IMG/VR virus record: IMGVR_UViG_3300021364_000005
From: a virus
Lineage: Duplodnaviria > Caudoviricetes
Reading direction: 5' to 3' (one strand)
DNA: 64,000 nt
In this document: in pieces, positions 1-64,000 of the stretch
Position numbering within the stretch: the first letter of the stretch is position 1
Layout: each line of letters begins with the position of its first letter
The notes under the pieces: generated by a model
The model's database searches: none
The model's input: only the letters and a program-made list of their open reading frames with translations
Told to the model about the DNA's origin: nothing
Translations under genes and position numbers: made by a program

Positions 1-1921
1 CAAATCTTGTAACAAAATGTTCTACAGGAGGTCTTTGAAATCCAATTACATCAAATGTTTGGAACACACCATCTACACCATTAGTTGCAATAATACCTCT
101 ATCAAATTCAAAAGCTGTAGTTCTAAAACCTCCTGCACGTAATGCATATGTACCAAAGTTTGTTGCAGAGTTTGTAATAGATAGATAGCCGCCCGATTGA
201 GCATATGATCCATTTTTACAGAAAATTTGGAAGCAACTAACAATTTGCGAATATGCTTCATTCCTTACTCTATAACCAGTTCCGTTAAATGATAGAATAG
301 TAAATGCATTACCTACCATTGATGGGTTTTGTACTGGAGCATCACCTGCTACTGGATTTTCAGATTCAATTTGATTTGCAGGTGTGTTAGGACTGAATAT
401 CTTGGCACCATCAACATCGCATCCATTGCCACCCAAGAAAGAAATGATAGAACAGTTTTGCACATATGGCGATACTGTAATAAGTGGTTTTTGTATTGGT
501 AAGTCTGGATATTCGTGTCTACTTAATGTAAAATCTTCTACATCATCAAATGCAACAGCAAACGCATAAGTTCCGATAGGAACACCACTTGAATTTAGTT
601 TATCTCTAAATGTAAATCCGCTCATATATGTAGCATTACGCAAACGGAAAATATCTTTTTGTAAATTTTGAGGGCGTATAACTACTGCACGTAAGGCATC
701 TCCCATAATACAAACGTTATCAGGAATTATAATTGGATTGTCTTCCAAATATTCACCTGTACCAATTTTAATTGTAATTAGATTTACATTGTATTCACCG
801 TATACGGTTGTACTAGCTTGTCCTACTCCTAAGTTTAGAATTGTTATTGTTTCGTCCCACAGATCGTCATGTGCTGTTTTTGAACTTGCGCCGTCGTCGT
901 ACGAATTATCAGTTACTTGTGTTACTGTGCTTTGGAAAGGAGCATTTGTGTTACCGTCTTGATCATCAGTTAGTGCTATATTCCTAATAATATCGCCAGC
1001 AATATGTTTTGCATATTCTAACGCTGCAACAGTTTGAGCTTTTTGGTTATTAATAACTTCTTCAGTTGATGTTGTACCTCTGTAGTAACTTTTACCTGCC
1101 TCGATAGATTTTGCATTTCCGCCATATTTTAAATCATAAATTACAGCTTCAACAATATAACCTGTGTCTCTTTCACAAGTTGTACTATCATATGTAAAAT
1201 TTTCCCAAATACTTCCTGTAGTTGCATTAGTAATTTGGTAATCAATATATGCAATAACTTCTTTTTGTATAAATGTTTTGTTTAAAGTTAAAAGTTGTAT
1301 AACATCATTTTTTGTATCTGTAACTGCTGTTTTTGGAACATAAACATTTTCACTAGCAATTAGTGCAGCTTTCTTAATTGTTGCAACTGGTTTTAAAAAT
1401 CCATCGTTGGTATCATCGCCTAAGACACTATCTACATAAATCATGTTTGATGTTATACCAGGATTATTAAATGACAAGTTTCCACTACCGTCAGTTGTTA
1501 GAACTTGTCCTGCACTACCTGCGTTAGGAGGCAATTTAAAATTGTATGTGCTAGTGATACTATCTGGTACAGTAATTACAACACCATTGGTTCCGTTGGC
1601 GCTACCTTCCCTAATTGTTATAGTATTATTATCTTCAACAACTACAGGAACTTTTATATTCATTGCTGCTGCTGTTACCTCAGCAACGTTAGAACCATCT
1701 GCTTCAAATACAACTATTCCGTTAGCACCGCTTTCGTCAATGCTAACACTTGTATCTCCATCATGGATTTGTTTTGTTATTTCTCTTACTGTGCTGTCGG
1801 ACTTTTTCATAAACAACTTGCCATCGGCTGTGTTTAATGCTAATTGTCCTTCGTCCATTTGTGCAGCAGTAGGTGCTCTACCTGCAACGCTAGAACGTAA
1901 ATGTTTTATCTTACTTGCCAT
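1..1921 (-). CDS. Partial virion structural/fibre protein (runs off the left edge): Mtd_N-like fibre N-terminus plus pectin-lyase-like beta-helix region
   Basis: Not in the ORF track because there is no stop in the window. My translation from ATG 1921 begins MASKIKHLRSSVAGRAPTAAQMDEGQLALNTADGKLFMKK, the typical fibre N-terminal motif. It later has IYVDSVLGDDTNDG and SPYVQNCS, as in phage beta-helix structural proteins. The frame at the window edge agrees with this start; SD-like AGGA and an upstream TAAATA box are present. Confidence 0.8.
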   Translation of the reverse strand, partial: MASKIKHLRSSVAGRAPTAAQMDEGQLALNTADGKLFMKKSDSTVREITKQIHDGDTSVSIDESGANGIVVFEADGSNVAEVTAAAMNIKVPVVVEDNNTITIREGSANGTNGVVITVPDSITSTYNFKLPPNAGSAGQVLTTDGSGNLSFNNPGITSNMIYVDSVLGDDTNDGFLKPVATIKKAALIASENVYVPKTAVTDTKNDVIQLLTLNKTFIQKEVIAYIDYQITNATTGSIWENFTYDSTTCERDTGYIVEAVIYDLKYGGNAKSIEAGKSYYRGTTSTEEVINNQKAQTVAALEYAKHIAGDIIRNIALTDDQDGNTNAPFQSTVTQVTDNSYDDGASSKTAHDDLWDETITILNLGVGQASTTVYGEYNVNLITIKIGTGEYLEDNPIIIPDNVCIMGDALRAVVIRPQNLQKDIFRLRNATYMSGFTFRDKLNSSGVPIGTYAFAVAFDDVEDFTLSRHEYPDLPIQKPLITVSPYVQNCSIISFLGGNGCDVDGAKIFSPNTPANQIESENPVAGDAPVQNPSMVGNAFTILSFNGTGYRVRNEAYSQIVSCFQIFCKNGSYAQSGGYLSITNSATNFGTYALRAGGFRTTAFEFDRGIIATNGVDGVFQTFDVIGFQRPPVEHFVTRF

Positions 1922-1995
1922 TACAATTTCCTATATAGTGTGGGTCAGGTCCTAAGACGCCCGTTGGTCAAAAGTATTTTATGTATTTACCGCAT

Positions 1996-4900
1996 TTAGA
2001 AAGTACCTTCGTCAATTACGTCTGTCCAAACAGGCGTTCCGTTTGAATCTGTAGTTAAAATCTCGTTTGAAGTTGTAGCATCGCTTGTTCCAGCTGCTGC
2101 TGTTACTTGGACTGCACTTGTTCCATTACCATAAAGTATACCTTTTGCTGTAAATGAACTTACTCCTGTACCGCCGTGTTCAACTGCTAGATCACCGGTT
2201 GTAACAATACTGTTTACTGTTAAGTCTTGTGCGTATATGTTGTTAAATTCTGCATCACCAGCTGTTCCACTAAACACTTCAGAAGTATTTGTTGAATCTG
2301 GTTTGAATGTAAATCTACCAGTAGACTCGTCAAATCCGAAGAATCCTAATTTCGCTGCTGTTCCGTTATGCCAACGGAACTCAATACCTTTATCCTTAGC
2401 ATCATTTACTGTAGGAGCAGTGTTGCCACCTAGTGTAAACACAGGATCATCAATAGTAACTGTTGTACTATCTACAGTAGTTGTTGTGCCTTGTACAGTT
2501 AAGTTACCTGCAATAGTTACTGTTCCGCCGCTGCCTGCTGTATCAGGATCTATTGTAATTGCACCAGTTGTTGAACCAATTGTACCGCCATTAATATTAA
2601 TATCATCGATATTTGCTTCGCCGGTAACATCTAATGTGCCTACTAGTGTTAAAGTGTTACTTGCAAATGTTAGATTGCTATCATCTACAAGTCTTCCGTC
2701 AACACCTGCAAATGTAATTCTGCTTTGTGTTAAATCTTCAACTTTTGCTTGAGCAAGTGTAGCAAGTCCGTCAACATCTATTGTTGTTGATACTGTAACA
2801 TCTCCTGTAACTGCTAAAGTTGTACCATCAAATGTTAAGTTACCACTATCTTCTATTTCACCAGCTGTGCCTGCTAGTACAACTCTACCTGCTGTTAAGT
2901 CACTTATTTTAGCACTTGACATAGTTGTTGCTGCTAATGTACTTGCACCAGTAACTCCGAATGTTCCTGATATAGCAGCATCGCCTGTTATGTTTGTGCT
3001 GTCTTGTAATTCAATTGTTCCTGCGCCATTTGTTCTTAATTCAAGATCAGTTGCACTTACAGTAGTTTGTATAACGTTTGTATCAATTAAAATATCACCA
3101 ACATCTACTCTATTTGAATATGTAGTATCATTATACATATCCATCATAGTTGATGTGCCTGGCATATGCACCATTATACCGTTATCGTGTGTGCTAACTG
3201 TTGCATAGCCTAAGTAAATTGAACTACCGTTTAGATATAGATCGTTCCAGCGTAAATCGCTTGTTCCTAAATCGTATGTGTTAGTTGCACTAGGAACAAT
3301 GTTACTATCAACTCTACCACCAAATGTAATTGTTTGAGCTGTTGTTGCACCTAAATCAACATTACCATTAATTTGTGTATTACCTGTAATTGTTGCTGCT
3401 GCGTCAACTGTTAACAAAGAACTTGCAAAAGTTAATTGTGCGCTATCTTCGATAGTACCGCCTGTTCCAGCTAGTACTACTCTGCCAGCTGTTAGATTTG
3501 TAATATCTATGCCTGGGAATGTTGCACTTGATCCTGCACTTACTTGTGGTACAGTAAGAGTAGTTCCATCAAATGTAAAGTTTGCACTATCAGTAAGAGA
3601 ACCATTTGTGCCAGCAAATGTTACTCTACCTGCTGTTAGATCTGAAACAGTTGCACTTGCAAGAGTTGCTTCACCGGTTACACCTAATGTTCCGCCAACT
3701 GCTGTGTTTCCGTTTGCACTTGTAACTGTAAATGCGTTTGACCCTACAACAAATGTTGTTCCATCGTAGGTTAAGTTTGCACTTCCTTCAAGCTCACCAT
3801 TAGTACCAGGTACAACAATTTGATTGCTTGTTAGGTCTTCAACATTTAAACTTGCTAAGGTTGCTTGTCCATTAACATCAAATGTGCCGCTTACAGTAGC
3901 ATCTCCAGTTATATTTGTACTGTCAATTAATTCAATAGTGCCAGTACCTGCTACTGTCAATTCTAAGTTTGCATTACTTGCTGTTGTTCTAATTTGATTT
4001 CCGCTGATTGTTATATCATCTAATTCAATAGTATTTGAACCTAATATAGTACCACCAACTGTTAGCGCACCTGCGATACTAAAGTCGCCTGTTACGCCGC
4101 CTATGTTGATATCATTTCCTGGCTTAAATGAATCTGACTTTGCTTCATATATTAAAACTTGTCCGTCAATAATATTAGTTGTGTCAACATCAACTAAATC
4201 GTTTATTTCAGGTGTTACATTTTCAAATGCTGTACCCAATGTACCTGCAAATGTGTAAGCAGCTCTATCCGGAGTAACATAGTTTGTTGCACCATAACGA
4301 GCAGCAGTTGTAACTCTAAAGTCATCAATGTTACCATTTACATATCCTGCACTGCCATTAGTACCATCATTACCACCGATATTCCAATCCGTAGCAGTAA
4401 GATCTGTTGCATAAGTTGCACTTGTGCTTAGAGTTCCGTTAATATGTCTATAAAGTGTACCATTGTCTCTTGTAAAACTTACGTAATACCATGTGTTCGG
4501 AGTCAATGAAGTAGCAGTCATTATGTTACCTGTAGAGTCTGTAACTGCTAAACTTCCGCTTATTTGAAACTCTGTAGCATCATTTGCAGAGTAAATATAA
4601 CCTTGTACACTGCTATCATGATAGATCCAAAAATCAATAGTAAAGTCACTTGTACCAATTGCTGTTCTAGTTACGCTAAGGTAGTCGTCTGTACCGTCTA
4701 ATAGTAAACTACCTGTACCAAACTTTTTAGTTGCTTGTGTAATTTGTGCATCACCATTTGCAGTAATTGTTCCTGCTACAGTACTTTCGTCTAAGAACGA
4801 TGTGCTGGCTTCTGATCCGTTTGCTGGAATCAATAACAGTGTATTTGCATACTCAACATCACCAAATGATCCACCGTAACGTAGATATTGCCCCGGTTTA

Positions 4901-7900
4901 ATATCAGCAATAGTAACATCACCAATTCCGTCTACACTTGCCGCTGCTAAGTCAGTTGTAAAATCTGCTGTTTTGTATGTTGTTACACTAAATTCACCGC
5001 TTGTACTGTTGTATGATAAATCGCCTGCTGCACTTAATGCAGATCTTGCTCTTGCATCTGTAAAGTATAAATTTGTAGATCCTTCACTTAGTGCATCTGT
5101 ATCATGATTTGAAATATCACTTACTGTTCCTGTTACATTTCCTGTTACATTTCCTACTAAGTTAGTTGCAAGCGACTTGTTCATTGCCCAACGATCGTTT
5201 GTACTATCATATGTAAATGTAGCAGTGCCGTCTGTACCTAGATCAGCAGTAATACCTGCACCATTTGCAGCAGTAGCATCTGCACTGCCGTTTGCAATAG
5301 TAATGTTTATATCGTCAACAACTAGTTCTGTAGAATTTACAGTTGTAGTTGTACCACTAACTGTTAAGTTTCCAGTAACAGTTAAGTTACCTGCTGCACT
5401 AATATTAGTTGCTGTAATATCGTCTGAGTTAAGAGATCCATTTACTGTAACATCATTAAATGTAACATTATCAGTTGTACCTACAGCTTGGCCAATACTT
5501 ATTTCACCATTACTTATAGAAACACCAGTTCCTGCACTTAGATCATTTAAAGTAACAAAATTTGTTACAGTGTTATCAAAACCTATTTCGCCAGTTGTAT
5601 TATTGTAAGTTATACCAGTTGTAGTATCTGCGCTAATTAGTCCTCGTACTTCAGCATCTGTACGTTCTGTAAAGCTAACAATACCAGTATTAGCATCATA
5701 TGCTAGATCACCACCTGCACTAATATGAGCTCTTACTTCTGCTGCACTTGGTCCGGTATATGTAAACGCACCAGTTGCACTGTCGTAAGTCATGCTACCG
5801 TCGCCGCCAGCATCTGTAAGCGATATTGCGCTTCTTGCTCTTGTATTTGTGAAGTAGATGTTAGTTGAGCCTTCAGATAAATCATCACTAGTTTTGTTTC
5901 CAAAATCAGTGTTAAAATCTGCTGTTTTGTATGTTGTTACACTAAATTCGCCTGTTGCTTGTGTATAAGTTAAGTCTCCGCTTGCGCTAAAATGTGCTCT
6001 AACTTCAGTTGAGCTAGGCCCTGTATATGTAAACGCACCAGTTGCACTATCATACGTCATGCTGCCGTCACCACCAGCATCAGTTAAACTAATTGCACTT
6101 CTTACTCTTGTGTCAGTGTAATATAAATTTGTAGAACCTTCTGATAAATCATCTGTTGTATGATTGCTTATGTCTGATACTGTTCCTGTAACATTTCCTG
6201 AAAGTGTAGCATAAACTGTACCAAACTGTGCATCACCTAAATCTCCAGTGAATACTTCTGAAGTATTAGTTGCATTTGGAATAAAGCTAAAACGTCCTGT
6301 GCCTTCATCAAGTCCAAAGAACCCAGTCTTTGCTGCTGTATCCCACCATAAGAATTCAATACCCCTGTCTTTGCCGTCACTTGAACTTAGTCCACTTACT
6401 CCAACTCTTAATACCGGATCTTCAGTTGTTGTAACTGTAGATTCAACAGTTGTTGTAGTACCTTGTACTGTAAGATTACCTGCAACAGTCAATCCGTTGC
6501 TTATAGTTACATCATCAATATATGCATTTGCAAAATATTTTGTTGTGCTACCTAGATCAATTGCACTGTCAGCGTTTGGTACTAGATTACCTAACAGTGT
6601 TGCATTACTGAAATTAACTGTATCGCTTGCGGCATCATTGCCAATCACAACATTACCGTTTAGTGTTGTTACACCACTTACAGTTAGTGTTCCTGTGATA
6701 TCTGTGTTTGTTAAATTACTGTCACCGGTAACATTTAAAACACCGCCTATTGTGGCTTGGCCACTTGTTTCAAACGGGCTACCTACTACACTTACAGAAC
6801 CAGTTCCTGCTGCACGTAGTTCCAAATCAGTGTTTGTATTATATGTTTCGATAATATTATCATCTATGCGTATTTGATCTGTTTCAATAATTGCAGAACT
6901 AATTGTACCACTTGCATTAATGTCTACACCACTTAGTGTTGCATATGTTAAAGTTCCACCTGCTGTAATGTTACCTGTAACAACTAAGTTACGACCAATT
7001 GTTGCATCTTGTGTAACTGTTAAATTATTGCCAATAGTAACATCGTCAGTAAGAGCTACTGTAAATGCATTATCACTTACTGTTACACCTATTTCGTTTG
7101 CTGTTCCGTTTACAGTTAATGTTTCGGTAAGTAAATCAATTGTTGTTGAATTTGTACCGTCAGTAATATCTAATGTCTCTACAAGAGCAGCAGTTGATGC
7201 TGCTGTTACTCTACCATAAACATCAATTGTTAGTACCGGTATTGCAGTTGCACTACCATATGTACCGCTTGGATCAGCGCCTAGTGCGTCTAAAGCAAAT
7301 GTTACTTCGTTGTTTGAAACTGTACTTGCAAGTCCTGTGCCACCTGTAAATGTAAGTGTTTCACCGCCTGCTACTGTATCAGTTGTTGATCCGTCAGTAA
7401 TATCAAAACTTGTTGCAATAGCTTGTGTTGTGACTGCTGTTACACGCCCTTGTGCATCAACTGTAATAACAGGTACTGCTGTATTAGACCCGTATGATGC
7501 TGCTGTAACTCCAGTTGCTGGTAGGCTTAGTACAGGTGTACTTCCTTCACCAGTTCCTCCTGTCACAGTAATATGTCCAGATGTTGCACTAATTGATTCT
7601 ACATAATCGCCTGTAGTATCTGTACCTAGTGTTAGCGATCCTGGATTGAAAACAGTGTTAAATTGTACATCGCCAGTTCCGTCAAAAGTTATGCCGGTTG
7701 CAGTAACATCTCCTACCATACTAAACGTTCTAGCAGTTGCTAATGCAGTTGCAGTATCAGCATTTCCTGTTAAATTACCAGTAACATCTCCTGTTACATT
7801 TCCTGTAAAAGTAGCATCTGTTCCATCAGTGCCGCTTTCTAGTACTTTATTAGTTCCGTCTGCTGCATATATGTCGCCAATGATATTACCAGTTAGATAG

Positions 7901-10900
7901 TTTGTTCCGATACTTAACGACTTATTAAATTCGATACGTTGATTTGCATGGCTCCATGTCATCGACGCATCGCCGTTTGTACCTAAATCAATAGTAAGTC
8001 CTGCACCGTTTGCAGTAGAACTATCTGTTGTTCCTTTAGCAACAGTTATGTTTACATCGTCAACATCTAGTGTTGTGCTGTTAATTGTTGTAGTTGCACC
8101 GTTAACTGTTAAGTTACCTGTAATTACAACATTACCACTTGCTGTAACAGTTGTTGCTGTAATATCATCAGTGTTAAGTGTTCCACTTACATTAACATTA
8201 TTAAATGTAACATCGTCTGTTGTACCAACAGACTGTCCAATTGCTATTGTAGGAGTAGCAGCTTCGCCTGTGTTATTTGTAATTGTTACACCTGTGCCAG
8301 CTACTAATGATTCTACATAATCACCTGTAGTATCTGTTCCTAATTCTAATGCTCCCGGGTTGAAAACTGTAGTAAGCTCTACGTTTCCTGTTCCGTCAAA
8401 TGTTACACCAGTTGCTGTAATATCGCCTGTTAAGCTAAACGTTCTTGCGGTTTCTAGTGCAGTTGCAGTATCTGCATTACCTGTTAAATCACCTGTTACG
8501 TTACCAGTAAATGTTGCAGGAGTTGTTGTACCATCTCCGCCATCAAGTACTTTAGTTGTGCCGTTACTTGCAAATACATCCCCTGTTAAGTTACCAACAA
8601 CGTTACCAACAACGTTACCTGTTACATTACCTGTTACGTTTCCTGTAAGTGCTCCTGTAATTCCGTTAGATGCTGCAAGTGTTGTAAAGGAACCAGCAGC
8701 AGGTGTAGTACCACCTATTATAGTTCCATCTATTGCACCACCATTTATGTCTACAGTTGTGAAAGTACTTGTACCGGTTGAAGTGATATTACCTGTTACA
8801 TTACCTGTTACGTTTCCTGTAACATCACCTGTTAATGCGCCTGTAAATGTAGCGTCAGTGCCATCTGTACCGTTTTGAACAACAATACTTGTTCCGTCGG
8901 CTGCTAATACATCACCTATAAGATTACCTGTTACGTTACCTGTTACGTTACCAGTAGTATTACCTGTTAAGTTACCTTCAAATGTTGCTGCTTTTACGGT
9001 TTGATAAACAGGCGTACCAGCTGTATCTACAAATTCAAACTTGTCGTCAGTTTCATTCCACTGTATAACAACATCAACTAGTGATCCTCTGTTTATTAAT
9101 AATCCTGCATCTTGTGTAGGTGCAGTTCCTGATCCTAAGTTACTGTTTAGTTCTATTATATTGTCTGCCAATTTAATAGTTTCAGTATTAACAGTTGTAG
9201 TTGTGCCGTTGACTGTAAGGTCGCCTGTGATTATGACGTTTCCACTTGCTGTAACTGTTGTTGCTGTTAAATCATCAGTGCTTAATGTTCCACCAACAGT
9301 AACATTGTTAAATTCAACATCGTCTGTAGTACCAACAGCCTGTCCGATTTCTATAGTTGCAGTTGAGCCTTCGCTAGGTGTATGTGTAATTGTAACACCT
9401 GTTCCTGCTGTTAAATCTACAAGATAATTTCCAGTAGTATCCGTTCCAAGTGCTACACTATTTGGTTGAATAGTGGTTGCTAAGTTAAAGTTTGCACTAC
9501 CGTCAAAACTTGCTGTACCTTGAACATCTCCAGTGAGGTTGATGCTTCTAGCTGTTGCCCATTTACTTGCTTCTGATGCAAGTCCTGTAAACACAGCATC
9601 AGTGCCATCTGTACCATTTTCTAATATTTTTGTACCGTCATCTGCATATATGTCGCCTGTAATATCACCTGATATTGTTGCTGTGACTATATTGTTAATT
9701 GCGTCAACAAGTAATGTGCTATCGTCACCAAATACACTACCTTTGAGGTCACCTACTACACTACCAGTTACATTACCGGTTAAGTCTCCAGTTACATTAC
9801 CAGTTACATTACCAGTGACGTTACCTGTTACGTTACCAGTGACACTACCAGTAAATGAAGCATCAGTACCGTCAGTTCCAGCATCAAGAACTGTTGTCCC
9901 AGTAGGTGCTTTTACATCTGCTTTAATAAATGCATCTGTTCCATCAGTACCGTTATCTAGTATAGTTTGTCCGCCACTTGATTTAACATCACCTTGCAAA
10001 TTACCTATAAACAAAGTAGTTGTTAGTTCGTTGCCTAAAGGATTATATGTAAGTCCTGTGTCAGTTTCTATACCTTGAGCACCACTTACACCGTCTACAA
10101 AAGTAAGATATACTGTTTCATTTGTAGCATTGTTTGCAGTAGCAGTTATTTCAGTTGCTAGGCTTGCTGTTCCTGTTAAATCAGCAGTAATTGTGCCAGC
10201 AGCAAAGTTACCGCTTGCATCTCTAAATACTGTTGTGCTGCCTGTATTAGATGCTGTTGCGTCAGAAGTAATTGTATATTGTGTTCCTTCGCCAGCTGTA
10301 CCTGTGATTGTTAAACCATTGCCGCTTACACTAACATCTTGTGCATAGTTTCCTGTTGTATCTGTACCAAGTGCTACACTATCTGGTTGTATTGTAAGTG
10401 CAATATTCCCTACGTCTGCACTTCCGTCAATACTAAATGTGCCGGTTACATCACCACCTGCAAATGTTACTGATCTTGCTGTTGCCCAGTTTGCTGCGGT
10501 TCCGCTAACGTTACCTGTTACATTACCAGTAAGGTTTGCATAAACCATTCCAAATTCTGCATCACCTCTAGTTCCTGTGAAGTTTTCACTAGTATTTGTC
10601 GCATCAGGTATAAAAGTAAATCTGTTAGTTGCGTTATCCCATCCAAAGAATCCAGTTTTAGCAGCTATGCCTGTATGGTAAAGGAATTCACTACCTCTGT
10701 CTTTACCATCGTTAGATGTAAGTGAACTTACACCTAATCTAATAACAGGATCTTCTAAAGTAACAACAGTTGTATCAACAGTTGTAGTAGATCCACTTAC
10801 AGTTAAATTACCTGTAACTGTTAAATCGTTTCCTACAGTTAAGTTTGTATTAACATTTACACTATTAGGTAATCCAATTTTAACTTGATTGTTCGAAACT

Positions 10901-12690
10901 GTTGCTTCAATTTCGTTTGTTGTACCTGCAAAAGTTAGTGTGTCTGTTAATAGGTTAACAGTATCAGTATTTGGAGTGCCTTGATCATCTGAAATATTAA
11001 GAACTGTTGCAACATTTGTTTCGCTGGCAGCAGTAATTCTACCATAATCGTCAACTGTAAAAGATGGTATTGCAGTAGCACTTCCGTATGAACCAGCTGT
11101 TACAGCAGTTGTGCTTAAATCAACTGTAGCTGCTGCTGTTTCTGTTCCACTGTTTGCTACAACAATATTTCCATTACCTGCGTCTGCTAATGTAGCAATA
11201 TAGTTTCCAGTTGTATCTGTACCAAGTGCTACACTATTTGCTTGAATAGTAGCAGTTATAGTTACATCACTTGTACCATTAAATGTTGTTGTACCACCTA
11301 AATCTCCAGCTAGTGTTATCGATCTAGCAGTTTGTAATGCAGTTGCAGTATCTGCGTTTCCGGTTAATGCACCTGTAAATGTAGTTGCTGTAACATCAGT
11401 TGCTGTAATAGCTCTGATAAAACCTTCTGACCATCTAAAAGTAGCACTACCTAAGTCTCTAGCATTATCTGTAGTTGGTAGTAAATTTGAATTAATTTTA
11501 GAATTTACTGTAAGAACATCAGTATCTGCATCGCCTATTGTTACTGCGCCAGTAATAGATAACGCAGGTGCTGTTATTGTTCCTTGAGCTAAAGTTAACC
11601 CTGTAGATTCAAATCTTGCAACCTCTGTATTACTAATTTCAAATACAGTAGCATTGCCTGCATCTAATACAATATTAGTAACACTTTCAATAGTAGGTGT
11701 GCCTGTGCCGTCACTTATAAAACTTTCTGCTGTAACAGTTCCATTAACTTCAAATGTTGTTCCGTCAAATGTTACATCTGTGCTTGTGGTTAGTTCTCCG
11801 TCTGTTGATGCTATCACAATACCTTCAGCAGTTAGATTACTTACTTTTAATCCTGTAACAGTTGCATCACTAAGGATATCAATTATTCCTGCACCTGATG
11901 CTAGTAATTCTACATTTGCGTCACTATTAATAGTTTCTATTCTATTACCGTTTATAGCAATTTGATCAAGTATTAAATTACCGTTAGGATCGATTACAAC
12001 AGTATCATTAATAGTTGTAGAACCGCCACCACCGCCAATATTTGTATTACCGCCATCGCCTGCACCAACGTTAAGATCATCGCCTTCACCTGTTGAAATA
12101 TCTGTGCCACCGTCGCCACCACCTATTGTAATTCCGCCAAATGATGAACCGTCAGATGAGGCAGGTCCAAATGCTCCTGTATATACAGCACCTACAACAT
12201 AAATTGATTTACCTGTTGTAACATTGCTAGGTAGGTTATCACCGATAAAGTGTACAGTACCTGCTTGATAGTCGAAGAACCATTCATCACTGTCTCCTGC
12301 ACCAACAGCAAATAACTGTGTACCTGTGCTTGTTGGATCTGCTGCGTTTGCATTATCAACATAAACTTTTACATTATATGTTGCACCAAATTCTGTTGGG
12401 ATCCAATCAGTATATCCTGTTAGCCAAGTTCTTCTTGGTTGTGCTGTTCCGTCCTCTGTACACTCAACTGCGTTTGCACCTAAGTATACTGTTACCGGAT
12501 TAGCACTTGTTGTTGGTATAACATCTGGGATGTCAGCTGCATCGCCCCAAATTTTATCACTTCTTAAAAGTAATGGGCTTGGTATCGCTTCGTTTGTAGC
12601 ATCTTTGTTTGATTGTACATCCGATTTACTAACACCATAACCTATCTTCTTCCAGAGGTAATCGATTTTTTGTATATCGCTAATTGCCAT
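1996..12690 (-). CDS. Giant (3564 aa) modular fibre-like virion protein with repeated fibre modules and a LamG/ConA-like lectin domain
   Basis: T/G/D/N/V-rich. Five A..L.TAR...GD...FDG...LGTDTTG.Y modules, GNVT 4-aa runs and three KD(R/K)G.EF...GFFG.D modules. LamG-like segment at about 4260-4850 (KFGTGSLLLDGTDDYL, DFTIDFWIY, WYYVSFTR, GNIDDFRV). Confidence 0.8.
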   Translation of the reverse strand: MAISDIQKIDYLWKKIGYGVSKSDVQSNKDATNEAIPSPLLLRSDKIWGDAADIPDVIPTTSANPVTVYLGANAVECTEDGTAQPRRTWLTGYTDWIPTEFGATYNVKVYVDNANAADPTSTGTQLFAVGAGDSDEWFFDYQAGTVHFIGDNLPSNVTTGKSIYVVGAVYTGAFGPASSDGSSFGGITIGGGDGGTDISTGEGDDLNVGAGDGGNTNIGGGGGSTTINDTVVIDPNGNLILDQIAINGNRIETINSDANVELLASGAGIIDILSDATVTGLKVSNLTAEGIVIASTDGELTTSTDVTFDGTTFEVNGTVTAESFISDGTGTPTIESVTNIVLDAGNATVFEISNTEVARFESTGLTLAQGTITAPALSITGAVTIGDADTDVLTVNSKINSNLLPTTDNARDLGSATFRWSEGFIRAITATDVTATTFTGALTGNADTATALQTARSITLAGDLGGTTTFNGTSDVTITATIQANSVALGTDTTGNYIATLADAGNGNIVVANSGTETAAATVDLSTTAVTAGSYGSATAIPSFTVDDYGRITAASETNVATVLNISDDQGTPNTDTVNLLTDTLTFAGTTNEIEATVSNNQVKIGLPNSVNVNTNLTVGNDLTVTGNLTVSGSTTTVDTTVVTLEDPVIRLGVSSLTSNDGKDRGSEFLYHTGIAAKTGFFGWDNATNRFTFIPDATNTSENFTGTRGDAEFGMVYANLTGNVTGNVSGTAANWATARSVTFAGGDVTGTFSIDGSADVGNIALTIQPDSVALGTDTTGNYAQDVSVSGNGLTITGTAGEGTQYTITSDATASNTGSTTVFRDASGNFAAGTITADLTGTASLATEITATANNATNETVYLTFVDGVSGAQGIETDTGLTYNPLGNELTTTLFIGNLQGDVKSSGGQTILDNGTDGTDAFIKADVKAPTGTTVLDAGTDGTDASFTGSVTGNVTGNVTGNVTGNVTGDLTGNVTGSVVGDLKGSVFGDDSTLLVDAINNIVTATISGDITGDIYADDGTKILENGTDGTDAVFTGLASEASKWATARSINLTGDVQGTASFDGSANFNLATTIQPNSVALGTDTTGNYLVDLTAGTGVTITHTPSEGSTATIEIGQAVGTTDDVEFNNVTVGGTLSTDDLTATTVTASGNVIITGDLTVNGTTTTVNTETIKLADNIIELNSNLGSGTAPTQDAGLLINRGSLVDVVIQWNETDDKFEFVDTAGTPVYQTVKAATFEGNLTGNTTGNVTGNVTGNLIGDVLAADGTSIVVQNGTDGTDATFTGALTGDVTGNVTGNVTGNITSTGTSTFTTVDINGGAIDGTIIGGTTPAAGSFTTLAASNGITGALTGNVTGNVTGNVVGNVVGNLTGDVFASNGTTKVLDGGDGTTTPATFTGNVTGDLTGNADTATALETARTFSLTGDITATGVTFDGTGNVELTTVFNPGALELGTDTTGDYVESLVAGTGVTITNNTGEAATPTIAIGQSVGTTDDVTFNNVNVSGTLNTDDITATTVTASGNVVITGNLTVNGATTTINSTTLDVDDVNITVAKGTTDSSTANGAGLTIDLGTNGDASMTWSHANQRIEFNKSLSIGTNYLTGNIIGDIYAADGTNKVLESGTDGTDATFTGNVTGDVTGNLTGNADTATALATARTFSMVGDVTATGITFDGTGDVQFNTVFNPGSLTLGTDTTGDYVESISATSGHITVTGGTGEGSTPVLSLPATGVTAASYGSNTAVPVITVDAQGRVTAVTTQAIATSFDITDGSTTDTVAGGETLTFTGGTGLASTVSNNEVTFALDALGADPSGTYGSATAIPVLTIDVYGRVTAASTAALVETLDITDGTNSTTIDLLTETLTVNGTANEIGVTVSDNAFTVALTDDVTIGNNLTVTQDATIGRNLVVTGNITAGGTLTYATLSGVDINASGTISSAIIETDQIRIDDNIIETYNTNTDLELRAAGTGSVSVVGSPFETSGQATIGGVLNVTGDSNLTNTDITGTLTVSGVTTLNGNVVIGNDAASDTVNFSNATLLGNLVPNADSAIDLGSTTKYFANAYIDDVTISNGLTVAGNLTVQGTTTTVESTVTTTEDPVLRVGVSGLSSSDGKDRGIEFLWWDTAAKTGFFGLDEGTGRFSFIPNATNTSEVFTGDLGDAQFGTVYATLSGNVTGTVSDISNHTTDDLSEGSTNLYYTDTRVRSAISLTDAGGDGSMTYDSATGAFTYTGPSSTEVRAHFSASGDLTYTQATGEFSVTTYKTADFNTDFGNKTSDDLSEGSTNIYFTNTRARSAISLTDAGGDGSMTYDSATGAFTYTGPSAAEVRAHISAGGDLAYDANTGIVSFTERTDAEVRGLISADTTTGITYNNTTGEIGFDNTVTNFVTLNDLSAGTGVSISNGEISIGQAVGTTDNVTFNDVTVNGSLNSDDITATNISAAGNLTVTGNLTVSGTTTTVNSTELVVDDINITIANGSADATAANGAGITADLGTDGTATFTYDSTNDRWAMNKSLATNLVGNVTGNVTGTVSDISNHDTDALSEGSTNLYFTDARARSALSAAGDLSYNSTSGEFSVTTYKTADFTTDLAAASVDGIGDVTIADIKPGQYLRYGGSFGDVEYANTLLLIPANGSEASTSFLDESTVAGTITANGDAQITQATKKFGTGSLLLDGTDDYLSVTRTAIGTSDFTIDFWIYHDSSVQGYIYSANDATEFQISGSLAVTDSTGNIMTATSLTPNTWYYVSFTRDNGTLYRHINGTLSTSATYATDLTATDWNIGGNDGTNGSAGYVNGNIDDFRVTTAARYGATNYVTPDRAAYTFAGTLGTAFENVTPEINDLVDVDTTNIIDGQVLIYEAKSDSFKPGNDINIGGVTGDFSIAGALTVGGTILGSNTIELDDITISGNQIRTTASNANLELTVAGTGTIELIDSTNITGDATVSGTFDVNGQATLASLNVEDLTSNQIVVPGTNGELEGSANLTYDGTTFVVGSNAFTVTSANGNTAVGGTLGVTGEATLASATVSDLTAGRVTFAGTNGSLTDSANFTFDGTTLTVPQVSAGSSATFPGIDITNLTAGRVVLAGTGGTIEDSAQLTFASSLLTVDAAATITGNTQINGNVDLGATTAQTITFGGRVDSNIVPSATNTYDLGTSDLRWNDLYLNGSSIYLGYATVSTHDNGIMVHMPGTSTMMDMYNDTTYSNRVDVGDILIDTNVIQTTVSATDLELRTNGAGTIELQDSTNITGDAAISGTFGVTGASTLAATTMSSAKISDLTAGRVVLAGTAGEIEDSGNLTFDGTTLAVTGDVTVSTTIDVDGLATLAQAKVEDLTQSRITFAGVDGRLVDDSNLTFASNTLTLVGTLDVTGEANIDDININGGTIGSTTGAITIDPDTAGSGGTVTIAGNLTVQGTTTTVDSTTVTIDDPVFTLGGNTAPTVNDAKDKGIEFRWHNGTAAKLGFFGFDESTGRFTFKPDSTNTSEVFSGTAGDAEFNNIYAQDLTVNSIVTTGDLAVEHGGTGVSSFTAKGILYGNGTSAVQVTAAAGTSDATTSNEILTTDSNGTPVWTDVIDEGTF

Positions 12691-12693
12691 GTC

Positions 12694-15600
12694 TTATGCG
12701 CCTTCTAATATTGACAAACTCGTTATGCTGTTTCCAGCATTTAATGCTATTCTTACTAATACAACGTTACCTGTTGCACTAGTTGTACTTACGGTCCCTA
12801 AAGTCATTTGGTAATTACCACTTAGACTTGTGTTAGATAATATTCTATTTGCAGGACCATCGGCGACTCCATCACTTCCGTTACCACCTGTTGATGATCC
12901 AGGTGCACCTGATCCACCAAATGCTGTGTCGGCTCTAAGCCAACCATTTAATCCACTTGTTGTATCAGTTGTACTACCTGGAACTGCTATCCATAATCCG
13001 CCTATTCCACTAGACGTAATATTGATTCTAAATTTACTAACTGCACTTCTTCTAAATGCAAATGTAAAATACTGTGTACCTGAATCGCCCGTTCTGTTAG
13101 GGCCTGCAGGTAAAAATGTGCTATAATTTGTTGTATCGTGTTTTAATACACCTAACCTTACAGTTGCTTCTTGTGTTCCTTCAACTCCTGGATCACTTGC
13201 TTCTGTGAAAACATTACTTGTATAAAAATTAGTTGCTCCGTTAAATGCTGGAGTACTAGTTGTCTCTGAAAGGAATGCTGCGCTTCGCTTACCATCATCT
13301 GTGTAAGTTGCGCCTAAGCTATCTGATACCGGAATTGCAGTTTCATTAATACCAGTTTGTGCTGCTGTATGAACTTGGATTTTTTCGTTTGAATCTACAT
13401 AATCACTAAATCCGTTTACATTCGCACTTCTCACTTGTAAATTTGCTATAGAAATTTGGTCAGTTGCACCAGCAACGTTAACTGTAATATTATTCATTGT
13501 GTAAGGTGTTCCTCCTGTTCCTACATTTGCTATAACATTGCTTCCGTTTAACATAGGATTGCTAGGATTACTCATTTGTGCGAGAGTATAATTTTGTATA
13601 ACAGCTACAACATCAGATGTGCCTTCATAATCTGTGCCAGAGCTAACAGTCACAGGATGACCCCAACCGGTAGAATAATCGTTATATACTTGTCCACAAA
13701 AATCTTCTACTTGCCAGTTTTGTAAAATAACTGTGTTACCGCCTGCATAATATGGAACACCACTAATATACTTTTTAGTTCCTGCTGTACCTTCTACTAC
13801 AGTACCAGCTAATACAGTTGCATCTCCTATAGGATCATGTACAAATTCTTCTACATTTGTGCTTCCTGTTACACTATGCTCTAGCTGGAATGTGTGTATG
13901 CCTGCTGCAAAAGTACTTGCATCATGATTGACTCTTGCTTTGAACCCTTTATATAGATTTGGTGTATAAATTGTGCTACTAAATGAAAGATCACTACCGT
14001 CTGTGTTTAGTAGGTTATAATCTGATTCTTCTACAATTTCAAGTGAGGTAGCAGAGCCTGTATTATCTGAACTAGATAGTGTTATTGTTCCTGCGTTTGT
14101 GCCATCAACAAGTGCTGACAAATCTCCGCTATCTGCATCATAAGCAAATGTAGGTTGTGCTTTTGTAAACACTGCTACAGTAGAATTTGTTCTTTTTACT
14201 GTAGATCCTGCTGTTAGTGTACTGCTTCCTGTATTGTCTGTAAATCCATATGCTAGTCTTGGATTACTGTTTATAGACTCTTGCACAATAAGAGTTTTTG
14301 TTCCTAAACCGTCCGGTGCAGTAATATTAGGATCATAAACTTTTAAATCTTCTGTAACAGTTAGAGGAAATATACTCGGAGTTGCTGTTGTATGTGTTAG
14401 TAATGACAGTGTTAATGTATCAGTACCGTTACCAGTTGCTGTACCTGTTCCCCATGTGTGTTGTAATCTTGCGCCTAATACTCCGCCTGCATCTGCATCA
14501 CTTCCAATAGCGTCAGCTGTTGTGCCATCACCCCAATCCATAGAGTATGTTACATCAGCCATTGTGGTGTTTGTAGTTATGTTTTCCATATACAAACTAT
14601 CGCCTTCGTTAACATACAAATCATTTCCTGTTAATGCAGTTCCACCTGATGATGCTCTGTATAATCTAAATGCCATTACAGGATCAGCTGTATAAATGAT
14701 TACATAATCTTCTCTAGTTTGTGTTGCTTCACTTCCGTATCCAGCACCGTCGCTGTGATAAGCTCTTACAACTACAGTGTAAGGACTATTTGTATTTGAT
14801 GTGTAAGTGTGGCTTGGTGTTAAACTAGTAACTGTTTCAGTTGTACCATCACCCCAGTCAATATCATAATTATTTGGATTGCCTTCTTTTACTATGGTTA
14901 GTGTAACTGATGTCCCTTCGCCTCCTGCTAAAGGTGTTCCTGTAAATGTTACGCTTCTGACAAATGTATTGTTAGCAACATTTAACATAGTTTCATTTAG
15001 TTGATCCATTGCTTCTGCTATATTTCCTGTTCCACTTAATAATTTATATGCACCGTCGGTGTAACTACTATCAGTTGGATCGCCTAGTGTAATTTGATCG
15101 CCTGACAAACCTCCTTGTACAGCACCGATGTTTGCATCAACATATGCTTTTACACTTTGCTGTGTTGGTATAGCAGTATCACTGTCACTTACAAGATCGT
15201 CTTCGTCAAGTATTTCTTCTACTTCAGTAGTTGAACCTACAGTAAATTTACCAACTACATCAACTGCTCCTGTACCTGCTGCTGCAAGTTCCAGTGTGTC
15301 GTTAGTGTTTAAAGCAGTTATTCTGTTATCACTAATTTTTAATGAATGAGTTAGAATATCATCATTTACAATTAAATTAGATCCAACTGTGGTATTTCCT
15401 GTAGATTCTATAGTATTTGCTGTAAATGCAAGTGCATTTAAATCACCTGTTGTAACTGTGCCACTTACATCTAATGTGCCTGTAATGTTTGTATCTGCAA
15501 GTAAATCAACACTTCCTGTGCCGCCGGTTGCTAGTTCTAAATTACTATTAGACTCTGTAGTTGTAATTAAGTTACCATCAACTCTAATATTGTCTAATAG

Positions 15601-18600
15601 TAGTGTACCTGCATTTACTTGTGCAGCATACAGATCCATCATAGTAGAAGTTCCTGGCATATGTACCATCATACCGCCACTATGTTGACTCATTGTTACA
15701 TCACCTAAGTATATTGAATTTCCGCTTAGGTATAAATCACGCCATCTTTTAGTATCACTACCTAAATCATATGTATGAGTATCATTTGGTATTAGATGTG
15801 AATCAAATTCACCTGCAATAGTAATACCGTCAGTATCTGCATCGCCAATTGTAATGTTACCGCCGATTGTAACATTACCTGTAGCATTAATATCTACAGC
15901 GTCAATATTACCAAATTTAACGTTACCTGCTGTTCCTGAAAAAACTTCTGAACTATTTGTAGCATCTGGAATGAATGTAAATTTTTCATCTGTTCGGTCA
16001 AATCCAAAAAAGCCTACCTTTGCATCTGTCCCTGTGTGCCAACGGAATTCTATACCCTTGTCTTTAGTATCATCTGTTGTTGGTGCAGTATCACCGCCTA
16101 ATGTTAATATAGGATCATCTAATGTTGTAACTGTACTATTAATTGTAGTTGTAGTACCCATAACTTGCAAGTCGCCTTGTATAGTCACTGTACCTGCACT
16201 ACCTGCTGGTGTTGGATCAATAGTAAGTGTTCCGGTTGTTGTAGCAATAGTATTACCGTCAATAGTTATATTGTCTAATGCTAACGCAGTTGTAGTTAAT
16301 GTTGTACCGTCAAAAGTTAAATTTGCACTATCTTCTACAGATCCATTAGTTCCTGCTAAAACAACACGACCAGCTGTTAAATTTCCTAGCTCGACAGTTG
16401 CAAATGTACTTGCTCCTGTTACATCTAATGTTCCTGCAATAGCAGTATTTCCTGTTGCAGATGCTACTGTAAAGTTGCCTTGTCCTATGTCAAATGTTGT
16501 ACCATCAAAAGTTAAATCTGCACTATCTTCTATTGCACCTGATGTACCTGCTAATACAATTCTGTTATCTGTTAGATCACTTACAATAGCACTTGCTAAA
16601 GTAGTTTCACCTGTAACACCTAGTGTGCTGCTTAAAGTTGTAGCACCTGTAACACCTAGTGTGCCTCCTACAGTTGCATTGTCAGTGACATCTAAAGCAC
16701 CTGCAACATTTAATGTTCCACCTGTTCCTGTTGGATTCGGATCAATAGTAATATCAGTACTTGCGCCGATTGTGCTTCCATCAATGTCAATGTTATCAAC
16801 TGATATACTTCCAGTTACAGTTAAAATTCCTGTAATGTTTGTATCAGCTAATGTTGATGTTCCTGTAACACCTAGTGTGCTACTTAATGTAGTTGCTCCA
16901 GTAACTCCTAGTGTACCGCCTACAGTTGCATTACTTGATAATGTTGTATCGCCTGTAACACCCAAAGTATCACTTAATGTAGTTGCACCTGTAACTCCTA
17001 ATGTGCTGCTTAATGTAGTAGCACCAGTTACACCTAATGTATCATTAAGTGTTGTTGCACCTGTAACTCCTAATGTATCATTAAGTGTTGTTGCACCAGT
17101 TACACCTAATGTATCACTTAATGTAGTAGCACCAGTTACACCTAATGTATCACTTAATGTAGTTGCGCCAGTTACACCCAGTGTGCTACTTAGTGTAGTT
17201 GCACCAGTAACACCTAGAGTATCACTTAATGTTGTTGCGCCTGTAACTCCTAATGTAGAAGAAACTGTAGCTGCGCCTGTTATGTTTGTATCTGTAAGGA
17301 GTTCTAATGTACCTGTTCCAGCTGTGGCAAATTCCAAATCACTGTTACTAGAATTAGTTTGTATTCTATTTCCGTCAATAGTAATATCTTCACCAATTAA
17401 TCTATCAGCAAAAATTGTTCCACCAGTAATATCCATTTCGTTACCACTAGCATCAACAACTTTAAATCCGCCATTTTCTTCTTTTAACTGAATGCCACCT
17501 AGATGAATTGTTTGCCCTGCAACATAAAGGTTACGCCATTTCTTTGTAGCACTACCTAAGTCATAAGTTTCGTCCTCATTAGGAATTAAGTGTGATTCGA
17601 AATCAGCAGCAACAGTAATTGCATCTGTATCTGCATCACCAATTTGAATATTACCACCAATTGTAACATCACCACTAACATCAATATTACCAGTTATACC
17701 TAATGTTGTTCCGTCAAATGTTAAGTTACCGCTATCTTCTATTTCTCCACCTGTACCTGCAAGTACAACTCTACCAGCAGTTAAATCTTCAATTTTTGCT
17801 GTAGCTATAGTTGCATCAGTATTGACATCAAGTGTTCCAGAAAGTGTTACGTTTCCTGTAACATCCAGTAACGTACCATCAAATGTTAAGTTACCACTAT
17901 CTTCGATTGCTCCAGCTGTGCCTGCAAGTACAACACGGCCTGTTGTTAGATCTGATACTGTTGCACTACTTAAAGTTGTCTCTTGTGCATCTAAATTTGC
18001 AAGTGTTGTATCGCCTGTAACATCTAGTGTTGCACCAATTGTAGTATTACCGTTAGTAGCAACATTATAAAGATCGTTTACGTTTATGCCGCCATCTAAA
18101 GAAGCAAGTCCTGAAGCAGTAACAGTTGTAATTGTAGTATCACCTGTTACGTCTAGTGTGCCACTTACGGTTGCATCACCTGTAATATTTGTATCACTTT
18201 GCAGTTCTATAGTTCCTGCACCAGCTGTGTCTATTTCTAAATTGCTATCAGAATTAATTGTTTCAATTCTATTGCCGTTGATGCTAATATCTTCAATAGT
18301 TAATTCACCGGCTTCAATATTTTGAACAAATAGATTTTTCCATTGCTTTGTATTTGAACCTAAATTATATGTTTCGTCAGCATCTGGTACTAAATCACTT
18401 TCAAAGTCTGCTGCTACTGTGATAGAATCAGTATCTGCATCACCAATAGTAATATTACCACCTAGTACTAAATTTCCTGTAATGTCTACATTACCTGAAA
18501 TATTAGTATCTCCATTTACTGTTAAATCTTGTCCAACAGTTAGTGTTCCACTTACTGAAGTATCTGCACTTAGATTTATTACTGCTGTTCCTGCAGGAGT

Positions 18601-21348
18601 TACATTTATATCTCCTGTAATACTAGAGATTGTATTTCCTGCAAGTCTAATATTTCCAGTTTCAATCTTAAAAGGATCAACTGTGCTTGAGTTTACACCG
18701 CTTACAAAATTAATACCTGTTAGTGTTGTAACATCAAATGTTCCACCTTGGAATGTTGTGTTGCCTGTCTGTTGATCTACTGTAAAGTGATCTCCTATTC
18801 TAAAATCACCTCTTTGGTCAACACTTGAATAATAAACACGGCCTCCATTTGCTTCAGTGATTTCGTTTGCTTGTATTACTGCGCTATCATCGTTATCAAG
18901 TCTTTTGCCAACACCAATGTATCCGAAGTTATGAGATACCATTCTCAAACTTGTGTCCGCACCATCGGCTACTAAACCAAAGTTACCGTATACGTTTGCA
19001 GATGCAATTGAACGCATTTCAGCAGCAAACTCTTTTCTATCATACCTTAAAATACTTGTTGCAGTTGCACCGCCACTAAATGTAATTGATGCAGGAGTAG
19101 TATCAAATCCTTCTAAGTCATCTACTTTTCCGTCTTGTACAAGCGTTGTAGAATTTTCAACAGCGTCTACTGTAAGTGTAACTACAGTAGAACCGTCAGT
19201 TGATGTAAATGTAGCAGTATCACCTTGTGCTATTGTACCTACAACTCCGCCTAAAGTAATTCTTGTCTTACCTGCTCCGCCACGGCCTTGTGTACCTGTT
19301 ATACCTTTAATAGCTTCATGTGCAAAATAAGTAAAACAATTAAGCCATTCTACTCTAGCACCGTTTGTCATTATCAAACCAACACTGTTTGGTACTATGA
19401 ACGTACAACTATCAAATAACATTGCCGGTTCAATCGATCCAGTTGCTATACTTGCTCCATCTACTAATGCGCCACGACCAGCATCTCCTGCATCAAAGCC
19501 GTATGGATCATCTGCTGCATTTGTGCCTTGTCTAACACTAGAGCCAAAGTTAGCTACAGTTATATCTTTCATATACGCTGAACGGATAGTTACACTTGCT
19601 GTTGGCTTGTAACGTATTGCATAACCTGTGTCATTAGTTGTATTGTATTCCATTTCACGGATGGTCATACCTTCTATAACTACACCACCGTCTACACGGA
19701 AACAGTCTAAGTCTCTTGTTGCTGCACTTGGTTTTATTTGTGTAGCACGTAATCCTGCGCCTCTAACAGTAACGTTTGCAGGTACATCTAATGGAAATGT
19801 TTCTTCAAATGTGCCTGCAGAAATATTTACAATATCGCCTGTTGTAGCTTGCGATAATGCATATCTTATAGTAGCATATGCATCGTTTGGCAAAGCACCA
19901 CTGTTATTGTCATCTCCGTTTGCTGTAACATATATTACATTACCTTCAGGTTTTACAATATCTATACCCTGAGCTGTAATAGTTCCAGTACCGTTAGCTA
20001 ACAATTCTAAGTTTGCATTAGTATTAAGAGTTCTAATTCTGTTGCCATCGATTTCTATTTCATCTACAACTATTCTTTCTGCATCAACAACACTTGCTTC
20101 AAAGTTTGTTCTTGTTCCATCTTCGCTTACTATGACAAGTCCGCCTGCGCCATTGTCTTGTAGTTGTAGTGTTCCTAGATATATTGTTTGTCCGCTTACA
20201 TATAATGAACGCCATTTTTTAGTAGCACTACCTAAATCATATGTTCCGTCTGCATCAGGTATAAGATGCGATTCAAAATCTGCTGCTACTGTGATAGAAT
20301 CAGTGTCTGCGTCACCTATTGTAATGTTACCACCTAATGTTAGGTCACCTGTGATATTTGCATCACCTGTTAATGTTAATGTAGTGCCATCAAATGTTAA
20401 GTTACCACTATCTTCTATTTCGCCATCTGTTCCTGCAAGCAAAACTCTAGAAGCAGTCAAGTCGCTGACTTTTAAACTAGGTACAACAGTGTCACTTAGT
20501 ATATCAATAATACCAGTTCCTGCTGCTTGCAATTCCATGTTAGCATTAGAATTGTAAGTTTCTATCCTGTTACCATTAATAGCAATCTCGGATAATTTCA
20601 TATTACCGTTTGGATCAACTTCTACGTTTTCGCCTATTCTAGTAGTGCCGCCACCTTGACCAATTGAGGTATTACCACCGTCGTCAATAACTATATCATC
20701 ATTATTACCTAATTTAGTTTCACCACCGTCTCCAGCACCTATCTCTAAATCTTCTCCTGGTCCTGTAGTAATACTACCTCCGCCGCCACCGCCGACTATA
20801 ACTTCACCAAACTGTCCACCATCTCCACTTGCTGGACCGAGTAGTCCTGAATATACAGCACCTTGTATGTAAATAGATTTGCCACTAGTTAATCCGCTAG
20901 GTAAGTTTTCTCCAATAAAATTTAAAGTTCCGGAAGCATAGTCAAAGAACCATTCGTCGTTGTTGCCACTACCTGCTGCAAATATTTTATTCCCTGTACT
21001 TGCAGGATTTGCAGCGCCAGGATTATCTATAAAGACATTTACAAGATAAGTTGCACCAAATTGCGGAGGAATCCAGTTTTCATATCCAGAACTCCATGTT
21101 CTTCTAGGAGTAGCTGTTGCATCTTCAGTTGCTTCAACAGTTTCTAAAGTAACCACACTTGTGCTTGTAGTAGGAATCGTTGCAGGAATACTTGCAGCAT
21201 CACCCCATATTTGGTCTGCCCGTAAAAGCAATCCGCTTGCAATACTTTCGTTAACAGCACTCTTAATACTGTTTACATCAGTTTTTGCAACACCGTAACC
21301 TACTTTTTTCCAAAGCCAGTCAATTTTTTGTATATCACTAATTGCCAT
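12694..21348 (-). CDS. Giant (2884 aa) modular fibre-like virion protein: shared N-domain, pectin-lyase-like domain, 12-aa shaft repeats, PKD-like and C-terminal domains
   Basis: The N-terminus is paralogous to the 3564-aa protein (MAISDIQKID.LWKK.GYGV). A beta-helix-like block lies at about 18800-19950 (IYVTANGDDNNSG, VRGAGLRATQIKP). TLGVTG repeats and WGDG PKD-like motifs follow. The C-terminal ~840 aa are collinear with the 1125-aa protein. Confidence 0.8.
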   Translation of the reverse strand: MAISDIQKIDWLWKKVGYGVAKTDVNSIKSAVNESIASGLLLRADQIWGDAASIPATIPTTSTSVVTLETVEATEDATATPRRTWSSGYENWIPPQFGATYLVNVFIDNPGAANPASTGNKIFAAGSGNNDEWFFDYASGTLNFIGENLPSGLTSGKSIYIQGAVYSGLLGPASGDGGQFGEVIVGGGGGGSITTGPGEDLEIGAGDGGETKLGNNDDIVIDDGGNTSIGQGGGTTRIGENVEVDPNGNMKLSEIAINGNRIETYNSNANMELQAAGTGIIDILSDTVVPSLKVSDLTASRVLLAGTDGEIEDSGNLTFDGTTLTLTGDANITGDLTLGGNITIGDADTDSITVAADFESHLIPDADGTYDLGSATKKWRSLYVSGQTIYLGTLQLQDNGAGGLVIVSEDGTRTNFEASVVDAERIVVDEIEIDGNRIRTLNTNANLELLANGTGTITAQGIDIVKPEGNVIYVTANGDDNNSGALPNDAYATIRYALSQATTGDIVNISAGTFEETFPLDVPANVTVRGAGLRATQIKPSAATRDLDCFRVDGGVVIEGMTIREMEYNTTNDTGYAIRYKPTASVTIRSAYMKDITVANFGSSVRQGTNAADDPYGFDAGDAGRGALVDGASIATGSIEPAMLFDSCTFIVPNSVGLIMTNGARVEWLNCFTYFAHEAIKGITGTQGRGGAGKTRITLGGVVGTIAQGDTATFTSTDGSTVVTLTVDAVENSTTLVQDGKVDDLEGFDTTPASITFSGGATATSILRYDRKEFAAEMRSIASANVYGNFGLVADGADTSLRMVSHNFGYIGVGKRLDNDDSAVIQANEITEANGGRVYYSSVDQRGDFRIGDHFTVDQQTGNTTFQGGTFDVTTLTGINFVSGVNSSTVDPFKIETGNIRLAGNTISSITGDINVTPAGTAVINLSADTSVSGTLTVGQDLTVNGDTNISGNVDITGNLVLGGNITIGDADTDSITVAADFESDLVPDADETYNLGSNTKQWKNLFVQNIEAGELTIEDISINGNRIETINSDSNLEIDTAGAGTIELQSDTNITGDATVSGTLDVTGDTTITTVTASGLASLDGGINVNDLYNVATNGNTTIGATLDVTGDTTLANLDAQETTLSSATVSDLTTGRVVLAGTAGAIEDSGNLTFDGTLLDVTGNVTLSGTLDVNTDATIATAKIEDLTAGRVVLAGTGGEIEDSGNLTFDGTTLGITGNIDVSGDVTIGGNIQIGDADTDAITVAADFESHLIPNEDETYDLGSATKKWRNLYVAGQTIHLGGIQLKEENGGFKVVDASGNEMDITGGTIFADRLIGEDITIDGNRIQTNSSNSDLEFATAGTGTLELLTDTNITGAATVSSTLGVTGATTLSDTLGVTGATTLSSTLGVTGATTLSDTLGVTGATTLSDTLGVTGATTLNDTLGVTGATTLNDTLGVTGATTLSSTLGVTGATTLSDTLGVTGDTTLSSNATVGGTLGVTGATTLSSTLGVTGTSTLADTNITGILTVTGSISVDNIDIDGSTIGASTDITIDPNPTGTGGTLNVAGALDVTDNATVGGTLGVTGATTLSSTLGVTGETTLASAIVSDLTDNRIVLAGTSGAIEDSADLTFDGTTFDIGQGNFTVASATGNTAIAGTLDVTGASTFATVELGNLTAGRVVLAGTNGSVEDSANLTFDGTTLTTTALALDNITIDGNTIATTTGTLTIDPTPAGSAGTVTIQGDLQVMGTTTTINSTVTTLDDPILTLGGDTAPTTDDTKDKGIEFRWHTGTDAKVGFFGFDRTDEKFTFIPDATNSSEVFSGTAGNVKFGNIDAVDINATGNVTIGGNITIGDADTDGITIAGEFDSHLIPNDTHTYDLGSDTKRWRDLYLSGNSIYLGDVTMSQHSGGMMVHMPGTSTMMDLYAAQVNAGTLLLDNIRVDGNLITTTESNSNLELATGGTGSVDLLADTNITGTLDVSGTVTTGDLNALAFTANTIESTGNTTVGSNLIVNDDILTHSLKISDNRITALNTNDTLELAAAGTGAVDVVGKFTVGSTTEVEEILDEDDLVSDSDTAIPTQQSVKAYVDANIGAVQGGLSGDQITLGDPTDSSYTDGAYKLLSGTGNIAEAMDQLNETMLNVANNTFVRSVTFTGTPLAGGEGTSVTLTIVKEGNPNNYDIDWGDGTTETVTSLTPSHTYTSNTNSPYTVVVRAYHSDGAGYGSEATQTREDYVIIYTADPVMAFRLYRASSGGTALTGNDLYVNEGDSLYMENITTNTTMADVTYSMDWGDGTTADAIGSDADAGGVLGARLQHTWGTGTATGNGTDTLTLSLLTHTTATPSIFPLTVTEDLKVYDPNITAPDGLGTKTLIVQESINSNPRLAYGFTDNTGSSTLTAGSTVKRTNSTVAVFTKAQPTFAYDADSGDLSALVDGTNAGTITLSSSDNTGSATSLEIVEESDYNLLNTDGSDLSFSSTIYTPNLYKGFKARVNHDASTFAAGIHTFQLEHSVTGSTNVEEFVHDPIGDATVLAGTVVEGTAGTKKYISGVPYYAGGNTVILQNWQVEDFCGQVYNDYSTGWGHPVTVSSGTDYEGTSDVVAVIQNYTLAQMSNPSNPMLNGSNVIANVGTGGTPYTMNNITVNVAGATDQISIANLQVRSANVNGFSDYVDSNEKIQVHTAAQTGINETAIPVSDSLGATYTDDGKRSAAFLSETTSTPAFNGATNFYTSNVFTEASDPGVEGTQEATVRLGVLKHDTTNYSTFLPAGPNRTGDSGTQYFTFAFRRSAVSKFRINITSSGIGGLWIAVPGSTTDTTSGLNGWLRADTAFGGSGAPGSSTGGNGSDGVADGPANRILSNTSLSGNYQMTLGTVSTTSATGNVVLVRIALNAGNSITSLSILEGA
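16860..17272 (-). repeat. 36-nt/12-aa coding tandem repeat TTL(S/N)(D/S)TLGVTGA (9 contiguous plus 2 adjacent copies)
   Basis: Visible in the protein and DNA; third codon positions vary between copies. Confidence 0.92.
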
Positions 21349-21358
21349 TTACTTTACC

Positions 21359-24300
21359 CTATGATATAGAAAGTGCTGTTACACTTTCTCCTGCTGCTAA
21401 TGCTATCCTTACTAAAACAACATTACCTGTCGAATTAGTCATGTTTTCTGTACCTAATGTCATTGTAAATCCGCCGCTCAACGACTGTCCAGGAATAATC
21501 CTTTCACCACTATTTGATGCACAGCCGTTAGAACCATTACCACCTGCGCCTGCGCCTGGTACACCGCTACCGTTATAAACTGCTGATGTATCTAGCCAGC
21601 CATTTATAGTACTAGTTGAGTCTATTGCTGTTCCCGGAGCAGCTATCCAACATCCTGTAATACCTGATGAACTTGTTATATTAATGTCAAAGTTTGCAAC
21701 AACTTGACGTCTAAATGCCATTGTAAAATATTGTGTTCCTGTGTCTGCACTTCTATCAGGTCCTGCAGGAAGCAAAGCACTATAATCATCTACATTATGT
21801 TCAATTACACCATAACGTACGGTTGCTTCTTGTGTACCTGCTACTCCTGGATCTGCTGACTCTGTATAAGGATTGCTTGTGTAAAAGTTTGTAGCACTGT
21901 TAAATGTCGGAGTATCACCTGTTGCAGATGCTAGATCAAATATTCTAACAGCATCATCTGTAAAACCTGTACCTAAACTGTTGCTTACATTTACAGCAGT
22001 TTCATTTATACCACTTTGGTTTGCTGTATGTACTTGTATAACTTCTGGTAAAGTTACATATGAACTGTATCCGTTTATGTTACGAACTCTGTAACGTAAT
22101 TGTTCTGTTACTCTAGCATTATTTGCATTTACATTGATAGTTAAGTCTCCAAATGCATATGGAGTTCCTATACCAGTATTTGCATTTGGTATGCCTCCTG
22201 TTAGCATTGTAGTTGCGCCATCAACGGCTGCATAGTTGTAGTTTTGTTCTACAATTCCACTACCACTTCCGTCTGTATCTGCACCGCTTGTTACTTCTAT
22301 AACATCGTTAATATTAGAATATGTTTGTCCTACTAAATTTGTACCTGTTGCACCACTTAATGTTAAGCTGGCTCCTACATTATAATATGGAATTCCGCTA
22401 ACATAACGCACTGTACCTGCGTTTGCTTCAGTTAACGTGCCTCCTGCTGCTACAGGATTTGCAGTTAAATCATCTTTTACAAATTCAACCGTGTTTGTGT
22501 CACCTGTTATACTATGACTTAGCTGATAACTGTTAACGCCTACTGACAAACTTGATCTAGTTTTGTTTACACCAGCAGTAAATCCTTGGTACAATCCTGG
22601 ATGATATATGCTACTGTTAAAGTTTACTTGGCTACCGCTTGCGTTGTAAAGATTAAAATCTGCTTCTAATGGAACAGTAAGAGCAGAATATGTTCCACTG
22701 TTACTACCTGAAGTAAATGTTACAGATCCATCAGCTGTTCCGTTAACTAGAGCTGATAAAGTTCCTGCTGCTGCATCATAAACAAGAGTGCTTAATGTTT
22801 GTGTTTGAACTACTCCGCTATCACCTTCGTATCTAGTAATACTTGATCCTGCTGTTAAACTTGTGCCGCCGGTATTGTCTGTAAATCCTGCTGCAAGTAA
22901 TCCAGTACCGTCTGAGCCTGTTAAATTAATTGTTTTAGAACTTAACCCAGCAGGTGCTGCAATATTAGGATCGTATACTTTAAGTTGTTTTGTTACAGAT
23001 AAAGGAAAGATTCCTGGAGTAGCAGTGGTATGCGTATCTAATCTTAGAGTAAGAGTGTCTCTGCTTGTTCCTGTATTTGTACCTGTAGCCCAAGTATGTT
23101 GTAATCTTGACCCTGTTACGCCTCCTGGATCGTTATCACTTGCTATAGCATCGTCACTTGATCCATCTCCCCATAGCATAGTATATGTAACATCTGCCAT
23201 AGTTGTATTTGTTGTATTGTTCTGCATATACAGGCTGTTGCCTTCAATCACATATAATGTAGACCCGCTTAATGCAGTTCCGCCAGTAGCAGCATTGTAA
23301 AGATCAAACAGCACGTCTGGATCTGCTGTGTAAATTATTATATAATCTTCTTGCGTTGCACTTGCTTCACTGCCATAGCCGCTGCCTTGATTGTTAAATG
23401 CTCTAACTGTAATTGTGTAAGGACTATCTGTATTTGAAGTATATGTATGACTCGGAGTGCTATCTGTTATTCCTAAGTCAACACTACCGTCGCCCCATGT
23501 TACATCATATCTATTAGCTGTACCATCAACTGTTAAACTTAAAGTTACTGTTGTTCCTTCACCTCCTGCTGTTGGTGAGCCAGTAAATGAAATTGAACGC
23601 ACATATGTTGCATTCCTAATGTTTAACATAGTTTCGTTAAGTTGATCTATAGCTTCTGCTATATCACCGTCTGATGCTATCGCAGTATATGCACCGTCTG
23701 TAAATGTTCCATCACTAGGAGCACCAACTACAATTTGATCACCTACTAAAGCGCCTACTGTATCTGAGATATTACTGTCTACATATGCTTTTATGCTTTG
23801 TTGTGTTGCTAAAGCAGTAGCACTATCACTTACTAGGTCGTCTTCATCAAGGATATTATCAACACTTATACCTGCATTTATTCTTAAACTTCCAATTACT
23901 TGAATTAATCCTGTACCAGATGCAGTTAATGTTAAATCGCTGTTGCTTGCTGTTGTCTTAATAACATTGCCGTCGATCTCAATGTCATCATTAATAGTAA
24001 TTTTACCTGTTCTAATAGGCGAACCAAAAACAACATCACCTGTGCCTGCTGCATTAATAAACAAATCGCTGTTGCTAATAGTTGTTTGTAATGTATCACC
24101 AGTGATTAAAATGTTTTCAGCAATTCTTGCACTATCAGCTTCGGTTAATCCACCTAGTTCGCCTACTAATTCACCATCTTCGTTAAATACCTGTAAACTG
24201 CCGTCACCTGAATCTTTTAATTCAATTCCACCTAACGTAATTGATTGCCCTGATAGGTAAATATCTCTCCATCTTTTAGATGCAGAACCTAAGTCATAAA

Positions 24301-24736
24301 CTTCTGTTTGATCAGGAATAAGATGACTTCCTATATCTGCTGCAAAAGTAACAGTATCAGTATCAGCGTCACCTAAGGTAAGGTCACCGTCTGCTGTTAT
24401 AGACCCTGTTGCATGAAGATTACCTGTTACTTCTACGTTGCCGTTTAGATTTATAAAGTCTGTTCCTGTAGCTGCGCCAATGTTAATATCGCCTACAGTA
24501 GTTGAGATAGAGTTATTATCTAAAAGAAGATCATCAATTGTTAGAGATCCTGCTCTTAGTTCAGTTGCGTTGATTGTTCCGGTAACGTCTAATTCGTATC
24601 CAGGAGTGCCGTTGCTAATGCCAATGCGATCATTTGTGACATCAAGGTATAATAAATTTGTGTTTACTGCCAGATCATCGTCACGTAAGAGATTGCTCTT
24701 AAGTAACGGACCTGAGATTCTTCCTACATTGGCCAC
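21359..24736 (-). CDS. 1125-aa virion structural protein with PKD-like (WGDG) domains
   Basis: GTG start with SD GAGGAG. YDVTWGDGS and YTMLWGDGS motifs. C-terminal ~840 aa are paralogous to the 2884-aa ORF. Confidence 0.75.
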   Translation of the reverse strand: MANVGRISGPLLKSNLLRDDDLAVNTNLLYLDVTNDRIGISNGTPGYELDVTGTINATELRAGSLTIDDLLLDNNSISTTVGDINIGAATGTDFINLNGNVEVTGNLHATGSITADGDLTLGDADTDTVTFAADIGSHLIPDQTEVYDLGSASKRWRDIYLSGQSITLGGIELKDSGDGSLQVFNEDGELVGELGGLTEADSARIAENILITGDTLQTTISNSDLFINAAGTGDVVFGSPIRTGKITINDDIEIDGNVIKTTASNSDLTLTASGTGLIQVIGSLRINAGISVDNILDEDDLVSDSATALATQQSIKAYVDSNISDTVGALVGDQIVVGAPSDGTFTDGAYTAIASDGDIAEAIDQLNETMLNIRNATYVRSISFTGSPTAGGEGTTVTLSLTVDGTANRYDVTWGDGSVDLGITDSTPSHTYTSNTDSPYTITVRAFNNQGSGYGSEASATQEDYIIIYTADPDVLFDLYNAATGGTALSGSTLYVIEGNSLYMQNNTTNTTMADVTYTMLWGDGSSDDAIASDNDPGGVTGSRLQHTWATGTNTGTSRDTLTLRLDTHTTATPGIFPLSVTKQLKVYDPNIAAPAGLSSKTINLTGSDGTGLLAAGFTDNTGGTSLTAGSSITRYEGDSGVVQTQTLSTLVYDAAAGTLSALVNGTADGSVTFTSGSNSGTYSALTVPLEADFNLYNASGSQVNFNSSIYHPGLYQGFTAGVNKTRSSLSVGVNSYQLSHSITGDTNTVEFVKDDLTANPVAAGGTLTEANAGTVRYVSGIPYYNVGASLTLSGATGTNLVGQTYSNINDVIEVTSGADTDGSGSGIVEQNYNYAAVDGATTMLTGGIPNANTGIGTPYAFGDLTINVNANNARVTEQLRYRVRNINGYSSYVTLPEVIQVHTANQSGINETAVNVSNSLGTGFTDDAVRIFDLASATGDTPTFNSATNFYTSNPYTESADPGVAGTQEATVRYGVIEHNVDDYSALLPAGPDRSADTGTQYFTMAFRRQVVANFDINITSSSGITGCWIAAPGTAIDSTSTINGWLDTSAVYNGSGVPGAGAGGNGSNGCASNSGERIIPGQSLSGGFTMTLGTENMTNSTGNVVLVRIALAAGESVTALSIS

Positions 24737-24866
24737 ATCAGCTCCTCAAATACGGCGATCCTGTCGCTCCAACCACTTTTTCATCCGCTTGGTTACGGCT
24801 CTTTGCGGGTTGACCACAGTTTGACCCTGCAACTAGACCAAGTTTGTTGCATTAATAGTATTTATC
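24737..24866 (-). promoter_or_regulatory. Late promoter (GATAAATA, 24859-24866) plus a structured 5' leader of about 115 nt with a predicted H-type pseudoknot
   Basis: Hairpins UGCAAC/GUUGCA, CCGU-AACCAA-GCGG (loop complementary to UGGUU at 24771-24775) and GCGA-cagga-UCGC just before the SD. Confidence 0.6.
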
Positions 24867-24871
24867 CAATC

Positions 24872-24903
24872 AAAAAAATAAGGGCTAGTAACTGCCCTTA
24901 TTT
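24872..24903 (-). terminator. Intrinsic terminator after the 175-aa gene
   Basis: AAATAAGGGC-8 nt loop-GCCCTTATTT followed by a T-run. Confidence 0.85.
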
Positions 24904-25425
24904 GTCGAAGTTATGAATAACTGTGATGTTCTTTCCTGTAGGGGGAGCAGTACCAAAATCTAAATAATATCCTGCTGTTTTTCCTGCAGGATTTTGTACT
25001 AATGTATAGTTTGTTGTAGGTACTTGGTATACGTTTTCGATAAAAACAAATAAACTTTGTGGGTTGTTTGCAAAACTTGTAGGATCTTCTGGATCTTGAT
25101 TGTCTAAAGGTCCAAATTGTGTTTCTACATCATCAGCACCAGTAAATGTTTGTTGATGAATTACTGTAGCAGTACCCATTCTTATCTTTTTCCAGTCGCC
25201 TCCAATATATGCTTCCAACTTTCCATCTATAGGATCGCCTGGATTTGACTCGATTAAATATCTCATCATACCTTCTTCTGGTACAAGAGGTCTTTCAGTA
25301 GTATCACCTCTAGGCACAGTAACACTTTTTCTACCTTCTAAAGAAAACTCTCCATTAGGTCTAACGACATAACCTCTGCCTTCGACATTTTTAATGTTTG
25401 TTACTTGTTTTCTATAAAATTTCAT
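24898..25425 (-). CDS. Small structural/fibre-associated protein (175 aa)
   Basis: TVPRGDTTERP...EGMMRY...LEAY.G..WK motif, typical of phage fibre connector modules; lies in the late operon. Confidence 0.6.
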   Translation of the reverse strand: MKFYRKQVTNIKNVEGRGYVVRPNGEFSLEGRKSVTVPRGDTTERPLVPEEGMMRYLIESNPGDPIDGKLEAYIGGDWKKIRMGTATVIHQQTFTGADDVETQFGPLDNQDPEDPTSFANNPQSLFVFIENVYQVPTTNYTLVQNPAGKTAGYYLDFGTAPPTGKNITVIHNFDK

Positions 25426-25770
25426 TTAAATTTCCACGTAACTTAATGTGCCTGATAAGTTGTTTGGTGTTGTACTAAACACTACAATGCTGTCTCCAGC
25501 TTCTAAAACAATTTTTTCAGTATCCATTACAAATGTTTCACCAGCTGATAAAGGTAATTCTTTAATTACCATATTAGCATTTCCAATACTACCTGTGCCA
25601 CCATTGTTTACAATGTGCATAGTTAGCTTTGTTAAGCCCGCTAGGTCATTTGTAGGGTCTGGTGCTGCTGTATTAACTATCATTATAGTTGTAACAACAT
25701 AGCTTTTATCAACAGGAACAGTAATTATTGTTTGTGCTGTGTTAGTTATATCTAAATTATTAATAGCCAT
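25426..25770 (-). CDS. Small beta-rich structural protein (114 aa)
   Basis: SD AGGA, stop abuts the next start, beta-strand-like pattern (LSAGETFVMDTEKIVLEAGDSI). Confidence 0.6.
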   Translation of the reverse strand: MAINNLDITNTAQTIITVPVDKSYVVTTIMIVNTAAPDPTNDLAGLTKLTMHIVNNGGTGSIGNANMVIKELPLSAGETFVMDTEKIVLEAGDSIVVFSTTPNNLSGTLSYVEI

Positions 25771-25780
25771 TTACTTTTCC

Positions 25781-26752
25781 TTAAAATATTAGTCCAAATA
25801 GCACAGCAGTTCTATAACTTGCAAGTTCACCTGTCCTAGTTGCAGTTTGATATTTAACACCTGTGTCTTTAATACTTGTTGTATCGTGATATAATTGCAC
25901 ACCTGCTGTTGGAGCAGGTGGAGAGCTACCACTTACATCACTGTCTATTTGTAAAACATCGGCAACCTTAACGACTCCTCCTCCAGCAGCAATAAGATTT
26001 AAGTCATCGCCACTATTAGTTGAACTTATTGTAGTTCCTTGTATGGTTAAATCGTATATACTAGCTGAAGATGTACCGTATACTGCACGGTTGAATCCAT
26101 CAACTTGTATTCTTACAATACTATCAACACCTGTATTATCAAAATCTTCAGCAGATACTAATGTATCTCCTTGTGCAATCGAGCTAGGAGGGTTAGCACC
26201 TGTAAAACCAGTAATATAATCAATTACCCATTTTCTATTTGGTATATCGTCGTCACCTACAACATAATTTTCGTAGTCAGCAGCCATAGCTCTAAGAGGA
26301 TTACTACCTGCATCAAATACAAGAGGACCTCCTCCTGAGTCTATGCTATTAGTTACAATACCTGCTGTATTTTCTGTGCCGTTACTGTCAACTAGTTTAA
26401 ACTTAAATGCGCCTAATCCTTGTGTTGCGTTTACAGGATCATCATAAGGCGCACTCTCGTCAAAAACTAATCTGGCATTTGGTAAATTACCACGCACAAT
26501 TTCAATACCTGATTCGGCAGCAATACCACTTCCTGGTGTTATTCCCAATCCAGTTTCATTAATATTTAAACGAACAATTCTATCTTCAACATCTAATTCA
26601 GTTGTGTTAATAGTTGTTTGCTCGCCTTGGACAATTAAATCACCTGAAATAATCACTCTACCAACATCAACACCTGTATGTAATACAATGTCGCCGCCTG
26701 GTTGAACTGCTATTCTATAATCGCCGCCGGGTATATCAAGCATTTTACTCAT
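25781..26752 (-). CDS. Structural protein (323 aa) sharing the GDL.V.G..TT.NT module with the giant fibres
   Basis: GDLIVQGEQTTINTTELDVEDRIVRLN matches modules in the 3564-aa ORF. Confidence 0.65.
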   Translation of the reverse strand: MSKMLDIPGGDYRIAVQPGGDIVLHTGVDVGRVIISGDLIVQGEQTTINTTELDVEDRIVRLNINETGLGITPGSGIAAESGIEIVRGNLPNARLVFDESAPYDDPVNATQGLGAFKFKLVDSNGTENTAGIVTNSIDSGGGPLVFDAGSNPLRAMAADYENYVVGDDDIPNRKWVIDYITGFTGANPPSSIAQGDTLVSAEDFDNTGVDSIVRIQVDGFNRAVYGTSSASIYDLTIQGTTISSTNSGDDLNLIAAGGGVVKVADVLQIDSDVSGSSPPAPTAGVQLYHDTTSIKDTGVKYQTATRTGELASYRTAVLFGLIF

Positions 26753-26766
26753 ACGTCATTATGCCT

Positions 26767-27153
26767 TTATTGTGAGTCTACGTTTGCACCTGCATCGTCT
26801 GCACCAGGATGCTCGCCTGCTGACCAACTTACTTTTGCAACATCAGCTGTTCCGCCTTCGTATTGGATCTTACGATTGTAAAATCTTGTAACTTGAACTG
26901 TTGATGAATCGTCAAGTGTTGCGTGTACTGTAAAATCACCTGCTACTAATGAAGCATTTGCTTTATTAACAAGGGTTAATACTTCTGATGTTGTACCATC
27001 TGTTACAGTAAATTTGTTTGCTGATCTTTGGTTTACAATCCAAGCTGGTGTTGTTGCACCTGCTACTTCACTGCCACCTGTAAAAAAGTAACGTGTGACT
27101 AGGATTTTGCCTGCGCCTTGACCAAAATGTCTTTTATTTAATGGACGTCCCAT
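26767..27153 (-). CDS. 128-aa late protein, possible head decoration protein
   Basis: Strong SD AAGGAG and its own TAAATA late box. Function is inferred only from position downstream of the capsid gene. Confidence 0.6.
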   Translation of the reverse strand: MGRPLNKRHFGQGAGKILVTRYFFTGGSEVAGATTPAWIVNQRSANKFTVTDGTTSEVLTLVNKANASLVAGDFTVHATLDDSSTVQVTRFYNRKIQYEGGTADVAKVSWSAGEHPGADDAGANVDSQ

Positions 27154-27245
27154 TTGTTTCTCCTTTTTGACGTTCTAAGTCTACGGGGTTGGTTCCCCAT
27201 AAGTCCTCATCAAGAGGTTCTCCTCTGACAATGTATTTATCAAAA

Positions 27246-27488
27246 AAGAAAAAAGCTCGCACAGCGGCGAGCTTTTTAAATAAAAGGTGGGTGAAGGACT
27301 TGGGTATACCTCCAACTGCACGTCTAGATACCTGTCTATGTTACGTACAGAACCTTGCTCCGCTTAGTATTGCGATGTGCGTACTGCTTGTCTCCAAACT
27401 CTACGCCGGGCACTACCCCTAGCAAGTGCGCTTACCTTCTCTAGAAACAAAGTTATTAGCGCCAACCCATATAACAACGTCTTGTTAT
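27246..27488 (-). ncRNA. Candidate stand-alone structured ncRNA (about 240 nt)
   Basis: Sigma70-type promoter upstream (27495-27522). 5' hairpin AUAACAA-gacg-UUGUUAU at the predicted start. Stems GCACU/AGUGC and GCGUA/UACGC, the latter capped by GUUUG-GAGA-CAAGC (GNRA loop). Intrinsic terminator at 27250-27277. No credible ORF. Confidence 0.65.
27250..27277 (-). terminator. Intrinsic terminator (possibly bidirectional)
   Basis: AAAAAGCTCGC-6 nt loop-GCGAGCTTTTT, followed on the minus strand by a further U-run. Confidence 0.85.
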
Positions 27489-27494
27489 GTTATT

Positions 27495-27522
27495 AATATA
27501 ACACAACTAAAATAAAAGTCAA
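27495..27522 (-). promoter_or_regulatory. Sigma70-type (early) promoter for the candidate ncRNA
   Basis: TTGACT-16 nt-TATATT with a TGn extended -10. Confidence 0.6.
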
Positions 27523-27605
27523 CCTTTTTTTAATAAAAAGTTAATCTTTTTTTCACGATGTTGTTTGATTAGTTGCTTGAAGCACCAAAACGTGAATCTA
27601 TCCAT
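27519..27605 (-). CDS. Small basic ORF, 28 aa (MDRFTFWCFKQLIKQHREKKINFLLKKG)
   Basis: My translation; SD GAGGAG at a normal distance from the ATG; lies downstream of a late box and a structured leader. Confidence 0.5.
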   Translation of the reverse strand: MDRFTFWCFKQLIKQHREKKINFLLKKG

Positions 27606-27633
27606 AACACTTCTCCTCGTTAAAGGTTAAAGT

Positions 27634-27676
27634 GCGTTCCTTCGCCTTATGCTACTTCCGTCCCGTAGGATGAACG
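27634..27676 (-). promoter_or_regulatory. Compact three-way-junction-like leader RNA
   Basis: CGUUC-a-UCC(UACG)GGA-cGGAAGUAG-cauaagg-cGAAG-GAACG: closing stem CGUUC/GAACG, a cUACGg tetraloop hairpin and purine-rich junction strands. Confidence 0.55.
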
Positions 27677-27691
27677 TAATAATATTTAGTC

Positions 27692-27719
27692 AAAAAAATA
27701 GGCCCCGTAGGGCCTATTT
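27692..27719 (-). terminator. Intrinsic terminator after the major capsid gene
   Basis: AAATAGGCCC-TACG-GGGCCTATTT followed by a T-run. Confidence 0.9.
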
Positions 27720-27739
27720 CTATTCTGTTAAAGCTAAAC

Positions 27740-28906
27740 TTAGCTAAAGCTAACTGCACCGTTAGTAATAGCAACTTTACCTAAGTAATCAGCTGCGTTA
27801 CCAAGCGATGATGCTGTGTTTGATAGCTCGACATATCCGTAACGTGTCATGAAGCTCACGACTGGCTCGAATGTGCCTGGATCAAGTACAACACCTGAAC
27901 TCATTAGCGGGATGTATGGGCAATAGAACGCTGGTGCGTCTGACTCGCTTGATCCTTTGTAACCAATAAGTACAGCTTCGCTGTCTGCTGCATATGAATC
28001 TACATATACACGCATTGCATTGTTTAGTGTACCAACCATTTTTGTGTTAGTTGGTGCTTCAAATGTTCCCTCAGTTGTACGTGCAAACGCTGAAGTTGTT
28101 GCAGACTGTAGGATTGTTAGTGCAAATGGGCTAACAACCGCATAGTTACCTGCGCCTCTACGTGTACGCTGAGCGATCAAGTTTGCAACTCTGTTGACTT
28201 GTACTGCTAGTGCAGCGTGTTCGTCACCAACGAATGTTGCAGTACCTGAAACTGCTGACTGATCATATGTTTCAGATGCTGTTCCAGCTAGTGAACGTAG
28301 TGAAGCAAGAACTTCTTGGTCGATCTCAGCAGTAATTTCCTGCGCAAGAGCTGCCATGATTTCAGCTTCAATATCGATACCATGCTGTGACTGTGCATCC
28401 TGAGCTGCCTCAAAGGTCCAACGTGCTGATAGCTTACGTGTTTTAGCTTCAACAGTTTGCTTTAAGATCTGAATGCTTAGTCTGTTACCAGCTACACCTT
28501 CTAGCGATCCTGTTGTGCTTGGAGCAGCAGAGGAGCTTGGTGCACCTGAATATGATTCAGCGATTTTGAACGGTGATAGAGCCTCTTCACCTGCTGTTGC
28601 GCCGTTGTTTCCATCAGCGTAACGAACACGTAAAGTGTGGATCTGACCAACTGGTCCTGTCATCGGCTGCACACCAACTAGTTCATTTGCAATGACTGTT
28701 GGCATAACACGTCTGATGACTGGTAAAATAACTCTGTTTAGAGTTGCGACATTACCGGCAGAAGTAGCACCAGCTGTAGCAGATTCTGAAAGATACTTGC
28801 GAGTATTTTCTAGTGTTGATTCCATTACAGCTTTCTTGTTGCCTTGTAGGCCTTCGACAAGAGCGGCTTTTGTTTCCTGCCAGCGACTTTCTAGTAGTTC
28901 TGACAT
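27740..28906 (-). CDS. gp23: Major capsid protein, T4 gp23-like (388 aa)
   Basis: LPVIRRVMPTVIANELVGVQPMTGPVGQIHTLRVRY, VEAKTRKLSARWTFEAAQD, EITAEIDQE, FYCPYIPL and FMTRYG are hallmark gp23 motifs. Confidence 0.97.
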   Translation of the reverse strand: MSELLESRWQETKAALVEGLQGNKKAVMESTLENTRKYLSESATAGATSAGNVATLNRVILPVIRRVMPTVIANELVGVQPMTGPVGQIHTLRVRYADGNNGATAGEEALSPFKIAESYSGAPSSSAAPSTTGSLEGVAGNRLSIQILKQTVEAKTRKLSARWTFEAAQDAQSQHGIDIEAEIMAALAQEITAEIDQEVLASLRSLAGTASETYDQSAVSGTATFVGDEHAALAVQVNRVANLIAQRTRRGAGNYAVVSPFALTILQSATTSAFARTTEGTFEAPTNTKMVGTLNNAMRVYVDSYAADSEAVLIGYKGSSESDAPAFYCPYIPLMSSGVVLDPGTFEPVVSFMTRYGYVELSNTASSLGNAADYLGKVAITNGAVSFS

Positions 28907-28916
28907 TATAATCTCC

Positions 28917-30011
28917 TTAATTAATTCCAGCTAGACGTTTAATGTCCACGACATTATTATCGTCTGCCTTACTACTAACGTTAGTATTTTCTCTGTTGCC
29001 TGTTACTTCTTTGCCTTCTGTTAATGGTGCCTTCTGCTTTGCTGGAGTTTTACCGTCGATAACTGCCGGTAGGTACTTATCAAACGATTCACGAAGTTTC
29101 TTCGTTTGAACACTTTCCAGTAAGTCTGTCATGATTTCGCGCTGGTCTTTTCCTAATGGACCTACCAACTCGTTCATAATTTTGTTGCGTTCTGCTGATT
29201 CAATTAGTTGCATTTTTTCTGCTTCTTTTGATTCAGCTAGTGCTTTTGCTTCATCAGCTGCTGCTTTTGCTTCTGCAAGTTGTTGATCTTTAACATCTAC
29301 AACTTTTAGTAGTTTAGCAGTTTCACTCTTTTCGTTAAGATAAGAGTTTGTATATTCTGAAGCAAACGCTTCGAATAACTTACGACCGAAGTCGTTTTGA
29401 CGTGCAGTGTCAATGTCTTCTTTAAGAGCTGTAATTTCATTTTTCAATGTGTTTTGTACAGTTTCAGAAACCATTTTTGCACTGCGTTCAATGAACTTAG
29501 CTTTTACTTTGTTAATATGCTCTTTACCTTCGCGGATTAGGCGTACCTTAGTTTCGGCTAAATCTTTTTTGTCGATATCAAATTCTGCAATTTCTTTAGC
29601 TAGAGCCTCTACAACAAATTCTTCTAGTTTGGCAAAGTTTTCCGCCATTCTAACTTGATCTTCGTGTAGTTCGTTAATTTCTTTACCTAGCTGCTCCATT
29701 ACAAAACCTTTAAGTAGATCTGCATTTTCACGCTGAGCAACAGCATATTTTGCTTTTGCTTCAGCTAATTGTGCGCGATCTTCTACAAATTCTGCAACTT
29801 CTGCTGTTAGTTTTTCAGAAACCATTGCATCGATTGCTTCAACCATAGTTGCCTTGTCATGCTCGTATTTTTGAGCAAATTCCTCACGGAGTTCGGCAGT
29901 TACAGCTAAACGATTCTCTTGAATCTTAGCATTCCATGCTTCTTCGATTTGAGCTCTGATGTCTTCGGAAACTACGTCATTTTCAAATAGTGTCTTCAGT
30001 GCATCTATCAT
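28917..30011 (-). CDS. gp22: Prohead core scaffolding protein, gp22-like
   Basis: Long coiled coil between gp21 and gp23 (FGRKLFEAFASEY). Start moved to ATG 30011, which follows SD AGGAG; the track start at 30029 is a GTG upstream of the SD. Confidence 0.85.
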   Translation of the reverse strand: MIDALKTLFENDVVSEDIRAQIEEAWNAKIQENRLAVTAELREEFAQKYEHDKATMVEAIDAMVSEKLTAEVAEFVEDRAQLAEAKAKYAVAQRENADLLKGFVMEQLGKEINELHEDQVRMAENFAKLEEFVVEALAKEIAEFDIDKKDLAETKVRLIREGKEHINKVKAKFIERSAKMVSETVQNTLKNEITALKEDIDTARQNDFGRKLFEAFASEYTNSYLNEKSETAKLLKVVDVKDQQLAEAKAAADEAKALAESKEAEKMQLIESAERNKIMNELVGPLGKDQREIMTDLLESVQTKKLRESFDKYLPAVIDGKTPAKQKAPLTEGKEVTGNRENTNVSSKADDNNVVDIKRLAGIN

Positions 30012-30025
30012 TACATTCTCCTTGT

Positions 30026-30649
30026 TCACTGGAGTTTGTTGATTATGTTAATCAACGATTCTTTTAAGTATTTTTGTGCCTTGTCATCATGTTTTGTTGC
30101 CTGAGCTAATTCGTATGCCTTATATCCGCCACGAGCATTCATTAAATGTTCGTAGATTGGTGTTGGGTATGCACCAGGGGCGCTTGGTTGTGCCACAACG
30201 TCCACAGTGATTATTTCAAAGTCCGATACTTCACCGGACCCATCTTCTCTTACGTTACCAGATCCCCTAGAGGAGACACCTAGTTTAACTCCGCTTTCAA
30301 GCATTGTTTTAACTAACTGTCCCATAGGGGTTGGTAGAATTTTTAACTTGCCGTATCCGTTAGCATCGTCCATCCAAGTTTCAGATATCATATGACTAAC
30401 ACGATCTAAGTTAATATTAAGTCCTTCAGGATGATCAACTTCTCCGAGAACACTATATCCTCCATTAATTTGATCATTGAGAGTTTTGACAGCCCTGCCA
30501 ATTTCATTTACAGGATATACACGCTGGTTAGCATTACGTATACCACCTTGAATGATAATGCCCTTCATATAAAGGTCTTTACCTTCATTAGCAGACTCTA
30601 CAACCATCTTAGCCTGGTCGAATGTCAAGTTCTCTCGTAAGTTTTTCAT
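30026..30649 (-). CDS. gp21: Prohead protease, gp21-like
   Basis: GIIIQGGIRNANQRVYP, GEVDHP (catalytic His), GVSSRGSG (catalytic Ser), DVVAQPSAPGAY. Confidence 0.95.
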   Translation of the reverse strand: MKNLRENLTFDQAKMVVESANEGKDLYMKGIIIQGGIRNANQRVYPVNEIGRAVKTLNDQINGGYSVLGEVDHPEGLNINLDRVSHMISETWMDDANGYGKLKILPTPMGQLVKTMLESGVKLGVSSRGSGNVREDGSGEVSDFEIITVDVVAQPSAPGAYPTPIYEHLMNARGGYKAYELAQATKHDDKAQKYLKESLINIINKLQ

Positions 30650-30659
30650 ACCCTAGTCC

Positions 30660-31649
30660 TTACTTTGCTCTACGGCTGTCACCGTTGAGTGGGCTGTCTG
30701 CATCAGCTTTTGATGGAGCAGCACCTTTTTTCTCAGCACCGTGTCCTGGCTCAGTTTTACCAGCTTTTGCTGCTTTACCGCCTGGAACATTAACGTTACC
30801 TGCTGTTTCGTCTTTTGCGTTTAGATCACCTAAGCCTGCGTGGTCGCCTGCTTCGTTGTCTTTACCTTGTGCAATGTTTGCTGTAGTTCCGCCCATATCG
30901 TTTTTGCCTGCAACTACTGATTTTGAGTTTGCACCGTTGTCTCCCATTTTACCAAATCCTGGATACTGGTCGCCACCGATTTTTTCTACATACTCACGCA
31001 TTTCTTCAGCTGCTGACTTTGGCTGCTTTGATTCTTCGACTTCATCTTCTTCGTCTTCATCTTTGTCAGCTTCAAACGCATATGCTTCTTCTTCAGGCTT
31101 GTCCATGTCCATGTCCATGTCCATATCGCCTTCGTCGTCACCTTCGTCGTCGTCACCTTTGTCGTCGCCCATCATAGCTGCAAACTCATCTTTAAGCGCA
31201 TCAAGTGCTGCTTCAAGATCGTCAAGTGCTGCTTCTGCGCCTTCAGGGGCATCGCCTTCATCACCTGGTTCTTCATCACCCATATCGCCAAGCTCTTTTT
31301 CTAGCTCATCGGTTGGATCTGCTTCCATTGCTACTGGCTCATCCATAAACTCGTCTAGATCTTCGTCTGACTCATCTACTTCTTCGTCTGTTGCTTCATC
31401 AAGGTCTTCGTCTGACTCGTCTACTTCTTCGTCAGCTGCTTCGTCTAGATCTTCATCTGACTCATCAACTTCTTCTTCTGACTCATCTACTTCTTCGTCA
31501 GTTGTTTCTTCAACTTCTTCGTCCTCTAAAAGACCTTCGTAAATTTCTCTTGATTTTTCTACCACAATCTCGTGGAATAGTTCTTCAGCACCTTCTTTAT
31601 CTTCGTTGATTAGGCGCTCAAGCATTTCTTCAAATTTGTTTGTTGACAT
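30660..31649 (-). CDS. Highly acidic prohead core/internal protein (gp67/gp68-like position)
   Basis: D/E-rich with DEEVDESDEDLDE repeats; sits directly upstream of gp21, as the T4 core genes do. Confidence 0.7.
   Translation of the reverse strand: MSTNKFEEMLERLINEDKEGAEELFHEIVVEKSREIYEGLLEDEEVEETTDEEVDESEEEVDESDEDLDEAADEEVDESDEDLDEATDEEVDESDEDLDEFMDEPVAMEADPTDELEKELGDMGDEEPGDEGDAPEGAEAALDDLEAALDALKDEFAAMMGDDKGDDDEGDDEGDMDMDMDMDKPEEEAYAFEADKDEDEEDEVEESKQPKSAAEEMREYVEKIGGDQYPGFGKMGDNGANSKSVVAGKNDMGGTTANIAQGKDNEAGDHAGLGDLNAKDETAGNVNVPGGKAAKAGKTEPGHGAEKKGAAPSKADADSPLNGDSRRAK
31349..31520 (-). repeat. Coding tandem repeat (DEEVDESDEDLDE x3) in the acidic core protein
   Basis: Visible 45-nt periodicity. 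A separate GACATG hexamer run (DMDMDMDMD) lies at about 31100-31127. Confidence 0.85.
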
Positions 31650-31780
31650 TGCTTTCTCCTATAAATGTATTATCCTATGGCTAGGCTGTCAATAGTATTT
31701 AACATTATGAGGGAAATATGCGTAGAAATAGGCTCAAAACGAGCCATTTTGCTTAATCTAAAGGTATTTACCATATAGAT

Positions 31781-32839
31781 TTAATCATTATACACTAGTT
31801 TTTTATGAAAAAAGTCATTTATTCTTTGTTGCTCTACACCTTTTGAGCATGATTGTAAGCAACGATAGCATACATTTTCTTTACTTGTAAAACTTTTTGG
31901 CAAATAATTTACAAAAAAATCATGTTCTAATAAGTTTTTAAAATTATTTGTTTGCAGATCATTAAAATTCTTTCCGTAAAGTTTTTCTATATTTTTCCAC
32001 CATTCTAAAAAATTAGATCTCTTTGCAACATAATGGGAATGAAAATAACAACAAGGCCATAATTTTCCTACTTCGTCGATATACAAATACCCGTCTGCTA
32101 CAGTTCTACAATTGATTTCTTGTAAAGCATATGTTTGTTTTTGATATTGATTTATTTTTGTTTTATCTGCTGTAGTAGCAGGAGCAAGATTTACAATGTT
32201 TTTTGATTTATTAATTTTATTTTTATATGCTGTTGGAAGAACTTTTACATCTGGTAATACCCATCTTGTACTCGCTATACTTTCAAATTTTTTAAATCCT
32301 AAACTATTAGCTAATATTTCAGCTTCCTTAACTTGATGTTCATTGTGTTTAAATTTAATAAATTTCCAAGTTGCAAAACCTCCAGCTTTTATAAAAACTT
32401 TTGCATTACTTATAATTTTATCATAATCTGTGTTTATCCTATATAAATGATTTGTGTCATCTAACCCATCTATACTAAATGTTACATTTATGTTTTTGTG
32501 TTTTCCTATGTTGTGCCAAAATTCATAATTTTTTGCACTACCGTTTGTGTGTATGTTTACTTCTTTGTATTTTTTTGCTGCAAATATAATAATTCTTTCT
32601 GCATCAGGATGAGCAATTATATCTCCTACAGTGCCGCAAAAATCTGCACTAATATGTGTTGTATGATTTAATAATTGTTCGCTTATAGATACAAATTTTT
32701 CGTAACTTAGATTTTTTAATTCTATATTGTCACTAAGTTTACTTGTGCCATAATTATGTCTGGCACACAGCGGACAACCTGCATTACAATAGCTAGTTAT
32801 TCCAAACTCAATCTGTGTTATATTGTCTAATGAAATCAT
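31781..32839 (-). CDS. Radical SAM enzyme with C-terminal SPASM/Twitch-like Cys cluster
   Basis: CNAGCPLC (CxxxCxxC), CGTVGD and HTNG motifs; C-terminal INC...LYID..GKLWPCCYF...CYRCLQSC. Confidence 0.9.
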   Translation of the reverse strand: MISLDNITQIEFGITSYCNAGCPLCARHNYGTSKLSDNIELKNLSYEKFVSISEQLLNHTTHISADFCGTVGDIIAHPDAERIIIFAAKKYKEVNIHTNGSAKNYEFWHNIGKHKNINVTFSIDGLDDTNHLYRINTDYDKIISNAKVFIKAGGFATWKFIKFKHNEHQVKEAEILANSLGFKKFESIASTRWVLPDVKVLPTAYKNKINKSKNIVNLAPATTADKTKINQYQKQTYALQEINCRTVADGYLYIDEVGKLWPCCYFHSHYVAKRSNFLEWWKNIEKLYGKNFNDLQTNNFKNLLEHDFFVNYLPKSFTSKENVCYRCLQSCSKGVEQQRINDFFHKKLVYND

Positions 32840-33386
32840 TTATATCTACAGTGCTATAATTACTATTATTTAATTCGGGCGGATGAAACGAGTTTTCATG
32901 CACAACTCTTACATATTGTATATTAGAATTTTCATTAATTACAACTCTTGTTTGCCGTAGCCAGTTTCCATAGTACGTTGCGGATGCATCGGGAGGTTTA
33001 TAATTTTTTGTTCCTGCAAATATGTTGTTTATTTTATTGTTTATTCCTTGATAGTCAAAACCTAAAATATATATTTTTTCGTGTTTATGTTGACTTGCAA
33101 GCCATAAAGATGTAGGCCCACTTGACCAACCTTTGCTAGGTTCAAAATAATTTAATTTTTTAAATTCGCTGTATCTTTTATTGTAATTTGTATAGACTTT
33201 GTTTTCAAGATGAAATCCGTTGTTACAAATTTCTAAAACCATTTTAGGATCTACAGCAACTAGATAATGCGGTTTAAACGATCTGTACACAGCATTGCAA
33301 GCGTATACTGTGCCTATTTGTTTTAGTTTTTCAAGATCAATAGGAGTACGACTCGTACCGTTTCCTACCACGAAACCTATGCTCAT
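32808..33386 (-). CDS. DUF115/Maf/Cst-II-like nucleotide-binding (glycosyltransferase-like) protein
   Basis: FVVGNGTS, YACNAVYR, LVAVD, SSGPTSLWLA and IYILGFDY match the motif order of that fold family. Confidence 0.65.
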   Translation of the reverse strand: MSIGFVVGNGTSRTPIDLEKLKQIGTVYACNAVYRSFKPHYLVAVDPKMVLEICNNGFHLENKVYTNYNKRYSEFKKLNYFEPSKGWSSGPTSLWLASQHKHEKIYILGFDYQGINNKINNIFAGTKNYKPPDASATYYGNWLRQTRVVINENSNIQYVRVVHENSFHPPELNNSNYSTVDINDFIRQYNTD

Positions 33387-33405
33387 ATTGTAATTATTTT
33401 TTTAT

Positions 33406-33651
33406 TTAAACAGCAGCTTCAGCATTGGCACTAATGCCATACATCTGTCTTACAAAATCAAGTTCTTTTGATTTTTCTTCGTTATGGAATTCGCTTGCTT
33501 TGCGAATTTTGTTTATTTGTTTTAATGAAAGTCTTGTTTTACGTGAATCGTCATAATCAAGAGATGTTTCATCGTCTTTGAGATCGACGCTTTTGTCCTC
33601 AATTGGCTCTAATGTTTCTTTATCAAAGTAATATAGTTCACGTAGTATCAT
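33406..33651 (-). CDS. 81-aa hypothetical late protein
   Basis: Follows the portal; a perfect TATAAATA (33657-33664) lies 5 nt before its ATG. Confidence 0.75.
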   Translation of the reverse strand: MILRELYYFDKETLEPIEDKSVDLKDDETSLDYDDSRKTRLSLKQINKIRKASEFHNEEKSKELDFVRQMYGISANAEAAV

Positions 33652-33659
33652 ATAGTTAT

Positions 33660-35402
33660 TTATACCGTTTGGTCAGTTGTTTCGGGTGCAGGTGTAGCTT
33701 CGCCGCCAGTTACAGTTTCAGGAGCAGCTCCTTCTCCGCCGTCCATGCCGCCTTCTGCATCTGGAATTTCTTCTTCGCCGGCGCCTATATCTGCACCTAT
33801 ACCTGCGCTGCTTATTCCAGCACCGCGCATTTCACCAGCTGCATCTGTTTCTGGTAACTCTAGATTTTCATCGTTTTCTTCACGCCACAAACGTTCGTTT
33901 TCGGCTATTTCTTGATCTGTCATTCCTAAGAATCGTTTCATTGCAAAACGATTTGATATAAATGGAATAGCACTCATTGTTTGGAATGTTGGTATACGTG
34001 CATTATCTACTTCACTTTGTCTATATGCTGCAAAGTTTTGTGGAGGCTGGAATTTTAAATCAAACATTGCTGTATCAATGTTTGCACCTTTTTCTAGTAG
34101 ATAACGTTTAAATTCTTGATTGAATTCTTCTGCAACTAGTCCTTGAAGTCTTTTACAGTATTCATTAAATCTAAGTTCCTGTATGTAAGCTGTGCCGACT
34201 CGTCCGTCATTATACTGCGAATTTGCATCGTCAGCGCCTGTAGGCAAGTAACTACTAGGAATTCGTAAACCACGTACGAGCTTATTAGTAAAATATCTAA
34301 GATCATCAATTTCGCCAAGATTTGTTCCTCCAGGTAATGTTTCTACTTTTGAGCCGCGGCCTTCAGCTGTTTGTGGGAAAAAGTAATCTTCGTTGATTGA
34401 TAGCGGATTATAACTTGAGTCTATGACATTAGTGCCGCCGCCTGTCTTGGATGGGATTCGTCTTTGATGTATTTCCGTTTTTACACGCTCCACAAATTGC
34501 ATAGCAAGGTGTGAAGGCATATTGCCCACATCAACGTAGAATACTCTTCTTTCTGGTGCTCTTTGAACACGGTAGATAATTATTGCATCTTCAAGCAATT
34601 CTTTTTGTTTGAATACTTTAAATATCGTTTCTAATAGAGAATTACCAAAAGGAAAATTGTTATCTAGTCCTTCTGATAAACTTAAATGTATTACGTGTTC
34701 TGCATTTACTGCTATTTCTCCATCAGCTTCGTGGAACCTACTTCCTGCCTGCTTAGGATAATTGCCTACCATTCCTCTAACACCGCCTTGAATATAACCG
34801 TCGCCGCCGCCAGTTACATTTCCATTTGTTTGGAATGGTGTTGTAGCAACCATATCCTTAAAGTTGATGTTAAAGTCTTTAATTATATATTGTTCAGGTC
34901 GTTTGCCTTCTGACTCATTAACAACAATACGTAAAACATTTGCAGGGTCAACATAAAACCACTTTTTTGTTTCCGGATCTCTAATAAAAAATGCATCGCC
35001 ATATTTAAAAATGTTACGCATAATACGGAACAGTCTTGTTTCAAAACTTTGTAGTTTGTTCCACTGTTTTAGATACTGTTCTAAAATTGTAATTTCTGTA
35101 TTTGTTGCTTTTGTATTAAAATTTAGTTGAAAACTTAAATTTGTTTCTCCGTGTTTTTGACTACAAAATTCAGCTAAAATGTCTAATGCTGCATTTACTT
35201 CTGAATCTAAATCCATAGTATTATACTGTCCGTATCTTTCAACACGGTTAGGTGATCCAGTGTATACATCTGGCAAATACGAAGAATAATTTGATCTTGC
35301 TGGTCCTGGTTGGCTGCCATTGCGAGGACTACCTAACGGACCATAAGATCCATCGCCGCCATTTCCTGTTGGTACTGGAGTAAAATATTTCTTCCAACTC
35401 AT
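33660..35402 (-). CDS. gp20: Portal protein, gp20-like (580 aa)
   Basis: LLEDAIIIYRVQRAPERRVFYVDVGNMP, EDYFFP...GRGSKVETLPGG and YFTNKLVRGLRIPSS. Confidence 0.97.
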   Translation of the reverse strand: MSWKKYFTPVPTGNGGDGSYGPLGSPRNGSQPGPARSNYSSYLPDVYTGSPNRVERYGQYNTMDLDSEVNAALDILAEFCSQKHGETNLSFQLNFNTKATNTEITILEQYLKQWNKLQSFETRLFRIMRNIFKYGDAFFIRDPETKKWFYVDPANVLRIVVNESEGKRPEQYIIKDFNINFKDMVATTPFQTNGNVTGGGDGYIQGGVRGMVGNYPKQAGSRFHEADGEIAVNAEHVIHLSLSEGLDNNFPFGNSLLETIFKVFKQKELLEDAIIIYRVQRAPERRVFYVDVGNMPSHLAMQFVERVKTEIHQRRIPSKTGGGTNVIDSSYNPLSINEDYFFPQTAEGRGSKVETLPGGTNLGEIDDLRYFTNKLVRGLRIPSSYLPTGADDANSQYNDGRVGTAYIQELRFNEYCKRLQGLVAEEFNQEFKRYLLEKGANIDTAMFDLKFQPPQNFAAYRQSEVDNARIPTFQTMSAIPFISNRFAMKRFLGMTDQEIAENERLWREENDENLELPETDAAGEMRGAGISSAGIGADIGAGEEEIPDAEGGMDGGEGAAPETVTGGEATPAPETTDQTV

Positions 35403-43818: not shown

Positions 43819-45587
43819 TCTACAATTTCTATATCGTTCTCGTAACTTGTAAATCCGTTTTCTTTAATTACTTTCATTACATGGTTAACACGACCTACTA
43901 GTTCGTCTTTGTGTGAAATTAAGAAAACATTTTTATCACGCTCTCTACCCATTTTCTTTAGAACTGCTAAACTATTTTCAACACCAGCAGTGTCCATGCC
44001 ACTGTCAATTAGCTCGTCAATAAACAAAAGATTTACATTTTGGTAAAGCGATTCCCATACATCTCGGAAAGCAAAACTAAGTCCTAATATTAGTCTGTTA
44101 CGTTCGCCTCTACTCAAGTTATCAAAATCTAAATCTTGTCCTAACTGTGTAATTTCTACATTAAGATCATTTAAAAATTGTACTTGATGCGGAAGACCTA
44201 GTTTGTCGAGATAATATGTTAATCTATTATTTAGGTATGCTAAGTTCTGATCAATAATTTTCTTACGGATAAACGAATCTTTGTTTGTTAGTAGTTTCAA
44301 CAAAAACTCTTGATGATCTTTAAAATTTGTAAGATTATTTACAGGCGTCCAATCAATATCAACAATAGCAGTATTTGTAAGTTCATCAATTTGCGTTTGA
44401 TAAGGATCAGTTTCTTTTTCTCTATTGTTAAGAGTGCTTTTTAAATTTTCAACATTTTGTCTATGTTCATATGCTTCTTTTGCAGTTTCATAAAAAGTTT
44501 TAGGCTTACCATTTATGTCGCCTATTTCTTCAAGAGCTTCAACAACTTCAGAATGTTTATGTCCTAAGTCAGTTTGATATGCTAATGCATCAACTAATTC
44601 TTTGTTTTTTCTTTCTGCAATTTCTGCTTTTTTGTCTGCGTGAAGTTCTTGCCCACAAGTGTAGCATACAGCATCTTCTAATTCTAAGATGTCTTTATTG
44701 ACCTTTTCTACAGACTTACTGGCACGTTGTAGTGCAGGCTCAAGTGTGCTTAATTCTTTTTTAAGAGCCAAAATAGCATTATTATGTTCATTCCAGTTTA
44801 ACAATTTTTCATGAGAATCAAGTTCAGCTTCAATGTCTAAATGTTCTAATTCGTCGATAGCTAGTTGTAATTTGTTGCAATCTTTTGTTTTTTTAGACAG
44901 CCAAGCACGTTGATTGTTTTTTAAGCTATCAATAGTAGTTTGTATTTTACCATTTGCTGCTTGTATAGCTTCAATTTTAAGTGTTTCCTCGGTTACTGCA
45001 TCTTTAGTAGATTTAATTTGTTCTTTAAGATTTTCTGCTTTTTCACTAAGAATAGTAATACCAAGAAGTTGTTCGATAATAGCACGTTGATCATTTTGTC
45101 GCATACTCAAAAAAGGCTCAGTATATGTGTTTAATGCAACAACGTGTTTAAACATATCATGGCTCATATTAAGCAAGGTGTTTATAGATTCTTGTGTTTT
45201 GCGACTATCACCTTGCGATTCATCAGTCATTTCTTGTTCTTGATTATTGATATAGAACTTTAAAATATTAGGAGAGCGTCCGCGCTCAATCCTATAATCT
45301 TGTCCGTCCTTCTCAAAGTGTAGGGTGACTAACATCCCCTTACTATTAGTCTTATTAATAAGATTATTTCGTTTGATGTTAGTCAGTGCTTGGCCGTACA
45401 AGGCGTAGGATAATGCATTGATTATCGTAGTTTTACCTGTACCGTTTCGTGAGCCTGAGTCGTCACCTCCTTGATCGAGATTTTCACCAAGCACGAGTGT
45501 AAGATTTTGTTTATCAAAATCAACTGCTTGAGTTTGATTTCCTACACTCATAAAGTTTTTAACTGTTAAATCTTTAATACGTATCAT
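43815..45587 (-). CDS. gp46: Recombination ATPase, gp46/SbcC/Rad50-like
   Basis: Walker A NGTGKTT, CYTCG hook-like CxxC, LSRGE signature, LLFIDE Walker B, ISH loop. Confidence 0.95.
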   Translation of the reverse strand: MIRIKDLTVKNFMSVGNQTQAVDFDKQNLTLVLGENLDQGGDDSGSRNGTGKTTIINALSYALYGQALTNIKRNNLINKTNSKGMLVTLHFEKDGQDYRIERGRSPNILKFYINNQEQEMTDESQGDSRKTQESINTLLNMSHDMFKHVVALNTYTEPFLSMRQNDQRAIIEQLLGITILSEKAENLKEQIKSTKDAVTEETLKIEAIQAANGKIQTTIDSLKNNQRAWLSKKTKDCNKLQLAIDELEHLDIEAELDSHEKLLNWNEHNNAILALKKELSTLEPALQRASKSVEKVNKDILELEDAVCYTCGQELHADKKAEIAERKNKELVDALAYQTDLGHKHSEVVEALEEIGDINGKPKTFYETAKEAYEHRQNVENLKSTLNNREKETDPYQTQIDELTNTAIVDIDWTPVNNLTNFKDHQEFLLKLLTNKDSFIRKKIIDQNLAYLNNRLTYYLDKLGLPHQVQFLNDLNVEITQLGQDLDFDNLSRGERNRLILGLSFAFRDVWESLYQNVNLLFIDELIDSGMDTAGVENSLAVLKKMGRERDKNVFLISHKDELVGRVNHVMKVIKENGFTSYENDIEIVE

Positions 45588-46594
45588 AGTTCGTTATAGA
45601 TGTCCAATAGCATTTTCTTATTAAAGTTGTCTGAATCAATTGCAGAAATTTCTTTTGACACAATTTCGTCTATACTTTCAAATTTTGAAATATCTAGTTC
45701 AGTGCTAATTTCTTCAATTTGTTTTTGCGGGATAAGTGTAATTTCTCTGCACTTATAATTGTTGATGTACGTTTCTTTTATAAATTGTGCTTCTTCATAA
45801 GAAATTGGTAAATCGAGTGTAACTCTCAAATACATATTAGGTTTTATAATATTAGATTCAGGATCTAATAATTTACTTAATGTAGTTGTTCTATACTTAG
45901 GACAATCATCCCAATTAATATAACGAGGCTCTGCATTGTTTTCTCTGTCAAGAATCATCATGCCTCTTTCGTCATCCCATGCATCTGCATAATTGTGTGG
46001 AAATGCATTACCGAGATAATGTACTTTGCCTTGCACTTGTCTTTTGTGAAAGTGTCCGCTAAACACATATTCTTGATGTTCAAAATGTTCAGCACGTAAT
46101 TCGCCGTGGTCTGGCATCTGTACCATAGCATTCATATAGAAACTAGGCAGTTCAAAGTGCCCGAACATATATTTAGATTTAATTTTGTTAATTTTTTTCC
46201 ATTCGTCGCCTACTAACCAAGGTACAAGTGTAACATCGTCAACTGTTGTAATTTCGTCAATAAATGTTATACCAGGAATGTAAGTAGCAAATGCAGTTGA
46301 ATTTACATCACGTTTATCTTTGTAATATAAATCGTGGTTTCCGTCAAAAAAGAAAAACTGTTCAAATGACTTTCCTAGTTTTTCCATGCAACGAATTGTA
46401 GCATCCATTGTGGTTAAATTTAGACTGTTTCTATTATGATGCCAGTCGCCACAAAAAATACCAGTTTCGCATCCATTTGCTTGAGCTTGTTCAATATACC
46501 AATCGATAAAGCGTTCACAATCATCGTTGTGTACTTTTGAGTTGCCTTTTAGGCCGAAGTGAATGTCCGTAAATACGGCTGCTTTTTTAAACAA
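45584..46594 (-). CDS. gp47: Recombination nuclease, gp47/SbcD/Mre11-like
   Basis: TDIHFG, GDWHH, GNHD, GHFE and SGHFH metallophosphoesterase motifs. Confidence 0.95.
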   Translation of the reverse strand: MFKKAAVFTDIHFGLKGNSKVHNDDCERFIDWYIEQAQANGCETGIFCGDWHHNRNSLNLTTMDATIRCMEKLGKSFEQFFFFDGNHDLYYKDKRDVNSTAFATYIPGITFIDEITTVDDVTLVPWLVGDEWKKINKIKSKYMFGHFELPSFYMNAMVQMPDHGELRAEHFEHQEYVFSGHFHKRQVQGKVHYLGNAFPHNYADAWDDERGMMILDRENNAEPRYINWDDCPKYRTTTLSKLLDPESNIIKPNMYLRVTLDLPISYEEAQFIKETYINNYKCREITLIPQKQIEEISTELDISKFESIDEIVSKEISAIDSDNFNKKMLLDIYNEL

Positions 46595-46623
46595 AGTTCT
46601 AGAGTCCTCTTATCTTCACATAT

Positions 46624-46652
46624 AGTATAAACTAATTTTTAAGTGTTGTCAA
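46624..46652 (-). promoter_or_regulatory. Sigma70-type early promoter for the gp47-gp46 operon
   Basis: TTGACA-17 nt-TATACT. Confidence 0.9.
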
Positions 46653-46656
46653 GAGA

Positions 46657-47478
46657 TTATTTCATCTCTCTTTCTCTTTTTTGAGCAGCTTCCCACTCGC
46701 CTGCGTGTTGTCTAGTGTAGCTAGGGTCTAAACCGTTTTGTTCGAGGATGTCGTCTCTAATGTTTTGATTGCGTTTTTCAATGTTGATAACACGTACAAA
46801 TGAGTTTGTGACTGCCGCTGTGTAGTAAGCAAACGGGTTGTTTGATTTAGATTCATCAAATTGTAAACCGATTTGAGCAAGTTGTAATATTGCTTGTCCT
46901 CGCATTTCGTCATTGTACGTATATCCTCTCACGTTGCCTCTAGTGCCGTATCTATCACAGAGCTTCATCCACATTTTTGCAAGTTCGTTTGTTGTTTTAC
47001 CATTAGTTAAACTAAAATGTCCGTTTTCCATTCCGCCTACCCAATGACTTTTTCCGACACACACTAGTTCACCTTCTTCGTTAAATTTGTAATGTTGAAA
47101 CGGAGGAAAGTTTAATTTTACTTTTGTATCTGCTATAGTTTTTGGTGTCTTTTTTCTACCTGGCTCGTCTGGTATATGATCAAATGTCATAATACGAAAA
47201 ATTAGTTCTTCCTTAGTAATCTTTGTATAAGGAATTTCGCATTCTGCTTGTTTTACTTTCTGACCAGCCATTTTTCTTGCTTCATAATCGGCTGTAGAAA
47301 GACGTTTTGCTTTATTGCGTTTTGCTTCAGCAATAGTTCTAATATTAATTTTTTCAATATCAGGAAGAATAATATCAAACTGATTGTATTCTGGTGATAC
47401 ATAGCTGCAATAGCTAGTTTTTGATTTGTGTATTTCTTTAAGTAAATCTTTATTGTTTAGATAATTTTGTCGTCTCAT
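46657..47478 (-). CDS. gp55: Late-transcription sigma factor, gp55-like, with a large N-proximal insertion
   Basis: YLNNKDLLKEI, NVRGYTYNDEM, FDESKSNNPFAYYT and FVRVINIEKR match gp55; position upstream of gp47 is as in T4. Confidence 0.88.
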   Translation of the reverse strand: MRRQNYLNNKDLLKEIHKSKTSYCSYVSPEYNQFDIILPDIEKINIRTIAEAKRNKAKRLSTADYEARKMAGQKVKQAECEIPYTKITKEELIFRIMTFDHIPDEPGRKKTPKTIADTKVKLNFPPFQHYKFNEEGELVCVGKSHWVGGMENGHFSLTNGKTTNELAKMWMKLCDRYGTRGNVRGYTYNDEMRGQAILQLAQIGLQFDESKSNNPFAYYTAAVTNSFVRVINIEKRNQNIRDDILEQNGLDPSYTRQHAGEWEAAQKREREMK

Positions 47479-47504
47479 TGATGTTTTCCTAAGTTATTGA
47501 TTAC

Positions 47505-47533
47505 ATTATAATACACGTACTTAATTTTGTCAA
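47505..47533 (-). promoter_or_regulatory. Perfect sigma70 promoter for gp55
   Basis: TTGACA-17 nt-TATAAT. Confidence 0.92.
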
Positions 47534-47540
47534 CTAAATA
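47533..47540 (+). promoter_or_regulatory. Late promoter (ACTAAATA) for the baseplate operon
   Basis: TAAATA core, SD AGGAG and ATG 47559 downstream. Confidence 0.75.
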
Positions 47541-47558
47541 GTAGTATAGGAGACAAAT

Positions 47559-48308
47559 ATGGCAATTAGTAGAACCAGTAGGTACGAGATTAACGGTAAA
47601 GAAGTTAGTAAAGAAGAATATGAAGCAATTATGGGTCCAATTCAAGGTATCCGATCTAACGCTCCTAAAGATGGTAAAGAGATGCCTAAAGAAGGCGCCC
47701 AAGCTAGATGGGCATCTTATGACGCTGATTGGCGAGTTAAACTTGGATATAAATCCGGCTCCTATAATAATATACTAGCCCCTTTAGCAACTACAGGCGG
47801 AATGATATTCCCTTACACTCCTACAGTTCTTATTAATCATACTGCAAATTACGATTCTTTGCACCCTGTACATAGTAATTATCCTTTTTATGCATATCAA
47901 AACTCACAAGTGGATCAAATTACAATTACAGGCCAATTTGTTTCGCAAACAAAAGCGGATGCTGAATACTGGGTTGCAGCTACACATTTTTTAAGAAGTG
48001 CAACTAAAATGGCATATGGTCAATCTACTAATCAAGGTAATCCTCCACCATTACTCCGTTTAGACGGATACGGACAATATGTGTTTAACAATGTTCCTGT
48101 AATACTACAAACTTTCATGGTTGATTTACCTACTGATGTAGATTACATTGAAACACAGTTTGGAGGAGGAGGAACTACTCATGTTCCGGTTAATGCACAG
48201 ATATCAATTACTGTCGTTCCGCAATACAGTAGATCTAAAGTTGAAAAATTTAGTTTAGACAAATACATAAGCGGCGGCTACTTAAAAACAGGTGAGGGGT
48301 ATATTTAA
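47559..48308 (+). CDS. Baseplate/tail-tube initiator-like protein (gp48/gp54-like)
   Basis: GGMIFPYTP...ITITGQF...PPLLRLDGYG...FNNVPVIL, a tube-fold-like pattern; first gene of the baseplate operon. Confidence 0.65.
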   Translation: MAISRTSRYEINGKEVSKEEYEAIMGPIQGIRSNAPKDGKEMPKEGAQARWASYDADWRVKLGYKSGSYNNILAPLATTGGMIFPYTPTVLINHTANYDSLHPVHSNYPFYAYQNSQVDQITITGQFVSQTKADAEYWVAATHFLRSATKMAYGQSTNQGNPPPLLRLDGYGQYVFNNVPVILQTFMVDLPTDVDYIETQFGGGGTTHVPVNAQISITVVPQYSRSKVEKFSLDKYISGGYLKTGEGYI

Positions 48309-48610
48309 TGAGCTTTTATTCTAAGTCAAGTCCATACAACGGCACTGAGTTTAATTCTGCAGGGTATTTAGGTAACTTTGAAATCAGACCTGTACCTAAA
48401 ACTGCTGACGATTATCTATATACTATTGAGCCTGTCTTTCACCAGAGACCTGATCTAGCAGCTCATGTAATTTATGGCAATGAAAAATTATGGTGGGTGT
48501 TTGCTCAACGGAACATGGATATTTTAGTTGATCCTGTAATGGATTTTACAGCAGGCACACAAATATATCTATTAGATGGACCGAAGATGAGAGAACTGCT
48601 TGGACTTTAA
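48308..48610 (+). CDS. Baseplate wedge protein, gp53/LysM-like
   Basis: RPDLAAHVIYGNEKLWWVFAQRN. Confidence 0.8.
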   Translation: MSFYSKSSPYNGTEFNSAGYLGNFEIRPVPKTADDYLYTIEPVFHQRPDLAAHVIYGNEKLWWVFAQRNMDILVDPVMDFTAGTQIYLLDGPKMRELLGL

Positions 48611-51028
48611 ATGGCAAATGTAACAGTAAATAATCCAACAGCAGCAATTAAAGAATATGTTTCTCAAAATAAAGCTGAGTTGAATAATGCCGGTGCTACT
48701 CAAGAAGTACACAATACCGGTGTGGAAAGAATGCAAGATTTTTCCACACCTGGACCAGCAGGAGATACTGCAACAAGGCAAAATAACTCAACAAGTGTTT
48801 TTCCTAATGAACTAGAACAATTTGCAACAAGTAATCATATTTTTACACTTTCTGTTTTGACTTCAAGGCAGCTTTCTTATCCTGACAAAACATATCGTGC
48901 TGGGCAAACAGTGGCTCCGGTTTTGAGAAGTGGAGGTGGTCTTGGAGACCAAAAAGTTAAAACAGTTTACGAAGGTTCAAATAAACTAGAATACTTTATG
49001 GATGACGTAGAAATAGAATCTATAATCACACCTACAGGAAAGCAAAGAGCAACAAATGCTACTAATATAAAGTTTAAGATTATGGAACCTTATAGCATGG
49101 GTTTATTTTTGCAAACTTTACAAATTGCAGCCGCTGCTGAATACAAAAATTATTTAGAAACACCAATGCTGCTTACGGTAGAATTTGTAGGACAGAATGA
49201 TGATGGCGAATTTATAGGCGGAGTTGCAAAAAGATATTATCCGCTAAAACTAGTGTCTATGGATATGAATGTGACAGGTGGCGGCACGGTTTATGATGTT
49301 GAAGCTGTTCCTTACAATGAAACAGGACTAACAGACAATATTCAAACGATGGATACGGACATAGAACTAACAGGAACTACTTTAGCTGAATTATTAGATA
49401 CAGGTGAGCAAAGTTTATCCAAAGTTGTAAATGATAGATTTATTTCTCAAATTGATACAGGCCAAGCTGCTAGACCTGATGAATTTATAATTTTATTTCC
49501 AGACGATGTTGCAGGTACAAAAGGACAAGCAGGTGGAGCAGGTGATGGTAGTGTATCAGAAACACAATCTGCAATGTATGATTTAACAGCTCAGGATTTA
49601 CCTCCTAGAGTGACTGTAGACACAAGTCAATTACCTAGAGGAAACAGTGCATCAGATAGAGAAGCTATAAGAGCAAGCACTCAACAATTTATAGCAGCCC
49701 AGTCTAGCTTGACAGCAAAATTGCGTGAAAATTTGTCAGGTTCTCCTAACAAAATTGGTCAAGCTAAGATGATACAAAGCATAGACGATGCAGGTAACAA
49801 TCCGTTAAACAAAGCAGGACTTAGTTATAACGGAGAAAAACAAATTTTTGAAAATGATAAAATGTCAGTTAGTGCAGATTTAAGGACGTATTCATTTCCT
49901 CGAGGGAGCAAAGTCCAAGACATTATAGAAGAACTTGTAATTATTAGCGACTACGGTAGAAGATTTGCAGAACCTAAAGCAGATGAAAATGGTTTTGTAG
50001 ATTGGTTTAAAATAGAAACTGAAGTTTATCCTATAACAAATATACAAGAACAATCAAGAACAGGTAAAAATCCTAAAGTTTACATTTACAAAGTTGTTCC
50101 TTACAAAGCACATTTGGCAACAATATCTAATCCTACAGCAAGTCCTCCTAGTATATCCAGGCTTAGAGCAAATGCAGCAAAGCAATACGATTACATTTAC
50201 ACAGGACTTAATAATGACATACTAGATTTTGAAATAAACTTAAACAATCAATTTTTTGCTGCGGTTAGTGCAGATGGCGATGCGCTTTCTAAAGATAGTG
50301 TAAACAAAACATCGCAAGGTACTTCCGCTACTGGGCAAACACAGATGCAAAGTGGTACTAATAATGGAGGTTCGGGTGCCCAAGGTACTGTACAATTTGT
50401 TCCACAAAGCACTACTGGATCTGGCGGTGGTGGCGGTGCTGAAACTGTAGAATCTAGAGTGGCAAGGACTTTTAATGATGCTATTGTTAATAGTAATGTA
50501 GATTTACTTACACTAAACTTTACAATTATGGGAGATCCTTATTACCTAGCTGATAGCGGAATGGGCAATTATAATTCAAGAAAAGGTACATTAAATGTTA
50601 CCGCTGACGGGACAATGGATTATCAAAGAAGTGAAGTTGATATAATTGTAAATTTTAGAACACCGATTGATTATAATGACGAAGAAGGTGATATGATATT
50701 TCCGCAAGAAACAATTGAAATAGAAGAATTTAGCGGATTGTATAAAGTATTGCAGGTTACTAGTAACTGGAGTGGAGGAAAATTTACTCAAGAAATACAA
50801 TGTATTAGAAGACGTAACCAAGAGAAGACATACTTAGGAAATAGTGTGTTAAAACAAAATCAAAGTGATAAGAGCGAATTAGATGAATCAGGAAGAGCTT
50901 CCGGAAGTCATTCTTCGGTTAACTCACAAAAGAAAGAAGGCAATCCTAGTTTGAAAGAACAAATGGAACAGTACCATTCTAATAGACTAGAAGAAATTAA
51001 ACGTGGAAACGTAAGTAGAGGATTTTAA
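48611..51028 (+). CDS. Baseplate hub-like protein (gp27/gpD-like), 805 aa
   Basis: Position between gp53 and gp5; C-terminal LNFTIMGDPYY...FSGLYKVLQVTSNWSGGKFTQ, typical of hub proteins. Confidence 0.65.
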   Translation: MANVTVNNPTAAIKEYVSQNKAELNNAGATQEVHNTGVERMQDFSTPGPAGDTATRQNNSTSVFPNELEQFATSNHIFTLSVLTSRQLSYPDKTYRAGQTVAPVLRSGGGLGDQKVKTVYEGSNKLEYFMDDVEIESIITPTGKQRATNATNIKFKIMEPYSMGLFLQTLQIAAAAEYKNYLETPMLLTVEFVGQNDDGEFIGGVAKRYYPLKLVSMDMNVTGGGTVYDVEAVPYNETGLTDNIQTMDTDIELTGTTLAELLDTGEQSLSKVVNDRFISQIDTGQAARPDEFIILFPDDVAGTKGQAGGAGDGSVSETQSAMYDLTAQDLPPRVTVDTSQLPRGNSASDREAIRASTQQFIAAQSSLTAKLRENLSGSPNKIGQAKMIQSIDDAGNNPLNKAGLSYNGEKQIFENDKMSVSADLRTYSFPRGSKVQDIIEELVIISDYGRRFAEPKADENGFVDWFKIETEVYPITNIQEQSRTGKNPKVYIYKVVPYKAHLATISNPTASPPSISRLRANAAKQYDYIYTGLNNDILDFEINLNNQFFAAVSADGDALSKDSVNKTSQGTSATGQTQMQSGTNNGGSGAQGTVQFVPQSTTGSGGGGGAETVESRVARTFNDAIVNSNVDLLTLNFTIMGDPYYLADSGMGNYNSRKGTLNVTADGTMDYQRSEVDIIVNFRTPIDYNDEEGDMIFPQETIEIEEFSGLYKVLQVTSNWSGGKFTQEIQCIRRRNQEKTYLGNSVLKQNQSDKSELDESGRASGSHSSVNSQKKEGNPSLKEQMEQYHSNRLEEIKRGNVSRGF

Positions 51029-53584
51029 ATGAAGGATAGAAGAACTAATAAAGACAATAAGGAAATGTTCACTCAGAACAAAGATCCTGGTCCGTTCGAA
51101 GCAATTATTGTAAATCATTTAGATCCTTACTACGGAGGAGGTTTAGAAGTTGAACTGCTTAAAAGTTCTTCTAGCGGTAATTCACCTGAAAAAACAGGTC
51201 AGTTGGTTACTGTAAAATACCTAAGTCCTTTTTATGGTATAACACCCTTAGCAGCAAATGGGAAATACGATCAGTATAATGCAACACAAAAAAGTTACGG
51301 ATTTTGGGCTGTTCCTCCTGATATAGGAACTAGGGTACTAGTAATTTTTGCTGAAGGTAGATTGAACGCAGGATATTGGATAGGTTGTGTGCAAGATACA
51401 CATATGAATTTTATGGTACCTGATGGAAGAGCATCTACAAAATATAATAAAGATGGATCATCTCAACCTGTGGGAGAATTTAATAAACTGCTCGAAACTA
51501 GAGGAGATCATCCTACAGCTTACAATAAACCAATAAACGTAGATTACGCAAATAAATTGTTTGAGCAAGGCCTTGATAAAGATGAAACTAGAGGTTTAAC
51601 ATCAACAAGTGCTAGAAGGGAAGCTATTTCTAATGTTTACGGATGGAGTACACCAGGACCAAGAGATAAAAGGTCAGGTGCTCCTAAAGTAAAATACGGA
51701 GCAGCAGATACTAAAGCAACAGTTTTTGCAAATAGATTAGGCGGCAGCAGTTTTGTTATGGATGATGGTGACGAAACACAAATCAGAAAAGGCAAAGCAA
51801 AAGATACTCCGATGGAGTATGTGAATATTAGAGCCGGCGAAACAGGCGGAGATAGAACTTTGCCTGCAAACGAGCTTACTAGGATTAGAACACGTACTGG
51901 GCACCAAATACTTTTACATAATACAGAAGATTTAATTTATATTGCACACGGTAGTGGAGACAGTTGGATTGAAATGACTGCAAATGGAAAGATTGATATT
52001 TACAGCAAAGATAGTATAAGCATACGTAGTGCTAACGACTTAAACTTTACTGCTGATAGAGATATTAATTTTTTAGCAATGAGGGATATTAATACTGTTG
52101 TTGGCAGAAATCATTTAGAATCTGCAGGACAAGAAAGAGGAATCAAAACAGGAACACATACTGCAATTAACACAGGCACGAGTTATAGTGTAAATGCACA
52201 AACATTTATTTCTCAATACAGTGAAGAAAGCTCAACACACATTGCACAGGGCGAAATGGCCTTACAAAGTAATGCAAATATGTATGTTGGTACAACTAGT
52301 AATATGCACGTTGATGCCTGTGCAGGTTTGTATATAACTACAGACGGTGAAGGGCATATAAAAGCAGTAGGTAATTTAATTACAGAAACAGAAGCAAACT
52401 TAGATGTAAAATCTGGCGTGGATACAAAAATTACATCTGGGTCTGCTACTGATATAAAAGCAGGTACATCAGCTAGATTCCAAGCAGCTGGCGGAGGTAT
52501 GGATTTAAAAGCAAGTGCAAATATTACGCAAACTGGTTCAGAAATACATCTTAATGGACCAGCAGCAGCTGCCGCAGCTGAAGCAGGAGTTGCAACTGTA
52601 GCAGCAGGAGCTAATCCTATTGTTCCTGTACCTCCTTTGCAAGCTCAACAAGTTACTCGTCGTCCGTCACATGAACCTTGGTATCAGCATGAAAATATAA
52701 ATCCAAATGCATATACAGCAGACAAAACAGCAGCAGGGCAGGAGCCTGTAGAAAGCTATGCTCCTGAAAGACCTGATACATTTTTAAGATTGCAAAATAC
52801 TACAGGAACTAATCAACCTTTTGGTACTCCTAATAATGTTGCAGGACAACCTACAGCAAATGGAACAACCGCAGCATCGAATACGCCTGGCGGAGTTACT
52901 ACATCTAATACTTACGCTTCTAGCCCAATACCAACTGATCCTCCAGAAGTAATTGCTGATAAAAAAGTTAGAGCAAGAATTTTTGCAGATTCGTTAAGGA
53001 CTATAGCAGGGTTCAATGATGAATTTGTAAAAGCAGCTATTGCTTGTGCTAACAGCGAAAGTGGAATCGATGTTAAAGAAGAATCAAGTTATGCTAATAC
53101 AAGTAATGAAAGAATTAGAAGCATTTTTAGTGCAGCAAGGGGTATTAGCGATGCACAACTTACACAAGTAAAACAAGATAAGTTCCAGTTCTTTGAGTTA
53201 GTATACGGATATCAAAGTAGATTAGGTCCTGGAATGGGAAATACTGCTCCTGGCGATGGAGGAAACTACATAGGAAGAGGACTTATCCAGTTGACAGGTA
53301 AAGCAAATTATAGAAAATATGGTGATCTTGGCGGACATGATATTGTTTCAAATCCTGGATCACTTAATAGTGATTTCAAGGTAAGCTGCGATATTGCAGC
53401 AGCTTATTTAAAGGATAGGTATAGAGACAGAGGACGCGGTGTAGTAGGCAATATGAGAATGGCTATTGCAGGCACTGAAAGAGGCTATGACCTAGCAATT
53501 AATAAAGATAACCAATTCTTTGCAAGTATGGATGACACTTGGATTTATCAAGTAGATCCTAACACAGGAACAGCAATAGTTTAG
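51029..53584 (+). CDS. gp5: Baseplate central spike, gp5-like, with a C-terminal GH19 (chitinase/lysozyme-like) domain
   Basis: OB-fold PPDIGTRVLVIF...YWIG, RTRTGHQILLHN...WIEMTANGKIDIY beta-helix, and YIGRGLIQLTGKANY (GH19 motif). Confidence 0.88.
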   Translation: MKDRRTNKDNKEMFTQNKDPGPFEAIIVNHLDPYYGGGLEVELLKSSSSGNSPEKTGQLVTVKYLSPFYGITPLAANGKYDQYNATQKSYGFWAVPPDIGTRVLVIFAEGRLNAGYWIGCVQDTHMNFMVPDGRASTKYNKDGSSQPVGEFNKLLETRGDHPTAYNKPINVDYANKLFEQGLDKDETRGLTSTSARREAISNVYGWSTPGPRDKRSGAPKVKYGAADTKATVFANRLGGSSFVMDDGDETQIRKGKAKDTPMEYVNIRAGETGGDRTLPANELTRIRTRTGHQILLHNTEDLIYIAHGSGDSWIEMTANGKIDIYSKDSISIRSANDLNFTADRDINFLAMRDINTVVGRNHLESAGQERGIKTGTHTAINTGTSYSVNAQTFISQYSEESSTHIAQGEMALQSNANMYVGTTSNMHVDACAGLYITTDGEGHIKAVGNLITETEANLDVKSGVDTKITSGSATDIKAGTSARFQAAGGGMDLKASANITQTGSEIHLNGPAAAAAAEAGVATVAAGANPIVPVPPLQAQQVTRRPSHEPWYQHENINPNAYTADKTAAGQEPVESYAPERPDTFLRLQNTTGTNQPFGTPNNVAGQPTANGTTAASNTPGGVTTSNTYASSPIPTDPPEVIADKKVRARIFADSLRTIAGFNDEFVKAAIACANSESGIDVKEESSYANTSNERIRSIFSAARGISDAQLTQVKQDKFQFFELVYGYQSRLGPGMGNTAPGDGGNYIGRGLIQLTGKANYRKYGDLGGHDIVSNPGSLNSDFKVSCDIAAAYLKDRYRDRGRGVVGNMRMAIAGTERGYDLAINKDNQFFASMDDTWIYQVDPNTGTAIV

Positions 53585-53593
53585 GGGATAAAA

Positions 53594-54391
53594 ATGTGTA
53601 ATGTTGTGATACCAGCTAGTCCAGTAATAAGCCCAAATATACAAGTTTGGGGCGAAGATCTAGGCGACCAATTAGAAACACAGCGTTTTAATTATGACGA
53701 TCCATTTGTGCAAGACCTTGAAGGCGATTATCCTTACAACGGCAATGGTCAATTTTTAAGTTACAGCAATCAAAGTGCAGATGGCGGAGTTCCTACTAGC
53801 AGTAACTATGAAGACGTTCCTGCAGAAACAGGACCTGTTCCTGATAATCCTGGATATGAAAAATTTATTGCCATTCTTAATAATGTATTAGGACAGGATT
53901 GGAAAGAAAGGGGTCGACCAGGTAATCCAAATATTTTACAATGTTATAGAGTTTGTGGATTGGGATACGATCAAGACCAGTCTGCTATGAGTTATGCATG
54001 GTGTGCAGCATTTGTTAGTTGGGCTTTAGAAGAATCTGGCATTGGTGGTTTGAAAAGTATGAGTTCGCAAGCATATAAAAACTATGGTGCAGAAGTTGGC
54101 TGGAGAGACACTTCTAACATTAGACGAGGCGATGTTGCAGTTTTTAAATCAAAAACAAGAAGTGGAGGCCATGTTGGATTTGTTTGGGAAGTAGACAAAG
54201 CAAACAGGCGTTTTAAGATTCTTGGAGGTAACCAAGGCGATAACGCAAAAATTAGTAACTATAGATTTGAATCAAACAGTCAGTATACATTAACAATACG
54301 CAGGAATTGGGCAATACCTGCAGAATTAGATACCCCTATAGATGGTAGTACTATTCAAGCGTCAGCTGGTGCAGAAGATTCAACAGTTTAA
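53594..54391 (+). CDS. NlpC/P60-CHAP-like peptidase (TIGR02594-like)
   Basis: AWCAAFVSWAL (Cys), GDVAVF, GHVGFV (His), LGGNQ. Confidence 0.85.
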   Translation: MCNVVIPASPVISPNIQVWGEDLGDQLETQRFNYDDPFVQDLEGDYPYNGNGQFLSYSNQSADGGVPTSSNYEDVPAETGPVPDNPGYEKFIAILNNVLGQDWKERGRPGNPNILQCYRVCGLGYDQDQSAMSYAWCAAFVSWALEESGIGGLKSMSSQAYKNYGAEVGWRDTSNIRRGDVAVFKSKTRSGGHVGFVWEVDKANRRFKILGGNQGDNAKISNYRFESNSQYTLTIRRNWAIPAELDTPIDGSTIQASAGAEDSTV

Positions 54392-54400
54392 GGAAATAAC

Positions 54401-54832
54401 ATGGCACAAGAATTATATAAAAAAATTACAATAAAAAAACCTAAAACTACAGAAAATAAATTTACTAGGGCATATAGGGGGTTTAGCACAGTCAATCCTG
54501 ACAATACGGATTACAACTTGTATGATATTGCAATTATAAAGCAAGACTTAATAAATCATTTTCATATTAGAAAAGGCGAGAACCTTTCTAATCCTAACTT
54601 TGGTACTATAATTTGGGATGTTCTTTTTGAACCAATGACAGCAGAACTTAAAAATGCTATTATAGATGATGTAAACAATATTATTGCTAATGATCCTAGA
54701 GTTGTTCCAGAAGAAATTAATGTAGATGAATATGAAAATGGGATACAGATAGAAGCAACTTTGACATATTTGCCTTACAATATAAGTGAATCTTTACAGT
54801 TCAGATTTGATCAAAGTGCAGGATTATTATAG
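54401..54832 (+). CDS. gp25: Baseplate wedge subunit, gp25-like
   Basis: IKQDLINHFHIRKGE...PNFGTIIWDVLFEP, DPRV. Confidence 0.9.
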   Translation: MAQELYKKITIKKPKTTENKFTRAYRGFSTVNPDNTDYNLYDIAIIKQDLINHFHIRKGENLSNPNFGTIIWDVLFEPMTAELKNAIIDDVNNIIANDPRVVPEEINVDEYENGIQIEATLTYLPYNISESLQFRFDQSAGLL

Positions 54833-54850
54833 TAGCACTTAATCCTAAGC

Positions 54851-54858
54851 GATAAATA
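54851..54858 (+). promoter_or_regulatory. Late promoter GATAAATA for gp6/gp7
   Basis: TAAATA core 22 nt before ATG 54881, SD AGAGG. Confidence 0.75.
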
Positions 54859-54880
54859 CCATATAGCAAGAGGAACGACA

Positions 54881-57800
54881 ATGTCATCAACAGATAGACA
54901 AAATAGATTACTAGTAACAGAAGACTGGAAGCGTGTATATCAGTCATTTAGAAATGCTGATTTTAAGGCTTACGATTTTGATACTTTAAAAAGAACAATG
55001 ATAACTTACCTCAGAGAAAACTATCCTGAGGATTTTAATGATTACATAGAATCAAGCGAATACGTTGCATTGATTGATATGATTGCATTTTTGGGTCAAA
55101 ACTTGTCGTTCCGTATCGACTTAAATGCAAGAGAAAATTTTATAGAGCTTGCCGATCGCAGAGAAAGTGTTTTACGTCTTGCTAGATTACTTTCATATAA
55201 CGCAAGTAGAAATAAAGCGGCTGAAGGCCTACTTAAAGTGGAATCTATAAAAACTACAGAAGATATTATTGATTCTAACGGAAACAATATTAGTAGACAA
55301 ACTGTACTTTGGAATGATTCAACAAATAGTGACTGGTATGAGCAATTTGTTAGAATCTTAAATGCAGCACTACCTACAACAAATAAATTTGGTCGTCCTG
55401 TAAGTAAAGCTACAATTGACAATATTCCAACTCAAAAATATAGAGTTAACGGAGCAAGTAGTGACATTCCTGTATTTAGATTTCAAAAATCAATTAACGG
55501 AAAAAATTTACCATTTGAAGTAACAAGCTGCGAGTTGACAGATAGTGAAATTTTAGAAGAGCCACCGCTACCTGGAAACAATGTAGGATTTGTTTACAGA
55601 GATGATAATAGAGGGTTTGGTAGTAGCAATACAGGATTCTTTTTTAAATTTAAACAAGGCATTTTAGAAGATGGCGCATTTAATATTTCAGCTCCTGCAA
55701 CTAATCAAACTGTAAGCATAGATGCTGTAAATATAAACAATGAAGATGTTTGGTTATATGGGCTTAACTCTAGTGGAATTGAAACAACACTTTGGACAAA
55801 AGTAGATAGTGTTAAAGGAAATAATGTTTTATACAATAACTTAACAAGTTCGCAAAAAAACATATTTGGAGTTTTAACAAAATTAGAAGATAGAGTTGAT
55901 CTAATTTTTAGCGATGGTGTATTTGGTAACCTTCCACAAGGGTCCTTTAGAACATATTTTCGTGTAAGTGCTAACGAGGAATTAAACATAACTCCTGCAT
56001 CTATGCAAAAAATAAACATCGATGTAGATTATATTTCTGCAAATAACACTGAAGAAACTTTAAGTTTTGAACTTGCTTTAAAGTACAGTGTATTAAACGC
56101 AGCAGCATCCGAAACTAATGATAGTATAAAACAAAATGCACCAGCAGTGTATTACACACAAAATAGAATGGTGACAGGTGAAGATTATAATATTGTTCCG
56201 TTGACAGTTAGTCAAGAAATTGTAAAAACAAAAAGTATCAATAGAGTAAGCAGTGGAATTTCTCGCTATTTTGATTTAGTTGATGCAACAGGAAAGTATA
56301 GTAAAACTAACATTTACGGTAGTGATGGCATACTTTATAAAGAATATTTTACAGACAAGCAAGGGTTTACTTTTAGCACACGTAACGATATTGAGAATAT
56401 TTTGTTATCAACTGTAGAACCTATACTTGCAGGAAAATATATTAGAAACTTTTATTTTGATAAATTTTTACGCATAGATTTTAGTTTGTCTGAATACTTG
56501 TGGAAGCAAAAAGAAACAAAAACAAATCAATCAACAGGTAATTTTGCAGATGGTGCATTGCAAAATCTACCATTAAAGACTGGCTCGTTCACTTCAACAA
56601 ATTTGAAGTATTTGACTATAGGAACATTAGTAAAATTTGCTCCTAGAGCAGGCTATGTTTTTCAAACAGACGAAGATAATAAGCAAGTCATTAGAGGTAC
56701 CGAGCTTAAAGAAAACCAAGTAGAATATCTATGGACTAAAATTGTTAGTATTAAGAATCAAGGAGATGCAGAAGGTGATATATTATTAAATGATGTTATA
56801 CCAACTGATGCAGTTTTACAAGAATTAATACCAGCACTTACAACTACAATTCCAGATGATGTAAAAACACAAATGATAAACAGAATATTTGTTTACAAAA
56901 CATTTGGATTAAGGTATGATTATCTTACAGAAAGATGGAGAGTAGTTACTGAAAATAATGTTAATTTTGCTGACGACTTTGGATTAGGCAGAGCAGGCGA
57001 TAATTCTAATCAGAGCTTGGATGCAAGTTGGTTATTATTATTTGAAACTAACGGCGAAAGTTATACAATTAGTACTAGGTCAATGAGATATGTTTTTGAA
57101 TCAGATGCAGAAGTAAGATTCTATTTTGACAACAGAGATAAAATATTTGATCCTAAAACTGGACAAAGTTTGATTGATAATATCAACATTTTAAGCATTA
57201 ATAAAAAACTTGACGACACAAGCACATATAACTTTACAAAAGACTTTAGATGGGAAGTGAGCAACTCCTTTAGAGATAGCGAAGGTTACGTAAGCAGTAA
57301 AAAAGTTGAAGTTAGCTTTTTTGATTCAGATGATGATGGAGTTGTTGATGACCCGGATATATTCGAACAAATTGTTTTACCTAATATAAACAGCGATGAC
57401 AAATATGTATTCCTTGAGAAATACAATCCTAGTAGTGATGTAGATGATTACAAATATGTTGATTCAAGTAAGTTTTATATTGTGCCTAATTTATCTATAG
57501 GAACAAGTGCATATAATACAGGTGATATATTCTTTGCTCTTGATACTAAATCATTTTACGTTTTAAATGGTAATAATTTTGACATTACAAATGATTATCG
57601 AGCATACGTTGGCAGAGATAAAATTAAGTTTCATTACATTCATAATGCAGATGAATCTTATAGAATAGACCCTAGTAGTACAAATATTATAGATACGTAT
57701 TTGCTTACAAAAACTTATGATACAGAATATAGAAAATATCTTGCAGGAGATTTAACTTTACTACCGTTGCCTCTTAGCTCTGATCAATTATTTTTAAACT

Positions 57801-58315
57801 TTGGTCAAACAATCAATCAGCAGAAGTCAATCAGCGATGAAGTAATTTATCATTCAGTTAAGTACAAGCCGTTATTTGGAAGTAAGGCTGATACAGATTT
57901 GCAAGCAAAGTTTAAGGTTGTAAAAAATGATGACATTGTAATGACAGATAACCAAGTAAAAGCTGAAGTTATTACATACATAAATGAATTTTTTGCTTTA
58001 GAAAATTGGGACTTTGGAGATACATTTTATTTCCAAGAACTAGCAGCATATGTTATGAATAGGCTTACACCTAATATAAAACAAATTGTAATTGTACCTA
58101 CTTCTGCAAACCAAGTTTTTGGAAGTTTATTTGAAATAAAAGCAGAAGCAGATGAAATTTTTATTAGTGCAGCAGAAGTTGATGATGTAGAGATTATATC
58201 TGGGGTAACAGCTACTAGATTGAAGGCACAAGGTGATGTAATTACTGCTGATACAAATTCAGCAGTTGGCGTACAAAGCGGTGCAACTAACTTAACTATT
58301 GGAGGTTATGAATAA
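54881..58315 (+). CDS. gp6: Baseplate wedge subunit, gp6-like (1144 aa)
   Basis: DFDTLKRTMITYL, ENFIELADRRESVLRLARLLSY, QNRMVTGEDY. Confidence 0.9.
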   Translation: MSSTDRQNRLLVTEDWKRVYQSFRNADFKAYDFDTLKRTMITYLRENYPEDFNDYIESSEYVALIDMIAFLGQNLSFRIDLNARENFIELADRRESVLRLARLLSYNASRNKAAEGLLKVESIKTTEDIIDSNGNNISRQTVLWNDSTNSDWYEQFVRILNAALPTTNKFGRPVSKATIDNIPTQKYRVNGASSDIPVFRFQKSINGKNLPFEVTSCELTDSEILEEPPLPGNNVGFVYRDDNRGFGSSNTGFFFKFKQGILEDGAFNISAPATNQTVSIDAVNINNEDVWLYGLNSSGIETTLWTKVDSVKGNNVLYNNLTSSQKNIFGVLTKLEDRVDLIFSDGVFGNLPQGSFRTYFRVSANEELNITPASMQKINIDVDYISANNTEETLSFELALKYSVLNAAASETNDSIKQNAPAVYYTQNRMVTGEDYNIVPLTVSQEIVKTKSINRVSSGISRYFDLVDATGKYSKTNIYGSDGILYKEYFTDKQGFTFSTRNDIENILLSTVEPILAGKYIRNFYFDKFLRIDFSLSEYLWKQKETKTNQSTGNFADGALQNLPLKTGSFTSTNLKYLTIGTLVKFAPRAGYVFQTDEDNKQVIRGTELKENQVEYLWTKIVSIKNQGDAEGDILLNDVIPTDAVLQELIPALTTTIPDDVKTQMINRIFVYKTFGLRYDYLTERWRVVTENNVNFADDFGLGRAGDNSNQSLDASWLLLFETNGESYTISTRSMRYVFESDAEVRFYFDNRDKIFDPKTGQSLIDNINILSINKKLDDTSTYNFTKDFRWEVSNSFRDSEGYVSSKKVEVSFFDSDDDGVVDDPDIFEQIVLPNINSDDKYVFLEKYNPSSDVDDYKYVDSSKFYIVPNLSIGTSAYNTGDIFFALDTKSFYVLNGNNFDITNDYRAYVGRDKIKFHYIHNADESYRIDPSSTNIIDTYLLTKTYDTEYRKYLAGDLTLLPLPLSSDQLFLNFGQTINQQKSISDEVIYHSVKYKPLFGSKADTDLQAKFKVVKNDDIVMTDNQVKAEVITYINEFFALENWDFGDTFYFQELAAYVMNRLTPNIKQIVIVPTSANQVFGSLFEIKAEADEIFISAAEVDDVEIISGVTATRLKAQGDVITADTNSAVGVQSGATNLTIGGYE

Positions 58316-58317
58316 GT

Positions 58318-61300
58318 ATGTCTGAGAATGACCAAAAAGAATATCCAGTAGATGGAAATAATGTTCCTTCTAGTAAATTTTTACCAAGATATTTTAGAAC
58401 ACTTCCTAACAAAAAGTTTTTATCTGCAACGTTTGACCAAATGGTGCAGACAGGTACAGCTGAAAAATTAAATGCATACTATGGAGACACTGTTGCACCT
58501 GGATACAATACAAAAGACCCATACGTAACTGATGATATAAAAATTAGAAATGATTATCAGTTTTCACCTGGTACAGTTATTGAAGATGATTTAGGCAATG
58601 TAAATTTCTATAAAGACTACATTGATTACATAAACCAAATTAAAAATCTAAAAGGGACTGTAGACAATCATAACAATCTAAACGAAGCTGAATTTTATAG
58701 TTTAAATCCTCATATAGATGCTGATAAGTTTGTTAACTATAGAGAATACTATTGGTTAGCGTATGGTCCACAGTTAGTTAATGTAGCTGGTCAAGGAAAA
58801 GAAGTTGTAAGTACGTTTACAGTTACAAAGAAAGACAATGTAGATAACTTTTCATATGTGTTTAGTCCAGATGGAATAACTGATAATCCTGACATTCAGC
58901 TTATCAGAGGTCAGACCTACACATTTGAAATAGATGCTCCTGATATGCCAATGACAATTAGAACACAGCGTCCAGGCACAAGCGAATTTTCTTACACTGA
59001 TGGTGTTACACAAACAGAAACAGGATTTACTTTCAAAGTTCCTGAAAATGCACCAGAGGTACTATTCTACGTAAACGAAAACGATATAAATGCAAGCGGT
59101 GTATTTAAGATTATAAATGCAGAAGATAATTCAGAAGTCGATGTTGATTTAGAAGTTATTGGCAAGAAAGCATATAAAGGCGGTAATGGTGTAGAATTAT
59201 CTAATGGAATGAAAATTAGATTTACTGGAGATGTAACTCCTGCAAAATATGCAGAAGGAGAATGGTACGTTGAAGGAGTAGGTGATAAGATAGTTCTTAT
59301 TAGTGCAAATGATTTGTTTATACCTACTACTAATTTACAAGATGTAGATGTTCCATTTGATGCTAATAATTTTGATAGATTACCGTTTGATGATGCAAGC
59401 GGTTTCCCTGCACAAAAAGATTACATAGTAGGAAACAGATGTAGTAGAGATACAAACTACTGGGCAAGAAGCAATAAATGGTTTCATAAGTCTGTCATTG
59501 AAGCTTCAGCAGCAGCTAATAAACAACCTGTAGTTTTAAATGAAGCTCTAAAAGCAAAAAAGCCTATTATAGAATTCAATCCTCATTTACGTTTACATAA
59601 TAGTGGTACAATAAAAAAGCTAGATGTTGATCTAGTAGATACTATTACTACTGATGTATTTTCTACAATAGAAGGAAGTTCTGGATATAATATTGATGGA
59701 ATAGATATCGTTGACGGAATGCGTATTTTGTTTTTAGGTGACACTGATGTACTAGTCAAGAACAAAATTTATGAAGTTAAATTTATACGTTTTATTAACA
59801 ATAGACAACTTACTTTACAGCCAACAGAAGACACAGATCCTTTAGTAGGAGAAACGCTGCTTTGTAAGCAAGGCACAGATAACAAAGGATATATGTATTG
59901 GTTTGATGGCACAACTTGGAAACGATCACAAGAAAAACCTACAGTAAATCAATCTCCTTTATTTGAGTTGTATGATAATGATGGTATTCAAATAAGCACA
60001 CTTGAGAGTGTGTCTCAATTAGGAACCAAAATTTTCTCATACAAAACTGGTAATGGTGTAAATGATCCTGAATTAGGATTTCCACTAAGTTATAGAAGTC
60101 TTGAAAATATAGGTGACATTGAATTTGAATTTAATTTATTAAGCGATGTAATTACATACCAAAGACAAAATGTTACAGAAAGTATTGAAAGTGATCAGTT
60201 ACTTTTAAGAAAATATTCAGATAGAGAAAACTTTGAATATGTTAATGCTTGGGTAAAAGGTAAAGAACTATCTGTACAACCTGTAATTAGAGAATATTTT
60301 GCTGAAATAGATCAAACTAATTTTGATATTGATGTTTATGAAAATAGTGCTAATGTAACTGATTTATGGATAAGAGTCTATCAAAATAATAAATTGCTTG
60401 TAAACACTAAAGATTATGACATTGTTAATTTTGATAATATGGCAACTGTTGTTTTAAAAAACAAAGCATCAGAAAATGATCAGATTATAATCAAAACAAA
60501 TAGTGCTAATGCAAAAACAAATAATGGACATTATGAATTACCTACTTCGGTAGTCAATAACCCAAATAATGAAAATATAACACAACTAACCTTTGGCGAA
60601 TTTACAGACCATGTAAGAACTATCGTTGAAAGTTTAGAAGATATTGGCGGAATTTTTCCTGGACAAAGTAATTTACGTGATGCAGGAAATGTTTACGACA
60701 GGGGAACTAAATTTGTTCAACATAGTGGAATGTTTAATTTAGCAAATTTCCACCTTATAGATGATAATGCAAATATTATTAAAGCAATAGAGTTTGCAAA
60801 ACGTGAATACGGAAAATTTAAGCGTGAATTTTTAGATGTTGCAAATCAATTAGGGTTTGATGGCGATATTAAAGATCATGTAGATGCTGTTTTAGAAAGA
60901 ATTGCAAAAGATAAAAACAACTCTATGCCATTTTACTTTAGTGATATGATTGGGTACGGTAAAGGTTTTGAAACACAACATAAAGTTTTTGATGAAAATA
61001 ATAGATTTTATCCTTTATCACAAAAATTCAATTTAAAAGAACTATCTACTAGGGCAGTTTGTGTTTATCATAATAGAGTACAGATAGCACACGGTCAAGA
61101 TTACACTTTTAATGATGATGGGTTTATTGTTTTAGATGACAGACTTGTTGTTAATTACAATGATACAATAGACATAGTTGAATATAGTTCAACTGACGGT
61201 TCTTATATTCCTCCTACACCAAGCAAGTTTGGGCTATTTCCTAAATATGTTCCAGGAAAATATCACGACCATACTTTTTTAGAAGCACAAAATGTTGTGC

Positions 61301-64000
61301 AAGGGCACGATGGTAGTATTACTATTGCATACAACGACTTTAGAGACGATTTACTTGTTGAACTAGAAATGCGTATATTCAATAATATAAAAGTTGAATA
61401 TGACGAAAGTATTTTTAACATACATGATTACATAGGTGGAGAATACAGAACAACAAAGTTTTCACAGCAACAGATAGATAATCCATTTATTGACGATTTT
61501 ACAGATTGGCTACAGCTTGTAGGTAATCCAGACTATACAGAATACGATTCTTTCTTTAGTCAAGCTAATCCTTTCACATTTAATTATAGTGCAAGTAATT
61601 CCGCAAATAATAATAGCTTACCAGGATTTTGGAGAGGAATATACAAGTGGGCATATGATACTGATCGTCCGCATTCTCATCCTTGGGAGGTTTTAGGTTT
61701 TAGTATAGAACCTAATTGGTGGAAAGAAGTTTACGGCCCTCGTCCGTATACTGTAGACAATGTTCCGTTATGGACAGATTTAGAAAAAGGTATTGTTAGA
61801 GAACCAGGAAAAGCTGTTAGATTTAGAAGTAAATTTGCTAGACCAGGATTAGCAAGTTTTCCTCCTGCAGATAGTAGAGGCGAAATACAAAATCCTTTAA
61901 ATAGTGGATTCCTAAAAAATTACGCCAACAGTCAAATTAAAACTAAATTTAAGTTTGGCGATCAAGCACCAACAGAAGCAGCTTGGAGACGTTCTAGTGA
62001 TTATCCATTTGCTTTATTAAAAAGCATGATTATAAACAGACCTGTACATACGTTTGGTATTGCTTTTGATAGAAGCAGAGTAAAAAGAAATTTTGCTGGA
62101 CAGTTGGTATATGGTGATACTAATAAAAGAATTAAAAAAGAAACTATTGCATTTCCTAATAGTTTAAGCTCAACAGACAGAGTGCAAACAGCAGGATTAG
62201 TAAATTACGTTGCTGCATTAATACAGAACGATGTATCTACTCAATATGACGAATATGTTTCTAATATCCAACGTGTAAATAACAAACTTGGATTACGTGT
62301 TGGCGGCTTTACAAATAAAGAAAAATTTAACTTATTATTAGACAGCAGGTCTCCTTTTAATACCACAAATGTTTTTATTCCACAAGAGAATTATAAAGTC
62401 TTTCTTAACAAATCTACTGCGTTTGACGTAGTTACGTATAGCGGTGTTATAATAGAAAAAGTAGCAAGCGGATTTATTATAAGAGGATATGATAGATTTA
62501 ATCCTGTATTTCCTATATATCAATCTGTTCCTGCAAGTAACGATCCTGTAATGCGTGAAGGTGGTACAAGCGAGAACTTTATAGATTGGGATGAAAACAA
62601 ATTATATTTACAAGGAAACCTTGTAAGATATGAAGGTAGATTTTTTAGAGCTAGAGAAGAACATACATCAAGCGAAAGATTTGATGCAGATTTATTTGTT
62701 GAAGTAAAAGAAGTTCCGGTAGTAGGCGGAGTAAATGTAACTGTGCCGCAAAACTTTAGAGAGCATTTATCATATGTTGATTACGGAACAACATATGCCA
62801 CTGTTCAAGAAGTAATTAACTTCATTGCTGGATATGAACAACACTTAATTAAATCTGGATTTATATTCAACTCTTATAGTCCCGAAAGCGAAACAATACA
62901 AAACTGGCGCATGAGTATGAAAGATTATCTATTCTGGACTACACAAAATTGGCAAGAAAATAGCGTCATTACACTTAGCCCATTAGCAGAAACTGTAAAA
63001 TGGTTTAAAGATGGATATATTGTTGATAATATTTTTAATGAGATTTATGCAACTGCACCATTGAATAGTAATGGCAGACCTATAAATCCAAAAAATTTAA
63101 GTTACAGTAGAGTTGAAAAAGAATTTATTTTACAACCTAAAGATACAAATGAAGGTATCTATCTAGCAAAATTACCTTTAACCCAAAAAGAACATATTGT
63201 TCTACTTGATAACAAAACTATATTCAAGGATGTAATATATAATAAAGAGCAGGGCTATAGACAACAGCGTATTAAAGTTATTGGATATAGATCAAGTGAC
63301 TGGGACGGAAGTATTAACGTACCTGGATTTATAATCGACGATGTAACTATATTAGATTGGAATGAAAATACAGATTATAGTATAGGCGATGTTGTAAAGT
63401 ATAAAAAAGATTATTATGTTGCAAAAGAAAATGTTCCGGGCAATACTACATTAGACTTAAATTATTGGGAAGTATTATCAGGTAAACCTGAAAACGGATT
63501 GTTTCCAAACTTTGATTACAAAATAAATCAATTTGCAGATTTTTATGATTTAGATACAGATAATTTTGATATAGAACAGCAAAAAGTTGCCCAGCATCTT
63601 ATTGGCTATCAAAAACGTGAGTACTTACAAAACATTCTTAAAGACGATGTTAGCCAATACAAGTTCTATCAAGGATATATTCAAGATAAAGGCACAAAAA
63701 ATGCACTAACAAAGTTATTTGATGCACTAAGTTCGTCAGGTGAAGATAGTTTAGAGTTTTATGAAGAATGGGCTGCAAGAGTAGGTTCCTATGGAGCCAC
63801 AGACGGCATTAAAGAACTAGAGTTTATTTTAGACGAATCTAAATTCCAATTAGATCCGCAGCCTATCATTATCACAAACAGAGACGAAGGCAGAGCTTTA
63901 GATCTTGTTTATAGACAGCCTATTACTGATGTATACTTGGCACCCGAAGATTATGATTATAGAAATGTATTTCCTACAAAGAATTTAAAACAATATGTTC
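58318..64000 (+). CDS. Partial very large baseplate wedge/structural protein (gp7-like), over 1890 aa, runs off the right edge
   Basis: Not in the ORF track because there is no stop in the window. My translation from ATG 58318 begins MSENDQKEYPVDGNNVPSSKFLPRYFRTLPNKKFLSATFDQ; LP..F.T and KFVNYREYYW motifs; the frame agrees at the window end. Confidence 0.8.
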   Translation, partial: MSENDQKEYPVDGNNVPSSKFLPRYFRTLPNKKFLSATFDQMVQTGTAEKLNAYYGDTVAPGYNTKDPYVTDDIKIRNDYQFSPGTVIEDDLGNVNFYKDYIDYINQIKNLKGTVDNHNNLNEAEFYSLNPHIDADKFVNYREYYWLAYGPQLVNVAGQGKEVVSTFTVTKKDNVDNFSYVFSPDGITDNPDIQLIRGQTYTFEIDAPDMPMTIRTQRPGTSEFSYTDGVTQTETGFTFKVPENAPEVLFYVNENDINASGVFKIINAEDNSEVDVDLEVIGKKAYKGGNGVELSNGMKIRFTGDVTPAKYAEGEWYVEGVGDKIVLISANDLFIPTTNLQDVDVPFDANNFDRLPFDDASGFPAQKDYIVGNRCSRDTNYWARSNKWFHKSVIEASAAANKQPVVLNEALKAKKPIIEFNPHLRLHNSGTIKKLDVDLVDTITTDVFSTIEGSSGYNIDGIDIVDGMRILFLGDTDVLVKNKIYEVKFIRFINNRQLTLQPTEDTDPLVGETLLCKQGTDNKGYMYWFDGTTWKRSQEKPTVNQSPLFELYDNDGIQISTLESVSQLGTKIFSYKTGNGVNDPELGFPLSYRSLENIGDIEFEFNLLSDVITYQRQNVTESIESDQLLLRKYSDRENFEYVNAWVKGKELSVQPVIREYFAEIDQTNFDIDVYENSANVTDLWIRVYQNNKLLVNTKDYDIVNFDNMATVVLKNKASENDQIIIKTNSANAKTNNGHYELPTSVVNNPNNENITQLTFGEFTDHVRTIVESLEDIGGIFPGQSNLRDAGNVYDRGTKFVQHSGMFNLANFHLIDDNANIIKAIEFAKREYGKFKREFLDVANQLGFDGDIKDHVDAVLERIAKDKNNSMPFYFSDMIGYGKGFETQHKVFDENNRFYPLSQKFNLKELSTRAVCVYHNRVQIAHGQDYTFNDDGFIVLDDRLVVNYNDTIDIVEYSSTDGSYIPPTPSKFGLFPKYVPGKYHDHTFLEAQNVVQGHDGSITIAYNDFRDDLLVELEMRIFNNIKVEYDESIFNIHDYIGGEYRTTKFSQQQIDNPFIDDFTDWLQLVGNPDYTEYDSFFSQANPFTFNYSASNSANNNSLPGFWRGIYKWAYDTDRPHSHPWEVLGFSIEPNWWKEVYGPRPYTVDNVPLWTDLEKGIVREPGKAVRFRSKFARPGLASFPPADSRGEIQNPLNSGFLKNYANSQIKTKFKFGDQAPTEAAWRRSSDYPFALLKSMIINRPVHTFGIAFDRSRVKRNFAGQLVYGDTNKRIKKETIAFPNSLSSTDRVQTAGLVNYVAALIQNDVSTQYDEYVSNIQRVNNKLGLRVGGFTNKEKFNLLLDSRSPFNTTNVFIPQENYKVFLNKSTAFDVVTYSGVIIEKVASGFIIRGYDRFNPVFPIYQSVPASNDPVMREGGTSENFIDWDENKLYLQGNLVRYEGRFFRAREEHTSSERFDADLFVEVKEVPVVGGVNVTVPQNFREHLSYVDYGTTYATVQEVINFIAGYEQHLIKSGFIFNSYSPESETIQNWRMSMKDYLFWTTQNWQENSVITLSPLAETVKWFKDGYIVDNIFNEIYATAPLNSNGRPINPKNLSYSRVEKEFILQPKDTNEGIYLAKLPLTQKEHIVLLDNKTIFKDVIYNKEQGYRQQRIKVIGYRSSDWDGSINVPGFIIDDVTILDWNENTDYSIGDVVKYKKDYYVAKENVPGNTTLDLNYWEVLSGKPENGLFPNFDYKINQFADFYDLDTDNFDIEQQKVAQHLIGYQKREYLQNILKDDVSQYKFYQGYIQDKGTKNALTKLFDALSSSGEDSLEFYEEWAARVGSYGATDGIKELEFILDESKFQLDPQPIIITNRDEGRALDLVYRQPITDVYLAPEDYDYRNVFPTKNLKQYV

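What the first reader, a model, noticed from the sequence alone, without database searches (positions are those of the whole stretch)
27246..27522. Self-contained ~240-nt early ncRNA hidden inside the late structural region
Seen: a sigma70-type promoter, a 5' hairpin exactly at the predicted start, several GC-rich stems including a GNRA-capped one, a 3' element GGAGGUAUACCCAAGUCCUUCACCCACC and its own terminator. The only ORF is MGWR. It is an early-type unit placed between two late units right after the capsid gene. I cannot match it to tRNA, tmRNA, RNase P, SRP or 6S. Inference: an unassigned phage sRNA (sponge, decoy, anti-defence or assembly RNA).
Basis: partly seen in the sequence, partly recalled or inferred. 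Interest (0 to 1): 0.7.

Follow-up and report, generated by a model that had tools for sequence, protein, structure and literature searches.

The report
manA RNA gene behind capsid gene
The flagged stretch is a copy of the known but functionally unexplained "manA" folded RNA, carried by an uncultured marine giant phage as a small self-contained gene with its own promoter and stop signal, not as a switch for the next gene.

Summary
The unit is real and lies on the minus strand. Rfam assigns its core (27283-27487) to the manA RNA family (RF01745: 80.9 bits, cut-off 55.2, full length), so it is not an unassigned RNA.

A near-consensus sigma70 promoter with an extended -10 ends 7 nt before the RNA, and a canonical terminator starts 5 nt after it.

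- **Relatives:** In 24 of 80 related jumbo-phage contigs the same RNA sits on the same strand behind the capsid gene. Of 19 examined, 18 keep the promoter and 18 a terminator hairpin (stem sequences differ). One has tRNA-Gly instead.
- **Cassette:** Relatives without the RNA join the capsid terminator directly to the late promoter and leader of the next gene. It therefore behaves as an insertable RNA gene, not a leader or riboswitch of the 128-aa gene.
- **Cyanophages:** Eight cultured cyanophages show the same promoter-first layout. Three carry manA right behind gp23 and one abuts tRNA-Gly.
- **Loops:** The loop pairs that a 2026 cryo-EM preprint names as kissing contacts of manA decamers and 60-mer cages are complementary here and co-vary.

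Function remains unknown. The scan flagged manA-type stand-alone RNAs before on other DNA.

The parts
27495..27522 (-). sigma70-type promoter with TG-extended -10, ending 7 nt before the RNA
   Evidence: 10 of 12 hexamer matches, 16-nt spacer. The same promoter type is found in 18 of 19 related copies and before all 8 cyanophage manA copies.
27283..27487 (-). manA RNA (Rfam RF01745), 205 nt: nine helices plus a pseudoknot
   Evidence: 80.9 bits against a gathering score of 55.2, model positions 1-192 of 192. Covariation. The clade model R1 scores it 157 bits.
27465..27469 (-). 5' strand of the pseudoknot; pairs with 27288-27292
   Evidence: Rfam alignment. All five pairs are replaced by different complementary letters in the other clade members and in cyanophages.
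27386..27399 (-). GNRA-capped hairpin (loop L6 in my numbering)
   Evidence: a GNRA tetraloop in 20 of 21 full-length clade copies. The stem co-varies (helix 7).
27408..27416 (-). hairpin loop L5, complementary to loop L7 (27364-27371)
   Evidence: 4-5 complementary letters that co-vary across the family. Permutation p = 0.009; control loop pairs give p > 0.2.
27325..27338 (-). apical hairpin of helix 8; its loop L8 is complementary to loop L9 (27303-27307)
   Evidence: 5 Watson-Crick pairs here and different complementary pairs in other members. Permutation p = 0.0008.
   Evidence: Helix 12 is paired in 100% of cells, with 2 of 5 pairs changed on both sides.
27241..27277 (-). intrinsic terminator (11-bp hairpin, then a U-tract), starting 5 nt after the manA model
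   Evidence: A hairpin plus U-tract is found at the same place in 18 of 19 related copies, with differing stem sequences. No co-varying antiterminator was found.
27233..27241 (-). T4-type late-promoter-like box that starts the next unit (context, not part of the RNA gene)
   Evidence: It follows the terminator in 15 of 19 copies. It is present directly after the capsid terminator in relatives that lack manA. It occurs 4 times in the window against 0.85 expected.
27151..27219 (-). freshwater-2-like leader of the 128-aa gene (context)
   Evidence: 45 bits, below the cut-off of 49.9. Homologous leaders in L014 and L018 score 76.6 and 55.2 bits.
27519..27678 (-). upstream neighbour: glutamine riboswitch (27678-27631) plus a 28-aa ORF whose end overlaps the manA -35 (context)
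   Evidence: It is present in only some manA-bearing relatives.
27696..27719 (.). terminator hairpin of the major capsid gene (27740-28906, minus strand); upstream boundary of the variable gap
   Evidence: Conserved in all relatives shown.

Best explanation
The stretch is a gene for a manA-family RNA (Rfam RF01745) in an uncultured marine jumbo phage of the Rak2/GAP32-like group.

Proposed course of events:
- Host sigma70 RNA polymerase starts at about 27488, 7 nt after a near-consensus extended -10 promoter.
- It transcribes the 205-nt manA fold and stops at a constitutive intrinsic terminator at about 27246.
- This gives a discrete, stable RNA of about 240 nt early in infection.

The RNA is not the leader of the next gene, which has its own late promoter and its own freshwater-2-type leader. 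The whole promoter-RNA-terminator unit is an optional cassette, inserted in the plastic gap behind the major capsid gene.

The RNA most likely acts in trans as a homo-oligomer. Two loop pairs (L5-L7 and L8-L9) are complementary, and these are the pairs reported as the intermolecular kissing contacts of manA pentamers, decamers and 60-mer cages.

Status of each step:
- Shown: family membership, structure, cassette boundaries, and conservation of the promoter and terminator.
- Inferred: early timing, the transcript ends, and constitutive termination.
- Inferred from a preprint on other members: oligomer formation.
- Unknown: what the particle does for the phage.
For: - **Membership:** (80.9 bits, full length). 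A model built from 18 clade copies finds all 8 cultured cyanophage manA RNAs at 38-62 bits.
- **Structure:** 41 of 57 pairs change on both sides. The covariation score is 0.432, against 0.169 for shuffles and at most 0.169 for slid partners.
- **Own promoter:** 18 of 19 copies have the -35 hexamer, a 16-17-nt spacer and a TG-extended -10, ending 7-19 nt before the RNA. All 8 cyanophage copies have the same layout.
- **Own 3' end:** 18 of 19 copies have a terminator-like hairpin plus U-tract starting within 11 nt of the RNA's end, and the stem sequences differ between copies. In L047/L095 the RNA is followed after 5 nt by tRNA-Gly and then a terminator. In cyanophage S-SSM7 manA abuts tRNA-Gly.
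- **Separate unit downstream:** a late-promoter box follows the terminator in 15 of 19 copies.
- **Cassette:** relatives without manA join the capsid terminator, the late box, the leader and the gene directly.
- **No expression platform:** duplex energies between terminator arms and the RNA body are alike for matched and swapped pairs (-9.1 vs -8.9 and -10.9 vs -10.05 kcal/mol). The minimum-energy fold keeps the manA fold and the terminator together.
- **Kissing loops:** L5-L7 and L8-L9 complementarity co-varies (p = 0.009 and 0.0008; six control loop pairs give p > 0.2). The preprint names these pairs as intermolecular contacts.
Against: - The transcript ends and early timing rest on sequence signals only.
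- In two of the eight cyanophages (P-SSM2, P-HM2) manA ends 16-44 nt before a start codon with no clear terminator. A leader role therefore cannot be excluded for the family as a whole.
- In this window a late transcript from the glutamine-riboswitch unit would run through manA, so the RNA may also exist as a 3' extension of that mRNA.
- My helix and loop numbering was matched to the preprint without seeing its figures.
- Loop covariation cannot tell contacts within one molecule from contacts between molecules, and the permutation test ignores relatedness.
- This copy is diverged (81 bits against 170-186 for cyanophage copies), and none of the RNAs studied by cryo-EM comes from this clade.
Confidence: 0.72

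Rival explanations
1. Riboswitch or other cis-regulator, as Rfam and Weinberg et al. 2010 classify manA. The promoter-aptamer-terminator arrangement would be a transcription-attenuation leader that gates read-through into the 128-aa structural-module gene.
For: - The order promoter, structured RNA, terminator, gene on one strand is the classical riboswitch layout.
- The family was proposed as a riboswitch candidate lying in 5' UTRs.
- In P-SSM2 and P-HM2 manA ends 16-44 nt before purL and gp32.
- In P-SSM7 the terminator's 5' arm overlaps the 3' end of manA.
Against: - A conserved late-promoter box and a second, independent leader (freshwater-2) lie between the terminator and the gene.
- The same gene has the same late box and leader in relatives that lack manA.
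- The terminator does not overlap the RNA, and no antiterminator pairing co-varies with it.
- What follows differs between copies: tRNA-Gly in two lineages, or another sigma70 promoter in L098 and L099.
- No ligand has been reported since 2010, in the papers held.
Confidence: 0.1
2. A mobile 'regulatory cassette' with little or no function of its own. It would be a PeSL-like terminator/early-promoter module that spreads by recombination in the hyperplastic gap behind the capsid gene. The folded RNA would serve mainly as a stable 3' end or insulator for neighbouring transcripts, for example as the 3' UTR of the riboswitch-controlled 28-aa ORF.
For: - Presence or absence varies among close relatives at one site: 24 of 80 have it.
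- In cyanophages the -35 lies in the loop of the upstream terminator hairpin. This is a composite terminator/early promoter as described for PeSLs.
- In cultured relatives the gap behind the capsid gene also takes other insertions, such as a homing endonuclease in MIJ3.
- The 28-aa ORF has no terminator of its own before manA.
Against: - A mere insulator would not need nine helices, a pseudoknot and co-varying loop-loop contacts conserved from cyanophages to jumbo phages.
- Copies without the riboswitch unit (L006, L017) keep the full RNA.
- The near-consensus promoter points at the RNA itself.
Confidence: 0.12
3. A small protein-coding gene, or a chance arrangement of signals.
For: Frames of 37-46 codons with TTG or GTG starts overlap the region.
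Against: - These frames shift in position, phase and length among 26 relatives.
- Substitutions follow base-pairing, not codons.
- The Rfam E-value is 5e-19.
- The fold z-score is -2.9.
Confidence: 0.01

Closest known systems
manA RNA motif (Rfam RF01745; Weinberg et al. 2010, PMC2864571), best known from T4-like cyanophages such as P-HM1, P-RSM4, S-SSM5 and P-SSM2
   Same: - The full consensus fold is present, including the pseudoknot, the four-letter loop of helix 1, the six-letter loop L5 and the long loop L9.
- A near-consensus sigma70 promoter lies directly in front.
- In P-HM1, P-RSM4 and S-SSM5 manA also lies 61-68 nt behind the major capsid gene gp23.
   Different: - The host phage is a Rak2/GAP32-like jumbo phage. 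Its capsid is about 70% identical to those of Vibrio phage 2.275.O and GAP32; it is not a cyanomyovirus.
- The sequence is diverged: 81 bits against 170-186. Of 18 clade copies found with the Rfam model, 12 fall below Rfam's cut-off.
- The pseudoknot and loop-loop letters are all replaced by other complementary letters.
- It is bounded by a canonical terminator and a separate late promoter, which does not fit Rfam's 'Cis-reg' label.
manA assemblies solved by cryo-EM (Ren et al., bioRxiv 10.64898/2026.07.01.735769): decamers, an octamer and a 60-subunit icosahedral cage
   Same: - Same family.
- The loop pairs named there as intermolecular contacts (L5-L7' in both classes, L8-L9' in the cage former) are complementary in this RNA and co-vary in its clade.
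- L6 is a GNRA loop, as in the class that uses a GNRA-receptor contact.
   Different: - None of the studied RNAs is from this clade.
- Assembly was shown only in vitro, at high RNA concentration after annealing in 10 mM Mg2+.
- The preprint still calls manA a putative cis-regulator and gives no biology.
PeSL composite terminator/early-promoter cassettes of T4-like phages (Arbiol et al. 2010, PMC2839356; Comeau et al. 2014, PMC4122927)
   Same: A terminator hairpin followed by a near-consensus sigma70 promoter flanks an optional insert in a plastic region between core genes. Close relatives differ by a clean indel.
   Different: PeSL cassettes were described around small protein ORFs, whereas here the cargo is a structured RNA. 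Recombination at these sites was not shown here.
Phage-encoded stable RNAs transcribed together with tRNAs (for example T4 species 1 and 2 RNAs in the tRNA cluster; from my own knowledge)
   Same: A short, structured, non-coding RNA made from an early promoter. In two lineages it is directly fused to a tRNA gene, so RNase P would trim its 3' side.
   Different: There is no sequence or fold relationship, and in this window there is no tRNA.

Membership tests
manA RNA (Rfam RF01745) | Covariance-model score at or above the curated gathering score, over the full model | tested here: met
   80.9 bits against 55.2, E = 5e-19, model positions 1-192 of 192.
manA RNA (Rfam RF01745) | Consensus helices supported by compensatory changes among homologues | tested here: met
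   18 clade copies: 41 of 57 pairs have changes on both sides. The covariation score is 0.432 against 0.169 for shuffles, and 0 of 500 shuffles reach it. Slid controls reach at most 0.169. RNAalifold finds 23 of 33 pairs compensated.
manA RNA (Rfam RF01745) | Pseudoknot between the segment after helix 1 and the 3' tail | tested here: met
   Five pairs in the window (27465-27469 with 27288-27292). Most clade members and the cyanophages each use a different five-letter complementary pair. The MAFFT and model alignments misregister this helix for the window row, so the count (helix 2) understates it.
manA RNA (Rfam RF01745) | Reciprocal recognition: a model of this clade finds accepted members | tested here: met
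   Model R1 hits the manA of P-SSM2, P-SSM4, P-HM1, P-HM2, P-SSM7, P-RSM4, S-SSM5 and S-SSM7 at 38-62 bits, at the Rfam coordinates.
manA RNA (Rfam RF01745) | Position in the 5' UTR of a protein gene (Rfam type 'Cis-reg') | tested here: not met
   A terminator, a late-promoter box and a separate leader lie between it and the next gene. That gene keeps the box and leader where manA is absent. This is an annotation of the family, not a structural criterion, so membership stands.
manA RNA (Rfam RF01745) | Homo-oligomer formation through loop-loop contacts (preprint 2026) | not testable with these tools
   Only the prerequisite could be tested. L5-L7 and L8-L9 complementarity is present and co-varies. 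The loop numbering was matched to the text without figures.
Riboswitch (transcription-attenuating) | Expression platform: a terminator that overlaps or competes with part of the aptamer | tested here: not met
   The terminator starts 5-11 nt after the fold. Matched and swapped duplex energies are alike, and the minimum-energy fold holds both structures.
Riboswitch (transcription-attenuating) | A functionally coherent set of downstream genes | tested here: not met
   Downstream elements differ. They are a late-promoter unit of a structural-module gene, tRNA-Gly, or another sigma70 promoter. In cyanophages they are purL, gp32, small ORFs, a carbamoyltransferase or tRNA-Gly.
Riboswitch (transcription-attenuating) | Specific ligand binding | not testable with these tools
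   No ligand is reported in the papers held.
PeSL-type mobile regulatory cassette | A composite terminator hairpin plus early sigma70 promoter at the border of an indel between close relatives | tested here: met
   The capsid terminator is followed by the promoter in L006, L017 and L047, and there is a clean presence/absence difference against L012, L018, L023, L028, L041 and L070. In cyanophages the -35 lies inside the hairpin loop.
PeSL-type mobile regulatory cassette | Recombination between such motifs demonstrated | not tested
   No junction or mini-circle evidence was sought.

The most novel reading that the evidence does not exclude
manA is not a gene switch at all. It would be an abundant early phage RNA that builds closed RNA-only particles (pentamer-based decamers or 60-mer cages) inside the infected cell. 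Its repeated placement directly behind the major capsid gene, in two distant phage lineages (T4-like cyanophages and Rak2-like jumbo phages), would reflect a functional link to head assembly or to host systems that sense capsid proteins, rather than only an insertion hot spot.
Probability: 0.08. Interest if true: 0.85.

Novelty: new member of a known kind. Interest (0 to 1): 0.4.

Why it matters
manA has been an orphan riboswitch candidate since 2010, and a 2026 preprint showed that it builds RNA-only cages in vitro without saying what it does in nature.

This locus and its relatives give a clean genetic picture. The RNA is a free-standing, strongly promoted, terminator- or tRNA-bounded gene. 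It comes and goes as a cassette, and its assembly loops co-evolve.

That picture moves the question from 'what ligand does it sense' to 'what does the particle do early in infection'. It also names cultured phages in which the question can be tested: P-HM1, P-RSM4, S-SSM5 and S-SSM7.

The locus extends the family to jumbo phages, where most copies score below Rfam's threshold and so go unannotated.

Tried and rejected
- **blastn:** The unit gave no match against 50,697 phage records. The family is too diverged for DNA search.
- **Cultured capsid relatives:** Vibrio 2.275.O, Phosso, GAP32 and MIJ3 have only about 100 nt, or a homing endonuclease, behind the capsid gene and no manA.
- **Expression:** No expression evidence of any kind was obtained.
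- **Literature:** A search for cyanophage start-site maps that mention this RNA found nothing useful.
- **Antiterminator:** None was found.
- **Second promoter match:** The match at 62423-62453 lies inside a 1894-aa ORF and was set aside as chance.
- **Coding reading:** Rejected.
- **Rfam first-look census:** It missed copies such as L014. I replaced it with an nhmmer profile and my own covariance model.
- **Weak Rfam hits:** Sub-threshold hits to Trp, Phe and Leu leaders, Atu_C8 and 6A at the terminator are terminator look-alikes.
- **Palindrome:** The eight-letter palindrome spanning helix 9 and loop L9 in the window copy is not kept in relatives. I did not read it as a dimerisation site.

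Full report
**What is there**

All genes around the finding run on the minus strand. The gap between the major capsid gene and a 128-aa ORF is 586 nt long. The capsid gene is 27740-28906 (PHROG 138, E = 3.5e-100) and the ORF is 26767-27153.

An Rfam scan of the whole window returns two families above their gathering scores, and both lie in this gap:
- manA RNA (RF01745) at 27487-27283: 80.9 bits against a cut-off of 55.2, covering the model from end to end.
- A glutamine riboswitch (RF01739) at 27678-27631.

A permissive scan adds a near-threshold freshwater-2 match (RF02980, 45 bits against 49.9) at 27219-27151, running into the start codon of the 128-aa gene.

- The promoter is TTGACT, a 16-nt spacer and TATATT with a TG extension, at 27522-27495.
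- The 5' hairpin is helix 1 of manA.
- The GNRA-capped stem lies at 27399-27386.
- The quoted 3' element is helix 9 plus the 3' strand of the pseudoknot.
- The terminator lies at 27277-27250.

The 243-nt transcript folds with z = -2.9. No reading frame is conserved. The promoter is the only intergenic match to an extended -10 sigma70 pattern in the 64 kb.

**Which phage**

The window is part of an 82-kb IMG/VR contig that CheckV estimates to be 22% complete. Its capsid protein is about 70% identical to those of Vibrio phage 2.275.O, Cronobacter phage GAP32, Pectobacterium phage CBB and Sinorhizobium phage Phosso, which have genomes of 350-470 kb. This is therefore a Rak2/GAP32-like jumbo phage, not a T4-like cyanophage, the group from which manA is best known. 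The cultured relatives have no manA behind the capsid gene.

**Relatives with the RNA**

I fetched 80 IMG/VR loci with capsid proteins 80-94% identical.
- The Rfam model found full-length manA in 18 of these contigs. Of those 18 copies, 12 fall below the gathering score.
- A profile and a covariance model built from the clade raise the count to 24 of 80.
- All 24 lie on the capsid strand, 110-1000 nt after the capsid stop codon. Three are cut by contig ends.
- The clade model also finds the manA of eight cultured cyanophages at the published coordinates, so homology holds in both directions.

The fold is well supported. 41 of 57 pairs change on both sides. The covariation score is 0.432, against 0.169 for shuffles and at most 0.169 for slid partners. 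The pseudoknot uses UGGGU/ACCCA in the window and other five-letter complementary pairs in the rest of the clade and in cyanophages.

**Gene or leader?**

Four observations argue that this is a gene of its own.

1. *Promoter.* 18 of 19 copies carry the same promoter type, ending 7-19 nt before the RNA.
2. *3' end.* 18 of 19 carry a terminator-like hairpin plus U-tract starting within 11 nt of the RNA's end, and the stem sequences differ between copies. In the remaining copy (L047/L095) the RNA is followed after 5 nt by tRNA-Gly(UCC) and only then by a terminator. That arrangement is a two-gene stable-RNA operon.
3. *Separate downstream unit.* A T4-type late-promoter box (GATAAATAC in the window) follows the terminator in 15 of 19 copies. 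It precedes a leader that is a true freshwater-2 RNA in relatives, scoring 76.6 and 55.2 bits.
4. *Cassette.* Relatives that lack manA join the capsid terminator, the late box, the leader and the gene directly.

The RNA, with or without the glutamine-riboswitch/28-aa-ORF unit, is therefore an insertion cassette.

I looked for a hidden expression platform. Duplex energies between terminator arms and the RNA body are the same for matched and swapped pairs. The minimum-energy fold keeps both structures. The riboswitch reading therefore fails two of its defining features at this locus.

**The same layout in cultured cyanophages**

Using coordinates from a published table, I read eight T4-like cyanophages.
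- All eight have a near-consensus sigma70 promoter ending a few nucleotides before manA. In several, the -35 sits in the loop of the preceding terminator hairpin. This is the composite terminator/early-promoter design described as PeSL.
- In P-HM1, P-RSM4 and S-SSM5, manA lies 61-68 nt behind gp23, the same neighbourhood as here.
- In S-SSM7 it abuts tRNA-Gly.
- P-HM1 and P-SSM7 have terminators after it.
- P-SSM2 and P-HM2 do not. There manA ends 16-44 nt before purL and gp32, so a leader role is not excluded everywhere.

Several small 'hypothetical protein' calls in these records overlap the RNA.

**How it may work**

A July 2026 preprint reports cryo-EM structures of manA RNAs as decamers, an octamer and a 60-subunit icosahedral cage. 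The assemblies are built from pentamers held by kissing loops: L5-L7' and L8-L9', or L3-L8' plus an L6 GNRA-receptor contact.

I numbered helices in 5'-to-3' order. With that numbering L6 is a GNRA loop in 20 of 21 full-length clade copies, and the same two loop pairs prove complementary and co-varying.
- **L5-L7:** UAGUG/UACUA in the window and UGGU/ACCA in cyanophages.
- **L8-L9:** GGUAU/AUACC in the window, CUGUA/UACAG in cyanophages, and three further letter pairs elsewhere in the clade.

Permuting partners among sequences gives p = 0.009 for L5-L7 and p = 0.0008 for L8-L9. Six control loop pairs give p > 0.2.

Three caveats apply:
- The numbering was matched without the figures.
- The test ignores relatedness.
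- Covariation cannot separate contacts within one molecule from contacts between molecules.

My reading is that the phage makes a discrete, abundant RNA of about 240 nt early in infection, and that this RNA probably assembles into a closed homo-oligomer. What that particle does is unknown.

**Limits**

'Early' timing and the transcript ends are inferred from sequence signals and from the T4 paradigm.

In this window a late transcript starting before the glutamine riboswitch has no terminator before manA. The RNA may therefore also occur as the 3' part of that message.

**Verdict**

The 'self-contained early unit' reading is supported. The 'unassigned RNA' reading is refuted, because this is a diverged member of the known manA family in a new phage group.

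After my own assignment I looked up earlier notes of this scan. They report manA-type stand-alone RNAs on other DNA: 59 notes in at least 41 genomes. The general idea is therefore not new to the scan.

What this locus adds:
- the clean cassette indel;
- the shared position behind the capsid gene in two distant lineages;
- the tRNA-Gly fusions;
- the loop-loop covariation.

Noticed in passing
window 27519-27690 (minus strand): A glutamine riboswitch (RF01739, 49.2 bits) preceded by a TAAATA-type box and followed by a Shine-Dalgarno site and a 28-aa basic ORF. The stop codon of the ORF overlaps the -35 of the manA promoter. The same unit occurs in L014, L016 and L081, and motif hits occur in L015, L019, L068 and L072. 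Other manA-bearing relatives (L006, L017) lack it.
   Followed up: partly
window 27151-27219 (minus strand); L014:4702-4784; L018:4273-4344: The leader of the conserved 128-aa gene (which starts MGRP) is a freshwater-2 RNA (RF02980). It scores 76.6 and 55.2 bits in relatives and 45 bits here. It follows a late-promoter box in nearly all relatives, with or without manA. The protein has no Pfam or PHROG match.
   Followed up: partly
L047:4286-4573; L111:964-1234 (Synechococcus phage S-SSM7): manA is directly followed by a tRNA-Gly gene in two unrelated phage lineages, with a gap of 5 nt in one and none in the other. This suggests that RNase P defines the 3' side of the RNA there.
   Followed up: partly
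L106 (P-HM1), L109 (P-RSM4), L110 (S-SSM5), L104 (P-SSM2): In cyanophages the -35 hexamer of the manA promoter lies in the loop and 3' arm of the terminator hairpin of the preceding gene (gp23 or regA). This is a compact terminator/promoter composite of the PeSL type. Several annotated small 'hypothetical proteins' (for example PHM1_121, PSSM4_169.1, PHM2_011/012, SSSM7_180) overlap the manA RNA and are probably miscalls.
   Followed up: partly
L098 and L099, about 30-70 nt after the manA terminator: In these two relatives the manA terminator is followed by another near-consensus sigma70 promoter instead of the late box. The downstream neighbour of the cassette therefore differs between relatives.
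   Followed up: no
window 24858-24866, 42423-42431 (minus strand), 54851-54859 (plus strand): Further copies of the nine-letter late-promoter box (4 in the window against 0.85 expected). The one at 24858 lies before the long leader of the 1125-aa gene with a PKD domain.
   Followed up: no
contigs of L035, L051 and L073 (176-210 kb each): Three large related contigs hold no manA at all by the Rfam search. The RNA is therefore dispensable within this phage group.
   Followed up: no
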